Notes: generated from the sequence alone by a model not told the origin. A stretch of 64,000 bases of DNA from Vicinamibacteria bacterium (GCA_963422395.1 OY729431.1:2624151-2688150), one strand, 5' to 3'. Positions 1-64,000 are shown, numbered from the stretch's first letter. Numbers and translations are program-made.

Positions 1-1268
1 AAGCCTCGTCGGACGGCGGCGTCCCCGGCCCCATCTTCCATCCGGGACGGCTCTCCCGAAGGGGTCAGGTCGCCTTCTGCGGCCAATGCCACCGGCAGCC
101 GACCGACTTCGAGCCCCGCGCGATCCTGGCCCGCGATCCCGGCCTCGCCCGCCACGCCGGAGCGAGCCTGATGATGAGCGCCTGTTTCCGACAGTCGCCC
201 GCGGCGGCGACGATCGCCTGCTCCGACTGCCACGACCCCCATCGCGCAGAGGCCGCGGGTCCGGACCGGACCCGGTCGGTGTGTGCCCAGTGTCACGAAA
301 ACCCGGCCGCCCTTCACTCGCGGACGAGGGTTTCCGAGGTTTCCGACTGCGCCGGATGCCACCTGCCGACCGAGAGCGAGGCCTTCCACGGCTCCTCGTT
401 CACCGATCACTGGATTCGACAGCCCGGCGATCCGCCGCCCCCGCACTCGCCCGCAGGGCGCGCCGAACTCGCCTGGCTCGAAGAGCTCTACGCGGAACGG
501 GTGCTGGAAGAGCATCCACCACGAAAGGCGGCGCGGCTTCGGGCCGGACTGGCGGAACTCCTGCACCTCCGGGGAGCACGGGCCGAAGCGCAGGGCCTCC
601 TTCGGGAGGTGCTCGCACTCGGTGCCGACTACCAGACGCGGATGAAAGCCGGCGCGCTGCTGCGCGACGGGGGACGAAGCACCGAAGCCGTCGCGGTCTT
701 CCGAGAGGCCGCCCATGAACAGCCCGAGACGCCCCACGCCTTCTACGAACTGGGGGACCTGCTGCTCGAGTCCGGCGACTTCAGCGGCGCTGTGGAACCT
801 CTCGAAAGCGCCGCCGCGCTGAGCCCGGACTCTGCCGGGGTCCGGGCAGCACTCGGCGCGGCGCTGGCCGGCGCCGGCCGGCCCGGAGAAGCCGTCGCAG
901 TGTTCCGGGAAGCCCTCGTCCTGGACCCGGATGCGCCTGCGGCGCTCGGCCCGCTCGCGGGGATCCTGGCTGCCCACCCGCAGCGCGCGCTGCGAAACCC
1001 CGCAGAAGCGGTCCGCCTCGCCGAACGGCTGGCGGGCGGGTTCTCGTTTCGCGAGCCGCGTTCGCTGGATGTCCTCGGGGCCGCCTACGCCGCCGTCGGA
1101 GATTTCAGGAGCGCGGTCGAAGCGGCGGAACGGGCTGCCGAGCTGGCAGCCGCCGGGGGCGCCCTGGATCAGGCCGCCGCCATCCGCCAGCGCCTCGCGC
1201 TCTACCGCGTGCAGCGTCCGTATATCGGCCCGCTGCCAGCGGGCGCGCCCGGTCGATCCCGCCCCTGA
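1..1268 (+). CDS. Multihaem c-type cytochrome fused to TPR repeats (5'-partial, runs off left edge)
   Basis: Frame 3 is open from nt 3. Four CxxCH haem motifs: CGQCH at 78-92 (upstream of the first Met of listed ORF 171..1268), then CSDCH, CAQCH, CAGCH. These are followed by about 250 aa of Ala/Leu-rich TPR-like repeats. Stop at 1266-1268. Confidence 0.75.
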   Translation, partial: ASSDGGVPGPIFHPGRLSRRGQVAFCGQCHRQPTDFEPRAILARDPGLARHAGASLMMSACFRQSPAAATIACSDCHDPHRAEAAGPDRTRSVCAQCHENPAALHSRTRVSEVSDCAGCHLPTESEAFHGSSFTDHWIRQPGDPPPPHSPAGRAELAWLEELYAERVLEEHPPRKAARLRAGLAELLHLRGARAEAQGLLREVLALGADYQTRMKAGALLRDGGRSTEAVAVFREAAHEQPETPHAFYELGDLLLESGDFSGAVEPLESAAALSPDSAGVRAALGAALAGAGRPGEAVAVFREALVLDPDAPAALGPLAGILAAHPQRALRNPAEAVRLAERLAGGFSFREPRSLDVLGAAYAAVGDFRSAVEAAERAAELAAAGGALDQAAAIRQRLALYRVQRPYIGPLPAGAPGRSRP

Positions 1269-1558
1269 ATCGCCGGCTCGCGGAGCGCCGATCTCGGAAG
1301 CGACGCTCTGACCCGCCAGGATCGACTCGTGCGTCTGCCGCCGGAACGCTCCAGCGCCCTGCGCGATCGGCTGACCGGAATCCCAGCCGTCGAACACATT
1401 TCGGATCGGCCTCGCGAGCGAGCGGCTTCTTCCCCGGGGTGTTTCCGGCTTCGTTTCCGGACGGTCCGGCAGCGGCGAACCCGCGGGTACACTGCGCCGT
1501 CGAGGCGCCTGTCGAGCGCCGGCGGCCCTTCGCAGACCTTCCTCCAGGAGCGACATCC

Positions 1559-2695
1559 ATGATTCCCGACCCGAGACCCCTCGCGCTTTCGAGCGCCCTC
1601 TGTTGTAGCTTGGCTCTCGTCGCCGCCGGATGCGGCGGTAGCGGCCCGCCGCCCGAAGCCCCGGCCCCTGCTGGAAACGCCGATCTGGTCCAGCGAATCC
1701 TGCCGAACCCGAATCCGGTGGTGATCACCGAGTGGGCGGCCCTGCCCGACGGACGCAACTGGGGCTCCACCGCCGGAGTGGACATCGGCCCCGACGGTCA
1801 TGTCTGGGCCTACGACCGTTGCGGCGCGAACGCCCTCGCCGGAGGCTGTGAGGAGAATCCCACGGTGCATCCGGTGCTGAAGTTCGACCGCCACACCGGA
1901 GAAGTGCTCGCCGAATTCGGCGCCGGACTCTTCGTGCTCCCCCACGGACTCCATGTGGATGCCGAAGGGAATGTGTGGGTAACAGATTCCCAGGGGAACG
2001 AAGCCGGCACCAAGGGACACCAGGTGATCAAGTTCAGCCCCGAGGGCGAAGTCCTGCTGCGTCTCGGGACCGCCGGGCAACCCGGGAGCGGGCCCGGTCA
2101 GCTGAACGAGCCCTGCGATGTCATCACCGCGCCGAACGGCGACATCTTCGTCTCCGACGGCCACAGCGGCCAGAATCCCGACCCGCCCGCGGGGCGCACC
2201 GGTCGGATCCTCAAATTCAGCCCGGATGGCGAGTTCCTCATGGAGTGGGGGAGCATCGGATTCCGCCCGGGCCAGTTCCGCACCCCGCACGCGCTGGAGT
2301 TCGATTCGGCTGGCCGCCTCTTCGTGGCCGACCGGGGCAACCACCGGATCCAGATCTTCGACCAGGAAGGCAACCTGCTCGACACCTACCACCAGTTCGG
2401 CCGCATCAGCGGTCTGTTCATCACCGAAGACGACACCCTCTACGCGATCGATTCCGAATCGCAGGAGCAGAGCCACTACGGCTGGATGAACGGGGTGCGG
2501 ATCGGTCCCGCGGGCGAGGACCGGGTCACCGGATTCATCCCGCCGCATACCCCCACCGAGGGACGGATGCTTCAGGGGGTCGCCGGTGAAGGGGTAGCGG
2601 TGGACGCCGACGGCCAGATCTTCGTCGCCGAGGGTCCAGCCTCCCGCCCATTCGCCGGCGGCGGGCTCACGAAGTACGAACGCGCACCGAACTGA
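1559..2695 (+). CDS. NHL-repeat beta-propeller lipoprotein (peptidyl-alpha-hydroxyglycine lyase-like)
   Basis: ATG 1559 preceded by GGAG (1547-1550). N-terminus MIPDPRPLALSSALCCSLALVAAGC has a lipobox. Repeated blades PHGLHVDAEGNVWVTD, LNEPCDVITAPNGDIFVSD, FRTPHALEFDSAGRLFVADRGNHRIQIFD. The listed ORF starts at GTG 1439, but that extension is not signal-like. Confidence 0.8.
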   Translation: MIPDPRPLALSSALCCSLALVAAGCGGSGPPPEAPAPAGNADLVQRILPNPNPVVITEWAALPDGRNWGSTAGVDIGPDGHVWAYDRCGANALAGGCEENPTVHPVLKFDRHTGEVLAEFGAGLFVLPHGLHVDAEGNVWVTDSQGNEAGTKGHQVIKFSPEGEVLLRLGTAGQPGSGPGQLNEPCDVITAPNGDIFVSDGHSGQNPDPPAGRTGRILKFSPDGEFLMEWGSIGFRPGQFRTPHALEFDSAGRLFVADRGNHRIQIFDQEGNLLDTYHQFGRISGLFITEDDTLYAIDSESQEQSHYGWMNGVRIGPAGEDRVTGFIPPHTPTEGRMLQGVAGEGVAVDADGQIFVAEGPASRPFAGGGLTKYERAPN

Positions 2696-2888
2696 GGCGT
2701 CGAGAACCCGCCGCTGCCTCCGGCAGGCCCGAGGCGCATCTCAAGCATCTGGCCCGTGGCCGGGAAAAGCACCATCGGCAAGTGCAGAGGTATATCTCGC
2801 TCTCGCAAGGGTGCGCCCCCGTCCGTGGTTTAAAAAATACCTGTTGCGACCGAGCCTCCGGCTCGGGCGCGGCGCAGCGGGGGTATGT

Positions 2889-2916
2889 GTGAAAGGGGGG
2901 GATCCCCCCCTTTCAC
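2889..2916. repeat. 28-nt perfect palindrome GTGAAAGGGGGGGATCCCCCCCTTTCAC (copy 1)
   Basis: Read directly. It is its own reverse complement, centred on GGATCC/GATC, with G7 and C7 runs. Confidence 0.95.
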
Positions 2917-3182
2917 GAATTGGTACCTCGAATCGCGCCCGCTGCCGCACCATCCCAGCCTGACCGCGAACCGAGTCCGGAGAACCAGGCGAGCGGCAGG
3001 AGTGCGATTCCCGGCGCGGAGCGCCGGGCGGTCCGGGAGCGGGGCGTCCCCGTGCATCCCATCAGAACGCGAGACGCGACACGACATCACGCCCCGAGAC
3101 GAGAGCGACCCCCGTCCGTGGCTTAAAAAACAACCTGTTGCGACCGAAGCTCCGCTTCGGGCGCGGCCCAGCGGGGGTATGG

Positions 3183-3210
3183 GTGAAAGGGGGGGATCCC
3201 CCCCTTTCAC
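3183..3210. repeat. 28-nt perfect palindrome GTGAAAGGGGGGGATCCCCCCCTTTCAC (copy 2)
   Basis: Identical to 2889-2916. Confidence 0.95.
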
Positions 3211-3406
3211 GAATTGGTACCTCGAATCGCGCCCGCTGCCGCACCATCCCAGCCTGACCGCGAACCGAGTCCGGAGAACCAGGCGAGCGGCAGGAGTGCG
3301 ATTCCCGGCGCGAAGCGCCGGGCGCTTCGGATGCGGGGCGTCCCGCTCTTCCCACCAGAGCGTATGACGCAACACGACATCATGCCCCGCACCCGGAGCG
3401 CTCAGC

Positions 3407-3491
3407 CGGAGGGAGGGGGATTCGAACCCCCGGACCCTTTCGGGTCAATGGTTTTCAAGACCACCGCCTTCAGCCGCTCGGCCATCCCTCC
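3407..3491 (-). tRNA. tRNA-Ser (anticodon UGA)
   Basis: Minus-strand sequence GGAGGGATGGCCGAGCGGCTGAAGGCGGTGGTCTTGAAAACCATTGACCCGAAAGGGTCCGGGGGTTCGAATCCCCCTCCCTCCG. 7-bp acceptor, anticodon loop CTTGAAA, long variable arm, GGTTCGAATCC T-arm. CCA is not encoded. Confidence 0.93.
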
Positions 3492-3586
3492 GGTGCCCAA
3501 CCCCGCCGCCGGCCGCCGCCAACCAACCCTCGACAGGCCCGCCCGACGAGGCGCCCCCAGAGAGGGCAGCCTCGCCCGGTGGTGTG

Positions 3587-4555
3587 TTATTCCGACTTCG
3601 GCAGAGCGTCGAGCATCGCCTGGGCCTGTGCCGCAGCGGGGCTGTCCGGCTCGACCTCGATCGCCATCTGCAGGTGTTCGGCAGCGGAGTCCATGTTCCC
3701 CTGATTGAGGTGCACCATGGCGATCTGCAGGTGGGGCTCGGCCCAGTCCAGACGCCGATCGGCCGCCTCGGCGTAGAACTCGATGGCCTTGTCCATCTCC
3801 CCGTTGTTGAAGTAGATCTGGCCCACATTGAACGGGATCACCTCGTCGTCGGTGGCACCCACCGCCGCTTCGAAATGGGTGACGGCGGTTTCGAGATCTC
3901 CGACGGCAACCGCCATCTCCGCGAGCGAAACATGCGCTCCAGCGTTTTCGGCCTCCTGAACGAGCACGAGCTCATAGGCAGCCCTCGCCTCGTCGGGCCG
4001 GTCCAGCTCGCGAAGCGCCGCGCCGCGGTTCAGATGCACCTGGTACATGGTCGGATCCTGCATCAGCACTTCGTCGTACCGAACGAGCGCTTCCTCGAAA
4101 CGACCCGCCTGATGAAGCTCCTGGGCCTCGGCCAGGAGCCCGCCCCCGGTGCCCGCCGACTGGCCCATCTGGGCCGGTTCGAGGACGAGGTCCATGTCGG
4201 GATTCTTCCCCGCCTGCTTCATCGGCGCCTGGTAGTTGTAGGGCATGTATCCCGGCGCCTGAACCGAGAAGTCGTACGCCCGGCTGCGAAAGCCGAGGAT
4301 GGCCCAGCGGCCCCGGTCATCCGTGGTGGCTTCGAGAATTCGCGACGAATCTCCCGCCTGTGCGGTTACGTTGGCGCCTTCGATCGGGTTGCCGGTCGGG
4401 TCCTTCACCGTCCCGGAAACGCGGCCCGTTCCCATCTGCGCCAGCACCGGCTGGGCGAGCAGAACGAGAGCGGCAGCAACGACGAAACCAGGGGCGAGAC
4501 GACTGGTGAGACCATGGGCCGGGAGACCGGTGTTCTGAACGGTGCACTTTCTCAT
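3587..4555 (-). CDS. Secreted CarboxypepD_reg-like domain + TPR repeat protein
   Basis: ATG 4555 preceded by AAGGAG. Signal peptide ...[39 protein letters not shown]...[10 protein letters not shown] (carboxypeptidase-regulatory-like fold), then TPR-like repeats. The listed ORF 3587..5119 runs through tRNA-Gln, so its upstream part is rejected. Confidence 0.8.
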
Positions 4556-4650
4556 CGGAAATCTCCTTCGAGGCCTCCTCTGGCCCCGTTCGCTCCGGGT
4601 CCATCCTCGGGAACGCACCCGAAAAAGGATCCCTTCCACAGACGGTCGGC

Positions 4651-4724
4651 TGGCTGGGAAGCAGGGACTCGAACCCCGATTCCACGGTCCAGAGCCGTGT
4701 GTCCTGCCATTGGACGACTTCCCA
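4651..4724 (-). tRNA. tRNA-Gln (anticodon CUG), CCA encoded
   Basis: Minus-strand TGGGAAGTCGTCCAATGGCAGGACACACGGCTCTGGACCGTGGAATCGGGGTTCGAGTCCCTGCTTCCCAGCCA. Anticodon loop CTCTGGA, cloverleaf pairs check by hand. Confidence 0.92.
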
Positions 4725-4845
4725 GTGCGCGGACCCGTTGGACGGACTCGTGAGAATAGCAGGATCGGCAGTCGGATCCGGGCCGCCCGCCCCCACCGTG
4801 TACCATCCCGGCGCCTCTGGCGGAAAGCTCGCCGGAGTGGGCGCT

Positions 4846-4932
4846 GGAGAGGTGCTGGAGTGGCTGAACAGGGCTGCCTGCTAAGCAGTTGCGCGGGAAC
4901 CCGCGCCGAGGGTTCGAATCCCTCCCTCTCCG
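4846..4932 (+). tRNA. tRNA-Ser (anticodon GCU)
   Basis: GGAGAGGTGCTGGAGTGGCTGAACAGGGCTGCCTGCTAAGCAGTTGCGCGGGAACCCGCGCCGAGGGTTCGAATCCCTCCCTCTCCG. Anticodon loop CTGCTAA, long variable arm. CCA is not encoded. Confidence 0.93.
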
Positions 4933-4937
4933 CCGTT

Positions 4938-7799
4938 CTGCGGGCGCTCCGGTGCCTGCTGCTCGGCGCCGGGCTCTGCCTCCTGCCAACCGTCGAAGGA
5001 CTCGCCGCCGTCGCGCAGCCGACCGGCGGGGTGGACGGGGTGGTTCTCGACGCCACTGGCGCGGTGCTCCCCGGCGCCCGGGTCACCCTCGTGCTCAGCG
5101 GCCGCGGCACCCGCCGCACCCAGGCCGCCGGCCCTTCGGGACGCTTCGGATTCGTCGGCCTGCCCCCCGGCGGCTACCGCATTTCCGCTACTCATCCGGG
5201 CTTTCAGGACTCGCCGCCGGCGGAAGTGGCCGTCGAGGCCGGCTCGGTCGTGGAGATCCGTCTCGAGCTCGCGCTCGCCGGCATCACCGAGAGCGTTTCG
5301 GCAGTCTCCCGACGGCCGCTGGATCTCCGGGGAAGCGGAGTTCGGGAAACCGTGGATCGGCCAGTGCTCGAGGAGCTGCCGAACACCCGCGACCTCTGGA
5401 CGGTGCTCGAGCAGACACCGGGCATCCTGATGTCCAAGATCAATGTGGGCGGCGCCGAGAGCGGCCAGCAATCGCTCTTCTCGGCGGCGGGCTCGGCATG
5501 GACCCAGAACCAGTACTACCTGAACGGGGTGAATGTGACGGACCCGGCGGCGATGGGCGCGACCATCACCTATTACGCCTTCGACAGCTTCGAGCAGGTG
5601 GAGGTTTCGACCGCCGGCCATCGCGCCGAAATCCAGACCCCGGGGGTGTTCTTGAACATCGTGACCCACCGGGGCGGCAACCGTTTCGCCGGCAGCGGCA
5701 ACCTCTTCTTCGAGCACGAACGCTTCCAGGCCGAAAACCTCGACGACGCCCTCCGCGCCCGCGGCGTGGGACAGGCGAACCGACTGCATCAGCTCCTCGA
5801 CTGGAGCGGCGATCTAGGCGGGCCCATCCTCCGGGACCGGGCCTGGTTCTATCTGAACCTCTCGCGCTTCCGCGTCGAACCGTATCTACCGGGGTTCTTC
5901 CTCGAGAACGGGGAACCCGGAGTGGACCTGACGGAACTCGACAACTTCCTCGCCCGAACGAGCCTCGAGGTCGCCGAGGGGCACGAGATCGGCCTGTTCT
6001 ACTACCGAAACGCCAAGTATCGGCCCTACCGCGGCGCGAGCCTCTTCCGGCCGCGTCCCGAAACGACTTTCCACCAGGATTCGGTGATGGCGCTCGGACA
6101 GCTCTCCTGGTCCGGGGTCTTCGACGAGTCGCTGCTGGTGGAGGCCCGCATCAGCCGGGTGGATCTCGACTTCCCTCTCGGACAGCAACCCGATGTGGAT
6201 CCGAACTTCTCCCGCTGGGAACTGAACACCGGCGTCTGGTACGGCGGTTCCGGGACGAACACCCACTACGAGCGCGACCGCTGGCAGGCGGGAGCGACAG
6301 CCACTCTCTTCCGCGACGGCCTGTTCGGCGCCGCCCACGAGTTCAAGGCGGGCTTCGAGGCCTCCCTCAACCCGGCCCGGACGACCTACGACCTGCACGG
6401 CGGCATCCTCTACATCCACGACCGGGTTCGCCCCATCGAAGTCCGGCTCTACAACGATCCGGTCGCGGTGCAGAACTTCACCCGCAATCTCGGCCTCTAC
6501 GCGCAGGACAGCCTGGTCCGGGGACGCCTCGCTCTCGAACTCGGCCTCCGCGCCGACTGGTGGAGGGCGGGATACCCCGAGCAGCAGAACGAACCCGGCG
6601 CCTGGAACGCGGCCTTCCGGAATTTCGGCATCCCGCAGAAGATCTCCGGCGCCTCGGGGCTCGTCTCCTGGTTCGGAATCGCCCCCCGAGTCGGGGTCAA
6701 CTATCAGCTCACCGGCGACGGCCGGACGCTGGTCCGGCTGAGCGCAGGGCGCTATCTCCACCAACTGGGCTTGAGCGTGCCGGAGTTCGGGAACCCCAAC
6801 GCCCGCGCCTCAGCGACCTTCCGCTTCGACGATCGGAATTTCGATGGGCTGGTGGACGAGGGCGAGGTGGATTTCGCCTCGCCGCTCGGCGTTTTCATCC
6901 CGGTGCGGAACGAAGTGGCCCCGGACCTCGCGCAGCCGGTGACCCACGAGCTGACCTTCGGGATCCAGCGCGATTTGCCCCTCGGAATCACCCTCGGCCT
7001 CACCGGGATCCTCCGCTCCGAGCGGAACCTGATCGAAGACACCGACATCGGAGTTCCGGGAAGCGCCTGGCATCCGGTCCCCCATCTGGACCCGGGCCGC
7101 GACTTCGTCCGCGGCAGCGACGACGATAACCCGATCACCCTCTGGCTGCAGGATCCGACGACGCTCGGGCAGAGCCGCTTTCGGCTCGAAAATCCGGGGA
7201 TCGGCGCGAGCTACCGAGGACTGATCCTGGAGGCGCGGAAGCGGTATTCCTCGGGTTGGCAGCTTCTGGCGTCGGTTACCGCAAGCCGCTCCGTCGGCTG
7301 GCTTTCAGGCCCCGGGGACCAGACGAACGAGGCCACCGGGTTCCCCGGGGTGCTCTTCGACAACCCCAACCACGGCGAGCTGCACCAGGGGCGCACCTTC
7401 TGGGACCGCCCCTTCCTGGCGCGGGTCTCCGGCAGCTACCGCCTTCCCTGGGGGTTCGCGGTGGCGGGTTCCTTTCGCGCCCACTCGGGTTGGCCCAATT
7501 ACCGCTCGGTGGTCTTCACCGGGACCCTGGACGGCCGGCCACTGCCGCAGGGCATGACCGAAGTGATCGTCGAGCCGCCGGGAGCGTCGCGTTCCCCGGC
7601 GGTTCCACTCCTCGATCTGCGCCTCGATTACCGGCTCGATCTGCCTGGTTCCGCAGAACTCTCGACCTATTTCGATGTCTTCAACGCGCTGAACTGGAAC
7701 CATGTCGTCGGGGAGGGCTCCCGAGACGACTCCTTCGGCGCGGTGGTGGGGATCCTCCCGCCGCGAGTGGCTCGCGTCGGCGCCCGCCTGCGCTTCTGA
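4938..7799 (+). CDS. TonB-dependent-receptor-like outer membrane protein with N-terminal CarboxypepD_reg domain (start uncertain)
   Basis: Signal-like LRALRCLLLGAGLCLLPTVEGLAAVAQ. GVDGVVLDATGAVLPGARVTLV...GGYRISATHPGF (CarboxypepD_reg). Plug-like DLWTVLEQTPGI...VGGAESGQQ. Long beta-rich body ending in RF, a typical OMP terminus. No ATG/GTG/TTG lies between the tRNA end (4932) and the signal peptide. CTG 4938 is the only candidate start there; the next GTG is near 5031. Confidence 0.7.
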   Translation: MRALRCLLLGAGLCLLPTVEGLAAVAQPTGGVDGVVLDATGAVLPGARVTLVLSGRGTRRTQAAGPSGRFGFVGLPPGGYRISATHPGFQDSPPAEVAVEAGSVVEIRLELALAGITESVSAVSRRPLDLRGSGVRETVDRPVLEELPNTRDLWTVLEQTPGILMSKINVGGAESGQQSLFSAAGSAWTQNQYYLNGVNVTDPAAMGATITYYAFDSFEQVEVSTAGHRAEIQTPGVFLNIVTHRGGNRFAGSGNLFFEHERFQAENLDDALRARGVGQANRLHQLLDWSGDLGGPILRDRAWFYLNLSRFRVEPYLPGFFLENGEPGVDLTELDNFLARTSLEVAEGHEIGLFYYRNAKYRPYRGASLFRPRPETTFHQDSVMALGQLSWSGVFDESLLVEARISRVDLDFPLGQQPDVDPNFSRWELNTGVWYGGSGTNTHYERDRWQAGATATLFRDGLFGAAHEFKAGFEASLNPARTTYDLHGGILYIHDRVRPIEVRLYNDPVAVQNFTRNLGLYAQDSLVRGRLALELGLRADWWRAGYPEQQNEPGAWNAAFRNFGIPQKISGASGLVSWFGIAPRVGVNYQLTGDGRTLVRLSAGRYLHQLGLSVPEFGNPNARASATFRFDDRNFDGLVDEGEVDFASPLGVFIPVRNEVAPDLAQPVTHELTFGIQRDLPLGITLGLTGILRSERNLIEDTDIGVPGSAWHPVPHLDPGRDFVRGSDDDNPITLWLQDPTTLGQSRFRLENPGIGASYRGLILEARKRYSSGWQLLASVTASRSVGWLSGPGDQTNEATGFPGVLFDNPNHGELHQGRTFWDRPFLARVSGSYRLPWGFAVAGSFRAHSGWPNYRSVVFTGTLDGRPLPQGMTEVIVEPPGASRSPAVPLLDLRLDYRLDLPGSAELSTYFDVFNALNWNHVVGEGSRDDSFGAVVGILPPRVARVGARLRF

Positions 7800-7827
7800 G
7801 AGAACCGGCTGCCAGCGGCCTGACGGC

Positions 7828-9996
7828 CTACTGACCGTGCGGTCCCTCCGGAGGGGCGCCGATCGCTTTCAAGCGCTCCCGGAGCGCGGGCTGGTCCGGA
7901 TGGAGCTCCAAGGAGCGACCGAAAGCAGCCCGCGCCTCCTCGATCCGTCCGGTACGCGCGTAGGCGTCACCGAGGACATTCAGCAACGGAGGGTCGGCGG
8001 TGCGGAGCCCGGAAGCGCGCTCGAGGTGCTCCACGCTCGCGGCGAAATCCCCTTCGAAGAAGCGGACGAATCCCAGTCCGCTGACGACTTCGAAGACCTC
8101 GGAGAATTCCTCGGCCATGGGGTCGAGCAGCGCCGCCGCCTCGGCGATGCGCATCTTCTGCAAGTAGCCGTGAGCCAGCTTCCAGCGCGCCGCCGGCAAC
8201 TGCGGGTTTCCCGCGGCGACCGCGTTCTCGTATTCCCGGAGCGCTTCGTCGAAGCGCGACATCGCCGCGAACTGATCGCCGCGCACCAGGGGAAGCAGCC
8301 CGGGCGTCTCCGGGTTGAAACCGCGCCGGTACACGAAGCCGGCCCGGGGAACCCCCGCGCGCGGGGATACCTGGAGGCGGCGCTCCTTGCGATCGAGCAC
8401 CGCCCCGGAAGCGTCCTCGAGGCTCGCCCGCAGCCAGTAGTTGCCGCCCACGCCCAGATCGAGCGGCAGCCGGCCGAGCAGCGCGCCCGAAGCCGGCGCC
8501 GCGACCGAGACCTCGGCCAGCGGCTCGCCGTCCGGATCGCCGGAGGCATCCGCGAAAACCTGGAAGCGAACCTGCTGCCCCGCCGCCGGGTCGAGGATGT
8601 GGGTGAAGGCGTGGAGCGTCTCTCCGAGCGCGAAGAGCCCGTCGGCGGCCGGTTTGACGCGCACATGTCCCACCTGGAAGGTGCGGATGGCGTCGGCGAA
8701 CGGGGCCTCCTCCAGATCGGTGCTCTCGAACCCGACGATCACATCGGCGAGACGAGGTGTCCCTGGCGCCCCCCCGTCGGGGCTTGCGAACCGGGTGGTG
8801 TCGAGGCTCTCCTCGAGCACGGTGAACTGCTGGACGGCGCGGTTCCGGACGACGATGCTCAGCTCGTATCGGCCAGGAAGCAGCGGCACGCTGTCCTGGT
8901 AGGCGAAGGGCGAGCCGCGAACCTGATCCACCTGGGTGCGGGTGAGTTCGAGATAGGCCGGCCGGTCCACCGCCAGCACCGTCACATCGTTCTCGTCCAC
9001 CGCTTCCACCGAGATATCGAGGGTGGTGTAGAACTTCGTCTGGTCCTCATCGGTCTCGAGGGTGAAGTTCTGCGGATCGATCTCCACGCTGAAGTGGACG
9101 AAGGGGGTGCGGAAGGGACCGCCGGTGATGCCGAAGACGCCGCGGCTCGGCACGAAATTGAAGGAGTAGTCGGCGGATACCCGGTCCCGGTAGCGCAGCC
9201 AGGCGTCGGCGTAGTCGGTGCGGATCGCCCGCCGCGGGGAATCGGCGACGCGGGCGAGCAGCAGATCGCTCGACAGCGAGGCGCGTCCGGAGGTCCAGTC
9301 GCCGGGCTCCGAAGGGTCGAGCGAGAGCGAGGCGTTCGCCAGCTCGACATCGACGCGCTGCAAGACCTCGTAGGCCCGGACATTCCCCTCGGGGCCGCCG
9401 CCCTGGGTGTATTGGCCCCGCACCAGCGATTCCGGGCCGTCCACCACCGGGTGGTAGAGCCGGTACTCGCCCACATCGTGGCGCTTGAAGAAGAGGAGGT
9501 AGAAGAACGAAGGCAGTCCCCGCTGGACATCCCCCTGGTAGAACCAGAGCTCGCTCGACACGACCTCGTTGTAGCCGTCGAAGGCGTGCCGCTCGCGGGG
9601 CTCGCCGAGCAGGATGTAGTAGCGGCCGCGGTCGGTACGCCAGCCGTCGCGGAAGGTGTCCCGCCCGAGGTATTCGTTCGCGTACTCGATCCGTTCGTAG
9701 TGCTCGTCGCGGAACTCGTTCTCTGGAGTCGCCGGGTAGGGATCGCGCTTTTCCCAGAAGACTTCGATGAAGCGGATGCGCTCCTCGAGGGTCTCGAGGC
9801 TGAGGAACACCTCCTCCTCGCGATCGGTGATGATGTACACCACCTCCGCTTCGAGCCATCGGCGGTGGTCCTCGCGCAGCCGCTCGAGCTGCTCGTCCCG
9901 GCTGAGCTCTTCCTGGGCCGCGGCGGCTCCGGAGGGCCGGCAAACGGCGAGCAGGCCGATCGTCAGACCGGCCGTGAGGAAGACCGCGCGGTTCAT
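7828..9996 (-). CDS. Secreted GWxTD-domain protein with C-terminal TPR repeats
   Basis: Signal peptide MNRAVFLTAGLTIGLLAVC. FWEKRDPYPATPENEFRDEHYERIEYANEYLGRDTFRDGWRTDRGRYYILLGEP matches the GWxTD signature. TPR-like C-terminus. The ATG overlaps the stop of the upstream regulator (ATGA, 9993-9996). Confidence 0.8.
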   Translation of the reverse strand: MNRAVFLTAGLTIGLLAVCRPSGAAAAQEELSRDEQLERLREDHRRWLEAEVVYIITDREEEVFLSLETLEERIRFIEVFWEKRDPYPATPENEFRDEHYERIEYANEYLGRDTFRDGWRTDRGRYYILLGEPRERHAFDGYNEVVSSELWFYQGDVQRGLPSFFYLLFFKRHDVGEYRLYHPVVDGPESLVRGQYTQGGGPEGNVRAYEVLQRVDVELANASLSLDPSEPGDWTSGRASLSSDLLLARVADSPRRAIRTDYADAWLRYRDRVSADYSFNFVPSRGVFGITGGPFRTPFVHFSVEIDPQNFTLETDEDQTKFYTTLDISVEAVDENDVTVLAVDRPAYLELTRTQVDQVRGSPFAYQDSVPLLPGRYELSIVVRNRAVQQFTVLEESLDTTRFASPDGGAPGTPRLADVIVGFESTDLEEAPFADAIRTFQVGHVRVKPAADGLFALGETLHAFTHILDPAAGQQVRFQVFADASGDPDGEPLAEVSVAAPASGALLGRLPLDLGVGGNYWLRASLEDASGAVLDRKERRLQVSPRAGVPRAGFVYRRGFNPETPGLLPLVRGDQFAAMSRFDEALREYENAVAAGNPQLPAARWKLAHGYLQKMRIAEAAALLDPMAEEFSEVFEVVSGLGFVRFFEGDFAASVEHLERASGLRTADPPLLNVLGDAYARTGRIEEARAAFGRSLELHPDQPALRERLKAIGAPPEGPHGQ

Positions 9997-11429
9997 GGAA
10001 TCGGCACCTCGCGTTCGGGCGGTGCCAGCTCCCCGGAGCCCCGCCGGCGGTAACGGATCCCGTGGCGCTTCAGCATCTCGTTCAGCGTCGTGGGCTTGAG
10101 GCCCAGCACCTCGGCGGCACGCTTCTGGATCCCGTCCACCCGGTCGAGAGTCTCGATCAGTAGCTGGCGTTCCACCTCGGAAATGTACTCCCGGAAGGTA
10201 ACGCCCGCCTCGAGCGGCGCCGCCGGGGCGGCAAGCGTCCGGGAGGAGCGGATTCTCACCGCGTCGGGCAGCAGCGAGGCATCGATCCGAGGGCCGCCCG
10301 CCAGCACCACCGCGCGTTCCACGGCGTTTTCGAGCTGGCGCACATTCCCCGGCCAGCGGCAGTCGAGCAGCACCTGCATCGTCTCCGAGGAGAACGCGAG
10401 CTGCGGCTTTCCGTTCTCGCTGGCGTACTTCTTGAGGAAATGCCGGGCGAGCGGCGGGATGTCCTCGCGGCGGTCGCGAAGAGGCGGCAGGTGGATGCCG
10501 ATGACATCGAGCCGGAAATAGAGATCCTCGCGGAACCTGCCCTGGTCGGCCAGCTCCTTCAGATCGGTGTTCGTCGCGGCGATGACCCGGACATCCACTT
10601 TGATGGTCTCCACTCCGCCGAGGTTCATGAACTCCTTTTCCTGGATGACCCGGAGCAACTTCGCCTGGGTGTCCGCATGCACGGTGCCGATCTCGTCGAA
10701 AAAGATGCTGCCGCCGTCGGCGATCTCGAACAGACCCTTCTTCGGCGCCACCGCGCCGGTGAACGCGCCCTTGAGGTGGCCGAACAGGTTGCTCTCGAGG
10801 AGTTCCGGCGGGAGGCTGCCGGAGTGGACGGTGACGAAAGGCTGTTTCCGCCGCGGGCTGCGCCGATGGATGGCCTTGGCGACGAGTTCCTTCCCCGTTC
10901 CGCTCTCGCCAGTGATCAGCACATTGGCGCGCGCCCCCGCCACCTGCTCGATGAGGGCATAGACCTCCTGCATCTTCGCCGACTTGCCGACGAGTTCATC
11001 GAACTGTTCGCGGCGGACGAGTTCCTCGCGCAGGCTTCGGTTCTCGCGCGCGAGGCGGCGTTGCCGGATGCCGTTGCCGACCAGGTTCAGAACCTCGTCG
11101 TTCTTGAACGGCTTCGTCAGATAGTCGAAGGCCCCGCACTTGATCGCGGCCACCGCGGTCTCCACCGAGGCGAATGCGGTCAGCATCACCACGGTGATCT
11201 CCGGGTCGATTTCGCGGATCCGCTCCAGCACCTTCAGTCCGGAGATATCGGGAAGCATCACATCCACCACCGCGAGATCGATCGGCTCGCGGTCCACGAT
11301 GCGGATCCCCTGCTCCCCGGTCTCGGCGAGGCGGACCGAATAGCCCGCCTGCCGGAGCAGCACTTCGAGGATCTCGCGCATCACCTGCTCGTCGTCCACC
11401 ACCAGGACGGTCCCCCGCGCCCGACTCAT
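9993..11429 (-). CDS. Sigma-54-dependent response regulator (NtrC family)
   Basis: Receiver (LVVDDE..., DLAVVDVMLPDISG). AAA+ Walker A GESGTGKE. GAFTGA sigma54-contact motif. C-terminal Fis-type HTH (AAEVLGLKPTTLNEMLKRHGI). The ATG overlaps the kinase stop (ATGA 11426-11429). Confidence 0.93.
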   Translation of the reverse strand: MSRARGTVLVVDDEQVMREILEVLLRQAGYSVRLAETGEQGIRIVDREPIDLAVVDVMLPDISGLKVLERIREIDPEITVVMLTAFASVETAVAAIKCGAFDYLTKPFKNDEVLNLVGNGIRQRRLARENRSLREELVRREQFDELVGKSAKMQEVYALIEQVAGARANVLITGESGTGKELVAKAIHRRSPRRKQPFVTVHSGSLPPELLESNLFGHLKGAFTGAVAPKKGLFEIADGGSIFFDEIGTVHADTQAKLLRVIQEKEFMNLGGVETIKVDVRVIAATNTDLKELADQGRFREDLYFRLDVIGIHLPPLRDRREDIPPLARHFLKKYASENGKPQLAFSSETMQVLLDCRWPGNVRQLENAVERAVVLAGGPRIDASLLPDAVRIRSSRTLAAPAAPLEAGVTFREYISEVERQLLIETLDRVDGIQKRAAEVLGLKPTTLNEMLKRHGIRYRRRGSGELAPPEREVPIP

Positions 11430-14350
11430 CGCCCGGCCTCCAGTTGCTGCGCACGGCCCGCGTCGGACACCGCGGGCATGGGGTCGCCCCCCGGGCGATC
11501 TTCGGTCCTCTCGTCCGCCGGGAAGCGGATCAGGAACCGGGTTCCGCTGCGGAGTCCGCTCTCGACCTCCATGGTTCCGCCGTGTTCTTGCACGATGCCG
11601 TAGCTGATCGAGAGGCCCAGTCCGTTCCCGCCGCTCTTCTTCCGGGTAGAGAAGAACGGGTCGTAGATGCGGCGGATGTCCTCGGGAGCGATTCCCTCAC
11701 CGGTGTCGGCGACTTCGGCGATCACTTGTCCGCCTTCGCTCCTGGTGGTGATCGTGAGCCAGCCCCCGGCCGGCATGGCGTCGAAGGCGTTCACCGCGAG
11801 GTTCACGAACACCTGTTGCAACTTGTTCTCGTCGCCGCGCAGGAGCGGCAGCGCCGGGTCGAGATCTCGGCGGATGCGGGTGCGGGAGCTGCGCATCTGG
11901 TGGTCGAGCAGCGACAGCACCTCTCCCAGCACCCGATTCAGATCCACCCGCTGGAAATCGGTCTTCTTGTGGCGGGCGAAGTTCAGCAGGCCGTTCACGA
12001 TCCGGGAGGCCCGCTCGGTCTGCTTCTCGATCTTGTTGAGCAGCGGACGGCGCGGATCGCGCCGATCCGTCTGGTCCTGGAGCATCTGCGTGAAGCTGGA
12101 GATGCCGGCGAGCGGAGTGTTCACTTCGTGGGCGACTCCTGCGGCGAGCACCCCGAGCGAACTCATCTTCTCCCGAAGCTGCATTTCATTCTCCATCCCG
12201 ACGCGCTCGGTGATGTCCTCGAAGATGAGGAGCGCGCCGTGATGCTGGCCGGCGCCGGAGACGAAGGGAGAGGCCTTCACATTCACGACCCGCTCCGACC
12301 CGTCGGCGGCGCGCAGGTGGAATCGGGAGATACCGCCGCCCTCGCCCCTCGCGAGCCAGCCTTCACCGAGTCCGGCATCGAGTGCCCGCAGGAGCGGCGC
12401 CGAGAAAACCGCAGCATACGAGGAATGGGAGACCTCGTGCCGGCTCCGCCCACAGATCCGCTCCATCGAGCGGTTCCAGCGCACCACTCGGCCCTGCAGG
12501 TCGAGGACCGCGACCCCCGCGGCGAGCGACTCGATGGTGTCGTCGCTCTGTTCGCGGAGCGCGACCACCTCCTCGTGCTTCGCCTGGAGCGAGCTGTAGA
12601 GGCGGGCGTTCACGAGCGCGGTGGCCGCCTGCGCGGCCACCGTGCGCATGAGGTCGAGGTCTTCCGAGGAGAGATTCTCGCCGTCCGCGCTGGCACCGAG
12701 CAAAAACACTCCCACCACTTCGCCGCGGGCGAAGCAGGGCACCGCGTTCACCACCCACACCCCTTCCCGCACTGCCGGCGGCATCAGCGCGGTACGAACG
12801 ACCGCTCCGGCGCCGAGACGCTTTCTCACCGAGGCGGAAGCGGAGAACCGTTCCGCGACCGCCGCCTCCCGGTCGTCGAGCCCGTGGGCAGCGACGATCT
12901 GCAGCGCGGATTCGCCGGGAGAGCGGCCGGTGGTCAGGAGCGCCGTTCGCTGGATCCGGAAGGTCTCGGCAATCCGTTCCACGAGCCGGTTGGCGAGCGG
13001 GACGAGGTCGAGCTGCGAGTTCATCTCTCCGGCGAGGCGGGCGAGCGCACGCCGGAAGTCGTAGTGCTCCCGGTAGAAGAGCCGGTCCAGGAACCGCTCG
13101 GTTCGGGCCCGGAACGCCGGCACCACGAGCGCCGCGATGATCGCGGAGAGCACCGCGATGATGAGCGAGTGCTCGTCGCCGCCCAACCACGAAGTGCCGA
13201 GCAGGAAGGCGGTGAGGTAGATCGCGGCGATGCCGAGCATCAGCGAGGCGACCAGGATGCCGCGCTTGAACAGGATCTCGACATCCATCAGTCGGTACTT
13301 GACGATCGCGTAGGCGAACGACAGTGGTACGAGCGCCATCGGTACCAGCGAGAGCTCCATCTCCGGGCTGGTGGGAAGGCCGCCGAAGTAGGGAACTGCG
13401 TAGATCAGCGCGAAGGGAAGCATCCCTGCACCCGTCCCCCAGACGATCCATTTGAGCTGCTTCGAGACGGTGACGCTCTCGGCTCTCCGGTAGGCGTCCC
13501 CGAAGGCCCCGAACGCCGCGAGGGAATAGACCGCCCAGAGCACCGGTTCGACGCGGTCGAGAACGATTTCGCTGCCGGTGATGGTTGCGGGCCCCGGACT
13601 CAGCGGCGAGAAATAGAGTAGGCGGGACCCGATCGAGAGCCCGAAGAGGGCGAACGACGGCGCGTAGATCCAGCGCAGCATCCGGGGCCATCGTGCGAGG
13701 AACCGGGTGGGGTTCGGGAAAGTGAGGGCGAAGTGGAGGAAAACCGGCGGGAAGAACAGGACGCCGATGCGGTCGAGCCAGAAATACAGGTGGTCGAAGA
13801 GATCGAGCTCGCCGGTGAACGAAAACGAGAACGCGAGCAGCCAGAGCAGACAAAGTCCGTAGAAGTGGGCGGCGGACGACGCACCCCGCCGGAACGCGTA
13901 TACGAAGGTGCCGACCCCGCCGGAAAAGATGCCCACCGCCGCGAGAAACAGGTAGAGCGAGACATTGCCGCCGGGGAGGGGAGCGACCGACAGCGTCATC
14001 CCGCGGCGCTCTCCCTCGCGGACGAGCACATAGCGGAGCTGCGAGCCTGGAGCCGCCGCATCGAGAACCCGGCGCACTTCGGAGGCGGTATCCACTGCGA
14101 CCACCGAGCCGGTCCGCCGGTCGGTGATCGCCGAGAGCGCGTCTCCCGCTTCGATTCCGGCTTGGTCGCCGGCGCCGCCCGCTTCCACCCGCAGCGCGAC
14201 TACCCGGCCGAGCTCGTCGCCCCAGAGGACGCCGTCGTCCATGACCCCGGACGACGCCTGCCGGGCGATGTTGGACGCCGCCAGCACCAGTAGCAGGGAG
14301 GTCGCTGCCACCGCGAGGGTGGACCGGGTGGCGCCGCGTCGGATGAGCAT
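11426..14350 (-). CDS. Sensor histidine kinase: PDZ-like periplasmic domain, multi-TM block, GAF, PAS, HisKA, HATPase
   Basis: N-terminal TM. VALRVEAGGAGDQAGIEAGDALSAI (PDZ-like). About 8 hydrophobic helices. H-box HEVNTPLAGISSF, N-box VNLAVNAFDAM, G-boxes DTGEGI and GGNGLGLS. Confidence 0.9.
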   Translation of the reverse strand: MLIRRGATRSTLAVAATSLLLVLAASNIARQASSGVMDDGVLWGDELGRVVALRVEAGGAGDQAGIEAGDALSAITDRRTGSVVAVDTASEVRRVLDAAAPGSQLRYVLVREGERRGMTLSVAPLPGGNVSLYLFLAAVGIFSGGVGTFVYAFRRGASSAAHFYGLCLLWLLAFSFSFTGELDLFDHLYFWLDRIGVLFFPPVFLHFALTFPNPTRFLARWPRMLRWIYAPSFALFGLSIGSRLLYFSPLSPGPATITGSEIVLDRVEPVLWAVYSLAAFGAFGDAYRRAESVTVSKQLKWIVWGTGAGMLPFALIYAVPYFGGLPTSPEMELSLVPMALVPLSFAYAIVKYRLMDVEILFKRGILVASLMLGIAAIYLTAFLLGTSWLGGDEHSLIIAVLSAIIAALVVPAFRARTERFLDRLFYREHYDFRRALARLAGEMNSQLDLVPLANRLVERIAETFRIQRTALLTTGRSPGESALQIVAAHGLDDREAAVAERFSASASVRKRLGAGAVVRTALMPPAVREGVWVVNAVPCFARGEVVGVFLLGASADGENLSSEDLDLMRTVAAQAATALVNARLYSSLQAKHEEVVALREQSDDTIESLAAGVAVLDLQGRVVRWNRSMERICGRSRHEVSHSSYAAVFSAPLLRALDAGLGEGWLARGEGGGISRFHLRAADGSERVVNVKASPFVSGAGQHHGALLIFEDITERVGMENEMQLREKMSSLGVLAAGVAHEVNTPLAGISSFTQMLQDQTDRRDPRRPLLNKIEKQTERASRIVNGLLNFARHKKTDFQRVDLNRVLGEVLSLLDHQMRSSRTRIRRDLDPALPLLRGDENKLQQVFVNLAVNAFDAMPAGGWLTITTRSEGGQVIAEVADTGEGIAPEDIRRIYDPFFSTRKKSGGNGLGLSISYGIVQEHGGTMEVESGLRSGTRFLIRFPADERTEDRPGGDPMPAVSDAGRAQQLEAGR

Positions 14351-14360
14351 CTCGAGGTTC

Positions 14361-14413
14361 GCATTTTATCCAATGCGACGGATGACCACCTGATACATCC
14401 AACACATTGGATG
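14361..14413 (-). promoter_or_regulatory. Operator-like inverted repeats (ATCCAAT half-sites) upstream of the kinase gene
   Basis: Plus strand has CATCCAA-CACA-TTGGATG (14396-14413) and GCATT-TTATCC-AATGC (14361-14376). The region is locally AT-richer, in the 101-nt gap between 14452..16410 and the kinase start. Confidence 0.35.
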
Positions 14414-14451
14414 CCGAGGAAGCCCCCCGAGCCGCCCGCCCGGGGCGACGG

Positions 14452-16410
14452 TCAGAAACGGACGGCGAGCCCGCCGACGATGCGCCGGGGCGCGTGCGCC
14501 ACCGCGATCTCGTCGAGGAGGGATCGTCCGATCATGTCCCGGAAGAACAGGTCGCGCACCGCGAGCGACAGCTCCCATTCGGTGCCGCTCCAGTCCGCGA
14601 AGGGGATCCCCTGAACCAGCTCCGCGTCGAAGCGGACCGTCCGCTCGCTGCCCTCCCATTCCCTGCTGCCCCCGGTGCCGACAGCGCGCGCGGGCGCGAG
14701 GCCGGGATGGCGGATGAGACGGTAGGCGGCGTGGAACCGCGTTCCCGACGGGCGCAGTCGGGCTACCAGAGCCACGGACAGATCGTGGATGGCGGCAGGA
14801 GCTCCGGCGGGCACGAAGAAGGCGGCGGGCGCTCCTTCCATGCGCCCCGGCTCGCCCGCGTCCGGGACGGAGAGCCCGAAAGCGGAGGGGGACGGGTTCT
14901 CCACCCGGGCGAGCAGCCAAGACACGCGGCCGCCGAGATCGAGGCGGCGGGTCACCGGTTCCAGATCCCGCCGATAGCCCACCGCGAACCCCCGGATGCG
15001 GTAATCCCCGGCGTTCGAAACCTCGAACCGCCCTCCGGCGATCGGCCCCGATTCGAAGGAGCGGAGCAGTTGGTCGGTGGTGACCTCGTGGAAGACCCGC
15101 ACCGCGAGTGCCGCGCTCGGGGACGCCTGGTACTCCAGGCCGGCCTGGTAGCGGGTGCTGCGCTGAGCCGCCTCGGAGTGGAACCAGGAGGGATCGAGCG
15201 AAAGCAGGTCGCCGTGAGCGACTCGGGAGAGCAGGGCGGCGTCCTCGCCGATCGGGCCGTCCACCCGGACTGCCATCCCGCCGACCAGCGTCCAGTCCTC
15301 GTGGGCCTCGACTTCGAGGACTGCTCGCGGCGCCAGGCCGCGGTGGCCGCTGAGGTAAGAGAAGCGGCGGTAGGTCAGCCCGGTGCTGAGGCTCGCGGGG
15401 CCGAGGGAGAAATCGTCGGAGACGAAGGCTGCTCCGTCCCAGGCCGCCTGGGGTTCGTGGAGCAGCTCGGCGTTCAGGATCGGCGCGGCGGGAGGCCGGT
15501 AGCCGGTCGCGCCGCCGTAGAGATGGCGCTGGTAGCCCATCCCGGCAGAGAACTGATGGCCGTCGAACTCCTCCATGGCATACGAGAGGTTCGCCGCCCA
15601 CGAGGCGAGCGCCGACTCCAGGAGCCGCGCCTCGGCCTCCCAGCGTCCGCGCGCAGTGGAGGGGAGCTCGAAACGAGTGTACGCGATCCCCGAGTCCACT
15701 CCCCGGCTCTCGGAGAGGCCGAGTGAACTCCCGGACGCCGCGAAGAAGCCGATCTCACCTTCGATCGAAGCGAGCCTCGGGAGGCGCGGCCGGTCCTTCC
15801 ACTCGCCCCCCCAGGGTTCCTCGATATCCACGACCGCGCGGCGGTCCTTCAGAACATTCCGCCGGCCCCGCTGCAGCAGCCAGCGCAACTCGGAAAGGGT
15901 GCCGGAACCCCGCTCGCTCGAGATCGCCGCCATCTGCAGGAGCAGGGTGTCCGCGATCGAGGCGCCGCTTTCGACGAGGACCTGGGCCCGCGGGGAGGGG
16001 AGGAAGCCGGCGAGATAGGCGCGCAGGCTGTAGAGGCCCGGGGAGGCCTCGCCGACTTCGAAGCGGCCTTCCTCGTCGGTGACCGCGAATTGGGCTTCGT
16101 CCTCCTGATCGGCGGCGAAGACCGAAACCAGCGCCCCGGGGAGCGGGTGTCCGTCCTGGGTGGCGACGACCCCCGCGATCTGCGCGAGGATCACCACGCC
16201 GGCGCCGCCGCCCGGAACCGGATTGGCCTCGGGAAGCGAGGCGGCGGGGGACGAAACGGACGGTGCAACCGGCGGATTCGGCGCCCCGACGGCCGGCGCC
16301 CCGACCAGAGAGACGATCAGACCGAGGACCGGAGCTGCTAGCAGGGGCGCCGCCCCGGAAGAACGGATCGCCCGCAACCGAAGATTCCCGCCGAGACCCC
16401 AGACCGACAT
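14452..16410 (-). CDS. Secreted CarboxypepD_reg-domain protein, probable outer-membrane beta-barrel
   Basis: Signal-like N-terminus. GVVATQDGHPLPGALVSVFAA...EEGRFEVGEASPGLYSLRAYLAGF (CarboxypepD_reg). Alternating beta-rich body. C-terminal ...GGLAVRF. Confidence 0.7.
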   Translation of the reverse strand: MSVWGLGGNLRLRAIRSSGAAPLLAAPVLGLIVSLVGAPAVGAPNPPVAPSVSSPAASLPEANPVPGGGAGVVILAQIAGVVATQDGHPLPGALVSVFAADQEDEAQFAVTDEEGRFEVGEASPGLYSLRAYLAGFLPSPRAQVLVESGASIADTLLLQMAAISSERGSGTLSELRWLLQRGRRNVLKDRRAVVDIEEPWGGEWKDRPRLPRLASIEGEIGFFAASGSSLGLSESRGVDSGIAYTRFELPSTARGRWEAEARLLESALASWAANLSYAMEEFDGHQFSAGMGYQRHLYGGATGYRPPAAPILNAELLHEPQAAWDGAAFVSDDFSLGPASLSTGLTYRRFSYLSGHRGLAPRAVLEVEAHEDWTLVGGMAVRVDGPIGEDAALLSRVAHGDLLSLDPSWFHSEAAQRSTRYQAGLEYQASPSAALAVRVFHEVTTDQLLRSFESGPIAGGRFEVSNAGDYRIRGFAVGYRRDLEPVTRRLDLGGRVSWLLARVENPSPSAFGLSVPDAGEPGRMEGAPAAFFVPAGAPAAIHDLSVALVARLRPSGTRFHAAYRLIRHPGLAPARAVGTGGSREWEGSERTVRFDAELVQGIPFADWSGTEWELSLAVRDLFFRDMIGRSLLDEIAVAHAPRRIVGGLAVRF

Positions 16411-16547
16411 ACCCCGGTAGTCAATCGCGCCCCCGCCCCGGAGTCAAACGCCACGCCGAATCCGGATGGATCCTCACCGAATCGGCGCCGGCTTTCCGAG
16501 GACCGGGCGGGGGCCCTAGAATTCGACGATCACGAAGGTGCGGAGCT

Positions 16548-17837
16548 ATGGAATCCACGATCGATCGGGTGGTCGGGCGCGAGATCCTGGATTCGCGGGG
16601 ACGGCCGACGGTCGAAGCCGAAGTCTGGCTGGACGGCGGGGCCTCGGGGCGCGCCGCCGCCCCGTCCGGGGCCTCCACCGGACGGCACGAGGCAGTCGCG
16701 CGCTCGGACGGGGACCCCGGACGGTACCGCGGGCGGGGAGTGCTTTCGGCGGTCGAGGCCATCGAGATGCGAATCGGCCCCGAACTCTTCGGCGAGGACG
16801 CGAGCGATCAGTCCACCGTGGACGAGCTCATGATCGAGCTCGACGGAACGGCCGACCGTTCCGGGCTCGGCGCGAATGCGATCCTCGCCGTCTCGCTCGC
16901 GAACGCCCGGGCGGCGGCCGCCGCCGCCGGGCTGCCGCTCTATCGCGCTCTCGGCGGCGCCATCGCCGAGACCCTGCCGGTTCCCTTCCTCAATGTGCTG
17001 AACGGAGGCGCGCACGCCGACAACGCACTCCTCGTCCAGGAGTTCCTGGTCGCGCCACTCGGCTTCCCCAGCTTCTCGGAAGCGCTGCGGGCGGGCGCCG
17101 AGGTGTACGAAGCGCTGCGCGAGATCCTGGCCCGGCGGGGCCACATCACCGCCGTAGGCGACGAAGGCGGCTTCGCCCCGAAACTCGATGAGGCGGAGAC
17201 GGCCCTCGAACTGCTCCTCGAAGCCATCGGGAGCGCCGGACTGCGGCCCGGCGAGGACATGGGGATCGCCCTCGATGTGGCGGCGAGCGAATTCTGGAGC
17301 GAGGACGGCTATCGTTTTCCGTCCGGAGCCGGTCCGCGCCCCGCGGAGGCGATGATCGAGATCTATTGCGGCTGGGTGGAGCGATTCCCCGCGCTCTTCT
17401 CCATCGAAGACGGACTCGCCGAGGACGATTGGGCCGGCTGGACCGCGCTCACCGAGGCTCTGGGGCAGCGGGTGCAGATCGTCGGCGACGATCTCTTCGT
17501 GACCCGGGAAGACCGGCTCGGACGGGGCATCGGGGAGGGCGCCGCGAACGCCGTCCTCATCAAACCGAACCAGGTCGGCACCCTCAGCGAAACGATCCGC
17601 GTCGTCCAGCGCGCCCGGCGGGCGGGATTCGGGGTGATGCTCAGCCACCGCTCCGGCGAGACCTCGGACACCGCGATCTCCCATCTCGCGGTCGCCACCA
17701 ACGCCGGGCAGATCAAGGCGGGGGCGCCCTGCCGCGGGGAGCGGGTCGCCAAGTACAACGAGCTCCTGCGGATCGAAGAGGACCTCGGAGCCCGGGCGCG
17801 CCTCGCCCCGAACCCTCGCCTCGCCGGTCTGGGGTGA
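16548..17837 (+). CDS. eno: Enolase
   Basis: ATG 16548 after GGAG. MESTIDRVVGREILDSRGRPTVEAEV..., DDLFVT, SHRSGETSDT. The listed ORF 16263.. has a non-homologous N-extension. Confidence 0.95.
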   Translation: MESTIDRVVGREILDSRGRPTVEAEVWLDGGASGRAAAPSGASTGRHEAVARSDGDPGRYRGRGVLSAVEAIEMRIGPELFGEDASDQSTVDELMIELDGTADRSGLGANAILAVSLANARAAAAAAGLPLYRALGGAIAETLPVPFLNVLNGGAHADNALLVQEFLVAPLGFPSFSEALRAGAEVYEALREILARRGHITAVGDEGGFAPKLDEAETALELLLEAIGSAGLRPGEDMGIALDVAASEFWSEDGYRFPSGAGPRPAEAMIEIYCGWVERFPALFSIEDGLAEDDWAGWTALTEALGQRVQIVGDDLFVTREDRLGRGIGEGAANAVLIKPNQVGTLSETIRVVQRARRAGFGVMLSHRSGETSDTAISHLAVATNAGQIKAGAPCRGERVAKYNELLRIEEDLGARARLAPNPRLAGLG

Positions 17838-18454
17838 TCCCCGAGGCGCCGGAGGCGAGCCGGCCGTACCGGATCCGGCAGTACCCGCTCGAGAGCGGTT
17901 CCCTCGAGATCCAGTTCCTCGAGGAATTCTTCGGCGAGTTCGAGCGGAAGAAGACCTCGACCGAGATCCGGCAGCGGCTCGAAGACCGGGAGCACGGCAT
18001 CTTCATGGTCGAGGCGCGGCTTCCCGAGGAGCCGACCCGCTTCGCGCCGGTGTCCTACCGGGTGGCGCACGAGCTCCGGGCCGGGGAAACCGACCCGAAG
18101 CTGGCGGATCTGGTGGAACGGCTGCGCGGGGTGGTGCGGTTTTCGGGACAACGGGTGCTCTACGCCTGGCTGGGCGGCACCCGGAGCGACTGGCGGGGGC
18201 AGGGGCATTTCCGGGCACTCCACGAATTCCAGGAGGAGTGGGCCGTCGAGAAGGGATTCCGCGAAATCGTGGCGAAGACCAAGAACCGGTTCTACGAAAT
18301 GCGCGGCACGCTCACGCACCTGAACTTCGATGTCATCCATTACGAGCCCCACCCCATCCACAACGGGGACTCCAAGGTGTACCTGTCGAAGCGCCTCGGA
18401 GGCAGCCCCAGCCGGCGGCGGCGCGCCTCGCTGCTCCGCTACCAGGAGGCCTGA
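17834..18454 (+). CDS. GNAT family N-acetyltransferase
   Basis: GTG 17834 overlaps the eno stop (GTGA). Motif A-like WRGQGHFRAL and the fold pattern LYAWLGGTRSD...IVAKTKNRFYEM. An alternative start is ATG 18006. Confidence 0.65.
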   Translation: MIPEAPEASRPYRIRQYPLESGSLEIQFLEEFFGEFERKKTSTEIRQRLEDREHGIFMVEARLPEEPTRFAPVSYRVAHELRAGETDPKLADLVERLRGVVRFSGQRVLYAWLGGTRSDWRGQGHFRALHEFQEEWAVEKGFREIVAKTKNRFYEMRGTLTHLNFDVIHYEPHPIHNGDSKVYLSKRLGGSPSRRRRASLLRYQEA

Positions 18455-18516
18455 CCGCGGACCTCGTTGCGGCCGGGCTGGGGTATCTTGGGCGGCCGTT
18501 GCGGGAGGATCCGAGC

Positions 18517-20607
18517 ATGACGAAAAGGAACCGGGCGAAGACGAGCCGGGCAACAGCAGACAGGTTCGTTGCGATAGCCATCGCGGGCTTGGCGATCCCT
18601 GCCCTCGCCGCCTCGGCAGCCGCCGAACTCACGCGGTTCGAGATCTTGGAGCGCTCCGAGGTGCTCGACGGCCGACCGTTCGGCCTCGCCGGCGCCTACG
18701 AGACTCTCGCGGGAGTCGCCCACTTCGCCTTCGATCCCGAAAATCCGGCGAACCGGATCATCGCCGACATCGACCTCGCCCCGAAGAACGCCGACGGTCG
18801 GGTGGAGATGTCCGCCCGATTCCAACTGCTGCGGCCGAAGGTCATGGAGAAGGGCCGGGGAACGCTGCTGCTCGAGGTGAACAACCGGGGGCGCAAGGGG
18901 CTGCTCCGCTACTTCAACCGGGGAGAGGGGAGTCTCGCGCCGAAGGCGGAGGAGCACTTCGGCGACGGTTTCCTGATGCGGCACGGGTTCACCCTCCTCT
19001 GGCTCGGCTGGCAGTGGGATGTTCCCGACGACGATCCGCTGCGGATGCGGATGTTTCCTCCGGTGGCGCGAAACCCCGACGGTTCCGCGATCACCGGGCT
19101 GGTGCGGGCCGACTTCGTGGTCCGGAGCGCGAGCGGCCATCACTCGCTGGCCGACCGCAACCACCGGCCCTACCGGGTCGCCGACCCCGACGACCCGTCG
19201 AACACGCTGACCGTGCGCCGCCGGGTCGAGGACCAGCGGGAGGTCGTCCCGCGGAGCGAATGGGGGTTCGGCCGGGTCGAGGACGGCGCGGTCCTCGCCG
19301 ACGACGGCTCGGTGTATCTGAAGGGCGGTTTCCAGCCCCACCGCATCTACGAGGTGGTGTACCGCTCGGAGAATCCGCCGCTCGTGGGGCTCGGCCCCGC
19401 CGGCATCCGCGATTTCGTGAGCCGGCTCCGTCACGACGGGGCCGAGCCGCTCGGCATCGCCGCCGGGGACCTGGACAACGCTCTCGGGTTCGGCATCTCT
19501 CAGAGCGGCCGTTTCCTCAGGACCTTTCTCTACTACGGATTCAACGGAGACGAGCGGGACCGCCGGGTCTTCGACGGGGTGATCTCGGATGTGGCAGGTG
19601 GCGGCCGCGGCAGCTTCAACCACCGGTTCGCGCAGGCTTCGCGGGACGCCCACCCCTATCTGAATCAGTTCCACCCGACGGACATCTTCCCCTTCACCGA
19701 GGTGGAGCAGACCGATCCGGACACCGGAACCACCGCGGGCCTGCTGAGCCGGCAGCGCGAGGCGTTCTACCCGCGGGTCTTCTACACGAACTCGTCCTAC
19801 GAGTACTGGGGCCGCGCCGCCAGCCTGATCCACACCACGGTGGACGCTCGCGAGGATGCCCGGATCCCCGACCATGTCCGCATCTACCTGTACTCCGGCA
19901 GCCAGCACGGCCCCGCCGGGTTCCCGCCCGGGATCACCCTCGGCCAGCAGCGGGCCAACCCCAACGACTTCAGATGGGGGCAGCGCGCGTTACTGCTGGC
20001 GATGGACCGCTGGGCGCGGGGCGGCGCGCCCCCGCCGCCGAGCCGGTATCCGAGCGTCGAGGCGGGCACCGCCGTCGCCGCGGCAGACCTCGGTTTCCCG
20101 TCGATTCCCGGAGTGCGCACCTCGGACCGGGTGCACTACGCCTACCGCGCCGACTACGGACCGGACTTCGCCACCGAGGGGATCGTCACGCAAGAGCCTC
20201 CGGTCATCGGACGGCGATTCCCGATCCGGGTGTCCTCGGTGGACGCCGACGGGAACGAGCTCGCCGGGGTGCGGATGCCCGAGGTCGCGGTTCCGCTCGC
20301 CACCTATACCGGCTGGAACCTCTTCGACGCCGCCTCCGGCCCGCCTGACGAACTGGCGAGCATGGTCGGCTCCTTCTTGCCGTTTCCGAAAGACGCCGCC
20401 GCCCGCGAGGCGTCGGGAGACCCGCGCCGATCGGTGGCCGAGCGCTATGCGAGCCGCGAGGACTACCTCGGCCGGTTCACCGAAGCCGCCCTGGACCTCA
20501 TCGAATCCGGCTACCTCCTCGGCGAGGATCTCCCCGCGCTGACCCGCCACGCGCTCGCCCTCTGGGACCAGGTGTTGGGCCCGGCGGAAACCGCCGATTC
20601 CCCCTGA
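18517..20607 (+). CDS. Secreted alpha/beta-hydrolase-like protein
   Basis: ATG 18517 after GGGAGGA. Signal peptide ...AIAGLAIPALAASAAAE. Nucleophile-elbow-like GISQSG. No closer assignment is possible by eye. Confidence 0.6.
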   Translation: MTKRNRAKTSRATADRFVAIAIAGLAIPALAASAAAELTRFEILERSEVLDGRPFGLAGAYETLAGVAHFAFDPENPANRIIADIDLAPKNADGRVEMSARFQLLRPKVMEKGRGTLLLEVNNRGRKGLLRYFNRGEGSLAPKAEEHFGDGFLMRHGFTLLWLGWQWDVPDDDPLRMRMFPPVARNPDGSAITGLVRADFVVRSASGHHSLADRNHRPYRVADPDDPSNTLTVRRRVEDQREVVPRSEWGFGRVEDGAVLADDGSVYLKGGFQPHRIYEVVYRSENPPLVGLGPAGIRDFVSRLRHDGAEPLGIAAGDLDNALGFGISQSGRFLRTFLYYGFNGDERDRRVFDGVISDVAGGGRGSFNHRFAQASRDAHPYLNQFHPTDIFPFTEVEQTDPDTGTTAGLLSRQREAFYPRVFYTNSSYEYWGRAASLIHTTVDAREDARIPDHVRIYLYSGSQHGPAGFPPGITLGQQRANPNDFRWGQRALLLAMDRWARGGAPPPPSRYPSVEAGTAVAAADLGFPSIPGVRTSDRVHYAYRADYGPDFATEGIVTQEPPVIGRRFPIRVSSVDADGNELAGVRMPEVAVPLATYTGWNLFDAASGPPDELASMVGSFLPFPKDAAAREASGDPRRSVAERYASREDYLGRFTEAALDLIESGYLLGEDLPALTRHALALWDQVLGPAETADSP

Positions 20608-20736
20608 GAGGGCCGGGACAGAGAAATGACCGACGGGCCGGCGGCGGCCCATAGCCGCCGAAGAAGACGGACCCCATGCTGACGAATCTCAGGTTGAAGA
20701 TTTTCAAATCGTGGCCGGATACCGGCGACATACAGC

Positions 20737-21726
20737 ATGCCTGAAATCCAATCGATCCTGCGCCTGGCAGCGGGCCTCGGCATTGCCGGCCTCGCTGCAT
20801 GCACCCCAACGCACGACGCAGGAGTCATCGTGGTTCGGCTCGGGCACATCGGGTTCCCCGGATCGCCGTTCGACCACGGAGCGCGGCATTTCGAGGAACT
20901 CGTGGAGTCGCGTTTTCCGGGCCGGATCGATATCCGGATCTTCGGCACCGCCCAGCTCGGCGAGGACAAGGAGATGCTCGAGGGACTGCGCCTGGGCACC
21001 CTCGAGATGCACCTCCCGTCCTCGGTGCTCCACTCGGTGGTGCCCGAATTCGGCCTCTTCGATCTGCCGTTCCTGATCCGCGACCGGGAGCACTTCGAGC
21101 GGATCGCGGCCAGCGGGATCGGCGAAAGCCTGCGGCAGACCCTCCGGGAAGAGCAGGGACTGACGCTCCTCGCCTTCTGGGAGAACGGTTTCCGGGTCAT
21201 CACGAACGATGTGCGCCCGGTGGTCACCCCGGCGGACCTCCGGGGTATCCGACTCCGGACTCCCAAGGACCCCGAACGGGTACGCCTGTTCGAGACGCTC
21301 GGAGCGAGCCCGGCATCCATGAGTTTCGGCGAGGTGTTCTCGGCGCTCCGGCAGGGGGTGGTGGACGGACAGGAGAATCCGCTCGCCCAGCTCACCGCGG
21401 CGCGCTTCCACGAGGTGCAGCGTTATCTCTCGCTCTCGAACCATGTGTACACCCCCTCCTATCCGGTGGTCCGCACCCGCTGGTTCGAGGCGCTGCCCGC
21501 CGACCTCCAAGCCGGGATCGGGGAAGCCGCGGAAGCGACGGGAAGCTGGCTGCGGGAGTTCCTGCGGGAGGAAGATGCCCGCCTGCTCGCCGAACTCCAG
21601 GGGCAGCTCGCGGTGAACGAGGTGGACCGGGCGGCCTTCGCCGCCGCCGCGGTGCCGGTCTTCGACCACTACGAGGCGCGCTTCGGCGCCGACTGGATCG
21701 AAACCGTCCGGGAACTCGAACGCTGA
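20737..21726 (+). CDS. dctP: TRAP transporter substrate-binding protein (DctP family), lipoprotein
   Basis: LAAGLGIAGLAAC lipobox. DctP-like LGEDKEMLEGLRLGTLEM, FDLPFLIRD, ENGFRVITN. Followed by DctQ and DctM genes. Confidence 0.88.
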   Translation: MPEIQSILRLAAGLGIAGLAACTPTHDAGVIVVRLGHIGFPGSPFDHGARHFEELVESRFPGRIDIRIFGTAQLGEDKEMLEGLRLGTLEMHLPSSVLHSVVPEFGLFDLPFLIRDREHFERIAASGIGESLRQTLREEQGLTLLAFWENGFRVITNDVRPVVTPADLRGIRLRTPKDPERVRLFETLGASPASMSFGEVFSALRQGVVDGQENPLAQLTAARFHEVQRYLSLSNHVYTPSYPVVRTRWFEALPADLQAGIGEAAEATGSWLREFLREEDARLLAELQGQLAVNEVDRAAFAAAAVPVFDHYEARFGADWIETVRELER

Positions 21727-22271
21727 GCCCGCCGCCGGAACGCCGTAACCTGTCGGCAGACCCGCACCTGTCCCACCCCCCGGAACCCCCGCCGCGCCGA
21801 GATCTGCTCGCCGCGGCCTGTTCACTGCTCCTCGGCGGGATCGCCGCGCTCTGCCTCGTCGAGGTCGCGCTCCGCTACGGATTCGGCGGCGGGCTCGGCT
21901 TCTACGACGAGCTCGCGGGCTTCTCGCTGGTCTGGCTGACCTTCCTGGGCGCGGTGCTGGCACGGCGGGACCGCGCCCACATCGGCATCCGCGACTTCAC
22001 GCGCAGACTCGGCCCGCGGGCGCAGCGCCGGGCTCAGATCTTCGAACACGCCGTGCTGCTGGGCCTCCACCTGCTCCTCGCCTGGTTCGGCGCGGTGTTG
22101 GTACTGCGCTTCGCGGGCGAACGGGCGATCACCATGGCGGCGCCGATGGGCCTCTTCTATTTCGTGCTGCCGCTCTTCGCGGTCATGACGGCGCTTCTCG
22201 AAGCACGCCGCCTGCTCGCCGCGTTCCGCGGTTCCGGAAAAACCGAAGTCCCCCCGATGGGGGTCTCCTGA
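21723..22271 (+). CDS. dctQ: TRAP transporter small permease (DctQ family); start codon uncertain
   Basis: LLGGIAALCLVEVALRYGFGGGLGFYDELAGFSLVWLTFLGAVLARRDRAHIGI is DctQ-like. There is no in-frame ATG/GTG/TTG before TM1. In-frame CTGs lie at 21723 (overlaps the dctP stop as CTGA), 21750, 21768 and 21804. Confidence 0.7.
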   Translation: MSPPPERRNLSADPHLSHPPEPPPRRDLLAAACSLLLGGIAALCLVEVALRYGFGGGLGFYDELAGFSLVWLTFLGAVLARRDRAHIGIRDFTRRLGPRAQRRAQIFEHAVLLGLHLLLAWFGAVLVLRFAGERAITMAAPMGLFYFVLPLFAVMTALLEARRLLAAFRGSGKTEVPPMGVS

Positions 22272-22284
22272 CGGAAATCCTCCG

Positions 22285-23577
22285 ATGGAAATCCTGGTCG
22301 CGCTGATCGCGGCGGCGGGGCTCCTGCTCGTCGGGATCCCCATCGGCTATGTGCTGATCGCGGCGTCGGTGGCCGCCATCTGGCTCACCACCGACACCCC
22401 GCTGGTGGTCGTTCCGCTCCGCCTCTTCAACGGAACCGACTCCTTCCCGCTGGTCGCCATCCCGCTCTTCATCCTCGCCGGCTCGCTGATGAACCACGCC
22501 GGGATCTCCCGTCGGCTCACCGACTTCGCCGCCTCGATCGTGGGTTGGATGCGCGGCGGGCTGGCCATGACCACCACCGCCTCCAGCATGCTCTTCTCGG
22601 AGATGTCGGGCTCGGCGGTCGCCGATGCCGCCGCTCTCGGCAGCGTGCTGATTCCCGCGATGAAGGACCGCGGCTATCCGGCGCCTTTCGCCGCTGCGGT
22701 GCTCTCCTCCTCGGCGACGATCGCCATCCTCATCCCGCCTTCGATCCCGATGATCCTCTACGGGGCGGTGACCGGCGCCTCCATCGCCCGGCTGTTCCTC
22801 GCCGGAGTCGTCCCGGGGCTCCTCGCGGGCGTCCTCATCATGGCGGTCAGCCGGGCGCTCGCCCGGCGCGGCGGATTCGGCGATTCGGAGCCTTTCCGCT
22901 GGACGCAGGCGGCGGCGGCCTCCCGGAGGGCGGCATGGCCGCTCCTGATTCCGGCAGTGATCCTGGGCGGCATCTTCCTCGGCTGGTTCACTGCGACCGA
23001 AGCGGCGGCGGTGGCGGTTCTGCTCGCGCTCCTCATGGGGACCGCCGGCTACCGCAGCGTCGGACTCGAGCAGGTGCGCGGCGCCTTCACCGAATCCGCC
23101 CGCCAGACCGCAGTGGTCATGCTGCTCGTCGCCGGGTCTGCCATCCTCGGCTGGTATCTGGCAAACCAGCAGGCACCCGAGCGGCTCGCCGCCTTCGTCC
23201 TCTCGCGAGCCGACTCCCCCTGGATGGTGGCGATCGTTCTCGACGGCCTGCTGCTGCTCGCGGGAACGATCCTCCACAGCGCCGCCGCGGTGGTGCTGCT
23301 CGTTCCCATCCTGCTGCCGCTGGCCGAGTCCGCCGGCATCGGCCCGGTCCACTTCGGGATGATGGTCACGGTGAGCCTCGCAGTCGGGCAGCAGACCCCG
23401 CCGGTCGCCTCGGTCCTCATCACCACCTGCTCCATCGCCAAGACCGGAATCTCGGAGGTGATGCGGTTCAATGTGTTCTTCATCGCGGCGCTGCTCGTCG
23501 TGCTGGCGATCGTGACCTGCTGGCCCGAGGTGAGCCTGCTGCTGCCCGACCTGCTGCTCGGCGGCCCCGGAAACTGA
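22285..23577 (+). CDS. dctM: TRAP transporter large permease (DctM family)
   Basis: 430 aa polytopic protein. DctM-like PLFILAGSLMNHAGISRRL, ...SGSAVADAAALGSVLIPAM. Confidence 0.92.
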   Translation: MEILVALIAAAGLLLVGIPIGYVLIAASVAAIWLTTDTPLVVVPLRLFNGTDSFPLVAIPLFILAGSLMNHAGISRRLTDFAASIVGWMRGGLAMTTTASSMLFSEMSGSAVADAAALGSVLIPAMKDRGYPAPFAAAVLSSSATIAILIPPSIPMILYGAVTGASIARLFLAGVVPGLLAGVLIMAVSRALARRGGFGDSEPFRWTQAAAASRRAAWPLLIPAVILGGIFLGWFTATEAAAVAVLLALLMGTAGYRSVGLEQVRGAFTESARQTAVVMLLVAGSAILGWYLANQQAPERLAAFVLSRADSPWMVAIVLDGLLLLAGTILHSAAAVVLLVPILLPLAESAGIGPVHFGMMVTVSLAVGQQTPPVASVLITTCSIAKTGISEVMRFNVFFIAALLVVLAIVTCWPEVSLLLPDLLLGGPGN

Positions 23578-23599
23578 GCCGCCCCGACTCGACGACCGG

Positions 23600-23626
23600 G
23601 TGACTTCGGGAACAGGCTGCTAGAAT
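23600..23626 (+). promoter_or_regulatory. Candidate sigma70-type promoter for tRNA-Ala/tRNA-Sec
   Basis: TAGAAT at 23621-23626. Weak -35 GTGACT at 23600-23605 with a suboptimal 15-nt spacer. Lies 60 nt upstream of tRNA-Ala. Confidence 0.3.
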
Positions 23627-23685
23627 CGGCGAGGTTTCTCCGGTAGCAGCATCGGCGAAGAGTCGGAGGGAGCGAGGTCCGGATT

Positions 23686-23758
23686 GGGGCTGTGGCGCAA
23701 CTGGGAGCGCGCGTGAATGGCATTCACGAGGTCACGGGTTCGATCCCCGTCAGCTCCA
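23686..23758 (+). tRNA. tRNA-Ala (anticodon GGC)
   Basis: GGGGCTGTGGCGCAACTGGGAGCGCGCGTGAATGGCATTCACGAGGTCACGGGTTCGATCCCCGTCAGCTCCA. The G3:U70 identity pair is present. Anticodon loop ATGGCAT. Confidence 0.93.
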
Positions 23759-23847
23759 CCGGATGCCTTCCGGCGGCGAACCGGCCCGAAATCCCGAGGG
23801 CCCAGGCCGTGGGGGTCAGAACCGCGGGGGTCGAAACCGCGAGCAAG

Positions 23848-23942
23848 GGAAGCGCATGGGGTCTGGCGGCCTCCGCGGACTTCAAATCCGTTGATTCCGG
23901 GTTAGCCCCCGGGATGGTGGGTTCGATTCCCACACGCTTCCG
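23848..23942 (+). tRNA. selC: tRNA-Sec (selenocysteine, anticodon UCA)
   Basis: GGAAGCGCATGGGGTCTGGCGGCCTCCGCGGACTTCAAATCCGTTGATTCCGGGTTAGCCCCCGGGATGGTGGGTTCGATTCCCACACGCTTCCG. GGACTTCAAATCC anticodon arm, extended acceptor, long variable arm. Close in layout to E. coli selC (GGAAGATCG...GGACTTCAAATCC...GATCTTCCG). Confidence 0.85.
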
Positions 23943-23999
23943 CCGGGGGACTGCGGGCAGGGCGGTGCACACGGCGTCCCGACCCGAACTCCGACCGGT

Positions 24000-26513
24000 G
24001 TGACTCCCGAAATGGACTCCGATCCGAACGCCGGCCGGAGCCCGAAGAAACTACCGCCCGGAGAGACTTCCCTCACCGCTCCCGAGCGCCGCTCCGCCAT
24101 TCGCTCGCTGGTCGCCGAGCTCGGCGGGGGCGCCCTGTTCTCCGGGATCACCGCGCTGCGCCACTTTTCCGCCCAGCCCGCGGAATACCGCGACTTCCCC
24201 GAACACATCGCGGCGCCGCTCCGCGAAGCGTACCGAGAAAAGGGCGTGGAACAGCTCTACTCGCACCAGCGCGAGGTGCTCGACCGGGTGGAGGACGGAG
24301 AGGATGTCGCGGTGGTCACTCCGACCGCCTCGGGGAAGACCCTCGCCTACAACGCGCCGGTCCTGAACCGGATCCTTCGGGAGCCGGACGCCCGGGCGCT
24401 CTATCTCTTTCCCACGAAGGCACTGTCGCGCGACCAGCGGAAGGAACTCCTCGAGCTGAAGGACCTGCTCGGCGAGGACATCCGCGCCGAGGTCTATGAC
24501 GGGGACACGCCGGCCGATGCCCGGCGCAGCCTGCGGGCGCGCGCGCACATCGTGATCACGAACCCGGACATGCTCCACGCGGGCATCCTGCCCCACCACA
24601 CGAAGTGGGCCAAGCTGTTCGAGAACCTCCGCCTGATCGTCATCGACGAGATGCACACCTACCGGGGCGTGTTCGGAAGCCACCTCGCCAACCTGCTGCG
24701 CCGGCTTCGCCGGATCACCCGGTACTACGGCGCCGAGCCGCAGTTCCTCCTGAGTTCGGCCACCATCGCGAATCCGGGCGAGCTCGCCGAACGGCTGACC
24801 GAGCGGCGGGTCTCGCTCGTAACGCGGAGCGGCGCGCCGCGGCCGGAGCGGTTCTTCGTCTTCTACAACCCGCCGGTGGTGAACGCCGAGCTCGGCATCC
24901 GCCGTTCCGCCCTCGAGGAAGCGCGGCGCATCGCCCGCGGCTTCCTGAAGGGGAACCTGCAGACGATCGTCTTCGCCCGCTCGCGCAGCCACACCGAGAT
25001 CCTCGTCAAATACCTGAAACGCGATCTCGAGACCCGGCCCGACCGGAGCGGCCTCATCCGCGGCTACCGCGGCGGCTATCTGCCGAAGAAGCGGCGCGAG
25101 ATCGAGGACGGGATCAAGCGGGGCAGCGTCTTGGGAGTGGTCTCTACGAACGCGCTGGAGCTCGGTATCGACATCGGCGGACTCGATGTGGCGGTGATCG
25201 CCGGCTATCCGGGGACGATCGCCTCGACCTGGCAGCAGGCGGGACGGGCGGGCCGCCGGGGCGGGACGGCGGCCGCAGTGCTCGTCGCGGGGTCCGCTCC
25301 CATCGACCAGTTCGTAATCCAGCACCCCGACTACTTCTTCGAAGGGAGCCCGGAACGCGGCCTCATCGATCCGGACAACTTGTCGATCTTGCTGGAACAC
25401 CTGAAGTGCGCGGCGTTCGAGCTGCCCTTCCAGAAGGGCGAGACTTTCGGCAAGGAGGATCTCGAAGGGTTGCTCGAGGTGCTCGAGGAAGAGGAGATCC
25501 TCTATCGGTCCGGTGAGCGCTGGTTCTGGACTGCGGACTCCTATCCGGCGAACAGCGTGAGCCTCCGCTCCATCAGCTCCGACAACTTCGTGGTCCACGA
25601 CCGGGAGAGCGGCCGGATCATCGGAGAAGTGGATTTCGTGAGCGCCCATTCGACACTGCACGAAAAGGCGATCTACCTGGTGGAGAGCGAGACCTGGTTC
25701 GTCGAACGTCTCGACCATCAGGGGCGCCGCGCCGAAGTGCGGAAGATCGAGAGCGACTACTACACCGATGCCGTAACCCACACCCGGGTGAGCGTCCTCG
25801 ACCGCTTCGCCGCCTCCTCCGAATCGGCCGCCCCCGCCGCGCACGGCGAGGTGCATGTGCTGCAACAGGTGGTGGGCTTCAAGAAGATCCGATTCTTCAC
25901 GGGGGAGATCGTCGGCTCCGGAGAGCTCGACCTGCCGGCCGTGGAGATGCACACCACCGCGTTCTGGCTGGAGGCGCCAATCGAGGTGCTGCACGCCATC
26001 CCCTTCGGCCCCGAGGACCGGCGTGACGGCGTGCAGGGAATCCGAAGCGCCCTGCGCGCGGTCGCGGCGACCTTCCTCATGTGCGAGCCCGGAGACCTCG
26101 GCGCCGCCATCGGGAGCCGGGCGGACGAGGACCTCGCTGCCGACGATCCTCCAGAAGGAGCCGGCGGGTTGCTCGGGACGCCGCAGATCTTCATCTACGA
26201 CGACTATCCGGGCGGCATCGGCTTTTCGGAACCGCTCTACGAGTCTCGCGCAGCGCTGCTGCGGGAGACACTGGGTCTCATCGAACGCTGCCCGTGCCAG
26301 GCCGGCTGCCCGTCGTGCGTCGGGCCGGTCGGAGAAGTGGGGCGGAACGGGAAGCGGGCGGCAGTGGCGATCCTGCGGGGCCTTCGAAACCAGCAGTCAG
26401 CGGGCAACGAGGTCGAGCCGGCCGAAGAACTTCCGGCTGGCGAAGCGGCGGCTCGGGGGATCGCCGCAGCCGGGAAGGGATCCGCCCCTGCCGCAGATCC
26501 CGCTGCCCCGTGA
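24000..26513 (+). CDS. mrfA: DEXH-box helicase with C-terminal DUF1998/MZB zinc domain (MrfA/YprA-like)
   Basis: Motif I TPTASGKT, motif II VIDEMH, later helicase motifs (SSAT, TNALELGIDIG, QQAGRAGRR). C-terminal CPCQAGCPSCVG cysteine cluster. Start is GTG 24000 or ATG 24012. Confidence 0.85.
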   Translation: MTPEMDSDPNAGRSPKKLPPGETSLTAPERRSAIRSLVAELGGGALFSGITALRHFSAQPAEYRDFPEHIAAPLREAYREKGVEQLYSHQREVLDRVEDGEDVAVVTPTASGKTLAYNAPVLNRILREPDARALYLFPTKALSRDQRKELLELKDLLGEDIRAEVYDGDTPADARRSLRARAHIVITNPDMLHAGILPHHTKWAKLFENLRLIVIDEMHTYRGVFGSHLANLLRRLRRITRYYGAEPQFLLSSATIANPGELAERLTERRVSLVTRSGAPRPERFFVFYNPPVVNAELGIRRSALEEARRIARGFLKGNLQTIVFARSRSHTEILVKYLKRDLETRPDRSGLIRGYRGGYLPKKRREIEDGIKRGSVLGVVSTNALELGIDIGGLDVAVIAGYPGTIASTWQQAGRAGRRGGTAAAVLVAGSAPIDQFVIQHPDYFFEGSPERGLIDPDNLSILLEHLKCAAFELPFQKGETFGKEDLEGLLEVLEEEEILYRSGERWFWTADSYPANSVSLRSISSDNFVVHDRESGRIIGEVDFVSAHSTLHEKAIYLVESETWFVERLDHQGRRAEVRKIESDYYTDAVTHTRVSVLDRFAASSESAAPAAHGEVHVLQQVVGFKKIRFFTGEIVGSGELDLPAVEMHTTAFWLEAPIEVLHAIPFGPEDRRDGVQGIRSALRAVAATFLMCEPGDLGAAIGSRADEDLAADDPPEGAGGLLGTPQIFIYDDYPGGIGFSEPLYESRAALLRETLGLIERCPCQAGCPSCVGPVGEVGRNGKRAAVAILRGLRNQQSAGNEVEPAEELPAGEAAARGIAAAGKGSAPAADPAAP

Positions 26514-28012
26514 CCGAAGGCCGCCGCTCGCTCGCCGAACGGCTGGCCCGCCGCCAGGCACGCTTCCTGCCGGCGGTGGACCGGCGGGAGGAAGCGGAAT
26601 CAGCACCGGCCCGCGAGGAACGATCGCTCCCGCCGCCCGGGGAAGAAGATCCCGGCGGAGGCGGGGGCAGCATCGGGATCGGAGAGGAGAGTTCTGCCGA
26701 CGAGACGAAAGCCGCCCGGCTGCGGCGGGCCCGCGCGCTGCTCCGGAATACGGAACGAGGCTGGAAGGACCGCCGTCCTGCCCAGCCCCTTCCGGCTGGG
26801 TCCCTTCCGGCTAGACACCCGACGACCCGAACATCAGAGTCCGCCCGGCACGCGGCATCCACCCGCCTTCCGCCTGCCGGCCGCCACCAAGAACCGTTTT
26901 CCCGTGAGGAACACGACTTCCCGCTCGCCGCCCGCTACGGCGGTGCCGCGGGCGGCGCCACCCTCGAGGGGCTCGCCGAAACCGGCGAACCGGCGACCGC
27001 CCGCCTCCAGATCCACCGGGAGCAGCCGGGGGTGGACTTCGCGCGAACCCTCTTCCTCGACACCGAGACCAGCGGGCTCGCCGGCGGCACCGGGACCTTC
27101 GCCTTCCTGGTGGGCGTCGGCCGGGTCGTGGGCGAGCAGTTCCGGATCACCCAGCTCCTGCTCCAAGATCCCGGCGGCGAACGCGCCATGCTGGAACAGC
27201 TCGCCGCCCTCGCTGCCGACGGACCGGACCTCGTCACCTACAACGGGAAGGGCTTCGACCTGCCGCTGCTCGATACCCGCTTCGCCTTGAACGGCCTTCC
27301 GAATCCGCTCGCCGGGGCGCGCCACCTCGACTTGCTCCACCCGGCACGGCGGCTCTTCTTCGGGCGCCACGAGAGCGCGCGGCTCGGCGTCCTCGAGCGC
27401 GAGCTGCTCGGCGTGGAACGCGAGGACGACATCCCCGGTGACCAGATCCCCGGCATCTTCTTCGCCTCGCTGCGGAACGGGCCGCATCCGGCCATGGAAT
27501 CGGTGCTGGCCCACAACCGCTACGACCTGCGCACCCTCGCCGCACTCGCGTTGCGGGCGGCCGAGCACACTGCGGCGGGTTGGAACAGCGACGATCCAGC
27601 CTATCTGCAGGGCGTCGGACACCACTTCTTCCGGCGCGGCGAGCCGGAGGCAGCGATTCCGCTGCTTTCGCAAGCCCTCGAAGCAGGGCTCACCGGCCCG
27701 AGCCGCGAGCGGTGCCTCCTCGACCTCGGCGAGCACCGCAAACGGAGCGGCGACTGGGAGGGCGCGCTGCGGCTCTGGGACCAGGTGCGGCCCGGCGACA
27801 CCCGGGAGAAGCTCGAAGCCCTCGTCTGGTTCGCCAAGTGGGAAGAGCACCGCCGAAAGGACCCTGCCGCTGCCCTCGCGCATGTCGAAGACGCGCTGGA
27901 GCTCCTTCCCCGCGTCGGGATGCAGTTCGGAACGGAGACTCGCTTTCGGCTCGAACTCGAAGAGCGCGCCCGTCGGCTGCGCGGAAAGCGGCGAAAGCTC
28001 AGCCGCCGCTGA
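26510..28012 (+). CDS. mrfB: RNase H-like 3'-5' exonuclease with C-terminal TPR-like domain (MrfB/YprB-like)
   Basis: GTG 26510 overlaps the helicase stop (GTGA). LFLDTETSGL (ExoI-type DxE motif), VTYNGKGFDLPLL, VLAHNRYDLRTLA. TPR-like tail. The 3' end overlaps convergent moaD by 14 nt. Confidence 0.75.
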   Translation: MTEGRRSLAERLARRQARFLPAVDRREEAESAPAREERSLPPPGEEDPGGGGGSIGIGEESSADETKAARLRRARALLRNTERGWKDRRPAQPLPAGSLPARHPTTRTSESARHAASTRLPPAGRHQEPFSREEHDFPLAARYGGAAGGATLEGLAETGEPATARLQIHREQPGVDFARTLFLDTETSGLAGGTGTFAFLVGVGRVVGEQFRITQLLLQDPGGERAMLEQLAALAADGPDLVTYNGKGFDLPLLDTRFALNGLPNPLAGARHLDLLHPARRLFFGRHESARLGVLERELLGVEREDDIPGDQIPGIFFASLRNGPHPAMESVLAHNRYDLRTLAALALRAAEHTAAGWNSDDPAYLQGVGHHFFRRGEPEAAIPLLSQALEAGLTGPSRERCLLDLGEHRKRSGDWEGALRLWDQVRPGDTREKLEALVWFAKWEEHRRKDPAAALAHVEDALELLPRVGMQFGTETRFRLELEERARRLRGKRRKLSRR

Positions 28013-28274
28013 CCGGAGGCAGGAACGCCAGCTCGTCGCCGGGGTCGAGCAGCGTGTCCCGGGGGACGAAGCGGTGGTTCACCGCTACGCTGATCGAGGC
28101 GGCGAACGGCTCGAGCTCAGGATGCTCGCCGATCAGCCGCTCCCAGACCGCGGCGGCGGTGAGTCCGGGGCGGTACCCGATTTCGATCCGCCCTCGGCCC
28201 GCCGCTTCACGGGCGGCGGCGAAGAGCAGCACGCTCACGAGCGGCGTCCCGCGGGATCGGGCGAGTTCGGTCAT
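27999..28274 (-). CDS. moaD: Molybdopterin synthase sulfur-carrier subunit MoaD
   Basis: 91 aa ubiquitin-like protein ending in ...[11 protein letters not shown]. The ATG overlaps the moaE stop (ATGA). Confidence 0.85.
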
Positions 28275-28702
28275 CCGGTCACCGGCTCCTTCGGCCCTTC
28301 CACCCAGACCTCGCCATCCTCGAAGAACTCCCGTTTCCAGATCGGCACGATCCGCTTGATCTCGTTCATGGCGTGCTGTGCCGCCTCGAAGGCGCTGCGG
28401 CGGTGCGGCGCGGCGGCGGCCACCACAACGCTGGGCTCACCGATCCCGACCCTACCGACGCGGTGGTGGATGCGCAGCCGTTCCACCCCGAACCGCTCGC
28501 GCACCTCCGCAGCGATCCCCCGGAGCACCGGAAGAGCCATCGCCTCGTAAGCCTCGTACTCGAGGTGGAGCACCTGTCGGCCCCGGTTCCGGCCGCGCGC
28601 GACGCCCGAGAACACCACCACCGCGCCGTCCTCGAAGGTCGCCAGACCGCTCCCGACAGCACGCTCGTCGAGCGGCTCGCCGGTGATGCGGAACCGCTCC
28701 AT
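28271..28702 (-). CDS. moaE: Molybdopterin synthase catalytic subunit MoaE
   Basis: ATG 28702. [12 protein letters not shown]...[10 protein letters not shown]...[46 protein letters not shown]. Confidence 0.88.
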
Positions 28703-29577
28703 CAGGCAGGCAACGGCAAGCGGGCGAGAGGAAGATGGGCCATCGGCCCGCGGCCCCGTCCGAGCGGTTCCGCGCGGAGCATCACTTCGCGCAGATATTC
28801 CCGGGCGCGCTCCACTGCTTCTCGAAGCGGCCGGCCGCGGGCGAGGTTCGCCGCCACCGCCGCGGACAGTGTGCACCCGGTTCCGTGGGTGGCCCGCGTC
28901 TCGATCCGGGAGCTGCGGAAGACCTGGCTCCCCTCCTGGTCGAGGAACAGATCCACGATCTCGCCTCCCGCGAGGTGTCCGCCCTTCATCAACACTGCGG
29001 CCGCCCCCATACCGAGGAGGGTTTCGCCGGCGGCGCGCATCCCGGCCTCGTCTTCCACCGTCGCCCCGGTGAGATCGGCGGCCTCGGGGAGATTCGGAGT
29101 CAGCAGGGCCGCCCGCGGCAGGAGGTGTTCCCGGACCGCCCGCACCGCATCGCCGGCGAGGAGCCGGTCGCCGGTCTTGGCGACCATCACCGGATCCACC
29201 ACGATCGGCGGTGAGTTTTCTCCGAGCGCCTCGGAGACCGCTTCGATGATCGCCGCCGAGGCGAGCATCCCGGTCTTGACGGCGGCCACCGGGAAGTCGC
29301 TCATCACCGCGTGGATCTGGGCCGAGACCAGCTCCGGCGTGATTTCCTGGATCCCGGTCACCGCGACGGTGTTCTGCGCCGTGACCGCGGTGACCGCCGA
29401 GACTCCATGGACCTCGTGGGCGGCGAAGGTCTTGAGGTCCGCCTGGATGCCGGCCCCGCCGCCCGAATCCGACCCGGCGATCGTGAGCACGGCCGGCGTG
29501 TAACCGGCCGGCGGGGGACCGATCGGGGCGGCCACCGGGCTCGGCCCGCCCGGAGGCCGCCCCGAAGCGCGGTTCAC
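28702..29577 (-). CDS. thiD: Hydroxymethylpyrimidine/phosphomethylpyrimidine kinase ThiD
   Basis: [21 protein letters not shown]..., [29 protein letters not shown] 29577 overlaps the stop of the upstream gene (GTGA). A later GTG near 29535 is also possible. Confidence 0.88.
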
Positions 29578-30905
29578 GAGGAAGCGGAGCGGAACGAGAG
29601 CACCGCCACCGCATCCTCCCCCCACACGGCCGCCGCCGGCTGCCGATCGAGATGTTGCCCGTGCTCGTCCGCGATTTCGCGGTAGAGCACCAGGTGGAGC
29701 TCGCGGCCCGGGTCCAGCGCGGCGTGGGGGAGGACGACGAGGGTTCGGCTGCCGTCGTCGTAGGTCACTTCGAGGTCGGGGAACGGATTGGCATGGGGGG
29801 CGTCGGGATAGAGCAGATCCACCGCGGCGTGGAAGCTCCCCGCTGCCATCCGGTTCGAGAACTGCACCCGGAAACTGCTGTCGAGCGGGATCTCGCGCTC
29901 GCCGTCGAGCGGCAGCGAGAAAACGATCCGCAGGGGGCCGTATTCCTTCTCCCGCGCCTCCCGCTCGGCGACGCGGATGTCCACCGGTTCGAGGGAGTCG
30001 TCGTCCGGAGCCTCGGCGAGTTCGATGCGCTCGGCGCGGAGGTACACCATCGCCTCCCGCCTCCACGGCCTGCCGTACACCCGGAGCCACTTCCCGGTGT
30101 CGCGGCGGCGCTTCGGGTCGAGCCGGAATCCCTCCCCCGCCGGACGCATCCCGGTGACCCAGATCGCATCCTCGGCGGTCTTGATCACGAAGTCGCGGGG
30201 GGTGCGCTTGTCTCGGATCGAGAGATCACCGAACAGATTGTTGCCGCGGAACTTGCCGACGACCTCCACCCGGCGGCTCAGCCAGCGGTCCGGTGCGGCG
30301 GTCAACTCGGCGAGGCCGACGGGAACCGCGCTGCCGGGTTCGATGTCCATCGCGGACCCGGCCTCCATGGCGGCCTTCGTCTCGCGTTCGCGCTCCGAGG
30401 CCAGGTCCTCGCTGGCTCCGATGGGGGTGACCGCCACGACGGCGAGGAAACCCTGGGTGCGCGGATCCAGCGAGTCGCGGAACCAGGAGGGGTCCACCGG
30501 GTAATCCCGCAGGATGGGGTGCATCCGCAAGGTGTAGGCATCGAGCATCCGGGTCGAGAAGAACCAGCCCTCGACCTCCAGCTCACCCCCGCCGAGGAAC
30601 GAAAGGCGGTTCGAACTGATGAAGGCCTCGGCCATCAGGATCTCCCGGCCGGGTTCTTCGGGATCTTCCAACACCTGAACCCGGTGATCGCTTCCGAAGG
30701 AGAAGCCGAGCTGCCCCCGGACCAGCACCGCGGTCTCGTGATACCTCCCCGGCAGCCGGGCGAGATCGGCCACCGACACCGCTTCGGGCTGGTCGGGGAA
30801 ATAGCGGGACTGGCCGGCGGCGGGAAGTGCCACCGGACTCGCCAAAGCGGCCGCAGCGAGGCAGAACGCCGCCGTCTGCGCGGTCGGGAATCGGCTTGAG
30901 GACAC
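29574..30905 (-). CDS. Secreted hypothetical protein (two related N-terminal segments + Ig-like C-terminal domain)
   Basis: Signal peptide MSSSRFPTAQTAAFCLAAAALASPVALPAAG. Segments VSVADLARLPGRYHETAVLVRGQL and VGLAELTAAPDRWLSRRVEVVGKF look like an internal duplication. The C-terminus (SSFRVQFSNRMAAGSF...) resembles SbsA/Big-type Ig domains. Confidence 0.6.
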   Translation of the reverse strand: MSSSRFPTAQTAAFCLAAAALASPVALPAAGQSRYFPDQPEAVSVADLARLPGRYHETAVLVRGQLGFSFGSDHRVQVLEDPEEPGREILMAEAFISSNRLSFLGGGELEVEGWFFSTRMLDAYTLRMHPILRDYPVDPSWFRDSLDPRTQGFLAVVAVTPIGASEDLASERERETKAAMEAGSAMDIEPGSAVPVGLAELTAAPDRWLSRRVEVVGKFRGNNLFGDLSIRDKRTPRDFVIKTAEDAIWVTGMRPAGEGFRLDPKRRRDTGKWLRVYGRPWRREAMVYLRAERIELAEAPDDDSLEPVDIRVAEREAREKEYGPLRIVFSLPLDGEREIPLDSSFRVQFSNRMAAGSFHAAVDLLYPDAPHANPFPDLEVTYDDGSRTLVVLPHAALDPGRELHLVLYREIADEHGQHLDRQPAAAVWGEDAVAVLSFRSASS

Positions 30906-31010
30906 GAAAACGGGGCCGATTCCGCATCCTACCAGCCCGGGGACGAAGTCACCCGGCCAAAGGCCGGCGATGCCCAGTTCTCCCGGTGGGGGCCCCGGCG
31001 GACCGCCCCG

Positions 31011-31343
31011 CTACGGAAGGCGCGCATACTCTATCCACAGTAGTTTTTCGCCGGCGTCTTGGCCGGTGCGGATGAAAGAGACCGGATAGTCGGGAAGCGT
31101 GCGCTCCGCGGCGCATCTCCCGTCCACCAGGAATCCTTGTTCGTAGAAGTCGAAATCCAGATTCACGAAGCCGTATTGCCGGCGATGCTCGGGGAGGCCG
31201 GCCGGATCTTTCGGGAAGATGTGCAAGAAGAACGGGGCGGCCACATCGGCAGCTACGCAATCACCGAGGTAGAGGAGCCGCCGCCCGCTGCCGTCGAGAT
31301 GCACTTCGAGCAGCGAAAAGAAAAGCGATACCGCCGAAAACAT
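31011..31343 (-). CDS. Hypothetical protein (110 aa) in a lower-GC patch
   Basis: ATG-started ORF with plausible codon usage. No recognisable motif. Confidence 0.45.
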   Translation of the reverse strand: MFSAVSLFFSLLEVHLDGSGRRLLYLGDCVAADVAAPFFLHIFPKDPAGLPEHRRQYGFVNLDFDFYEQGFLVDGRCAAERTLPDYPVSFIRTGQDAGEKLLWIEYARLP

Positions 31344-31347
31344 AGAG

Positions 31348-31572
31348 CTAGCGGCGAGAGGGTCGTCGTGCCCAGCCGGCCGTGGCGAACAGCGGCAAAC
31401 TGCTCGCGAAGAGCAGAGCAGCGGTGAGATTCTCCGTCAAACCGTCTTCCCGGCTCAGCATGTCGTGACCCCACGGGTCGACGACATTCAGGTAGCTGAA
31501 GAAAAGCAGGTTGAGGCAGAGAAAACGAGTAAACCGAAACCGGCGAGTTTGCCGTCGCCGCCGAGAACGCAT
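31348..31572 (-). CDS. Hypothetical small membrane protein (74 aa, Arg-rich N-terminus, two hydrophobic helices)
   Basis: MRSRRRRQTRRFRFTRFLCLNLLFFSYLNVV...LTAALLFASSLPLFATAGWA. The stop is 4 nt before the next ORF, in a different frame. Confidence 0.35.
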   Translation of the reverse strand: MRSRRRRQTRRFRFTRFLCLNLLFFSYLNVVDPWGHDMLSREDGLTENLTAALLFASSLPLFATAGWARRPSRR

Positions 31573-31744
31573 GTTTCGGGGGGGATCAGGCGCAAGGGCG
31601 CATCAGGCCGGAGGCAGTTGGGCGAACCAGAATTCGAATCGAAGATTCGATCGGGAAGTTCCGGCGTGACACTCGGTTTTCAAGGGACGACGAGGAGGAT
31701 GGCGGGGCGTCCGACAGGCCGCATTCCGAATTCGGACCGCACGA

Positions 31745-33154
31745 TCAGGGGTCGATGAGCAGCAGCTCCTGCTGCGGAGGAAGGAGCCAGGCGACGCCCT
31801 CTTCGGTGATCTGTGCAGTCTCCTCGAATCGGGCATACCAGGTCTTGCCGTCCCATTCCGGGATCGGCGTGCTGACATGGAACTCGATGGAGACCCATTC
31901 GTTCACCTGGAGCGGAAACCGGACCCGGTCGCCGTAGGCGAAGGGTATGTCCGCGGCGATGCGCGCTCCGATGTCATGGCTCACATTGCCGACCGAATGG
32001 CCATAGACCCCGACTTCCGGCTCGGTGGTAGTGACCGCGTCGCCGCCGGCGTCGGGGCCGACCGCCCGGTATCCCATCGCCTCGGTAGCGGCGCCGATCG
32101 CCGCCCAGGTCTCGAAACCGATGGCGCCGGGCAGCATCAGGCCGGCATAGAGACCGCCGATCTCGTGCGTGGTCCGCCACGCTTCGCGCAGGCTCTCCGG
32201 CAGGGCGGTTTCACCGGGGCGCAGGATGTAGGCGGCGCGCTTGATATCGACGGCGTAGTGGAGGTAGCGGAGCCCGCCGTCGATGCTGAGGAGGTCGCCC
32301 GGCTCGAGCGGCAGATCCGGGTCGTGGACGGGCAGCAGCGCACCCTCGCGGACCACCCGCACCGTACCCGAACCGCTGAGCCCCAGCTCGATCGCCCGGT
32401 CTTCGAGCCACCAGGCGACATCCTCGGCGGTGGTGACGCCCGGCGCGATGGTCTCGCTGCTGAGTGCCTCGGTCATCCAGCGCGCGGTCCATTCGAGAAG
32501 CCGGGTATAGAGCGCGGTCTCCCGCGGAGTGCGGTGGAGCCGGAAATCGCGCACCACCAGCTCGGCGGGGACGATCCGGTCGGCGTATTCCGGCCCGATG
32601 GCGTCCACGAGGAAGTCCCGCAGCCCTACCGTCAGACCGTCCGCTTCGGGCAGGGTATGGGAGGTGTTCACGCCGATCCTCGCCGGGTCGCGATCATGGA
32701 CCGCCTTCCGCAGGTGCGGAGTCAGCCCTTCGCGGCTGTATCCGTAGTAGATCGTTTCGTCATAGATTTGGCCAATCACCGAGTTGGCCGGCTGTTCGTG
32801 CGAGCCGTAGTAGAGCTTTTCCACGGTCTCGCTCCCGTCGTCGAAGAACAGGAAAGCCGCACGCACTCCGGAGAAACCGCCGCCGAGCTCGACATGGAGG
32901 GGATCCGGGTTGTTCTCCCGGTCGAGAACGACCCACAGGTCCACCCCGTGGTTCCGCATCGCCGGGAGCAGTGCGGTCTGCAGCTTCTCCGCGATGGCTT
33001 CACGCTGGATCTCGAACCGTTCGCGGGAATCCGGAATGCCGTAACCGTCGGGAATCGTCGGTTCCGAGGTTCGGGGGCTGCCCGGGGCGCAGCCGTAACC
33101 GGCCGCGAGTCCGCCGAGGAGCAGCGCCGCGGCTTTCGTCTTGCTGATCATCAT
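31745..33154 (-). CDS. M24-family metallopeptidase (Xaa-Pro aminopeptidase-like) lipoprotein
   Basis: ATG 33154 after GGAGGAGG. MMISKTKAAALLLGGLAAGYGC lipobox. Pita-bread fold motifs (SIDGGLRYLHYAVDIKR, GHSVGNVSHDIG, IEFHV). The upstream part of listed ORF 31745..33811 is rejected. Confidence 0.8.
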   Translation of the reverse strand: MMISKTKAAALLLGGLAAGYGCAPGSPRTSEPTIPDGYGIPDSRERFEIQREAIAEKLQTALLPAMRNHGVDLWVVLDRENNPDPLHVELGGGFSGVRAAFLFFDDGSETVEKLYYGSHEQPANSVIGQIYDETIYYGYSREGLTPHLRKAVHDRDPARIGVNTSHTLPEADGLTVGLRDFLVDAIGPEYADRIVPAELVVRDFRLHRTPRETALYTRLLEWTARWMTEALSSETIAPGVTTAEDVAWWLEDRAIELGLSGSGTVRVVREGALLPVHDPDLPLEPGDLLSIDGGLRYLHYAVDIKRAAYILRPGETALPESLREAWRTTHEIGGLYAGLMLPGAIGFETWAAIGAATEAMGYRAVGPDAGGDAVTTTEPEVGVYGHSVGNVSHDIGARIAADIPFAYGDRVRFPLQVNEWVSIEFHVSTPIPEWDGKTWYARFEETAQITEEGVAWLLPPQQELLLIDP

Positions 33155-33383
33155 GGGATTTCCTCCTCCGTCCTTCCCCCTGCCGCCGCTCGTTTGCGTC
33201 ATCGCTGCGAATCGCCGTTCCTTCGGCCGTTGCCTGGATGACGCACTCCGGTAGAAGCACGCTCTCGCGAAACTGTTTCCGGTCGGCGCGCGGGCTCGCG
33301 GAGGGAACACCGACGAAAACGGCGCGACGGTGGAGAATACCCGCCCCGCCGCTCCCGATCCTCCATTCCCCCCGAGATCCTGG

Positions 33384-33878
33384 ATGCCCGATCCGACCCG
33401 TCCCCGCCGGCCGCCCCGCCTGCGGCACTCCCCGCCGTCGCCCGCGACCGAAGCGGACCGCGCCGCGTTCGCCCGCGCTCTCGCCGAACTTTCCCCGGAT
33501 GCCGTGGCAGCCAGCCGCCGCCCGTCCTCCGCGTCACCGCCTCCCTCGCCGTCGGCACTCCTCCGGGACCTGCAGCACGGCCGGCGCCGGGTGCCGGAGT
33601 CGGGCGAACTCTCGGTGCGCCACCGCACCCAGAAAGAGGCACGCGCCGCGCTCTTGCGGTTCCTGCGGACACAGCGGGCTGCCGGCGCGCGTTTCGCGCG
33701 GGTGGTCCACGGCCAGGGATACGGCTCACCCGGCGGCCGCTCCGTGCTGGCGCACCGCGTCCCCCAGTGGCTCGCGGAATGGAGAGCGGAACTCGTGGAC
33801 GCCTGGGGCACGGCGCGACGAGAGGACGGCGGCCGGGGCGCACTCTATGTGGTACTGCGTGAGCCCGGCGCTCGATAA
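33384..33878 (+). CDS. Smr-domain protein
   Basis: C-terminal LSVRHRTQKEARAALLRFLRTQRAAGARFARVVHGQGYGSPGG...LREP is Smr-like. ATG 33384; the listed ORF starts at GTG 33330. Confidence 0.7.
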   Translation: MPDPTRPRRPPRLRHSPPSPATEADRAAFARALAELSPDAVAASRRPSSASPPPSPSALLRDLQHGRRRVPESGELSVRHRTQKEARAALLRFLRTQRAAGARFARVVHGQGYGSPGGRSVLAHRVPQWLAEWRAELVDAWGTARREDGGRGALYVVLREPGAR

Positions 33879-33970
33879 CGCCCCGAGACGGACCCGCTTC
33901 ACGCCCCGGCGGATCCCGCCCCCGACCGTGAGCTCCGGGAGACCGCACCCGCACCCTACAATCTCGCCCG

Positions 33971-35374
33971 ATGAGCGATACCCGAGAATTCCTCGACCGT
34001 TTCTGGGAGCAGGAGATCCTCCCCGGCCTGACCGAATACATCGCCGTTCCGAGTGTCTCGGTGATGTTCGACGCCGATTGGGAAAAGCACGGCCACCTGG
34101 AGGACGCGCTGCAACTGGGGAAGGCTTTCATCGAGCGGCACGCTCCCGCGGATGCGACGCTCCATGTCGGACGCCTGCCAGGGCGTACCCCGCTCCTCCT
34201 CCTCGACTGTCCGGGAGAGGTCGAGGGAACGATCCTGATGTACGGCCACCTCGACAAACAGCCGGAGATGGTGGGCTGGCGCGACGGGCTCGGCCCCTTT
34301 GACCCGGTCCGGGAGGGCGAGCGGCTCTACGGGCGCGGCGGTGCTGACGATGGCTACGCGCTCTATTGCGCCATCGCCGCGCTGCTCGCCGTCGCCCGCG
34401 AGGGGAGACAGCGCGCCCGGGTGGTGCTGCTCGTCGAGTTCTCCGAGGAGAGCGGCTCGCCCGACCTCCCCGCCTATCTCTCGGAATACGCCGAGGTGAT
34501 CGGCAGCCCCGACCTGGTGATCTGCCTCGACTCCGGCGCCGGAAACTACGACCAGCTGTGGTCCACCACCTCGCTTCGGGGCATGGTCGCCGGCACGCTC
34601 CGCGCCGAGGTGCTCACCGAAGGGGTCCACTCCGGAGATGCCGGCGGGGTGGTGCCGCCTCCGTTCCTCGTGCTGCGGAAGCTGCTCGACCGGATCGAAG
34701 AACCCGAAACCGATCGGATCGTCCCTCAGGCGCTCCACGCCGAGATTCCGCCGGAGCGGGCCGCCGAAGCGCGGGCCGCCGCCGAAGCGCTCGGGCCCGG
34801 CATGTTCGACCGCTTTCCCTGGGCCGGAAACACCGGGCCGGGCGAGTCCGACCCCGCCGAACGGATCCTGAACCGGACCTGGCGGCCGACGCTTGCGGTC
34901 ACCGGACAGGACGGGTTGCCCCCGCTGGAAAAGGCCGGGAATGTGCTTCTGCCGCAGGTCACCCTGAACCTCTCGATCCGGCTCCCACCGACGGTGGATC
35001 CCCAGGCGGCACAGCGGGCGCTCCGGAAAGCGGTGGAATCCGACCCGCCCTTCGGAGCGAAGATCACCCTCGACTTCCACGCTCCGGCGCCCGGGTGGAA
35101 CGCTCCGCCGCTCGCTCCCTGGCTCGAGGAGACCCTCGAAGCGGCCTCGCAGGGCGCCTTCGCCAAGCCTGCGATGTACATGGGCGAAGGCGGCTCGATC
35201 CCGTTCATGGGAATGCTCGGTGAGCGCTTTCCCGCGGCACAGTTCGTCATCACCGGCGTCCTCGGCCCGGGCTCGAACGCCCACGGACCGAACGAGTTCC
35301 TCGATATCACCTATGCCAAGCGCCTCACCGAGGCGGTGGCGACGGTGATCGCCCGCCACGCGCGCCACGGCTGA
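33971..35374 (+). CDS. M20-family metallopeptidase (dipeptidase/ArgE-DapE-CPG2 type)
   Basis: 467 aa. MYGHLDKQPEM, GRGGADDGYA, EESGSPDL, GEGGSIPFM are motifs of M20 dimetal peptidases. Confidence 0.85.
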   Translation: MSDTREFLDRFWEQEILPGLTEYIAVPSVSVMFDADWEKHGHLEDALQLGKAFIERHAPADATLHVGRLPGRTPLLLLDCPGEVEGTILMYGHLDKQPEMVGWRDGLGPFDPVREGERLYGRGGADDGYALYCAIAALLAVAREGRQRARVVLLVEFSEESGSPDLPAYLSEYAEVIGSPDLVICLDSGAGNYDQLWSTTSLRGMVAGTLRAEVLTEGVHSGDAGGVVPPPFLVLRKLLDRIEEPETDRIVPQALHAEIPPERAAEARAAAEALGPGMFDRFPWAGNTGPGESDPAERILNRTWRPTLAVTGQDGLPPLEKAGNVLLPQVTLNLSIRLPPTVDPQAAQRALRKAVESDPPFGAKITLDFHAPAPGWNAPPLAPWLEETLEAASQGAFAKPAMYMGEGGSIPFMGMLGERFPAAQFVITGVLGPGSNAHGPNEFLDITYAKRLTEAVATVIARHARHG

Positions 35375-35447
35375 CGGGCCGCGCTGCCCCGGCGCCGCCG
35401 CCAATTCGATGCCGCGGCCCCTGCCCGCCGCTTCGCGGCGATCCCGC

Positions 35448-36392
35448 TCATTCGAGGGTGAGGCGGAGGGGTGGGTCTCCGGGGCGGGAGAGGAGGACGG
35501 TTTCCGACGGCTCGATAGCGATGACGGTGTATTCCCCGAGTCGGTCCCCCGCGCTCACCAGGGTGGTTTCTCCCCGGTAGAAGAGTGCCGCTTGCACCGG
35601 GGCGCCGCCGCCGGGGTCGACGAAGCCGTGGAGCTGCGGCATGCCGACCCTGGAGTCCGGCGTCGGGAGCGGCTCCGGGGGAGGAGCCGAGAGAGAGGAA
35701 AGGTCGGACGGGGTGGACTCCGGCACGGGGGCAGGCGGCTCGCCGGGATCTTCGGCCCGAGCCGCCCGGCCCGAGCGGGGAGAGTGGGCCGGTTCCACCG
35801 CTTCCGCTTCGAGCCAGGCGGCCAGTCTTTCGAGACGCGGGTCGGCTGCGAGCCGCTCGCCGCCGCCGGCGGTGGAGGAGCTCACCGGTGACGGCCAGAA
35901 AACGGTGATCGAAAGGCTGAGGCTCCCCACCCCGCCGCGAACGGTGCGCTGCGCCCGTTCCGGGCGGAGCGGCCAACCCTTCGCTTCCACCGCTGAGAGA
36001 AACCGCCCGAGGCGCGCCGGCTCTCCGCGCGCGCTGATCCGGACTTCGCTGCCCGCGGTCCCGGAGGGTGGACGGATCAGCGGCTGAAGCCGCACTGCCG
36101 AAAGTTCGATCCCCTGATCCTCCGCGATCGCAACGAGGGCCTCCCGAAGCGCTCTCGCGCTCTGCGGCGGCGCATCCCGCTCGGCGAGCCGCTTCGTGAT
36201 CCCGAGAAGCCGCTCGCGCCCGGCGCGCTCGGTCCAGGCGGCGGACGCGGCCCGCGCCGAAGCGGCAGCCGCCTCGTTTCGCGCATCGCGCCCGGCGCTC
36301 ACCGCCCGCTGCTCGGCCCAGACGAACCAGGCGGCCAGCCCGAACAGCCCCAGCAACAGGAACCGGCGGCGAAGCCGAGGATCGCCGATCAT
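35448..36392 (-). CDS. PilO/GspM-like membrane protein with PilP/GspC-like C-terminal domain (tentative)
   Basis: Single N-terminal TM (FLLLGLFGLAAWFVWA), Ala-rich coiled region, ...IELSAVRLQPLIRP...VRISARGEPARLGRFLSAVE (PilO/GspM-like). Pro-rich linker. C-terminal beta-rich LFYRGETTLVSAGDRLGEYTVIAIEPSETVLL. The ATG overlaps the upstream stop (ATGA). Confidence 0.45.
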   Translation of the reverse strand: MIGDPRLRRRFLLLGLFGLAAWFVWAEQRAVSAGRDARNEAAAASARAASAAWTERAGRERLLGITKRLAERDAPPQSARALREALVAIAEDQGIELSAVRLQPLIRPPSGTAGSEVRISARGEPARLGRFLSAVEAKGWPLRPERAQRTVRGGVGSLSLSITVFWPSPVSSSTAGGGERLAADPRLERLAAWLEAEAVEPAHSPRSGRAARAEDPGEPPAPVPESTPSDLSSLSAPPPEPLPTPDSRVGMPQLHGFVDPGGGAPVQAALFYRGETTLVSAGDRLGEYTVIAIEPSETVLLSRPGDPPLRLTLE

Positions 36393-36970
36393 CGACTCAT
36401 CCTCGGGAGTCGGAGACCGGCTTCGAGCCGGACGGTGATGCGGACCGCCGCGCCGCCGTCCGCCTGACGGGTTTCGCTGATGACCTCGCTGGAAAGAACC
36501 TGTTCCTCGGCGGCGAGCGCCGAAAGCAGGCGGGCGATCGCAGCACCTGAAACCGCCTCGGCCGCGATCGCCGCCTCCACCTGCCGCCCGCCACCGACCG
36601 CCGGCCGCACCTCGATCCCGACGATCCTGCCGCCGGACGAAGCCGCCGCCCGCTCCACGGTCTCGAAGGCGGCGCCGTACGCAGGGGCATCGAGCGCCCC
36701 GGAGGCGAGCAGAACCGCGGCTTCGCGAACCAGTGTCGGGGCCAGCGCAGCATCTCGGCGCTGTGGCGGCGCGCCCGGGCTCGAAGCTTCCGCGGCGACG
36801 GACCGCTCTCCGAACGGTGGACTGGCCGCCATTTCGCTGCGCGTGCGAAAAAGGGACACCGCCCCCCAGACGACGACCAGACCGAGCGCCGCCAAGCCGA
36901 ACTCGAAGGCGCGCAGCAGCGCCTGGGGCAGGGTGCGGCCCAGCTGGACGCCAGGGACAGGCCGAGGCAC
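36389..36970 (-). CDS. PilN-like single-pass membrane protein (tentative)
   Basis: 193 aa. One TM (FEFGLAALGLVVVWGAVSLF) followed by an Ala-rich periplasmic segment. Lies between the PilM-like and PilO-like genes. Confidence 0.4.
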   Translation of the reverse strand: MPRPVPGVQLGRTLPQALLRAFEFGLAALGLVVVWGAVSLFRTRSEMAASPPFGERSVAAEASSPGAPPQRRDAALAPTLVREAAVLLASGALDAPAYGAAFETVERAAASSGGRIVGIEVRPAVGGGRQVEAAIAAEAVSGAAIARLLSALAAEEQVLSSEVISETRQADGGAAVRITVRLEAGLRLPRMSR

Positions 36971-36971
36971 T

Positions 36972-37916
36972 CTAGTCTGCGGAGGGAGCGGCGCGCGCCG
37001 GAGTGGCCGAAAGCGGCGCCGGTCGGGCTCCGATCCGACGCAGCAGAGCGGCGAGCGCCCGCCCGGTGACGGGAGAGACCGATGCCCGATCCTCGCCTTC
37101 TCCGGTCTCCCGGACTTCTCGCGGCGGATGACCCGCCGAGCGGAGCGCTTCCGCGACTTCGATGGCGCCGTCCCCCCACACCTGGATCCCCGGCGTTCCC
37201 GCTTCGGCGAGCCTTCGGGCGGCGAGAACCGGTGGATCGGGGTCGAGCCGGGCGCGGAGCTTCATGCGAAAACCCGAGAGCCGCCGGCCAGCGGCGGCGA
37301 CCAGCACGAAATGGCGCTGGTGGAGCAGCAGCAGCATCCGCTCTCCGACGGCGGCGTCGGCAGTGGCCAGCCATTCCGGCAGCAGCGAAAGGCTTTGCGC
37401 GTCCACCCAGCGCACCCGAAGTCCGGCGGCCTCGGCGGCCGCTTCGTATTGCCGCACGACGAGAGTGCCGCTGACTGCCCCGAGAGCCGAGCGGCGACGC
37501 AGGGGACCCGTCTGCAGCGTTCCGAACCGGAATCGTCCATCCCGCTCCGGGAATCCGGAGCCAGCGCCCGCCGCGAGTCCCTGGATCAGCTCGGCGCGCA
37601 GCCTGCGGACGCTCCTCGAACCGGCAGTCTTCAGGAGCGAGGCGTGGGTTGCCCGATCCGGAAGCGCGATCACCGCATCCTCGGCACGCCCCCCTCCTGC
37701 GGTGAGCGCGGCGAGCGCCGCCTGGACCGCGCGCGCCGCCTCGGCGGAAGATGCGAGGTTCGGCTCCGTCGGAGAGGCGGTCACGAAATCCCCGGGCAGA
37801 GCCACGCGAGTCCAGCCGCCGTCGCTCGCCCGCAGGAGCAGGTGATCCCCCAGGAAGGCGATCCCGACAGCAACCCGCCGGCGGGGGCGGAGTCGACGGG
37901 AAAGAAGCGGCAGCAC
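36972..37916 (-). CDS. PilM/GspL-like actin-fold assembly protein (tentative)
   Basis: GTG 37916. VAVGIAFLGDHLLLRAS (phosphate-1-like strand), VVRQYEAAAEAAGLRVRWVDAQSLSLL (typical PilM segment). No Walker motifs. Confidence 0.5.
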   Translation of the reverse strand: MLPLLSRRLRPRRRVAVGIAFLGDHLLLRASDGGWTRVALPGDFVTASPTEPNLASSAEAARAVQAALAALTAGGGRAEDAVIALPDRATHASLLKTAGSRSVRRLRAELIQGLAAGAGSGFPERDGRFRFGTLQTGPLRRRSALGAVSGTLVVRQYEAAAEAAGLRVRWVDAQSLSLLPEWLATADAAVGERMLLLLHQRHFVLVAAAGRRLSGFRMKLRARLDPDPPVLAARRLAEAGTPGIQVWGDGAIEVAEALRSAGHPPREVRETGEGEDRASVSPVTGRALAALLRRIGARPAPLSATPARAAPSAD

Positions 37917-38225
37917 AGGGAGGAACGGGAGAGGCGGGAACGGTCTCGGAAGAACCGGCCCGGAGCCGGATTCCGATTTCCAGCGTAGCGGCAGACGCTC
38001 TGGTGGGCCATCCGATGGGCCGCTTCGGTCCCCGATGGTACGATGAGAGGTTGCGGCCGCGGGTGCTTTCTACGGTCCGGCGCTGCCGCAGACCATCCGG
38101 AGCGAGACGCCGAAGTCTCGCGCCGGTTGCGGGATCTTCCATCGTTGACGCCTGCAGACAGAACCCCGAACATCGAAGAAAGAACCGGGGACATTCCCGG
38201 GCACGGATCCCGATCCGGGAGCAAT

Positions 38226-40292
38226 ATGAACGACCATCAGACAGCGAACATTCGTAACCTGGCAGTCGCCGGACACGGCACCTCCGGCAAGACCACCCTC
38301 GTTTCGGCTCTCCTCTACACCGCCGGTGCCGTCACCAGGCTGGCCCGAGTCGAAGACGGAAACACCACGACTGATTTCGACGAGGACGAGATCGACCGCG
38401 GGATCAGCCTGAGTACGGCGATCACCCACTGCACCTGGAAAGGGATCAAGATCAATCTGCTGGACACGCCGGGTTACGGCAACTTCCTCACCGAAACGAA
38501 GCTGGCCATGCCCGTCGCCGATTCTGCGCTGATTTCTGTATGCGCCGTGGACGGCGTCGGAGTGGGCACGGAACGAGTATGGGGCTTCGCGGAACACAAC
38601 CGGGCTGCCGCCATCATCGCGGTGAACCGGATGGATCGTGATCGCGCATCTTTCGAACGAACCCTCGAAGGAATCCGGCAATCGTTCGGGAGAACCGCGG
38701 TACCGATCCAGCTGCCGATCGGCAGCGAGTCCGGATTTCGGGGAGTCCTGGACCTGATCTCCTCGAAGGCGATCCTGGGGCCCGGGCCGGACGGAGAGCC
38801 GGTGGAAGTAACCGATATCCCAGCCGAGATGCGCGAAGCCGCGGACACCGCCCGCAACGAACTCATGGAGATGATCGCGGAATCGGACGAGGAACTCCTC
38901 GATCGATTCTTCGAGGAAGGAGAACTGACCGCCGAGGACATGGCCCGGGGCCTTCGCGCCGCCATGTCCGCCCGCGCGATCTTCCCGGTGGTGGTGGTTT
39001 CGGGAGCCCGCAACCTCGGAACGGCAGCGCTCCTCGACCTGCTCGTCGAAGCGGCCCCCGATCCAGCCGGCCGCGGATCGGCGCGTGGTATCGGCTCCAG
39101 CGGCGAACCGATCGAGCGCAATCTCTCCACGCCCTCCCCCGTGAGCGTCTATGTGTTCAAGACCATCGCCGATCCGTTCGCCGGACGTTTGAGCCTGTTC
39201 CGGGTGATGACCGGGGAGCTTCGCGCCGACAGCCAGCTCCGCAACCTGAGGAGCGGATCCACGGAGCGGATCGGCGGTCTCCAGGTGATGCACGGAAAGG
39301 CGATGCATCCCGTCTCCTCGCTGAGCGCCGGAGATCTCGGCTGTTTCGCCAAGTTGAAGGACACCGGCACCGGGGACACCCTCGCGGAGGACGACACGAT
39401 CCGTTTCCTCCGGCCCGAGGTCCCGCACCCGGTCATCGGCTTCGCGATCCAGCCGAAGTCCCGCGGCGACGAAGAGAAGATCTCCCATGCCTTACAGCGC
39501 CTCGGCGAGGAAGACCTCACGCTTCGTTACGAGCGCGATCAGGAATTGCTGCTCTCCGGCACCGGACAGCTCCACATCGAGATCGTAGTGTCGAGGCTTC
39601 GAAGAAAGTACGGGGTCGAGGTCGAACTGAAACCGCCGCGGGTGCCGTACCGCGAAACGATCACGGTGAGCGCAGAGGCGCACGGACGCCACAAGAAACA
39701 GACCGGAGGCCACGGCCAGTTCGCCGACTGCCATGTGCGGGTGGAGCCGCTCGCCCGCGGCGAGGACTTCCAGTTCGCCAGCGAGGTGGTGGGCGGCACC
39801 ATCCCGCGCCAGTTCATCCCTGCTATCGAAAAGGGTTTCCAGGAGGCCCGGCAACGAGGCACGCTCGCCGGGTATCCGGTGGTGGATTTCAAGGCGACGG
39901 TGTTCGACGGCAAGTTCCACACCGTGGACTCCTCGGAAATCGCCTTCAAGATCGCCGCCTCGCTCGCCTTCAAGGACGCGATGTCCAAGTGTCGGCCCAC
40001 CCTCCTCGAACCGATCATGCAAGTCGAGATCACCGTTCCCGACGAGACCACCGGAGATGTCCTCGGCGATCTGAATGCGCGGCGGGGGCGGACCCAGGGG
40101 ATGGACAAGAAGGGAGATCACACCGCCATCACCGCCCAGGCGCCGATGGCGGAGATGCTCACCTACGAACCGACTCTCACCTCGCTCACCGGAGGCCGCG
40201 GCGGTTTCCAGATGGAGTTCTCACACTACGACCCCGTGCCGACGAACATCGCCAGACAGCTGATCGAAGCGCATCAGGCGAAGACGAAATAG
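38226..40292 (+). CDS. Elongation factor G paralogue (EF-G2-like)
   Basis: ATG 38226 after GGGAG. NIRNLAVAGHGTSGKTTLVSALL (variant G1), DTPGYGNF (G3), NRMDR (G4), full five-domain length (688 aa). Distinct from the canonical fusA at 55814..57886. Confidence 0.88.
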   Translation: MNDHQTANIRNLAVAGHGTSGKTTLVSALLYTAGAVTRLARVEDGNTTTDFDEDEIDRGISLSTAITHCTWKGIKINLLDTPGYGNFLTETKLAMPVADSALISVCAVDGVGVGTERVWGFAEHNRAAAIIAVNRMDRDRASFERTLEGIRQSFGRTAVPIQLPIGSESGFRGVLDLISSKAILGPGPDGEPVEVTDIPAEMREAADTARNELMEMIAESDEELLDRFFEEGELTAEDMARGLRAAMSARAIFPVVVVSGARNLGTAALLDLLVEAAPDPAGRGSARGIGSSGEPIERNLSTPSPVSVYVFKTIADPFAGRLSLFRVMTGELRADSQLRNLRSGSTERIGGLQVMHGKAMHPVSSLSAGDLGCFAKLKDTGTGDTLAEDDTIRFLRPEVPHPVIGFAIQPKSRGDEEKISHALQRLGEEDLTLRYERDQELLLSGTGQLHIEIVVSRLRRKYGVEVELKPPRVPYRETITVSAEAHGRHKKQTGGHGQFADCHVRVEPLARGEDFQFASEVVGGTIPRQFIPAIEKGFQEARQRGTLAGYPVVDFKATVFDGKFHTVDSSEIAFKIAASLAFKDAMSKCRPTLLEPIMQVEITVPDETTGDVLGDLNARRGRTQGMDKKGDHTAITAQAPMAEMLTYEPTLTSLTGGRGGFQMEFSHYDPVPTNIARQLIEAHQAKTK

Positions 40293-40343
40293 GTCCGCCG
40301 AGCGAGGCGCTGCTCGCCGACGGCCGACGGGGCGGGCGGGTCG

Positions 40344-40697
40344 TTAGTCCACGAACTCGATCCGGGCCATCGGAGCACCGTCGCCCTTGCGCGGACCGAG
40401 CTTGAGAATTCGCGTATACCCTCCTGGACGCTCTCCGAACCGGGGGGCCAATTCGCGGAAGAGATGGCCGACGACGGCCTTCCGCGGCAGGATCTGGAGG
40501 GCACGACGGCGAGCCGCCAGATCCTGCCGTCGGCCGAGGGTAACGAGCCGCTCCACGAAAGGTCGAACCTCCTTGGCCTTGGCAAGAGTGGTGCGGAGAC
40601 GCCCGTGCTCGATCAGGGTGGCGGCCAGGTTCCGAAGCAACGCCCGCCGATGCGAAGACTTGCGGCCGAGCTTGCGGTGTGCGACCAGGTGTCGCAT
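40344..40697 (-). CDS. rplQ: 50S ribosomal protein L17
   Basis: MRHLVAHRKLGRKSSHRRALLRNLA...; follows rpoA. Confidence 0.96.
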   Translation of the reverse strand: MRHLVAHRKLGRKSSHRRALLRNLAATLIEHGRLRTTLAKAKEVRPFVERLVTLGRRQDLAARRRALQILPRKAVVGHLFRELAPRFGERPGGYTRILKLGPRKGDGAPMARIEFVD

Positions 40698-40698
40698 C

Positions 40699-41646
40699 TC
40701 AGCCGGCTCCCATTCCGAGCCTGAGGCCCAGCTCCTGGAGGATCCGCTGGATCTCCTCGATGCTCTTGCGTCCGATGTTGCGCTCCTTCAACAGATCCTG
40801 TTCACTCTTCACCACGAGGTCTCCTATCGTTGCGATGTCCGCATTCCGGAGACCGTTGTACGCACGAACCGAGAGGCGATCGGAGTAATCATCGATCGCT
40901 GTCATCCGGTACGCATCATACGCTCGTTGTTCTTCGCTGATCACTACATCATCCGTCGTCTCGTTCTCGGAACCCACGAAAATTCCCAACATCTCCCGAA
41001 GGAGTCGGGAAGCCGTAGTGATCGCATCCTGTGGTACCACGGCACCATTCGTGTGCACTTCGATCACGAGATGATCGAAATCGGTGTCTTGTCCGACTCG
41101 TGCCGGTTTGATCTCGTAGTTGACTTTCCGCACCGGAGAATGCGTTGAATCCACCGGTATGTAGCCCGCTTCGAGATCCAGGTCCCGATTCTTCTCAGCT
41201 GCCACATACCCTCGCCCGTTCTTAACACGCATCTCGATATCGAGCTCGCCAGGCTGGGTCATCGTCGCGATATAGACATCCCGATCGAGGATGTCCACAT
41301 TCATGTCGGTCTCGAGGTTGGCTGCTGTCAGTTTTCCCGGTTTCTTCGTTCGCAGCCGGACCGTTCTCGGCAAATCTCCGTGAAGGATCAATGGTACGCG
41401 CTTCAAGTTGAGGATGATGTCCAGCGTGTCTTCCTTGACTCCCGGAATTGCAGAGAATTCGTGTGGTATGCCAACGAAATTGATCGCCGTTATGGCAGCA
41501 CCCTCGATGGACGAAATCAGAAGTCGTCTAAGGGCATTGCCGATCGTCACTCCGTAACCACGTTCGAACGGATGGGCAGAAAAACGCCCATAGAATCGAG
41601 TGCTTTGCTCAACGGTAAGGCCGCTCGGCCGTTGAAGTTCAGACAT
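40699..41646 (-). CDS. rpoA: DNA-directed RNA polymerase subunit alpha
   Basis: 315 aa. NTD (GVTIGNALRRLLISSIEGAAI) and CTD (SVRAYNGLRNADIATIGDLV...GRKSIEEIQ). Confidence 0.96.
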   Translation of the reverse strand: MSELQRPSGLTVEQSTRFYGRFSAHPFERGYGVTIGNALRRLLISSIEGAAITAINFVGIPHEFSAIPGVKEDTLDIILNLKRVPLILHGDLPRTVRLRTKKPGKLTAANLETDMNVDILDRDVYIATMTQPGELDIEMRVKNGRGYVAAEKNRDLDLEAGYIPVDSTHSPVRKVNYEIKPARVGQDTDFDHLVIEVHTNGAVVPQDAITTASRLLREMLGIFVGSENETTDDVVISEEQRAYDAYRMTAIDDYSDRLSVRAYNGLRNADIATIGDLVVKSEQDLLKERNIGRKSIEEIQRILQELGLRLGMGAG

Positions 41647-41672
41647 TTGCGCCGTTCTTTCCTCTCTTCACG

Positions 41673-42305
41673 CTAGCGTGAGTACAACTCGACGATGAGT
41701 TGCTCGCGAATCTTGAGCTGTGGATCGTCGCCGGCGGGAAGAGTCACGACGCGTCCCGAAGCCAGATCCTCGGGCTCGCGCTCGAGCCAGTCCGGGACCG
41801 TACGGGCTTCCGCCGCTTCGATGAGCTGTTTGAAGAAATCCTTCTTCCGCGTCTTCTGGCAAACTCGGACCACATCTCCCTGATCGATGATGCGGGATGG
41901 AATATCCACGCGCTTTCCGTTCACCTCCACATGACCGTGACGAACGAAAAGGCGCGCCGCCGCACGCGAAGGAGAAAGCCCGAGTCGGTACACCGTGTTG
42001 TCGAGACGTCGTTCGAGCAATTGCAGCAAGTAGGTGCCGGTCACCGCTCGTTCACGCTCGGCCCGTTCGAAGTAGAGACGGAACTGCCGCTCGAGCAAGC
42101 CATAGACACGCTTGGCCTTCTGTTTCTCACGAAGCTGCAGCCCATATCCCTGGACGCGGCTGCGCCTCGCCTTGCCGTGCGCTCCGGGAGCGAAATTCCT
42201 CTTGTCGATCGCGCATTTGGGACTGAGGCATCGTTCACCCTTCAAGAAGAGTTTTGCTCCCTCCCGGCGACAGAGTCGACACACGGGACCACGGTATCTC
42301 GCCAC
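41673..42305 (-). CDS. rpsD: 30S ribosomal protein S4
   Basis: MARYRGPVCRLCRREGAKLFLKGERC... Confidence 0.96.
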   Translation of the reverse strand: MARYRGPVCRLCRREGAKLFLKGERCLSPKCAIDKRNFAPGAHGKARRSRVQGYGLQLREKQKAKRVYGLLERQFRLYFERAERERAVTGTYLLQLLERRLDNTVYRLGLSPSRAAARLFVRHGHVEVNGKRVDIPSRIIDQGDVVRVCQKTRKKDFFKQLIEAAEARTVPDWLEREPEDLASGRVVTLPAGDDPQLKIREQLIVELYSR

Positions 42306-42314
42306 GATTTTCTC

Positions 42315-42716
42315 CTAGTTCCGGCGTTTCTTGGGGGGCCGGCACCCGTTGTGGGGAATCGGAGTGACATCCCGAATGGAGCGAACTTCGATCCCGGCAG
42401 CAGCCACGGCACGGATCGCAGCTTCGCGCCCCGCGCCGGGCCCCTTCACCCGTACATCCACATGGGTGCAGCCGAGCGAGCGAGCCTCGCGCGATGCCGC
42501 GCCGGCCGCCTGCTGGGCCGCAAACGGCGTCTGCTTCCGGGAGCCGCTGAATCCCTGGGACCCGGCGCTCGACCAACAAACGACATTGCCAGCCGGATCA
42601 GCGAAAGTGATGATCGTGTTGTGGTATGTCGCATGGATCGAAACGACGCCGGCGGTCAGGGTGCGCTTTTCACGCTTCTTGCCGGTTCGTCGTTTTGCGG
42701 TCTTCTTTTTTGCCAT
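42315..42716 (-). CDS. rpsK: 30S ribosomal protein S11
   Basis: ...[30 protein letters not shown]... Confidence 0.96.
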
Positions 42717-42768
42717 GTTACTCTGGATTCCTGGTCCGATTCTCTCTTGGGAGGGAACGAGCGTATCC

Positions 42769-43134
42769 TCAGCGGCGTCTCATTCCGACGCGGCGCGGGC
42801 CGCGGCGCGTGCGCGAATTCGTTTTGGTGCGTTGCCCGCGAGCTGGCAGCCCACGGCGATGCCGGAGCCCCCGATAACAGCCGATGTCCATGAGACGTTT
42901 GAGATCCATCGCGACACGCTTGCGCAGATCACCTTCGACCCCGCCTTGGTCGTCCATGACCCGTCCGATGCGGCTGACCTCGTCCTCGGTCAGCTCGCTC
43001 ACCTTTCGGTCCGGCTCGATACCGGCTTTCGAAAGAATGCTGCTTGCGCGAACGAATCCCACTCCGTATATACGAGTGAGGCCGATATCGATCCGCTTGG
43101 CGCGCGGCAAGTCAACGCCGGCGATCCTAGCCAT
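42769..43134 (-). CDS. rpsM: 30S ribosomal protein S13
   Basis: [26 protein letters not shown]... Confidence 0.96.
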
Positions 43135-43209
43135 GAATTACACCCTCCCGTCTTCTCACGCGTCTCGTTCGCCGCGTCGAAATTCTGATTCGAACAGCCG
43201 CCCGAAAGT

Positions 43210-43323
43210 TCATCCCTGGCGCTGCTTGTGTTTTGGATTTTCACAAATCACCCGCACGACGCCTCGCCGACGAATGATTTTGCATTTGACGCACATGCGT
43301 CTCACGGAGGTCCGAACCTTCAT
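43210..43323 (-). CDS. rpmJ: 50S ribosomal protein L36
   Basis: Not in the ORF track (37 aa). Hand translation gives [37 protein letters not shown], stop TGA at 43210-43212. Lies between infA and rpsM as expected. Confidence 0.93.
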
Positions 43324-43333
43324 CACTCTGCCA

Positions 43334-43555
43334 CTACTTGCATCGATATACGATCCTGCCTCGAGTCAGATCGTATGGGGAAAGCTCCACCAGGACTCGA
43401 TCTCCCGGCAACACCTTGATGAAGCTCTTCCGCATCTTTCCCGAAACATGTGCGAGCACCTTGTGGTCGCCGCTGTCGAGTTTGACGCGGAACATCGCAT
43501 TGGGCAAAGGCTCCATGACGATTGCTTCCATCGAAATCGAATCTTCTTTGGACAT
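43334..43555 (-). CDS. infA: Translation initiation factor IF-1
   Basis: ATG 43555. [71 protein letters not shown]. Confidence 0.95.
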
Positions 43556-43578
43556 GTTTTCTCCGAAGGGCGCCGCGG

Positions 43579-44340
43579 TCAGGCGTCCTGACCTCTCGGC
43601 TCCGACAGCACCCACGGTTCCCCGTTGGTGACAGCGATGGAGCGCTCGAAATGTGCGGACTGACTGCCGTCCGCAGTAACGACCGTCCAGCGGTCCCGCT
43701 TCACTCGGACACCGGGACCACCGTGGTTCACCATGGGTTCGATGGCGATCACCGCGCCCGGGATCAGGCGCACTCCCTCTCCCGGGTCGCCGAAATTCGG
43801 AATCCAGGGTTTCGTATGCAGACTCGTACCGATACCGTGGCCACCGTACTCGCGCACTACAGAGTAGCCATGCTTTTCCACATGGACCTGGATGGCATGT
43901 CCGATATCGGAGATCCGACCCCCTGGCCGCGCGGCGTCGATCCCGGCATAGAGTGCCTGTTCGGCGACCGTGAGGAGCTGGACGGTGTGATCCGCCACCT
44001 CTCCCACCGGGAAGGTCATGGCGTTGTCACCGTAGTAACCGTCCACGATACATCCGAAGTCGAGACTCACGATGTCACCATCACAGAGCCTCCGCCATCT
44101 CGACGGAATCCCGTGCACCACTTCGTCGTTGATGGAGACACAAAGCGTGGCGGGAAATCCCTTGTACCCTTTGAACGCCGGTTCCACGCCATGTCTTTTG
44201 AGATTTTCGGCCGCCATGCGGTCGAGATGAGCGGTAGTTACTCCGGGTTCTACGGCGCCGCGCAGAAGCTCCAGCGTCTCTACCGTGATGGCATTCGCTT
44301 GGTGGAGCTTGTCGAGCTCGGCTTCCGAACGAGAAATCAC
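43579..44340 (-). CDS. map: Type I methionine aminopeptidase
   Basis: [39 protein letters not shown] 44340 overlaps the adk stop (GTGA). Confidence 0.94.
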
Positions 44341-44918
44341 GATGCCGCCACCTCAGCCATTCTGCCCGTGAGCACCGTCATCACGCGATCGTAGATTTCT
44401 TCTCGGGAACCGAGGCCGCAAACGGGCATCACCCGGTCCTGATAGTAGTCGAGCAGCGGCTGCGTCTCCGTCTCATAGACATCCAGGCGGCGGCGAAAAG
44501 CGTCCTCCTTGTCGTCTTCACGACCGTCCTGCTGCCGCCTTTCGCGCACCCGGGCCATGAGTTCCTGGTGGGAGACCGCGATGTTCAAGATCCTGCCGAT
44601 AGCGCCGAGACGCTCCAGAACTTCGTCGAGGGCCGTCGCCTGCGATTCGTTCCGGGGGTATCCATCGAGGATGAAGCCACGGCCGCAATCGGCGGCGGCG
44701 AGCCTCTCCTCGACGATGCCGGTCACGATCCGATCACTCACCAGGCCGCCTGCTTCCATGATTTCGCGGGCGGCTCGTCCCAACTCGGTCCCTTCCTCCA
44801 CGGCCTTACGGAGAATGGCGCCGGTCGAGATGTGCGGCACCGATAGCGCTTCCGCAAGCCGAGCCGCCTGGGTGCCCTTCCCGGCACCCGGAGGTCCGAG
44901 AAGAATGATCGCATTCAT
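44337..44918 (-). CDS. adk: Adenylate kinase (short-LID type)
   Basis: ATG 44918 gives MNAIILLGPPGAGKGTQA. No Cys4/His LID zinc motif. The listed ORF starts at GTG 44927. Confidence 0.93.
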   Translation of the reverse strand: MNAIILLGPPGAGKGTQAARLAEALSVPHISTGAILRKAVEEGTELGRAAREIMEAGGLVSDRIVTGIVEERLAAADCGRGFILDGYPRNESQATALDEVLERLGAIGRILNIAVSHQELMARVRERRQQDGREDDKEDAFRRRLDVYETETQPLLDYYQDRVMPVCGLGSREEIYDRVMTVLTGRMAEVAAS

Positions 44919-44945
44919 GGAAATCACAGAGTGCAGCGAGACCTT

Positions 44946-46328
44946 CTAGCGCCGTCCTCTGACGCGCCCCCGGCGCAAGAATCCATCGTAATTGCGCATG
45001 ATGAGTTGGCTTTCCACCTGCTGTGCCGTATCCATCGCCACTCCGACGACGATGAGGATGGAGGTTCCGCCGAAATAGAAGGTCACGCCGAGTCCCTCGG
45101 TAACGAAGGCCGGCAGTACCGAATCGAGCCAAGCTCCGATCACCGGAATCGGCGCCACGGTGAAACCGTTCAACAGGAACTCCGGAAGAACCGCAACCGC
45201 GGCGAGATAGATCGCACCTACGAAGGTGAGCTTGGCCAGCACCGAATCGAGGTAGCGCGCAGTCGGTCGTCCCGGCCGAATCCCGGGAATGTAGCCGCCA
45301 CTCTTCCGCATGTTGTCCGCCACATCGGCGGGCTTGAATACGATTGCCGTGTAGAAGTAACAGAAAAACAAAATCGCCGTCACATAGAGCAGCGTGTAGA
45401 GAGGCATCCCCCAGCGCAACTGCTCTGCTATCGCTGCCATCCAACGGCTCTCGGTGAAGAGAGAGGCGAAAGTCTGCGGAAGAGCGATGATCGAACTGGC
45501 GAAAATCACCGGGATCACTCCACCGGTGTTGATCTTCAGCGGGATGTGGGTGGACTGGCCCTGGTACATCCGGCGGCCCACGAAACGTTTTGCGTACTGT
45601 ACGGGAACCCTCCGTTGACCGCGTTCTATGAATACGATGAACGCAAGGACCGCTACCATGAAAATGATCAGTACGATGACGCCGAAGACGGTCTGCTGCC
45701 CCACTCGGATGTTCTGGACTGTGGTCATGACCGCTGACGGAAACATCACCACGATTCCGGCGAAGATCAGGAGCGACATCCCGTTGCCGATACCCCGCTC
45801 TGTGATCTGTTCGCCGATCCACATGATGAAAACCGTCCCGGCAGTCATCGTGAGGATCGTCATCGAGGTGAATCCGAGCCCCGGTTCGTTCACCAGGTTC
45901 ATCCCGTCGGGCAGGCTTTGGCTCTGCAAGAAGACTGCGATGCTGGCCGACTGGATGACGGCGAGAATGACGGTTCCGTAGCGAGTGTATTGGGTGATCT
46001 TCTTGCGACCGAGTTCGCCTTCCTTGCTGAGCTTTTCGAGATACGGCCAGACGAGGGTCAGAAGCTGCAAGATGATGGACGCACTGATGTAGGGCATGAT
46101 GCCGAGTGCGAACACGGTGACCTGCGACAGATTCCCCCCCGAGAACATGTCCACGAATCCGAACCAGGTCGCCCGATTCTGCTCGAAGAACGCGGTCAAC
46201 GCAGCCGGATTGACTCCGGGTGTTGGCACATGGTTTCCGAGCCGGTACACCGCAAGCATCCCGAGCGTGAACAGAATTCGGATCCGCAGATCCGGAATCC
46301 GAACGATGCTGCGAATGGAATTGATCAC
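44946..46328 (-). CDS. secY: Preprotein translocase subunit SecY
   Basis: 460 aa, 10-TM. ...LGIMPYISASIILQLL... The GTG overlaps the rplO stop (GTGA). Confidence 0.96.
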   Translation of the reverse strand: MINSIRSIVRIPDLRIRILFTLGMLAVYRLGNHVPTPGVNPAALTAFFEQNRATWFGFVDMFSGGNLSQVTVFALGIMPYISASIILQLLTLVWPYLEKLSKEGELGRKKITQYTRYGTVILAVIQSASIAVFLQSQSLPDGMNLVNEPGLGFTSMTILTMTAGTVFIMWIGEQITERGIGNGMSLLIFAGIVVMFPSAVMTTVQNIRVGQQTVFGVIVLIIFMVAVLAFIVFIERGQRRVPVQYAKRFVGRRMYQGQSTHIPLKINTGGVIPVIFASSIIALPQTFASLFTESRWMAAIAEQLRWGMPLYTLLYVTAILFFCYFYTAIVFKPADVADNMRKSGGYIPGIRPGRPTARYLDSVLAKLTFVGAIYLAAVAVLPEFLLNGFTVAPIPVIGAWLDSVLPAFVTEGLGVTFYFGGTSILIVVGVAMDTAQQVESQLIMRNYDGFLRRGRVRGRR

Positions 46329-46855
46329 TCTGAAATTCCGACTGTCTGCTGGACCGCAGCCTGGACGATGGTTTCGGCGGAACCGCCCGCTGCTTCGATC
46401 TTCTGACGCGCAGAGGCGCTGAAGGCGTGGGCGCGGACCGTCAGCCGCCGCTCGATCGCTCCTCCACCCAGAATCTTGATCCGCGCGCGGCGCGGGCGGA
46501 TCAGTACCGGAGGTCGATCGGGCCCGGTCGAGTAGAGCCGACCGTTTCGAACCAGGCGAGCCGCGACCAACTCGATTTCCCCCACCACTGCGTCGTCCTC
46601 GAATCCGTTCAGATCCTGTAGGTTCACTACCTCGTACTCCTGCCGAAAGATGTTCGTGAAACCTCGTTTCGGAACACGACGGATGAGCGGCATCTGCCCG
46701 CCTTCGAAACCACGGCGCCGCGAATACCCCGACCGAGACCGGGCGCCCTTGTGCCCACGACCAGAAGTCTTCCCCGTGCCAGAGCCTGGGCCGCGGCCAA
46801 CTCGCTTTCTCGGCCGAACCGCTCCGTCAGGCGGCGTCAGTGCATGAAGACTCAC
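46325..46855 (-). CDS. rplO: 50S ribosomal protein L15
   Basis: GTG 46855 after GGGAGGA. VSLHALTPPDGAVRPRKRVGRGPGSGTGKTSGRGHKG... The upstream part of the listed ORF is rejected. Confidence 0.9.
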   Translation of the reverse strand: MSLHALTPPDGAVRPRKRVGRGPGSGTGKTSGRGHKGARSRSGYSRRRGFEGGQMPLIRRVPKRGFTNIFRQEYEVVNLQDLNGFEDDAVVGEIELVAARLVRNGRLYSTGPDRPPVLIRPRRARIKILGGGAIERRLTVRAHAFSASARQKIEAAGGSAETIVQAAVQQTVGISE

Positions 46856-46895
46856 GGCTGTCCTCCCGAACTGCTCTCCGTTTCCGAACCGCCGC

Positions 46896-47144
46896 TCACG
46901 CGCCGCTCTGCTCTTTCGCCGCCTCGACGATGCGAACGAGGTGGGCGACACGCCGCACCATCCCGCGAATCATCGGGGTATCGGGCCGAGAAACGATAGC
47001 GCCCACCCGACGGAGACCGAGTCCCCGCACGACTTCGCGCTGATAGTGCGTAGTACCTGCGAGTCCGCGCACCAGCTGCACCGTGATCGAGGCCTGGGTT
47101 CCAAGACTGTGTATTTCACGAGATATTTCCTTGTTGCCTTCCAT
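46896..47144 (-). CDS. rpmD: 50S ribosomal protein L30
   Basis: ...ITVQLVRGLAGTTHYQREVVRGLGLRRVGAIVSRPDTPMIRGMVRRVAHLVRIVE. ATG 47144 preceded by AGGAG. Has short N- and C-terminal extensions relative to typical ~60-aa L30. Confidence 0.88.
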   Translation of the reverse strand: MEGNKEISREIHSLGTQASITVQLVRGLAGTTHYQREVVRGLGLRRVGAIVSRPDTPMIRGMVRRVAHLVRIVEAAKEQSGA

Positions 47145-47155
47145 GACTCCTGAAC

Positions 47156-47710
47156 CTAGGCGGAGATCTCCGCCTCGATATGACTCACATCCTTGCCCCG
47201 AAGCTCCGCCACTCCCGCTTTCGATCGAAGCGAGAGCAGCCCGGCCATCGTGGCCTCGACCACATTCTTCGGGTTCGCGGTCCCGAGCGACTTCGTCAGA
47301 ATATTTTTGATCCCCGCGAGCTCGATCACCGCCCGCACCGGGCCGCCGGCGATGACTCCCGTTCCCTCGGCAGCCGGCTTCAGCAGTACCCGCCCCGCCC
47401 CGAACACTCCCACCACCTGGTGCGCGATCGTCGATCCCTCCCGGGGAATCACCGTCAGATTCTTCTTGGCGATCTCGATTCCCTTCTTGATCGCCGCCGG
47501 CACTTCACGCGCCTTCCCGAGTCCGAATCCGACGCGGCCATCCTCGTTTCCTACGACCACCAGCGCCGAAAAGGAAAGATTCTTTCCACCCTTCACTACC
47601 TTCGTGACCCGGTTGATCGAGACCACCTTGTCTTTGAGGTCCGGATCTCCCGTGCGTTCCACCTGCATGTTTCGGGGGCTGCGCGGTTGCCGCCGACCGG
47701 CGGAATCCAT
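47156..47710 (-). CDS. rpsE: 30S ribosomal protein S5
   Basis: ...[44 protein letters not shown]... ATG 47710 lies 2 nt after the rplR stop. GTG 47719 is the alternative. Confidence 0.93.
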
Positions 47711-47712
47711 AC

Positions 47713-48066
47713 TCAACACCGGATGCCTCCTTCCCGCACTGCCTCGGCGAGAGCCTTGATGCGGCCGTGGTATCGAGCACCGCCGCGATCGAACACGACG
47801 ACCTCGATCCCGGCGGCCCGCGCGCGTTCGGCGAGCGCCTGCCCCACGCGGACGGCGCTTTCGACATTGCCGCCGCCCTCGATTTCGGACTCTCGACTGC
47901 CTGCGGCAACCAGGGTTCGCCCTGCTGCATCGTCGATGACCTGTGCGTAGATGTGGTTCAGCGATCGAAAGACCGCGAGGCGCGGACGTTGGATCGTCCC
48001 TACGACCTTCCTGCGGATGCGGGCGTGAATACGCCGCCGCGCACCGCGACGGCTTTCGATTCGCAT
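47713..48066 (-). CDS. rplR: 50S ribosomal protein L18
   Basis: ATG 48066. [45 protein letters not shown]... Confidence 0.94.
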
Positions 48067-48091
48067 GATGTCCTTCTCTACCTCATAGCTC

Positions 48092-48628
48092 TCAGGCGCC
48101 CGTCTTGCCGGCCCTCTTGATGAGGCGTTCTCCGGTATAACGAATACCCTTCTGCTTGTACGGATCTGGCTTTCGAAGCGCCCGAATGCGGGCCGCAACT
48201 TCTCCGACTACCTGTTTGTCATATCCGGATACAACGATGTGCGTGTTCTTTTCGATCTGGACTTCGATTCCGTCGGGCAGTGGAAATTCGATCGGATGAG
48301 AGTAGCCGAGCGAGAAGTTGATAGTCCTGCCCTTGATCTGCGCCCGGTATCCGACCCCCACGATGTCCAACTCTTTCCGGAACCCCTTGGAGAGTCCGAT
48401 CACGGCATTGGCGAGCAACGCCCGGGTCAGACCCCAATACGCTCTGCTCTGTGCATCCTTCGCTGAGCAGAGTACGCGGAGCACGCCGTTTTCCCGTCGA
48501 ACCTCCACTCCCGAAAGGATCGGGGTGTCGAGCGTGTGTTTCCCCGCTTCGAGCCGGACCTCTCTGGCTCCGAGAGTGACCTCGACGCCATCCGGAATTG
48601 GAATCGGTTTCGAACCTATACGGGACAT
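48092..48628 (-). CDS. rplF: 50S ribosomal protein L6
   Basis: [19 protein letters not shown]... Confidence 0.96.
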
Positions 48629-48649
48629 TTTCCGATCACCGATCAGAGG

Positions 48650-49045
48650 TCACCAGACCTCGAACAACACTTCGCCGCCCACCCCGAGGCTGCGCGCCTG
48701 CCGCCCGGTCATCACTCCGCGCGAAGTCGAAAGGACAGTAACTCCGAGGCCACCCTGGGCCTTCGGAATCCGAGCGTGGGAGACATACACCCTCGTTCCC
48801 GGCTTCGAAACCCGCTTCAGACCGCTCAGAGCATCCCGATTCCCCGGAAGACGCCGCAGTCCGATGCGGATCGTGTCCTGCGGAGGCGCCGAGCGGCGTT
48901 CCCAACGATCCACATAGCCTTCCTCCTGAAGAATCCGGGCGATTTCCTGCTTCAGTTTCGAAGCCGGGATTTCGACGAAATCGTGCCGGGCCATCACCGC
49001 GTTGCGAAGTCGGGTGAGCATGTCAGCGACTGGATCAGACCACAC
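48650..49045 (-). CDS. rpsH: 30S ribosomal protein S8
   Basis: MWSDPVADMLTRLRNAVMARH... Confidence 0.96.
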   Translation of the reverse strand: MWSDPVADMLTRLRNAVMARHDFVEIPASKLKQEIARILQEEGYVDRWERRSAPPQDTIRIGLRRLPGNRDALSGLKRVSKPGTRVYVSHARIPKAQGGLGVTVLSTSRGVMTGRQARSLGVGGEVLFEVW

Positions 49046-49057
49046 CTCGAGCCTCCC

Positions 49058-49243
49058 TTACCAACTCGCCTTGATCACTCCCGGGATTTCCCCGGCGAGT
49101 GCCAATTTCCGGAAACAGAGGCGGCAAAGTCCGAACTTCCTCAAATAAGCACGCGGCCGACCGCAACTCAGGCAGCGGTTGTAACGCCGCACCGAGAACT
49201 TAGGTCGAGCCTTGGCCTTGGCGATCAGAGATTTTTTTGCCAC
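49058..49243 (-). CDS. rpsN: 30S ribosomal protein S14, type Z (zinc-binding, 61 aa)
   Basis: [48 protein letters not shown]... with CxxC...CxxC. Confidence 0.95.
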
Positions 49244-49276
49244 AACCGTCCCTCTCGAATTTTCTCGTCCGAAAAA

Positions 49277-49825
49277 TCAACCATCCCGACGCGCAAACGG
49301 CATTCCGAACGCACGAAGCAGTGCTTTCGCTGCTTCATCGCGGGTCGCCGTAGTGCAAATCGTTACATTCATTCCACGAGTTTTCTCGACCCTGGAATAG
49401 TCGATTTCCGGAAATACCGACTGATCTGTCAGACCTAGTGTGTAGTTGCCCCGGCCATCGAAGCTGCGCTCCGATACCCCGCGGAAGTCGTGCACTCGTG
49501 GAAGTGCGATATTGATGAGTCGATCCATGAATTCGTACATCCGCACACCTCGCAAGGTCACCCGAGCGCCAACGGGCATCCCTTCACGGATCTTGAAATT
49601 CGCTATGGATTTCCTGGCCCTGGTGACAACCGGACGCTGCCCAGTGATCGCCACCAGATCATCGAGAGCGGCATCTATGAACTTGTGTTCTCGTGCCCCC
49701 TCGCCGACTCCCATATTGATGACCACCTTGGTGACCTTCGGCACCGCATGAACGCTGCTGATACCGAGTTCCGTCCTGAGCTCGGGAGCGATAGCCTCGC
49801 GGTAACGGGAAAGCAGGCGGCTCAT
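49277..49825 (-). CDS. rplE: 50S ribosomal protein L5
   Basis: ...[16 protein letters not shown]... Confidence 0.96.
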
Positions 49826-50181
49826 CTGTCGATCACTCCCTGCGAGCGAACGCTGACCCGAACCTTGCGTCCGTCGGTAAGTCGAGTACGCCGAATTCTG
49901 GTGGGGAGGTTCGTCTCCGGATCCACGATCATCACATTACTGAGCGCTATCGCCGCCTCACGCTCCACCACGCCTCCCTTGATGTTCTGGCGCGGATTGG
50001 CCTTCGTGTGACGCTTGATCATGTTGATCCCTTCGACGAGCACACGGCCCGCTTCGGGAAAAAGACGAAGAATCCTGCCTCGCTTGCCGGCATCACTTCC
50101 GCTGAGAATCTGCACCAGGTCGTTCTTCCGGACATGGATTCTCCGGGGGACTGCATTCCCCTTCGTTCGGGCCACTCTCAC
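49822..50181 (-). CDS. rplX: 50S ribosomal protein L24
   Basis: ...[22 protein letters not shown]... (KOW motif). GTG 50181 overlaps the rplN stop (GTGA). Confidence 0.93.
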
Positions 50182-50546
50182 AAGACCTCGGGTGCCAGGG
50201 AAATGATCTTCATGAACTGCCGCTCACGCAGCTCGCGCGCCACCGGTCCGAACACGCGCGTCCCGGTGGGTTCACGCTGCTCGTTGATCAGTACCGCGGC
50301 GTTGTCACCGAAACGGATATAGGAGCCGTCAGCGCGCCGATGCTCTTTCCGTGTTCTCACGATGACCGCTCTTACCACCGTGCCCTTCTTCACTGCGCTT
50401 CCTGGTGCTGCTTCTCGGACCGAAGCGGTGATGACATCACCGAGACGCGCGATACGCCCCACACCGCCACCGAGCGGCAGGATGCATACGACGCGCCGGG
50501 CACCCGAATTATCAGCGACTTGAAGCACGGACTGCATTTGGATCAT
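50178..50546 (-). CDS. rplN: 50S ribosomal protein L14
   Basis: ATG 50546. [22 protein letters not shown]... Overlaps the rpsQ stop (ATGA). Confidence 0.96.
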
Positions 50547-50788
50547 GTCGCTCGCTCCAGGATCCTGATCAGCCGAAAGTGTTTGGTCCGGGACATCGGC
50601 CGACATTCCTCGATCATCACCCGGTCACCTACTTTCCCTTCGTTCTTTTCGTCGTGGACCGTGAAGCGAGTGGATTTCTTGTAGCGCCGCTTGTAGAGCG
50701 GGTGCTCCACCAGACGCTCCACGCGCACGCTGATCGTCTTCTCCGCACGGTCGGTGACCACGGTTCCGGTCTTGATCAGTTTTGGCAT
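50543..50788 (-). CDS. rpsQ: 30S ribosomal protein S17
   Basis: ...[39 protein letters not shown]... Confidence 0.96.
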
Positions 50789-50815
50789 GACTTCCTCGGT
50801 TGCGTGAGTCGCTCC

Positions 50816-51037
50816 TCAGCCAGCAGCTTTCCTTTCTCCTGCAGCCGGTTCGAGTTCCCGTTCGCGGACAATGGTGCGGAAACGGGCTAGCCGGCGCCGG
50901 AGCAACTGCACTTTATGGGTGTGCCCGAGCTGGCCGGTCGCCGCTTCGAGACGCGCATCGAACAGCTCTCGACGAACCTCTTGTTCCTTCCGGAGAAGTT
51001 CTTCGTGGCTCAAATCCCGAATCTCCACTGCCTTCAT
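50816..51037 (-). CDS. rpmC: 50S ribosomal protein L29
   Basis: ATG 51037 overlaps the rplP stop (ATGA). [37 protein letters not shown]... Confidence 0.93.
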
Positions 51038-51456
51038 GACGGATTCTCCTCGAAACGACCGACGAACTGCGTTCGCACTGGAAGCTTGTGGCTGGCAAGC
51101 CGCATCGCCTCCACGGCCTGATCTCGAGAAACTCCCTCCATCTCGAAGAGCACTCTCCCGGGCCGCACCACCGCCACCCACGATTCGGGCCCACCCTTTC
51201 CCTTACCCATTCGGGTCTCCTGAGGCTTCTTGGTGAGCGGTTTGTCTGGAAAGATTCGAATCCAGACGCGCCCGGTCCGCCGTACGAATCGAGTGATCGC
51301 AACCCGGGCGGATTCGATCTGTCGGTTCGTGATCCATCCCGGCTCCAGCGTTTTGAGTCCAAAATCTCCGAAGGACACCAACTGCCCGGTCCACGACTTC
51401 CCCCGCATCCGACCGCGCTGCTGCTTGCGGTACCGAGTCTTCTTGGGCGTCAACAT
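51034..51456 (-). CDS. rplP: 50S ribosomal protein L16
   Basis: [21 protein letters not shown]... Confidence 0.96.
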
Positions 51457-51477
51457 GACATTACTCCTCGCCGCGGC

Positions 51478-52179
51478 TCAGGCCGACGGCGCCGACTCCT
51501 CCGCGGCAGGCGTTGCCGGACGACCCGGATGTTCCCCTCGGCGAGGCCGGCTGACCATATCGCTCACTCCGCGGTAAACCCAGCACTTGACGCCGATCTG
51601 GCCGTAGGTAGTGAACGCTTCGGCAAGGCCGTACTCGATATCGGCCCGAAGCGTGTGCAAAGGAAGCTGCCCCTCCAAATACCACTCAGACCGAGCGATG
51701 TCGGCTCCATTCAGCCGACCGGCGCATCGAATCCTGACTCCCTTGGCGCCATTGCGCATCGTGTTCTCCACGGCTTTCCGCATAGCTCGGCGGAAGGCTA
51801 TTCGCTTCTCGAGCTGGAGGGCTATGGACTCTGCCACCAACTGCGGGTCGAGTTCGGGTTTGATGACCTCGAGAGGACGAATATGGACTTCCTTGCCGGT
51901 CCGCTTCCGCAAATCGCGAGTGAGCTTCTCGACTTCGGTACCTTTTCGACCAATGATGATCCCCGGTCTCGAGGTGTGGATGTAGATGTTCAATTTGTTG
52001 CCCGGACGCTCGATCTCCACGCGAGAAATCCCGGCGTGATAGAGGCGCCGCTTCAGCAGACGCCGAAGTTTCAAATCCTCATGCAGGGAGTCGCGGTAGG
52101 AACCCGATGCGAACCAGCGAGAACGCCAGGTCTTGCTGTATCCGAGTCTGAATCCGTACGGATGTACTTTCTGACCCAT
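51478..52179 (-). CDS. rpsC: 30S ribosomal protein S3
   Basis: [24 protein letters not shown]... Confidence 0.96.
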
Positions 52180-52181
52180 GG

Positions 52182-52541
52182 CTAGTCCCCTTCCACCGCC
52201 GTGACGCGGATCGTGTAGTGGGTGGTTCGCCGTCGAATTCGACGAATGCGAGCCCGCCGACCGCTTCGAGAAATCGCGCGGGCCGGCCCTTCATCGGCGA
52301 ATGCCTCGGCAACCAGCAGCTGATCCTCATCGATCCGCCTGGTTTCGCTGAGCGCCCTGATCTGTGCGTTGGCGATAGCCGAGCGTAGGACCTTCTCGAT
52401 CGTTTTGGCAGCCGCACGATTCGTGTTCTGCAACAAAGCGATGGCATCTGCCGCAGGCTTTCGCCGGATGAGATCCAGAACGAGCCGCGCCTTCTGCGCC
52501 GATCCCGGTGCAGCAGTGGCCCTGGCAATCGCTTCGATCAT
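52182..52541 (-). CDS. rplV: 50S ribosomal protein L22
   Basis: [37 protein letters not shown]... Confidence 0.95.
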
Positions 52542-52584
52542 CGCATAGGCCTCTGTCGCCGGGCCGCCGCTCTGCCGGCGGGTG

Positions 52585-52869
52585 TCATCGTCGTCCTCCC
52601 GACCTTTCTGTCTTCACCTTGTGTCCCTTGAAGGTTCGCGTCGGGGAAAATTCGCCGAGCTTGTGCCCCACCATGTTGTCGGTGACATACACAGGAATGA
52701 ATTTGCGGCCATTGTGGACCGCAAAGGTCAGTCCTACCATCTCCGGCACGATCGTGGATCGCCGGGACCAGGTCTTGATGATCTTCTGGCGACGAGCCAC
52801 ACGCGCATCTTCGACCTTGCGGATAAGGCTCTCTTCGATGTAGGGACCTTTCTGAACCGAACGCGGCAT
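52585..52869 (-). CDS. rpsS: 30S ribosomal protein S19
   Basis: [15 protein letters not shown]...[36 protein letters not shown]. Confidence 0.96.
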
Positions 52870-52891
52870 GCCGTTTTCCTCGCGGATATCT

Positions 52892-53725
52892 CTACTTTCT
52901 ACGGCGCTTGCGAGAGCGCACGATCATGGAATCCGTCCGCTTGTTGTTTCGTGTCTTGTGCCCTTTCGTCGGCACGCCCCAAGGGCTGACCGGATGCCGC
53001 CCTCCCGAGCTCTTGCCTTCACCCCCGCCATGAGGGTGGTCCACCGGGTTCATCGTCACGCCGCGGTTATGCGGCCGGCGGCCCAGCCATCGTTTTCGGC
53101 CGGCCTTCCCGAGTTTCACATTCTCATGATCCACATTGGATACTTGACCGATCGTAGCGCGACATTCGCGCAGCACGCGACGCACCTCGCCCGAAGGGAG
53201 GCGTACCTGCGCGTACTGCCCCTCCTTGGCGACCAACTGAACGAAAGCACCGGCGCTCCGCGCCATCTTGCCACCCCCTCCCGGCCGCAACTCGACATTG
53301 TGGATGGTCGCACCGAGGGGAATACGCTCGATCCGGAGGGTGTTTCCGGAGAGTATTTCAGCCGTATCACTCGCCACTACGATATCGCCCACCTTCATAC
53401 CCACTGCGTGGAGGATGTAGCGCTTGTCTCCATCGACATAGTGCAGCAGAGCGATACGCGCCGACCGATTCGGGTCGTACTCGATCGAGGCCACGCGACC
53501 AGGAACCCCTGGTTTGGCTCGTTTGAAATCGATTGCACGATGGCGCCGCTTATGGCCACCGCCACGAAAACGGACCGTGATCCTGCCATGCGCGTTGCGG
53601 CCTCCGCTCTGACTCTTCCCCCGTGTGAGCCGTTTCTCCGGACGGTCGGTCGTCAACTCCTCGAAGGTCTGCACGGTGTGGAACCGCCGCCCGGGGGAAG
53701 TCGGCCGAGATTTTCTGATCGCCAT
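52892..53725 (-). CDS. rplB: 50S ribosomal protein L2
   Basis: [15 protein letters not shown]...[13 protein letters not shown]... Confidence 0.97.
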
Positions 53726-53728
53726 GAT

Positions 53729-54019
53729 CTACACGCCCTTGAAGATCTCGACGGAATGCCCTTCCTCGAGAGTCACGAACGCCTTTTTCCAATCCGGACG
53801 CCTCCCGAAGAAGCGGCCCCAGCGCTTGTTCTTGCCAGTGAAATTCGCAGTGCGAACCCCCTTCACCTCGACCTCGAAAAGGGTCTCGACTGCTCGCCGG
53901 ATCTGCACTTTGTTGGCCCCGCGCCGGACCCGAAAACAGACGACATTCTCCTTCTCACGAAGGCGTTCCGCCTTCTCGGTGGTGATGGGTTCGAGAATCA
54001 CCTGGTCGGCTTCCATCAC
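53729..54019 (-). CDS. rplW: 50S ribosomal protein L23
   Basis: ...ILEPITTEKAERLREKENVVCFRVRRGANKVQIRRAVE... Confidence 0.95.
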   Translation of the reverse strand: MMEADQVILEPITTEKAERLREKENVVCFRVRRGANKVQIRRAVETLFEVEVKGVRTANFTGKNKRWGRFFGRRPDWKKAFVTLEEGHSVEIFKGV

Positions 54020-54807
54020 TCGCCCCCTCTCTCGGCCAGTTTCGCAGACAGCGCGTCGAGTGCCGAGCGGCGAATGAAGACGGTCGATGCCTTCAGGACT
54101 TCATAGCAGTGGAGAGCCGTCACCGAGACGACCTCCACCGATTGCAGGTTGCGCGCCGAGCGATAGAGCACTTCGGAAGGTGCCGCTTCGATGATCAGCG
54201 CCCGGCGCCCCTGAAAATTCCACTCGGCAAGCCGCTTCCACACGGTGCGCGTCGAAGGGCTGCTCAGCCCGAAATCCTCGAAGACGCATATTTTCCGCTC
54301 GCCGGCTCGGAGCGACAGCGCCGAGCGCAGCGCCCCGCGCTGCATCCGACCAGGCAGTCGATAGCTGTAGTCCCGCGGCTCGGGACCGAAAACCGTTCCG
54401 CCCCCCCGCCAGAGCGGGTTGCGGCGACTGCCGACGCGAGCGTTGCCGGTCCCCTTCTGCCGCCAGGGTTTCCGTCCGCCACCCCGGACCAACCCCCGGC
54501 TCTTCGTCGCGTGGGTTCCGGCGCGCCGGCCAGCCCGATATTGGCGCACGGCGTCGTACAGGAGGCCGGAATGGACCGGCACCGCAAAGACTGCCGGGTC
54601 CAGAGTCACTTCGTCCCCTCCGGGCATCCGAACCCTTGGACTCTCGGGGCGGCGATCCGGACTCGGACCGTATGGCGGAGGAGCATCGGAAGCACCAGTG
54701 GCAGCGGCATCGAGTTCCCCCTCAGAAACGAGATCCAGCGAGCCGGAATCCGACGACCCCGTCGGGGCCGGCTGTTCCTCGGTCACTTTCGACATCTCCG
54801 ACTTCAC
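54016..54807 (-). CDS. rplD: 50S ribosomal protein L4 (with possible 60-aa low-complexity N-terminal extension)
   Basis: Core ...HATKSRGLVRGGGRKPWRQKGTGNARVGSRRNPLWRGGG... GTG 54807 overlaps the rplC stop (GTGA) with GGAGG 10 nt upstream. The conserved core would also be satisfied by ATG 54627. Confidence 0.9.
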   Translation of the reverse strand: MKSEMSKVTEEQPAPTGSSDSGSLDLVSEGELDAAATGASDAPPPYGPSPDRRPESPRVRMPGGDEVTLDPAVFAVPVHSGLLYDAVRQYRAGRRAGTHATKSRGLVRGGGRKPWRQKGTGNARVGSRRNPLWRGGGTVFGPEPRDYSYRLPGRMQRGALRSALSLRAGERKICVFEDFGLSSPSTRTVWKRLAEWNFQGRRALIIEAAPSEVLYRSARNLQSVEVVSVTALHCYEVLKASTVFIRRSALDALSAKLAERGGE

Positions 54808-55427
54808 GCCTTGCGGACCTCCACGGCACCGCCACAGGGCCCTGGCACTCCGCCGCGCACCGCCACCACATTCGTCCCCTCATCGACTTCCACGACGCGC
54901 AGATTTCGCACCGTCACCCGGGCATGTCCCTGGTGCCCGGGAAGCCGGGTTCCCGGAAGCACGCGCGAAGGAGTGGCGCACATTCCGATCGCACCGGGAG
55001 CCCGGTGGAACTTCGAGCCATGGGACTTCGGGCCGCCATGGAAACCGTGCCGCTTCATGACCCCCGAAAATCCTTTTCCCTTGCTCAACCCCGTGACGCG
55101 CACTCGGCCGCTCGCCGCGAAGACCTCCGCACCGAGGCGGGTACCGACTTCGAGATCGTCGTTCGGTCCGGTTCGGAATTCACCGAGAACCGTGGCCGAC
55201 CGATCGGCACCCGCAGCTTCGATACGCGCTGCAGCCGCCTTCGGCAACTTCTTGCCGAAGAGTGCATGTTCGAGAGCGATCTGGACCGCCGAGTACCCAT
55301 CGTTGGGCACTGTCTTCTTCTGTAACACCACGCAGGGGCCGATTCGGATCAGCGTCACCGGCACGACGCGGCCATCGGCAGCGAAACGCTGAGTCATTCC
55401 CAGCTTTATTCCCAGCAGGCCATCCAT
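54804..55427 (-). CDS. rplC: 50S ribosomal protein L3
   Basis: ATG 55427 gives [27 protein letters not shown], the canonical L3 N-terminus. The listed ORF start 55475 would overlap rpsJ. Confidence 0.94.
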
Positions 55428-55449
55428 CGAATCTTCCCTCGCTCCTTCG

Positions 55450-55782
55450 TCACTCGGGATGGGGCTCGCCGGCAACCATCGCCTTGATCTCTACATGCAC
55501 ACCGGCGGGAAGGTCGAGGCGCGAAAGCGCATCCACGGTGGTCGGCGTGGAGCCCAGAATGTCGAGCAACCGCTTGTGGGTTCGCATTTCGAACTGCTCA
55601 CGCGATTTCTTGTCCACATGGGGAGACCGGAGCACCGTGTATCGATTTTTCACCGTGGGAAGCGGAATCGGCCCGGCGACGGTAGCACCGGTGCGCTTCG
55701 CAGTCTCGACGATCTCACTCGTGGATTGGTCGAGAAGTCGATGATCGAAGGCCTTGAGCCGGATACGGATTTTTTCGTTCAT
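55450..55782 (-). CDS. rpsJ: 30S ribosomal protein S10
   Basis: ATG 55782. [43 protein letters not shown]... Confidence 0.95.
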
Positions 55783-55813
55783 TTCAATCGTGGGGCTCGG
55801 ACTCTCGTCGGCA

Positions 55814-57886
55814 TCAGGCGCTCGCCATGACTTCGGCCATGACGCCTTCCGGCGCTTCCTCGTAGGAAGCGAAATGCATGGTGTATGTGGCCCTTCCCTG
55901 GGTTGCCGATCGAATATCGGTTGCGTAGCCGAACATGCCGGCCAGAGGAACGAACGCATCCACGACCTGCGCATTTCCCCGCATCGCCAAGCCGCTGATC
56001 CGGGCGCGGCGCGCATTCAGATCGCCCATCACCTCGCCGGTGTATCCCTCGGGAGTGACGACCTCCACTTTCATCACGGGCTCGAGGATGACGGGAGAAC
56101 ATCGACGCAGCGCGTCCTTGACCGCCATGGATCCGGCGATCCGAAAGGCGATCTCGGAACTATCCACGGTATGGAACGAGCCGTCGTAGAGACGCACCAC
56201 GACACCGGTGACCGGATATCCGGCCAAGGGGCCGGCGGTGAGCGCTTCGCGGGCTCCTTGCTCGACCGCCGGGATGAACTCGCGGGGGATCGCGCCTCCG
56301 ACGATGCCATTGACGAATTCGAAAGGTTCATCAGCGCTCGGCATCACCTCGACCCGGACATGAGCGTACTGGCCGCGCCCTCCCGTCTGTCGGATATAAC
56401 GCCCCTCGGCGGTCGTACTTTCGCGGATCGTCTCTCGATAGGCCACCCGCGGCCGGCCGACGACGGCGCCCACCTGGAACTCGCGGAGCAGTCGGTCCAC
56501 GATGATTTCGAGGTGCAATTCACCCATTCCGCTGATGATCGTCTGGGCAGTCTCTGTATCACTCACGACTCGGAATGTCGGATCTTCGTGAGTGATCTTG
56601 CCGAGTGCGACGCCGAGTTTCTCCTGGTCCGCCTTGGTAGCCGGCTCGATGACCCGGGAGATCACCGGCTCCGGAAACTCCATCGCCTCGAGCACGACCG
56701 GGGCTGCAGTGGCGCAAATGGTCTCGCCGGTTCGGGCGTTCCTCAAACCGACCGCAGCGGCGATATCGCCGGCGTACACCTCTCTGATCTCCTCACGCTT
56801 GTTCGCGTGGACCTTCACGATACGCCCGATCCTCGAACGAACGGAACGGGTGGAATTGAGCACGGTGTCGCCGATCTTCAATGCCCCGGAATACACACGG
56901 AAAAAAGACAGTTGTCCGACGAACGGATCGGCCACCACCTTGAAAACCAGAGCCGCGAAAGGAGCATCGTCCCGAGCTTCCCGGACGACATCACTGCCGT
57001 CTGCAAGCGAGGAAACCCCGGTTACGGCTGGCACATCCGTCGGGGCTGGCAAATAGGACACCACCGCGTCCAGGAGTGGCTGCACTCCCTTGTTCCGGAA
57101 CGCGGAACCGCACACGACGGGAACCAACTGTAGGTCGAGCGTCGAACGCCGCAGGGCATCCTCGCACTCGGCCGGCGTCAGGTCGCCGTTCCGATCCCAC
57201 GCTTCGAGCGCGTCCAGATCGCGTTCGCAGATCCGCTCGAGCATCGCCTCCCGGGCCCGACCGACCTCCTCTTCGCGTTTCGGCGAAATCTCCGTTTCCT
57301 CGAAATCGGCGCCCAGAGCGTCGCCCAGATACCGGATCTCCTTCATCCGGACGAGATCCACAACGCCTTCGAACCCCTCTTCGGCTCCGATGGGGTGCTG
57401 GATCGCCACCGTTCGTGCGCCGAGGCGTTCCTCGATGCTCTTCACGACCCGATCGAAATCAGCGCCGGTACGATCCATCTTGTTCACGAAGGCAATTCTT
57501 GGGATTCGATACTTGTCGGCCTGCCGCCAAACGGTTTCCGACTGTGGTTCCACCCCGCCGACCGCGCAGAACACTGCGACTGCTCCATCGAGAACTCGCA
57601 GCGACCGCTCCACCTCGACGGTGAAGTCCACATGGCCCGGGGTATCTATGATGTTGACGCGATGGTCTTTCCAGGAGCAGGTAGTCGCAGCCGAAGTGAT
57701 GGTGATCCCCCGTTCCTGCTCCTGCTCCATCCAATCCATCGTCGCCGTGCCTTCGTGTACTTCTCCGATTTTGTAGGTGATACCAGTGTAATAGAGGATT
57801 CGTTCGGTGGTAGTCGTCTTCCCAGCGTCGATGTGGGCCATGATCCCGATATTTCGGGTGTCGGAGAGAGCGACTCTTCGGGGCAT
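55814..57886 (-). CDS. fusA: Elongation factor G (canonical, str operon)
   Basis: ATG 57886. [35 protein letters not shown]..., [13 protein letters not shown]. 690 aa. Confidence 0.96.
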
Positions 57887-58098
57887 CGGAATCGTTGGGC
57901 GAAAGACAGTGATCGTGAATTCCTGGGGAATCGTTTCGGCGAATCGGAATACTCGGTTGGGAACGCTCAGACAGTGAAGCGGCGGCGAACGAAGGATTCG
58001 ATCCCTGCCGAGCTGCCTGCTGGCGATGCGCACGGTTCTCCTGAATCGCAGTCACCCCCTGAAAATCGGGTTCTGATCGATCGCGTTCCTCCAGCGGT

Positions 58099-58569
58099 TT
58101 ACCAACGATGGTGGGCGAACGCCTTGTTCGCTTCCGCCATCTTGTGGGTGTCTTCCCGTTTTTTGATCGCTCCGCCTCGGTTATGCGATGCATCCAGAAT
58201 CTCTCCGGCGAGTCTCTCCACCATCGTCTTCTCGGGGCGCTTCCTGGCGTACCCCACAATCCAGCGTAACGACAACGAAGTCCGTCGCTCGGGACGAACC
58301 TCGTAGGGGACCTGCACATTCGATCCGCCCTTGCGACGGCTCTTCACTTCAAGAGTCGGTTTGACATTCTGGACGGCCTCTCGGAAAGTGGTCAGCGGTT
58401 CTCCCTCGATTTTTTCCTGAACCCGTTCGAACGCCCGATACACGATCGCCTCGGCAGTGGACTTCTTGCCGTCGAGCATCACTTTATTGATGAAAGAAGA
58501 CACGAGAACACTCTGGTAGCGAGGGTCCGGTGCGATCTGCCGCTTCGGTACTTCGCGTCGGCGAGACAT
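58099..58569 (-). CDS. rpsG: 30S ribosomal protein S7
   Basis: ATG 58569. [40 protein letters not shown]... Confidence 0.96.
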
Positions 58570-58627
58570 GCTTTGGTTCTCCGATTCTCGCCGTTCGATC
58601 TCTGATCCGAAGCCTCGATCCGGCGGT

Positions 58628-59002
58628 TCAGTTCTTCGGCTGCTTGGCGCCGTATTTGGAGCGGGCGTTTTTGCGCCCATCCACGCCCACGGCATCGAGA
58701 GCACCGCGAATAACGTGATACCGAACGCCAGGGAGGTCCTTCACCCGCCCGCCGCGGATCAGCACGATCGAGTGTTCTTGCAGAGTGTGGCCGACTCCCG
58801 GGATATAGGTGGTGACCTCGATCCCATTGGTCAGTCGCACGCGGGCGACCTTGCGAAGGGCTGAATTCGGTTTCTTCGGGTTGATCGTGAATACCCGGAC
58901 GCACACCCCGCGCCGTTGCGGGCATCGCTGGAGCGCCGGGGAATCGGTCGAGGGGGTCACCCGTTTCCTTCCTCGGCGGACGAGCTGGTGAATCGTGGGC
59001 AT
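58628..59002 (-). CDS. rpsL: 30S ribosomal protein S12
   Basis: [15 protein letters not shown]...[19 protein letters not shown]... Confidence 0.97.
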
Positions 59003-59024
59003 GGAAAGTCTTGATCCGAAGGCG

Positions 59025-59046
59025 GAAAATCCTCACGGATGAGGAT
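59025..59046 (-). promoter_or_regulatory. Hairpin + U-tract in the rpsL leader (attenuator/terminator-like)
   Basis: Minus strand reads ATCCTCA-TCCG-TGAGGAT followed by TTTTCC. It ends about 23 nt upstream of the rpsL ATG. Confidence 0.3.
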
Positions 59047-59174
59047 GGAAGCGAGCACCCACCGCCCACCTCTCTGGGGCTCAGGATACCGATCAGCGGC
59101 ATCTGTTCCGCAAGAAGACGACGGCGCTCATGACCCCGAAACGGAGCCTAGGTAAGGCGCAGAGCGAACCGTCA

Positions 59175-59204
59175 ACTATACATCCAGAGCCCTGCTCGAG
59201 TCAA
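59175..59204 (-). promoter_or_regulatory. Candidate sigma70-type promoter of the str operon
   Basis: Minus strand: TTGACT (59204-59199), 18-nt spacer, TATAGT (59180-59175). Lies about 170 nt upstream of the rpsL ATG in an otherwise GC-rich spacer. Confidence 0.45.
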
Positions 59205-59563
59205 ACGCGGGAACCGCCCCCTCCTGGATGAAGCTGTTGGGGAGCGGGGGGCGGGGTGGAAAAGCCAGTCGGCACAACGACGGAGCCTTGTCCGCCAGCC
59301 CCGGGAAGCGGGACTTCCCCCGTCGGCCAGCCGGATGGATGGCCCAAGAGGGGCAGCATCGCCGGTCGCTCCATGCGGGGCCAGCCTGGCCCCGCGAACA
59401 CGCTGGAGGGTGAGATCGGTCCCGGCCGGATCTTCCCGATCGGGAGCCGCTCGCTACTCGGCACCGCTGTGCGATTTCGGAAACAGACTGCCGGCAACCC
59501 GCCCAAGCCAGAGCCGGCACCCGGGCCGCCATCGGCGGCGAGGCAGGGCGACTCCGGACCCGG

Positions 59564-62500
59564 TTACTGCAGGTCTCGGGGGTAGTCCGAACCAGCCGTC
59601 CGTTCGTCGCCCACCGCCGCCCCCTCGGCCTCCCGATCATGCAGCATGGCCTGGCGCTGGGACTCGATCTCCTCCGGAAGCACGAAGCGTTGGTGCTCGC
59701 GAAGCCCCGTGCCGGCCGGGATCAACCGGCCCATGATCACATTCTCCTTGAGCCCGCGAAGGTAATCCACCTTGCCCTGCAGCGAAGCCTCGGTCAGGAC
59801 CTTGGTGGTCTCCTGGAACGACGCGGCAGAGATGAAGCTGTCGGTCGCCAGCGACGCCTTGGTCAGACCGAGCAGCATGGGCTCGGCTTGGGCGGGCTGC
59901 CCACCTTCCTGCTGTGCCTTGCGGTTCGACTGGGCGAACTCGTGACGGTCCACCGTCGAGTCCGCGATGAGTTCGGTGTCGCCGACATCGGTGACTCGAA
60001 CCCAGCGCATCATCCGACTGATGATGACCTCGATGTGCTTGTCGTCGATCACCACCCCCTGAAGCCGATAGACCTCCTGGATCTCGTGGACCAGATACCG
60101 CTGCAATTCCCCCTCGCCGAGGACGCGGAGGATGTCGTGAGGATTCCGGGGGCCGTCCATGAGCGGATCGCCAGCCCGCACTTCCTCGTTTTCCCGCACA
60201 CTGATGTGCACTCCCCGCGGCACCTCGTACTCCCGCACATCATCGCTGACCTGAGAGCGCACGCTGACGACTCGCTTCCCCTTTCGCACTTCGCCGTAAC
60301 GGAGCCGGCCATCGATCTCGCTGATCAACGCCGGTGCCTTCGGCGGACGGGCCTCGAAGAGTTCCACCACCCGCGGCAGGCCGCCGGTGATGTCCTTGGT
60401 CTTGGTCGTCTCCCGGGGAATCTTCGCGAGGACATCCCCCGGGCGGACCTGGGCTCGCTCCTCGACTTCGAGATGCGCCCGTGAAGGCATCAGATAGGTC
60501 CGCAGTTCCTGCCCCTCGGAATCCCGGATCTCGATACGAGGCTCGAATCGGTCGTCCTGGGATTCGATGATGACCGGCTGTGAACGGAAAGTCACATCGT
60601 CCACTTCCTCGATCATCGTTACATCGCCGATGATGTCGTGGAAGACGACGGCTCCGCCTTCCTCGGAAAGAATCGAGAAGCTGTAGGGATCCCACTCGAC
60701 GAGCACATCGCCGGCGCTCACCGGGGAACCCGGTTTCGTTTTGATCCGGGCGCCGTACACCACCGGGTGGCTCTCCTTCGCCCGGCCGTCGCTGTCGGTC
60801 ACCTCCACGGAACCCGCGCGATTGATGACGACGAGATTGCCGTGGCGGTCGGTGACCGTCCGCAGATTCTCGGAAAACCGCACCGTCCCTTCGTGGCGGA
60901 CATCGATCGCCGAATTCTCGAATACGCTGGCAGTGCCGCCGATGTGGAAGGTCCTCATGGTCAGCTGGGTGCCTGGCTCCCCGATGGACTGTGCCGCGAT
61001 GATGCCGACCGCTTCGCCGAGGTCCGCGAGTTTCCCGGTCGCGAGATTGCGCCCGTAGCACATGGCACAGACGCCGCGCCGGGCGTCGCAGGTGAGGACC
61101 GACCGGATCTTGACCCGGGGAACACCCGAGCCCTCGATCGCAATCGCGATCTGCTCACTGATCTCCTCCCCGGCATCCACGATTCGATCGCCCCGAAAGT
61201 CCCTCACTTCCTCGAGACTGACTCGACCGACGATCCGTTCCCGAAGCGGCTCGATCACCTCTCCCGCCTCGATGATCGGCTCCGCGTAGATTCCTCGAAG
61301 CGTCCCGCAATCGCGCGAAGTCACGATGACATCCTGGGCCACATCGGCGAGTCTCCGGGTGAGATAACCGGCGTCCGCCGTCCGGAGCGCGGTATCCGCC
61401 AGCCCCTTCCTCGCTCCGTTCGTGGAGATGAAGTACTGGATCACGCTCAGGCCTTCGCGGAAGTTGCTGGTGATCGGAGTCTCGATGATGGCACCCGAGG
61501 TCTTGGCCATCAGTCCGCGCATCCCCGCGAGCTGCCGAATCTGTTTTTCACTGCCGCGCGCACCGGAGTCCACCATCATGAACACCGGGCTGAACCGGCC
61601 AGTCTCCTTCTCCCGCTCTTGCATCGTTCGGAGCATGTCATCGGCTACCTTGTTCGTCGCATTCGACCAGACATCGATGACCTTGTTGTATCGCTCGCCG
61701 TGGGTGATCGCACCCTCCTGGTACTGTGCGTCCACTCTGGCCACTTCGGCCTTCGCCTGCCCGACGAGACTTTCTTTGTTCGGAGGAACCACCAGATCTC
61801 CGAGGGCGGATATCGAGGTGCCGCTGCGGGTGGCGTACTCGAAGCCCAGATCCTTGAGCGCATCCAGAACGCTCGCGGTCTCTTCGAGTCCATGCCGCAA
61901 ATACACCAGCCGCACCAGACTCTGGATTCCTTTCTTCTTCAGCACGCCGTTCACGAACGGCATCCCTGCCGGCAGATGATCGTTGAAGATCACTCGTCCG
62001 ACCGTGGTGTCGATTCGTCCGCGGTCCACCCGGGCCGTCTCGATACGGAGCAGATCCTGACTGTCGTGTGTATCGAGAATCTCGCCGCGGTACTGCAGCT
62101 GGATCGGCGTCAGCGTGGACACTTCTCCGCTGTCCCGAGCGAGCAGTACTTCCTCGGCCGAGCCGAACGCCTTCCGGACCTTCGGTGGGGAGACCTGCGG
62201 CTTCGTCAAATAGTAGATGCCGAGAACCATGTCCTGAGTCGGAACCGCGATAGGCCCGCCGTGCGCAGGCGAAAGGAGGTTCCGCGACGAGCGCATCAGC
62301 AGCGCCGCCTCGACCTGGGCCTCGGGGCTGAGGGGCACATGAACTGCCATCTGATCGCCGTCGAAATCCGCATTGAACGCGCTGCACACCAACGGATGGA
62401 TGCGGATCGCCTTCCCTTCCACGAGGACCGGTTCGAAAGCCTGGATCCCGAGCCGGTGAAGCGTAGGCGCACGGTTCAGCAGCACCGAGTGTTCACTGAT

Positions 62501-63937
62501 CACTTCCTCGAGATAGTCCCAGATCTCCGGTCGTTGCTCCTCGACTAGCTCGCGCGCCTGTTTGATGGTCGCGGCGAGGCCTTCTTGTTCGAGTCGGTTG
62601 AAGAGAAAAGGCTTGAACAGCTCGAGCGCCATCTTCTTGGGAAGACCGCACTGGTGGACTTTCAGTTCCGGGCCCACCACGATCACCGATCGTCCGGAAT
62701 AGTCCACGCGCTTGCCCAACAGGTTCTGACGGAACCTGCCCTGCTTGCCCTTCAGAGTGTCGGAGAGTGACTTCAGCGGTCGATTGTTCGTCCCCTTCAG
62801 CACTCGCCCCCGCCGACCGTTGTCGAAGAGAGCATCTACTGCCTCCTGCAGCATTCGCTGCTCGTTTCTGACGATCACATCCGGCGCTCGAAGTTCGAGC
62901 AATCGTCGTAGCCGATTATTGCGGTTGATCACCTTTCGATACAGCTCGTTCAGATCACTCGTGGCGAAACGGCCGCCATCAAGAGGCACCAGCGGACGCA
63001 AATCCGGAGGAATCACTGGAATGACATCCATGACCATCCATTCCGGAAGATTTCCCGACTTGCGGAATGCGTCTATGACCTTGAGACGCTTCGCCGCTTT
63101 CGCACGCTTCTGGATCGAACGCTCGTTTCGCATAGCGAAACGCTGCTCCACAGCCAGCTTCTCCAGGTCCGCTTTCTGCAGCAATTCCTTCGCGGCGCTG
63201 GCACCCATGTCAGCCTTGTACATCTTGCCGTTCCGTTTCATCTTCTCACGGAATTCGTTGTCGGTGCGACCGAACAGCCGTTTCAACAAGCGGTCTTGGT
63301 CTTCGGTAACCACCTGTCCCTTGCGCAATGTGCCCAAACGGACCGTTCCGATGGACCATCCATCGTCGCCTTCTTCGGCAGTAAAAGCGAAGAGCTGCTG
63401 CAAGAGCTCCTTGTCGTCAGTAGTGATGCGCACATTTCGTTCGCGCAACAGTGCAATGTCCACATCGCCTGGATCCAGCACTATGTAGGACTCGTAGTAG
63501 AGCACCCGCTCCAGCTCTCGCGGCGTGAGATCGAGTACCTGGCCGATCCGACTCGGCGGCACCTTGAAGAACCAGACATGGGACACCGGGCAGGCGAGAT
63601 CTATGTGTCCCAGCCGACTGCGTCGAACCGACGCCTGGGTCACTTCGACACCGCACTTGTCACAAACCACCCCGCGGTGTTTCATCCTCTTGTACTTGCC
63701 GCAAAGACACTCCCAATCATTGATGGGACCGAAGATCTGCGCGCAAAACAAACCGCCGCGCTCCGGCTTGAGTGTCCGGTAGTTGATCGTTTCCGCCTTG
63801 TTGACCTCTCCATGCGACCACGCTCTGATCTTTTCCGGAGAAGCGATCGATATCTTGATCGCATCGAAGTCGGAGCTGAAGGTTTCGCGCTCTTCGAGAT
63901 CCGGAAAAACACCGGCGGTGTCTCTGGTGATCTGCAT
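59564..63937 (-). CDS. rpoC: DNA-directed RNA polymerase subunit beta'
   Basis: 1457 aa. Zinc motif [23 protein letters not shown], catalytic NADFDGDQM, trigger-loop and bridge-helix regions recognisable. Confidence 0.97.
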
Positions 63938-63970
63938 TTTCTTGGTCTCCGTTGCCGAGTGTCCTGGGCT

Positions 63971-64000
63971 TCAGTTCTTCGCGCGGATGAGTTCGATGTC
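63971..64000 (-). CDS. rpoB: DNA-directed RNA polymerase subunit beta (3'-terminal 9 codons only, continues beyond right edge)
   Basis: The minus strand translates ...DIELIRAKN then stop (63971-63973), 33 nt upstream of the rpoC ATG. The position and an LG(L/I)xIEL-type ending fit rpoB. Confidence 0.65.
   Translation of the reverse strand, partial: DIELIRAKN

Follow-up and report, generated by a model that had tools for sequence, protein, structure and literature searches.

Tandem units beside tRNA-Ser(UGA)

We analyzed a window of 64,000 nucleotides from a Vicinamibacteria bacterium. It carries a gene for tRNA-Ser(UGA) on the minus strand. The gene does not encode CCA, its discriminator is the G at 3407, and it is 93–99% identical to the orthologous tRNA of relatives. 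Directly downstream in the tRNA sense lie two repeat units, a proximal one (u2) and a distal one (u1), each of which holds a set of potential hairpins (Table 1). A sequence-only reading of this region had proposed two head-to-tail units abutting the tRNA 3′ end, and direct-repeat search, blastn, and MAFFT all recovered them.

Table 1. Features of the tRNA-Ser(UGA) locus; positions are those of the window, and hairpins are described in the tRNA sense.
Feature	Position	Strand	Basis and details
tRNA-Ser(UGA)	3407..3492 (left end 3405 or 3407)	minus	ARAGORN; Rfam RF00005, 58.5 bits
Proximal unit u2	3109..3406	minus	Direct-repeat search; conserved element 3165–3406, window-specific 3′ extension 3109–3164
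Distal unit u1	2816..3108	minus	Direct-repeat search, MAFFT; conserved element 2871–3108, 3′ extension 2816–2870
u2 P1, long hairpin	3322..3401	minus	RNAalifold; 18-bp lower stem 3401–3384 with 3339–3322, apex variable
u2 P2, GC hairpin CCGGCGC-UUC-GCGCCGG	3305..3321	minus	RNAalifold; covariation analysis
u2 P3, long hairpin	3224..3304	minus	RNAalifold; P3a 3304–3299 with 3229–3224, P3b 3296–3287 with 3242–3232, apex variable
u2 P4, 28-nt perfect palindrome, 12–13-bp hairpin	3183..3210	minus	Repeat search; kept in relatives
u2 C-rich single-stranded tail CCAUACCCCCGC	3171..3182	minus	Alignments; relatives have ACACUUUCCCCC and ACACCAUCCCCUC
u2 3′ extension	3125..3160	minus	Sequence; hairpin P5 3144–3160, 13-nt spacer, U6 run 3130–3125
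u1 P1 region, degenerate	3028..3108	minus	7/18 lower-stem positions mispaired; 71% identical to u2
u1 P2, P3, and P4	2889..3027	minus	P2 3011–3027, P3 2930–3010, P4 2889–2916; same helices as u2, identical
u1 3′ extension	2832..2866	minus	Sequence; hairpin P5 2850–2866, U6 run 2837–2832

The direct repeat pairs 2829–3050 with 3123–3344 (222 nt, 94% identity) at a spacing of 294, and flanking pairs have a spacing of 293. By blastn, u1 and u2 are 91% identical over 282 nt (E=1e-110), and the MAFFT picture agrees. When the two units were aligned globally in the tRNA sense, the distribution of differences was strongly non-uniform: 26 in the first 94 nt, none in the next 130, and 9 in the last 74. 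This confirmed an identical 130-nt core (2889–3018 and 3183–3312) between diverged flanks, as the sequence-only reading had it. By our own arithmetic, the probability of such an identical stretch is below 1e-7 if the core mutated at the rate of the flanks. A 1-nt indel had also been reported in the flanks. The alignment in fact contains several, with 5 nt at the tRNA-proximal edge and two single-nucleotide ones. With indels included, u1 and u2 differ at 36 positions. These differences argue against an assembly artefact, because an artefact would give identical copies.

Tandem Repeats Finder reported nothing for the u1/u2 pair, presumably because it comprises only two copies of a long period. 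No further copy of the unit was found by blastn within the 64-kb window. A third, degenerate unit in 2696–2815 was rejected because its local alignment score fell within the range of shuffles.

Conservation, helices, and covariation

Relatives of the locus were found through its right-hand neighbor, a CarboxypepD_reg/TPR protein encoded at 3587–4552 on the minus strand. Using blastn and a covariance model, we detected single copies of the element directly 3′ of the orthologous tRNA-Ser(UGA), and in the tRNA sense, in four Vicinamibacteria contigs: L135, L136, and L138 (ENA ERZ19489113), and L137 (Logan SRR23261226). The TPR proteins of these contigs are 81–84% identical to that of the window, and the order tRNA-Ser(GCU) / tRNA-Gln / TPR / tRNA-Ser(UGA) is kept. 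L135, L136, and L138 form one strain group, so there are three independent lineages: the window, this group, and L137. Among named genomes, the nearest are MAGs of Candidatus Marinacidobacterium (Acidobacteriota, Vicinamibacteria). As far as these contigs reach, the element is conserved in a small clade of marine Acidobacteria.

Outgroup contigs (L139–L141, with 79% TPR identity, and L006 and L007, with ~74%) lack the element. There, only 30–60 nt separate tRNA-Ser(UGA) from a convergent serS (seryl-tRNA synthetase) gene, and a GC hairpin directly follows the tRNA. In a neighbor-joining tree of the TPR protein the element-bearing contigs group together, which fits a single gain of the element followed by vertical descent. 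On this comparison, the ancestral state is one copy and the duplication is specific to this genome.

We found no trace of the element away from this tRNA. Synteny of the left-hand NHL-repeat protein gave no matching locus; the protein belongs to a multi-copy family found in varied contexts with no tRNA nearby. An exact scan for a 24-nt palindrome had no match in species-representative genome contigs or in viral contigs. A looser palindrome pattern returned more than 120 unrelated terminator-like hairpins from metagenome contigs, none of them homologous by blastn or covariance model. Viral scans with P2 and P3–P4 patterns returned nothing, or chance matches that the covariance model rejected. 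A covariance-model search of ~1.2 Mb of fetched DNA detected no copies elsewhere.

Six copies of the element could be aligned. They share four hairpins, P1–P4, within ~245 nt (71 pairs in the RNAalifold consensus, tRNA sense). The element is 242–249 nt long and 61–65% identical between lineages. In the window the covariance model matched u2 at 3165–3410 (191.5 bits) and u1 at 2871–3115 (169.1 bits). P1 starts ~10 nt past the tRNA discriminator in all five loci, and its lower stem in u2 has 16 Watson-Crick pairs out of 18, one G.U, and one C.A. P2 is a GC hairpin of 7–9 bp among the copies; its seven stem pairs never vary across the six copies while the 3-nt loop does (UUC, UCC, UGC). P3 is built on an invariant base, P3a (GAAUCG/CGAUUC), then an internal loop, then P3b (CUCCYGCCGC/GCGGCRGCGRG). 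At one of its pairs, 136-192, relatives have C-G where the window has U-A. P1, P2, and P3 abut without linker nucleotides, and a pyrimidine-rich linker of 12–14 nt separates P3 from P4. The P4 palindrome occurs twice in the window (2889–2916 and 3183–3210) and never in 100 shuffles; in L137 it carries a compensated change from A-U to G-C. After P4 comes the C-rich tail, which is unpaired in the consensus and has a CCCC run conserved in all copies.

All five sub-features that the sequence-only reading had listed were found. Three are conserved helices: its palindrome is P4, its GC hairpin (3010–3028 / 3304–3322) is P2, and its pairing of CTGCCGC with GCGGCAG is P3b. Its A6 tracts lie at 2832–2837 and 3125–3130. 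The fifth, a hairpin that differs between the copies at two doubly compensated base pairs (2850–2866 versus 3144–3160), had been its main argument for a structured element. The compensation is real, yet this hairpin, P5, is confined to the 3′ extension, by which the window units run ~58 nt past the conserved part (P5, 13-nt spacer, and U6) and which has no sequence counterpart in relatives. Selection for the hairpin could explain the two compensated pairs, and so could templated correction inside a quasi-palindrome. The earlier view of the region as a structured, non-coding element, possibly an RNA co-transcribed as a tRNA-Ser trailer on the minus strand, is supported by the four-hairpin consensus, its covariation, and the constant place and orientation of the element in homologues which that reading had not seen. 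The long helix P1, absent from its description, shows seven doubly compensated pairs.

Two further pairings were considered by eye: the 5′ leader with the C-rich tail, as a closing helix, and that tail with the apex of P1, as a pseudoknot. Both were dropped, as neither is conserved in the window copy.

We scored the consensus pairs in the model-fitted alignment. Standard pairs fill 92.7% of the cells, versus 43–50% when the 3′ partners are slid by 1–3 columns. Nineteen pairs are changed on both sides, versus 8.1 ± 1.9 in shuffles, and none of 500 shuffles reached 19, although such statistics may be inflated with so few related sequences (three independent lineages); the alignment is also fitted to the model, and the shuffle control ignores relatedness. 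The tool itself warns of 5–25% false support on some measures and only rare inflation of pair-count measures; the pair-count measures of the element exceed all shuffles. Of these 19 pairs, seven lie in the 18-bp P1 stem, one in P3b, and two in P4. The pairing of P1 is kept even though its sequence is only 45–51% identical between lineages. Such pairing, maintained through seven double changes despite drift, is typical of a folded single strand and not of a sequence-specific duplex site.

Strand, neighboring DNA, and searches for known families

We wondered which strand would be read. Position favors the tRNA-sense strand: with P1 starting ~10 nt past the tRNA in every lineage, a promoter would not fit between them. 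The DNA distal to the tRNA, where an antisense promoter would sit, is different in every lineage. On the tRNA-sense strand, G.U cells outnumber A.C cells 35 to 7 overall, a count biased by the fact that the structure was predicted on that strand, and 7 to 3 in helices defined by Watson-Crick pairs without the distal copy. Among the strain-level polymorphisms of P1, P3a, and P3b, most are C-to-U changes that preserve pairing on the sense strand alone. In the window and in L136, the element is followed on this strand by U-rich stretches or terminator-like sites. Folding energies are divided: the sense strand is more stable in four copies and the antisense strand in L137, by 28 kcal/mol, while a three-sequence alifold slightly favors antisense and z-scores are −3 to −9 on both strands. 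Because the energies do not decide between the strands, we regard the tRNA-sense (window minus) strand as the probable, rather than the proven, strand from which the element would be read.

The element stands out from the DNA around it. The spacers flanking it are 35–55% identical and differ two-fold in length, and homology between all lineages stops at its 3′ boundary. The strains L136 and L138 share 98.9% identity, yet a 793-bp indel distinguishes them; it takes out most of a decayed DUF4143 ATPase gene, and its left edge falls exactly at the 3′ end of the element. Thus, the element has been retained while the neighboring DNA decays. A decayed DUF4143 gene follows the element in both L135 and L136, and in L137 the order is tRNA, element, C-terminal remnant of a DUF4143-type gene, and serS. 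From these arrangements, the element may have entered the site together with the DUF4143-type gene, maybe within inserted DNA. Each lineage has a different gene downstream of the element; that of the window and that of L137 are convergent with it. A riboswitch or T-box leader would lie upstream of, and co-oriented with, a conserved gene, and no such arrangement was found at these loci.

We found no sign of coding. Six-frame translation of the unit gave no homolog among 5.8 billion proteins, Pfam had no match over the units, and homologues are separated by 1-nt indels. Open frames do run over both units (2830–3375 minus and 2885–3367 plus), and 294, the spacing of the core, is divisible by 3; by our estimate, however, an open 98-codon frame is expected by chance in about one frame in ten at 66% GC. 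The six-frame result ruled out the pseudogene and small-protein readings, and with the 1-nt indels it bears out the earlier dismissal of these ORFs as junk.

Known RNA families were searched with Rfam 15 at a permissive E-value, using window positions 1–8000 and 2700–3500, L135, and L137. No family reached its gathering threshold over the element, where the only matches were tRNA, tRNA-driven, or hairpin-level chance matches; the author of the sequence-only reading had likewise been unable to match the unit to tmRNA, SRP RNA, RNase P RNA, 6S RNA, retron msr/msd, or a known riboswitch. The one non-tRNA family with a low E-value was sX4 (RF02223), at 21–35 bits against a gathering score of 70 (35.2 bits, E about 1e-5, in L135). 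The aligned match is the tRNA; the trailer aligns poorly, and over the first 50 nt of P1 only. The sX4 model, of a Xanthomonas sRNA, evidently comprises tRNA-Ser and ~60 nt of trailer, and its likeness to our locus is driven by the tRNA.

The possibility of an att-type site or a MITE-like repeat, raised as an alternative in the sequence-only reading, gained no support from the window or from the fetched loci of relatives. No terminal inverted repeats join the ends of the unit, and the unit junctions share no target-site duplication. When the tRNA was used as a blastn-short query, neither the window nor the flanks of the relatives contained a partial copy of it (att-type repeat). Plasmid and phage collections gave no blastn match to the window, L135, or L137 versions of the element. 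No integrase or transposase is consistently adjacent; within 3–6 kb of flank the neighbors are NHL, cytochrome/TPR, and DUF4143-remnant genes. The element shares with MITE and REP-type repeats its GC-richness, its hairpins, its non-coding and intergenic character, and its occurrence in more than one copy. Unlike them, it has no dispersed copies in the 64-kb window or the ~1.2 Mb of fetched loci, and it keeps a fixed position and orientation beside one tRNA in all lineages.

A scan for intrinsic terminators called none in the window or in L137; L136 has two weak terminator-like sites, which lie in sense orientation a short way past the element. In the window units, 13 nt separate hairpin P5 from the U6 run.

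A candidate trailer RNA and its alternatives

Taken together, these results lead us to favor, with moderate confidence, the view that the element is a new clade-restricted structured RNA, co-transcribed as a trailer of tRNA-Ser and duplicated in this genome. Since P1 follows the tRNA too closely for a promoter to lie between them, the element would probably be transcribed from the tRNA-Ser promoter as a 3′ trailer. Bacterial tRNA precursors without an encoded CCA typically undergo RNase Z-type 3′ maturation, an endonucleolytic cut after the discriminator. Such a cut in the CCA-less precursor would free the trailer with a defined 5′ end. The near-perfect P1 duplex would serve as a processing or stability stem, perhaps as a site of double-strand-specific cleavage. 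The trailer would then persist as a stable non-coding RNA, whose functional part would be the P2–P4 core and the C-rich tail, acting in trans through protein binding or base-pairing.

In this genome the duplicated segment is the entire trailer unit, which runs from the end of the tRNA to just beyond U6. The proximal copy keeps all helices, whereas the distal copy has lost the lower stem of P1 and retains a P2–P4 core identical to that of u2. The identity extends to the apex of P3, where lineages vary freely. That such an unconstrained segment should be identical points to gene conversion rather than to purifying selection alone, and it is probably by gene conversion that the P2–P4 core of u1 has been kept identical. 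The broken P1 of u1 indicates that not every copy is constrained.

A trailer that works only in cis is an unlikely explanation, although it is the one we would weigh most seriously against a trans-acting RNA. It would be transcribed with the tRNA and would terminate transcription, guide 3′ processing, or protect the pre-tRNA, and its duplication would be neutral. That the element directly abuts the tRNA, that the window units end in a hairpin and then U6, and that terminator-like sites follow the element in L136 all suit this explanation, and the GC hairpin after the outgroup tRNA means that P1 could be an expanded terminator. However, four helices in ~245 nt with invariant blocks (P2, GAAUCG/CGAUUC) far exceed what termination or processing needs; sister lineages manage with ~60 nt; the strongest sequence constraint lies not in P1 but in P2–P4, distal to the tRNA; and the window and L137 yielded no call of a canonical terminator. 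We consider it improbable, and somewhat more so than a cis-only trailer, that the element acts as DNA, as the surviving border of a past insertion at tRNA-Ser. It would then be a recombination, attachment, protein-binding, or structured single-stranded DNA site, with hairpins that are features of the DNA and tandem copies produced by repeated recombination. The missing att-type repeats, terminal inverted repeats, adjacent recombinase genes, and plasmid, phage, or viral matches speak against such a site, as do the double changes in P1 and the persistence of the element beside a decaying ATPase gene. On the other side, serS directly follows tRNA-Ser in the outgroups, so that the element and the DUF4143-type gene look like an insertion; homology ends, and the 793-bp indel starts, exactly at the 3′ boundary of the element; P4 is a perfect palindrome through its center; and folding energy favors neither strand. 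With the DUF4143 gene found beside the element, a DNA-level or mobile-element reading retains a low probability.

An RNA from the opposite (window plus) strand, either antisense or an independently promoted small RNA reading towards the tRNA, has a small chance of being correct. Being mostly Watson-Crick, the helices form well on either strand; the antisense strand is the more stable in L137; and the upstream NHL gene of the window reads in the same direction. Against this, the DNA that must carry the promoter differs in every lineage, and both the excess of G.U over A.C cells and the polymorphisms, mostly C-to-U, that keep pairing point to the tRNA-sense strand. We give very little credence to the idea that the duplication is an assembly artefact or the region a decayed protein-coding gene. 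The long open frames and the core spacing divisible by three would suit a gene, but the absence of a six-frame homolog or Pfam match, the 1-nt indels between homologues, and the chance expectation for such frames do not, and 36 differences including indels are unlike a collapsed or expanded repeat.

A trailer RNA of the kind we favor would have parallels. Bosl and Kersten reportedly described in 1991 tandem 178-bp repeats distal to tRNA-Tyr in the Escherichia coli tyrT operon and their product, RtT RNA (Rfam RF00391). In both cases, non-coding units stand head to tail just past a tRNA gene, on its strand, and the Arg-rich open frame that crosses the repeats does not speak for a real gene. RtT RNA is presumed to be freed from the tRNA primary transcript, and we propose the same for the element. 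Unlike the tyrT repeats, which each carry a piece of the tRNA 3′ end, the window units carry none. There was also no RF00391 match in the Rfam scan, the unit is larger, four helices are conserved, and the ancestral state is a single copy. The second parallel is E. coli 3′ETS-leuZ, which Lalaouna et al. are said to have described in 2015 as an Hfq-dependent sponge of ~50 nt that includes the operon terminator. Like it, the element would be a functional RNA cut from the 3′ trailer of a tRNA precursor by tRNA maturation, with no promoter of its own; in contrast to ~50 nt, it is ~245 nt long and multi-helical. By this comparison of sequence and layout, the element resembles tyrT/RtT and tRNA 3′ETS RNAs in its arrangement and is a member of neither family.

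To our knowledge, Vicinamibacteria are a largely uncultured acidobacterial class with almost no characterized non-coding RNAs. If transcribed, the element would be a new structured RNA family from this class and a large, multi-helix addition to the few functional RNAs from tRNA 3′ trailers. The tandem duplication is a natural experiment: u1 has lost P1 and kept P2–P4 identical, which points to the core as the functional part. The reach of the finding is limited, since the element, a candidate RNA, has so far been seen in three lineages only. It nevertheless supplies a covariance model and a clear locus, tRNA-Ser(UGA) to serS, for wider searches.

Finally, we see a slim chance, of the same low order as that of an opposite-strand RNA, that the element is the RNA or folded single-strand part of a site-specific insertion system that uses the 3′ flank of tRNA-Ser(UGA). 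Its role would be that of a guide, a bridge, or a recognition structure marking or programming this hotspot, and the tandem copies would be the footprint of repeated recombination. Two observations are compatible with such a system: variable DNA starts exactly at the 3′ end of the element in all lineages, and the element seemingly arrived between tRNA-Ser and serS with an AAA_14/DUF4143 ATPase gene.

The tRNA-Ser(UGA) locus and its neighbours

The element, the four-hairpin non-coding unit 3' of tRNA-Ser(UGA), borders a compact tRNA cluster whose synteny is kept across the clade. In this cluster, the tRNA-Ser(UGA) and tRNA-Gln(CUG) genes lie on either side of a gene for a secreted CarboxypepD_reg/TPR protein, and a divergent tRNA-Ser(GCU) gene precedes one for a TonB-type outer-membrane protein. 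In relatives lacking the element (contigs L006, L007 and L139), the stop codon of a convergent serS (seryl-tRNA synthetase) gene lies 30-60 nt after tRNA-Ser(UGA), and the tRNA thus stands tail to tail with the gene of its own synthetase. In the window, tRNA-Ser(UGA) is not adjoined by serS; NHL and cytochrome/TPR genes take that place. Separately, in L139 and L141 (another relative without the element) a Seryl_tRNA_N domain occupies a distinct 111-aa ORF directly upstream of full-length serS, possibly the outcome of a duplication or split of the N-terminal domain.

The NHL-repeat protein that adjoins the repeats has many paralogue-like relatives with 75-85% identity. Their contexts differ widely: they are found beside beta-lactamase, VWA, cytochrome/TPR or TonB-type OMP genes. 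For this protein, orthology is thus poorly predicted by sequence identity alone.

Indels and insertion sequences near the element

A 793-bp indel separates the co-occurring, 98.9% identical strains L136 and L138, which carry one element copy each. Its left edge is exactly the 3' end of the element, and the greater part of a decayed DUF4143 (AAA_14-type ATPase) gene is lost through it. Another C-terminal remnant of a DUF4143 gene was found in L137, also a single-copy contig, between the element and serS.

On the related contigs L135 and L133, DDE transposase genes (DDE_Tnp_1) occur within several kb of the conserved loci, and the insertion of one such gene upstream of the tRNA cluster distinguishes L135 from L136. 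This points to active insertion sequences in these populations.

Rfam cross-matches and a tRNA-Sec gene

RF02223 (sX4, a Xanthomonas sRNA) gave sub-threshold matches with low E-values in the window and in L135. The sX4 model evidently includes a complete tRNA-Ser plus trailer, so that such matches arise on any tRNA-Ser gene. RF04351 (Plastid-psbl-rps4) matches the antisense strand of both window tRNA-Ser genes.

Elsewhere in the window, tRNA-Ala(GGC) is followed 88 nt on by tRNA-Sec(UCA). Because the latter is present, this genome presumably uses selenocysteine.

Coordinates of the features described in the text
Feature	Sequence	Position	Strand
NHL-repeat protein gene	window	1439-2695	
tRNA cluster	window	3407-4934	
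tRNA-Ser(UGA), tRNA-Gln(CUG)	window	within 3407-4934	-
tRNA-Ser(GCU)	window	within 3407-4934	+
TRAP-transporter DctM gene, flanking the tRNA-Ala/tRNA-Sec pair	window	22285-23577	
tRNA-Ala(GGC)/tRNA-Sec(UCA)	window	23686-23944	
DEAD/MrfA-type helicase gene, flanking the pair	window	24000-26513	
tRNA-Ser(UGA)/serS junction	L006	5082-5112	
tRNA-Ser(UGA)/serS junction	L007	4973-5021	
tRNA-Ser(UGA)/serS junction	L139	6039-6098	
Seryl_tRNA_N ORF	L139	7386-7721	
Seryl_tRNA_N ORF	L141	2725-3060	
793-bp indel	L136	7307-8099	
793-bp indel	L138	2201	
DUF4143 remnant	L137	1575-1800	
DDE_Tnp_1	L135	779-2506	
DDE_Tnp_1	L133	10444-13238	
RF02223 match	window	3345-3501	-
RF02223 match	L135	6963-7107	
RF04351 match	window	3407-3456	+
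RF04351 match	window	4881-4932	-
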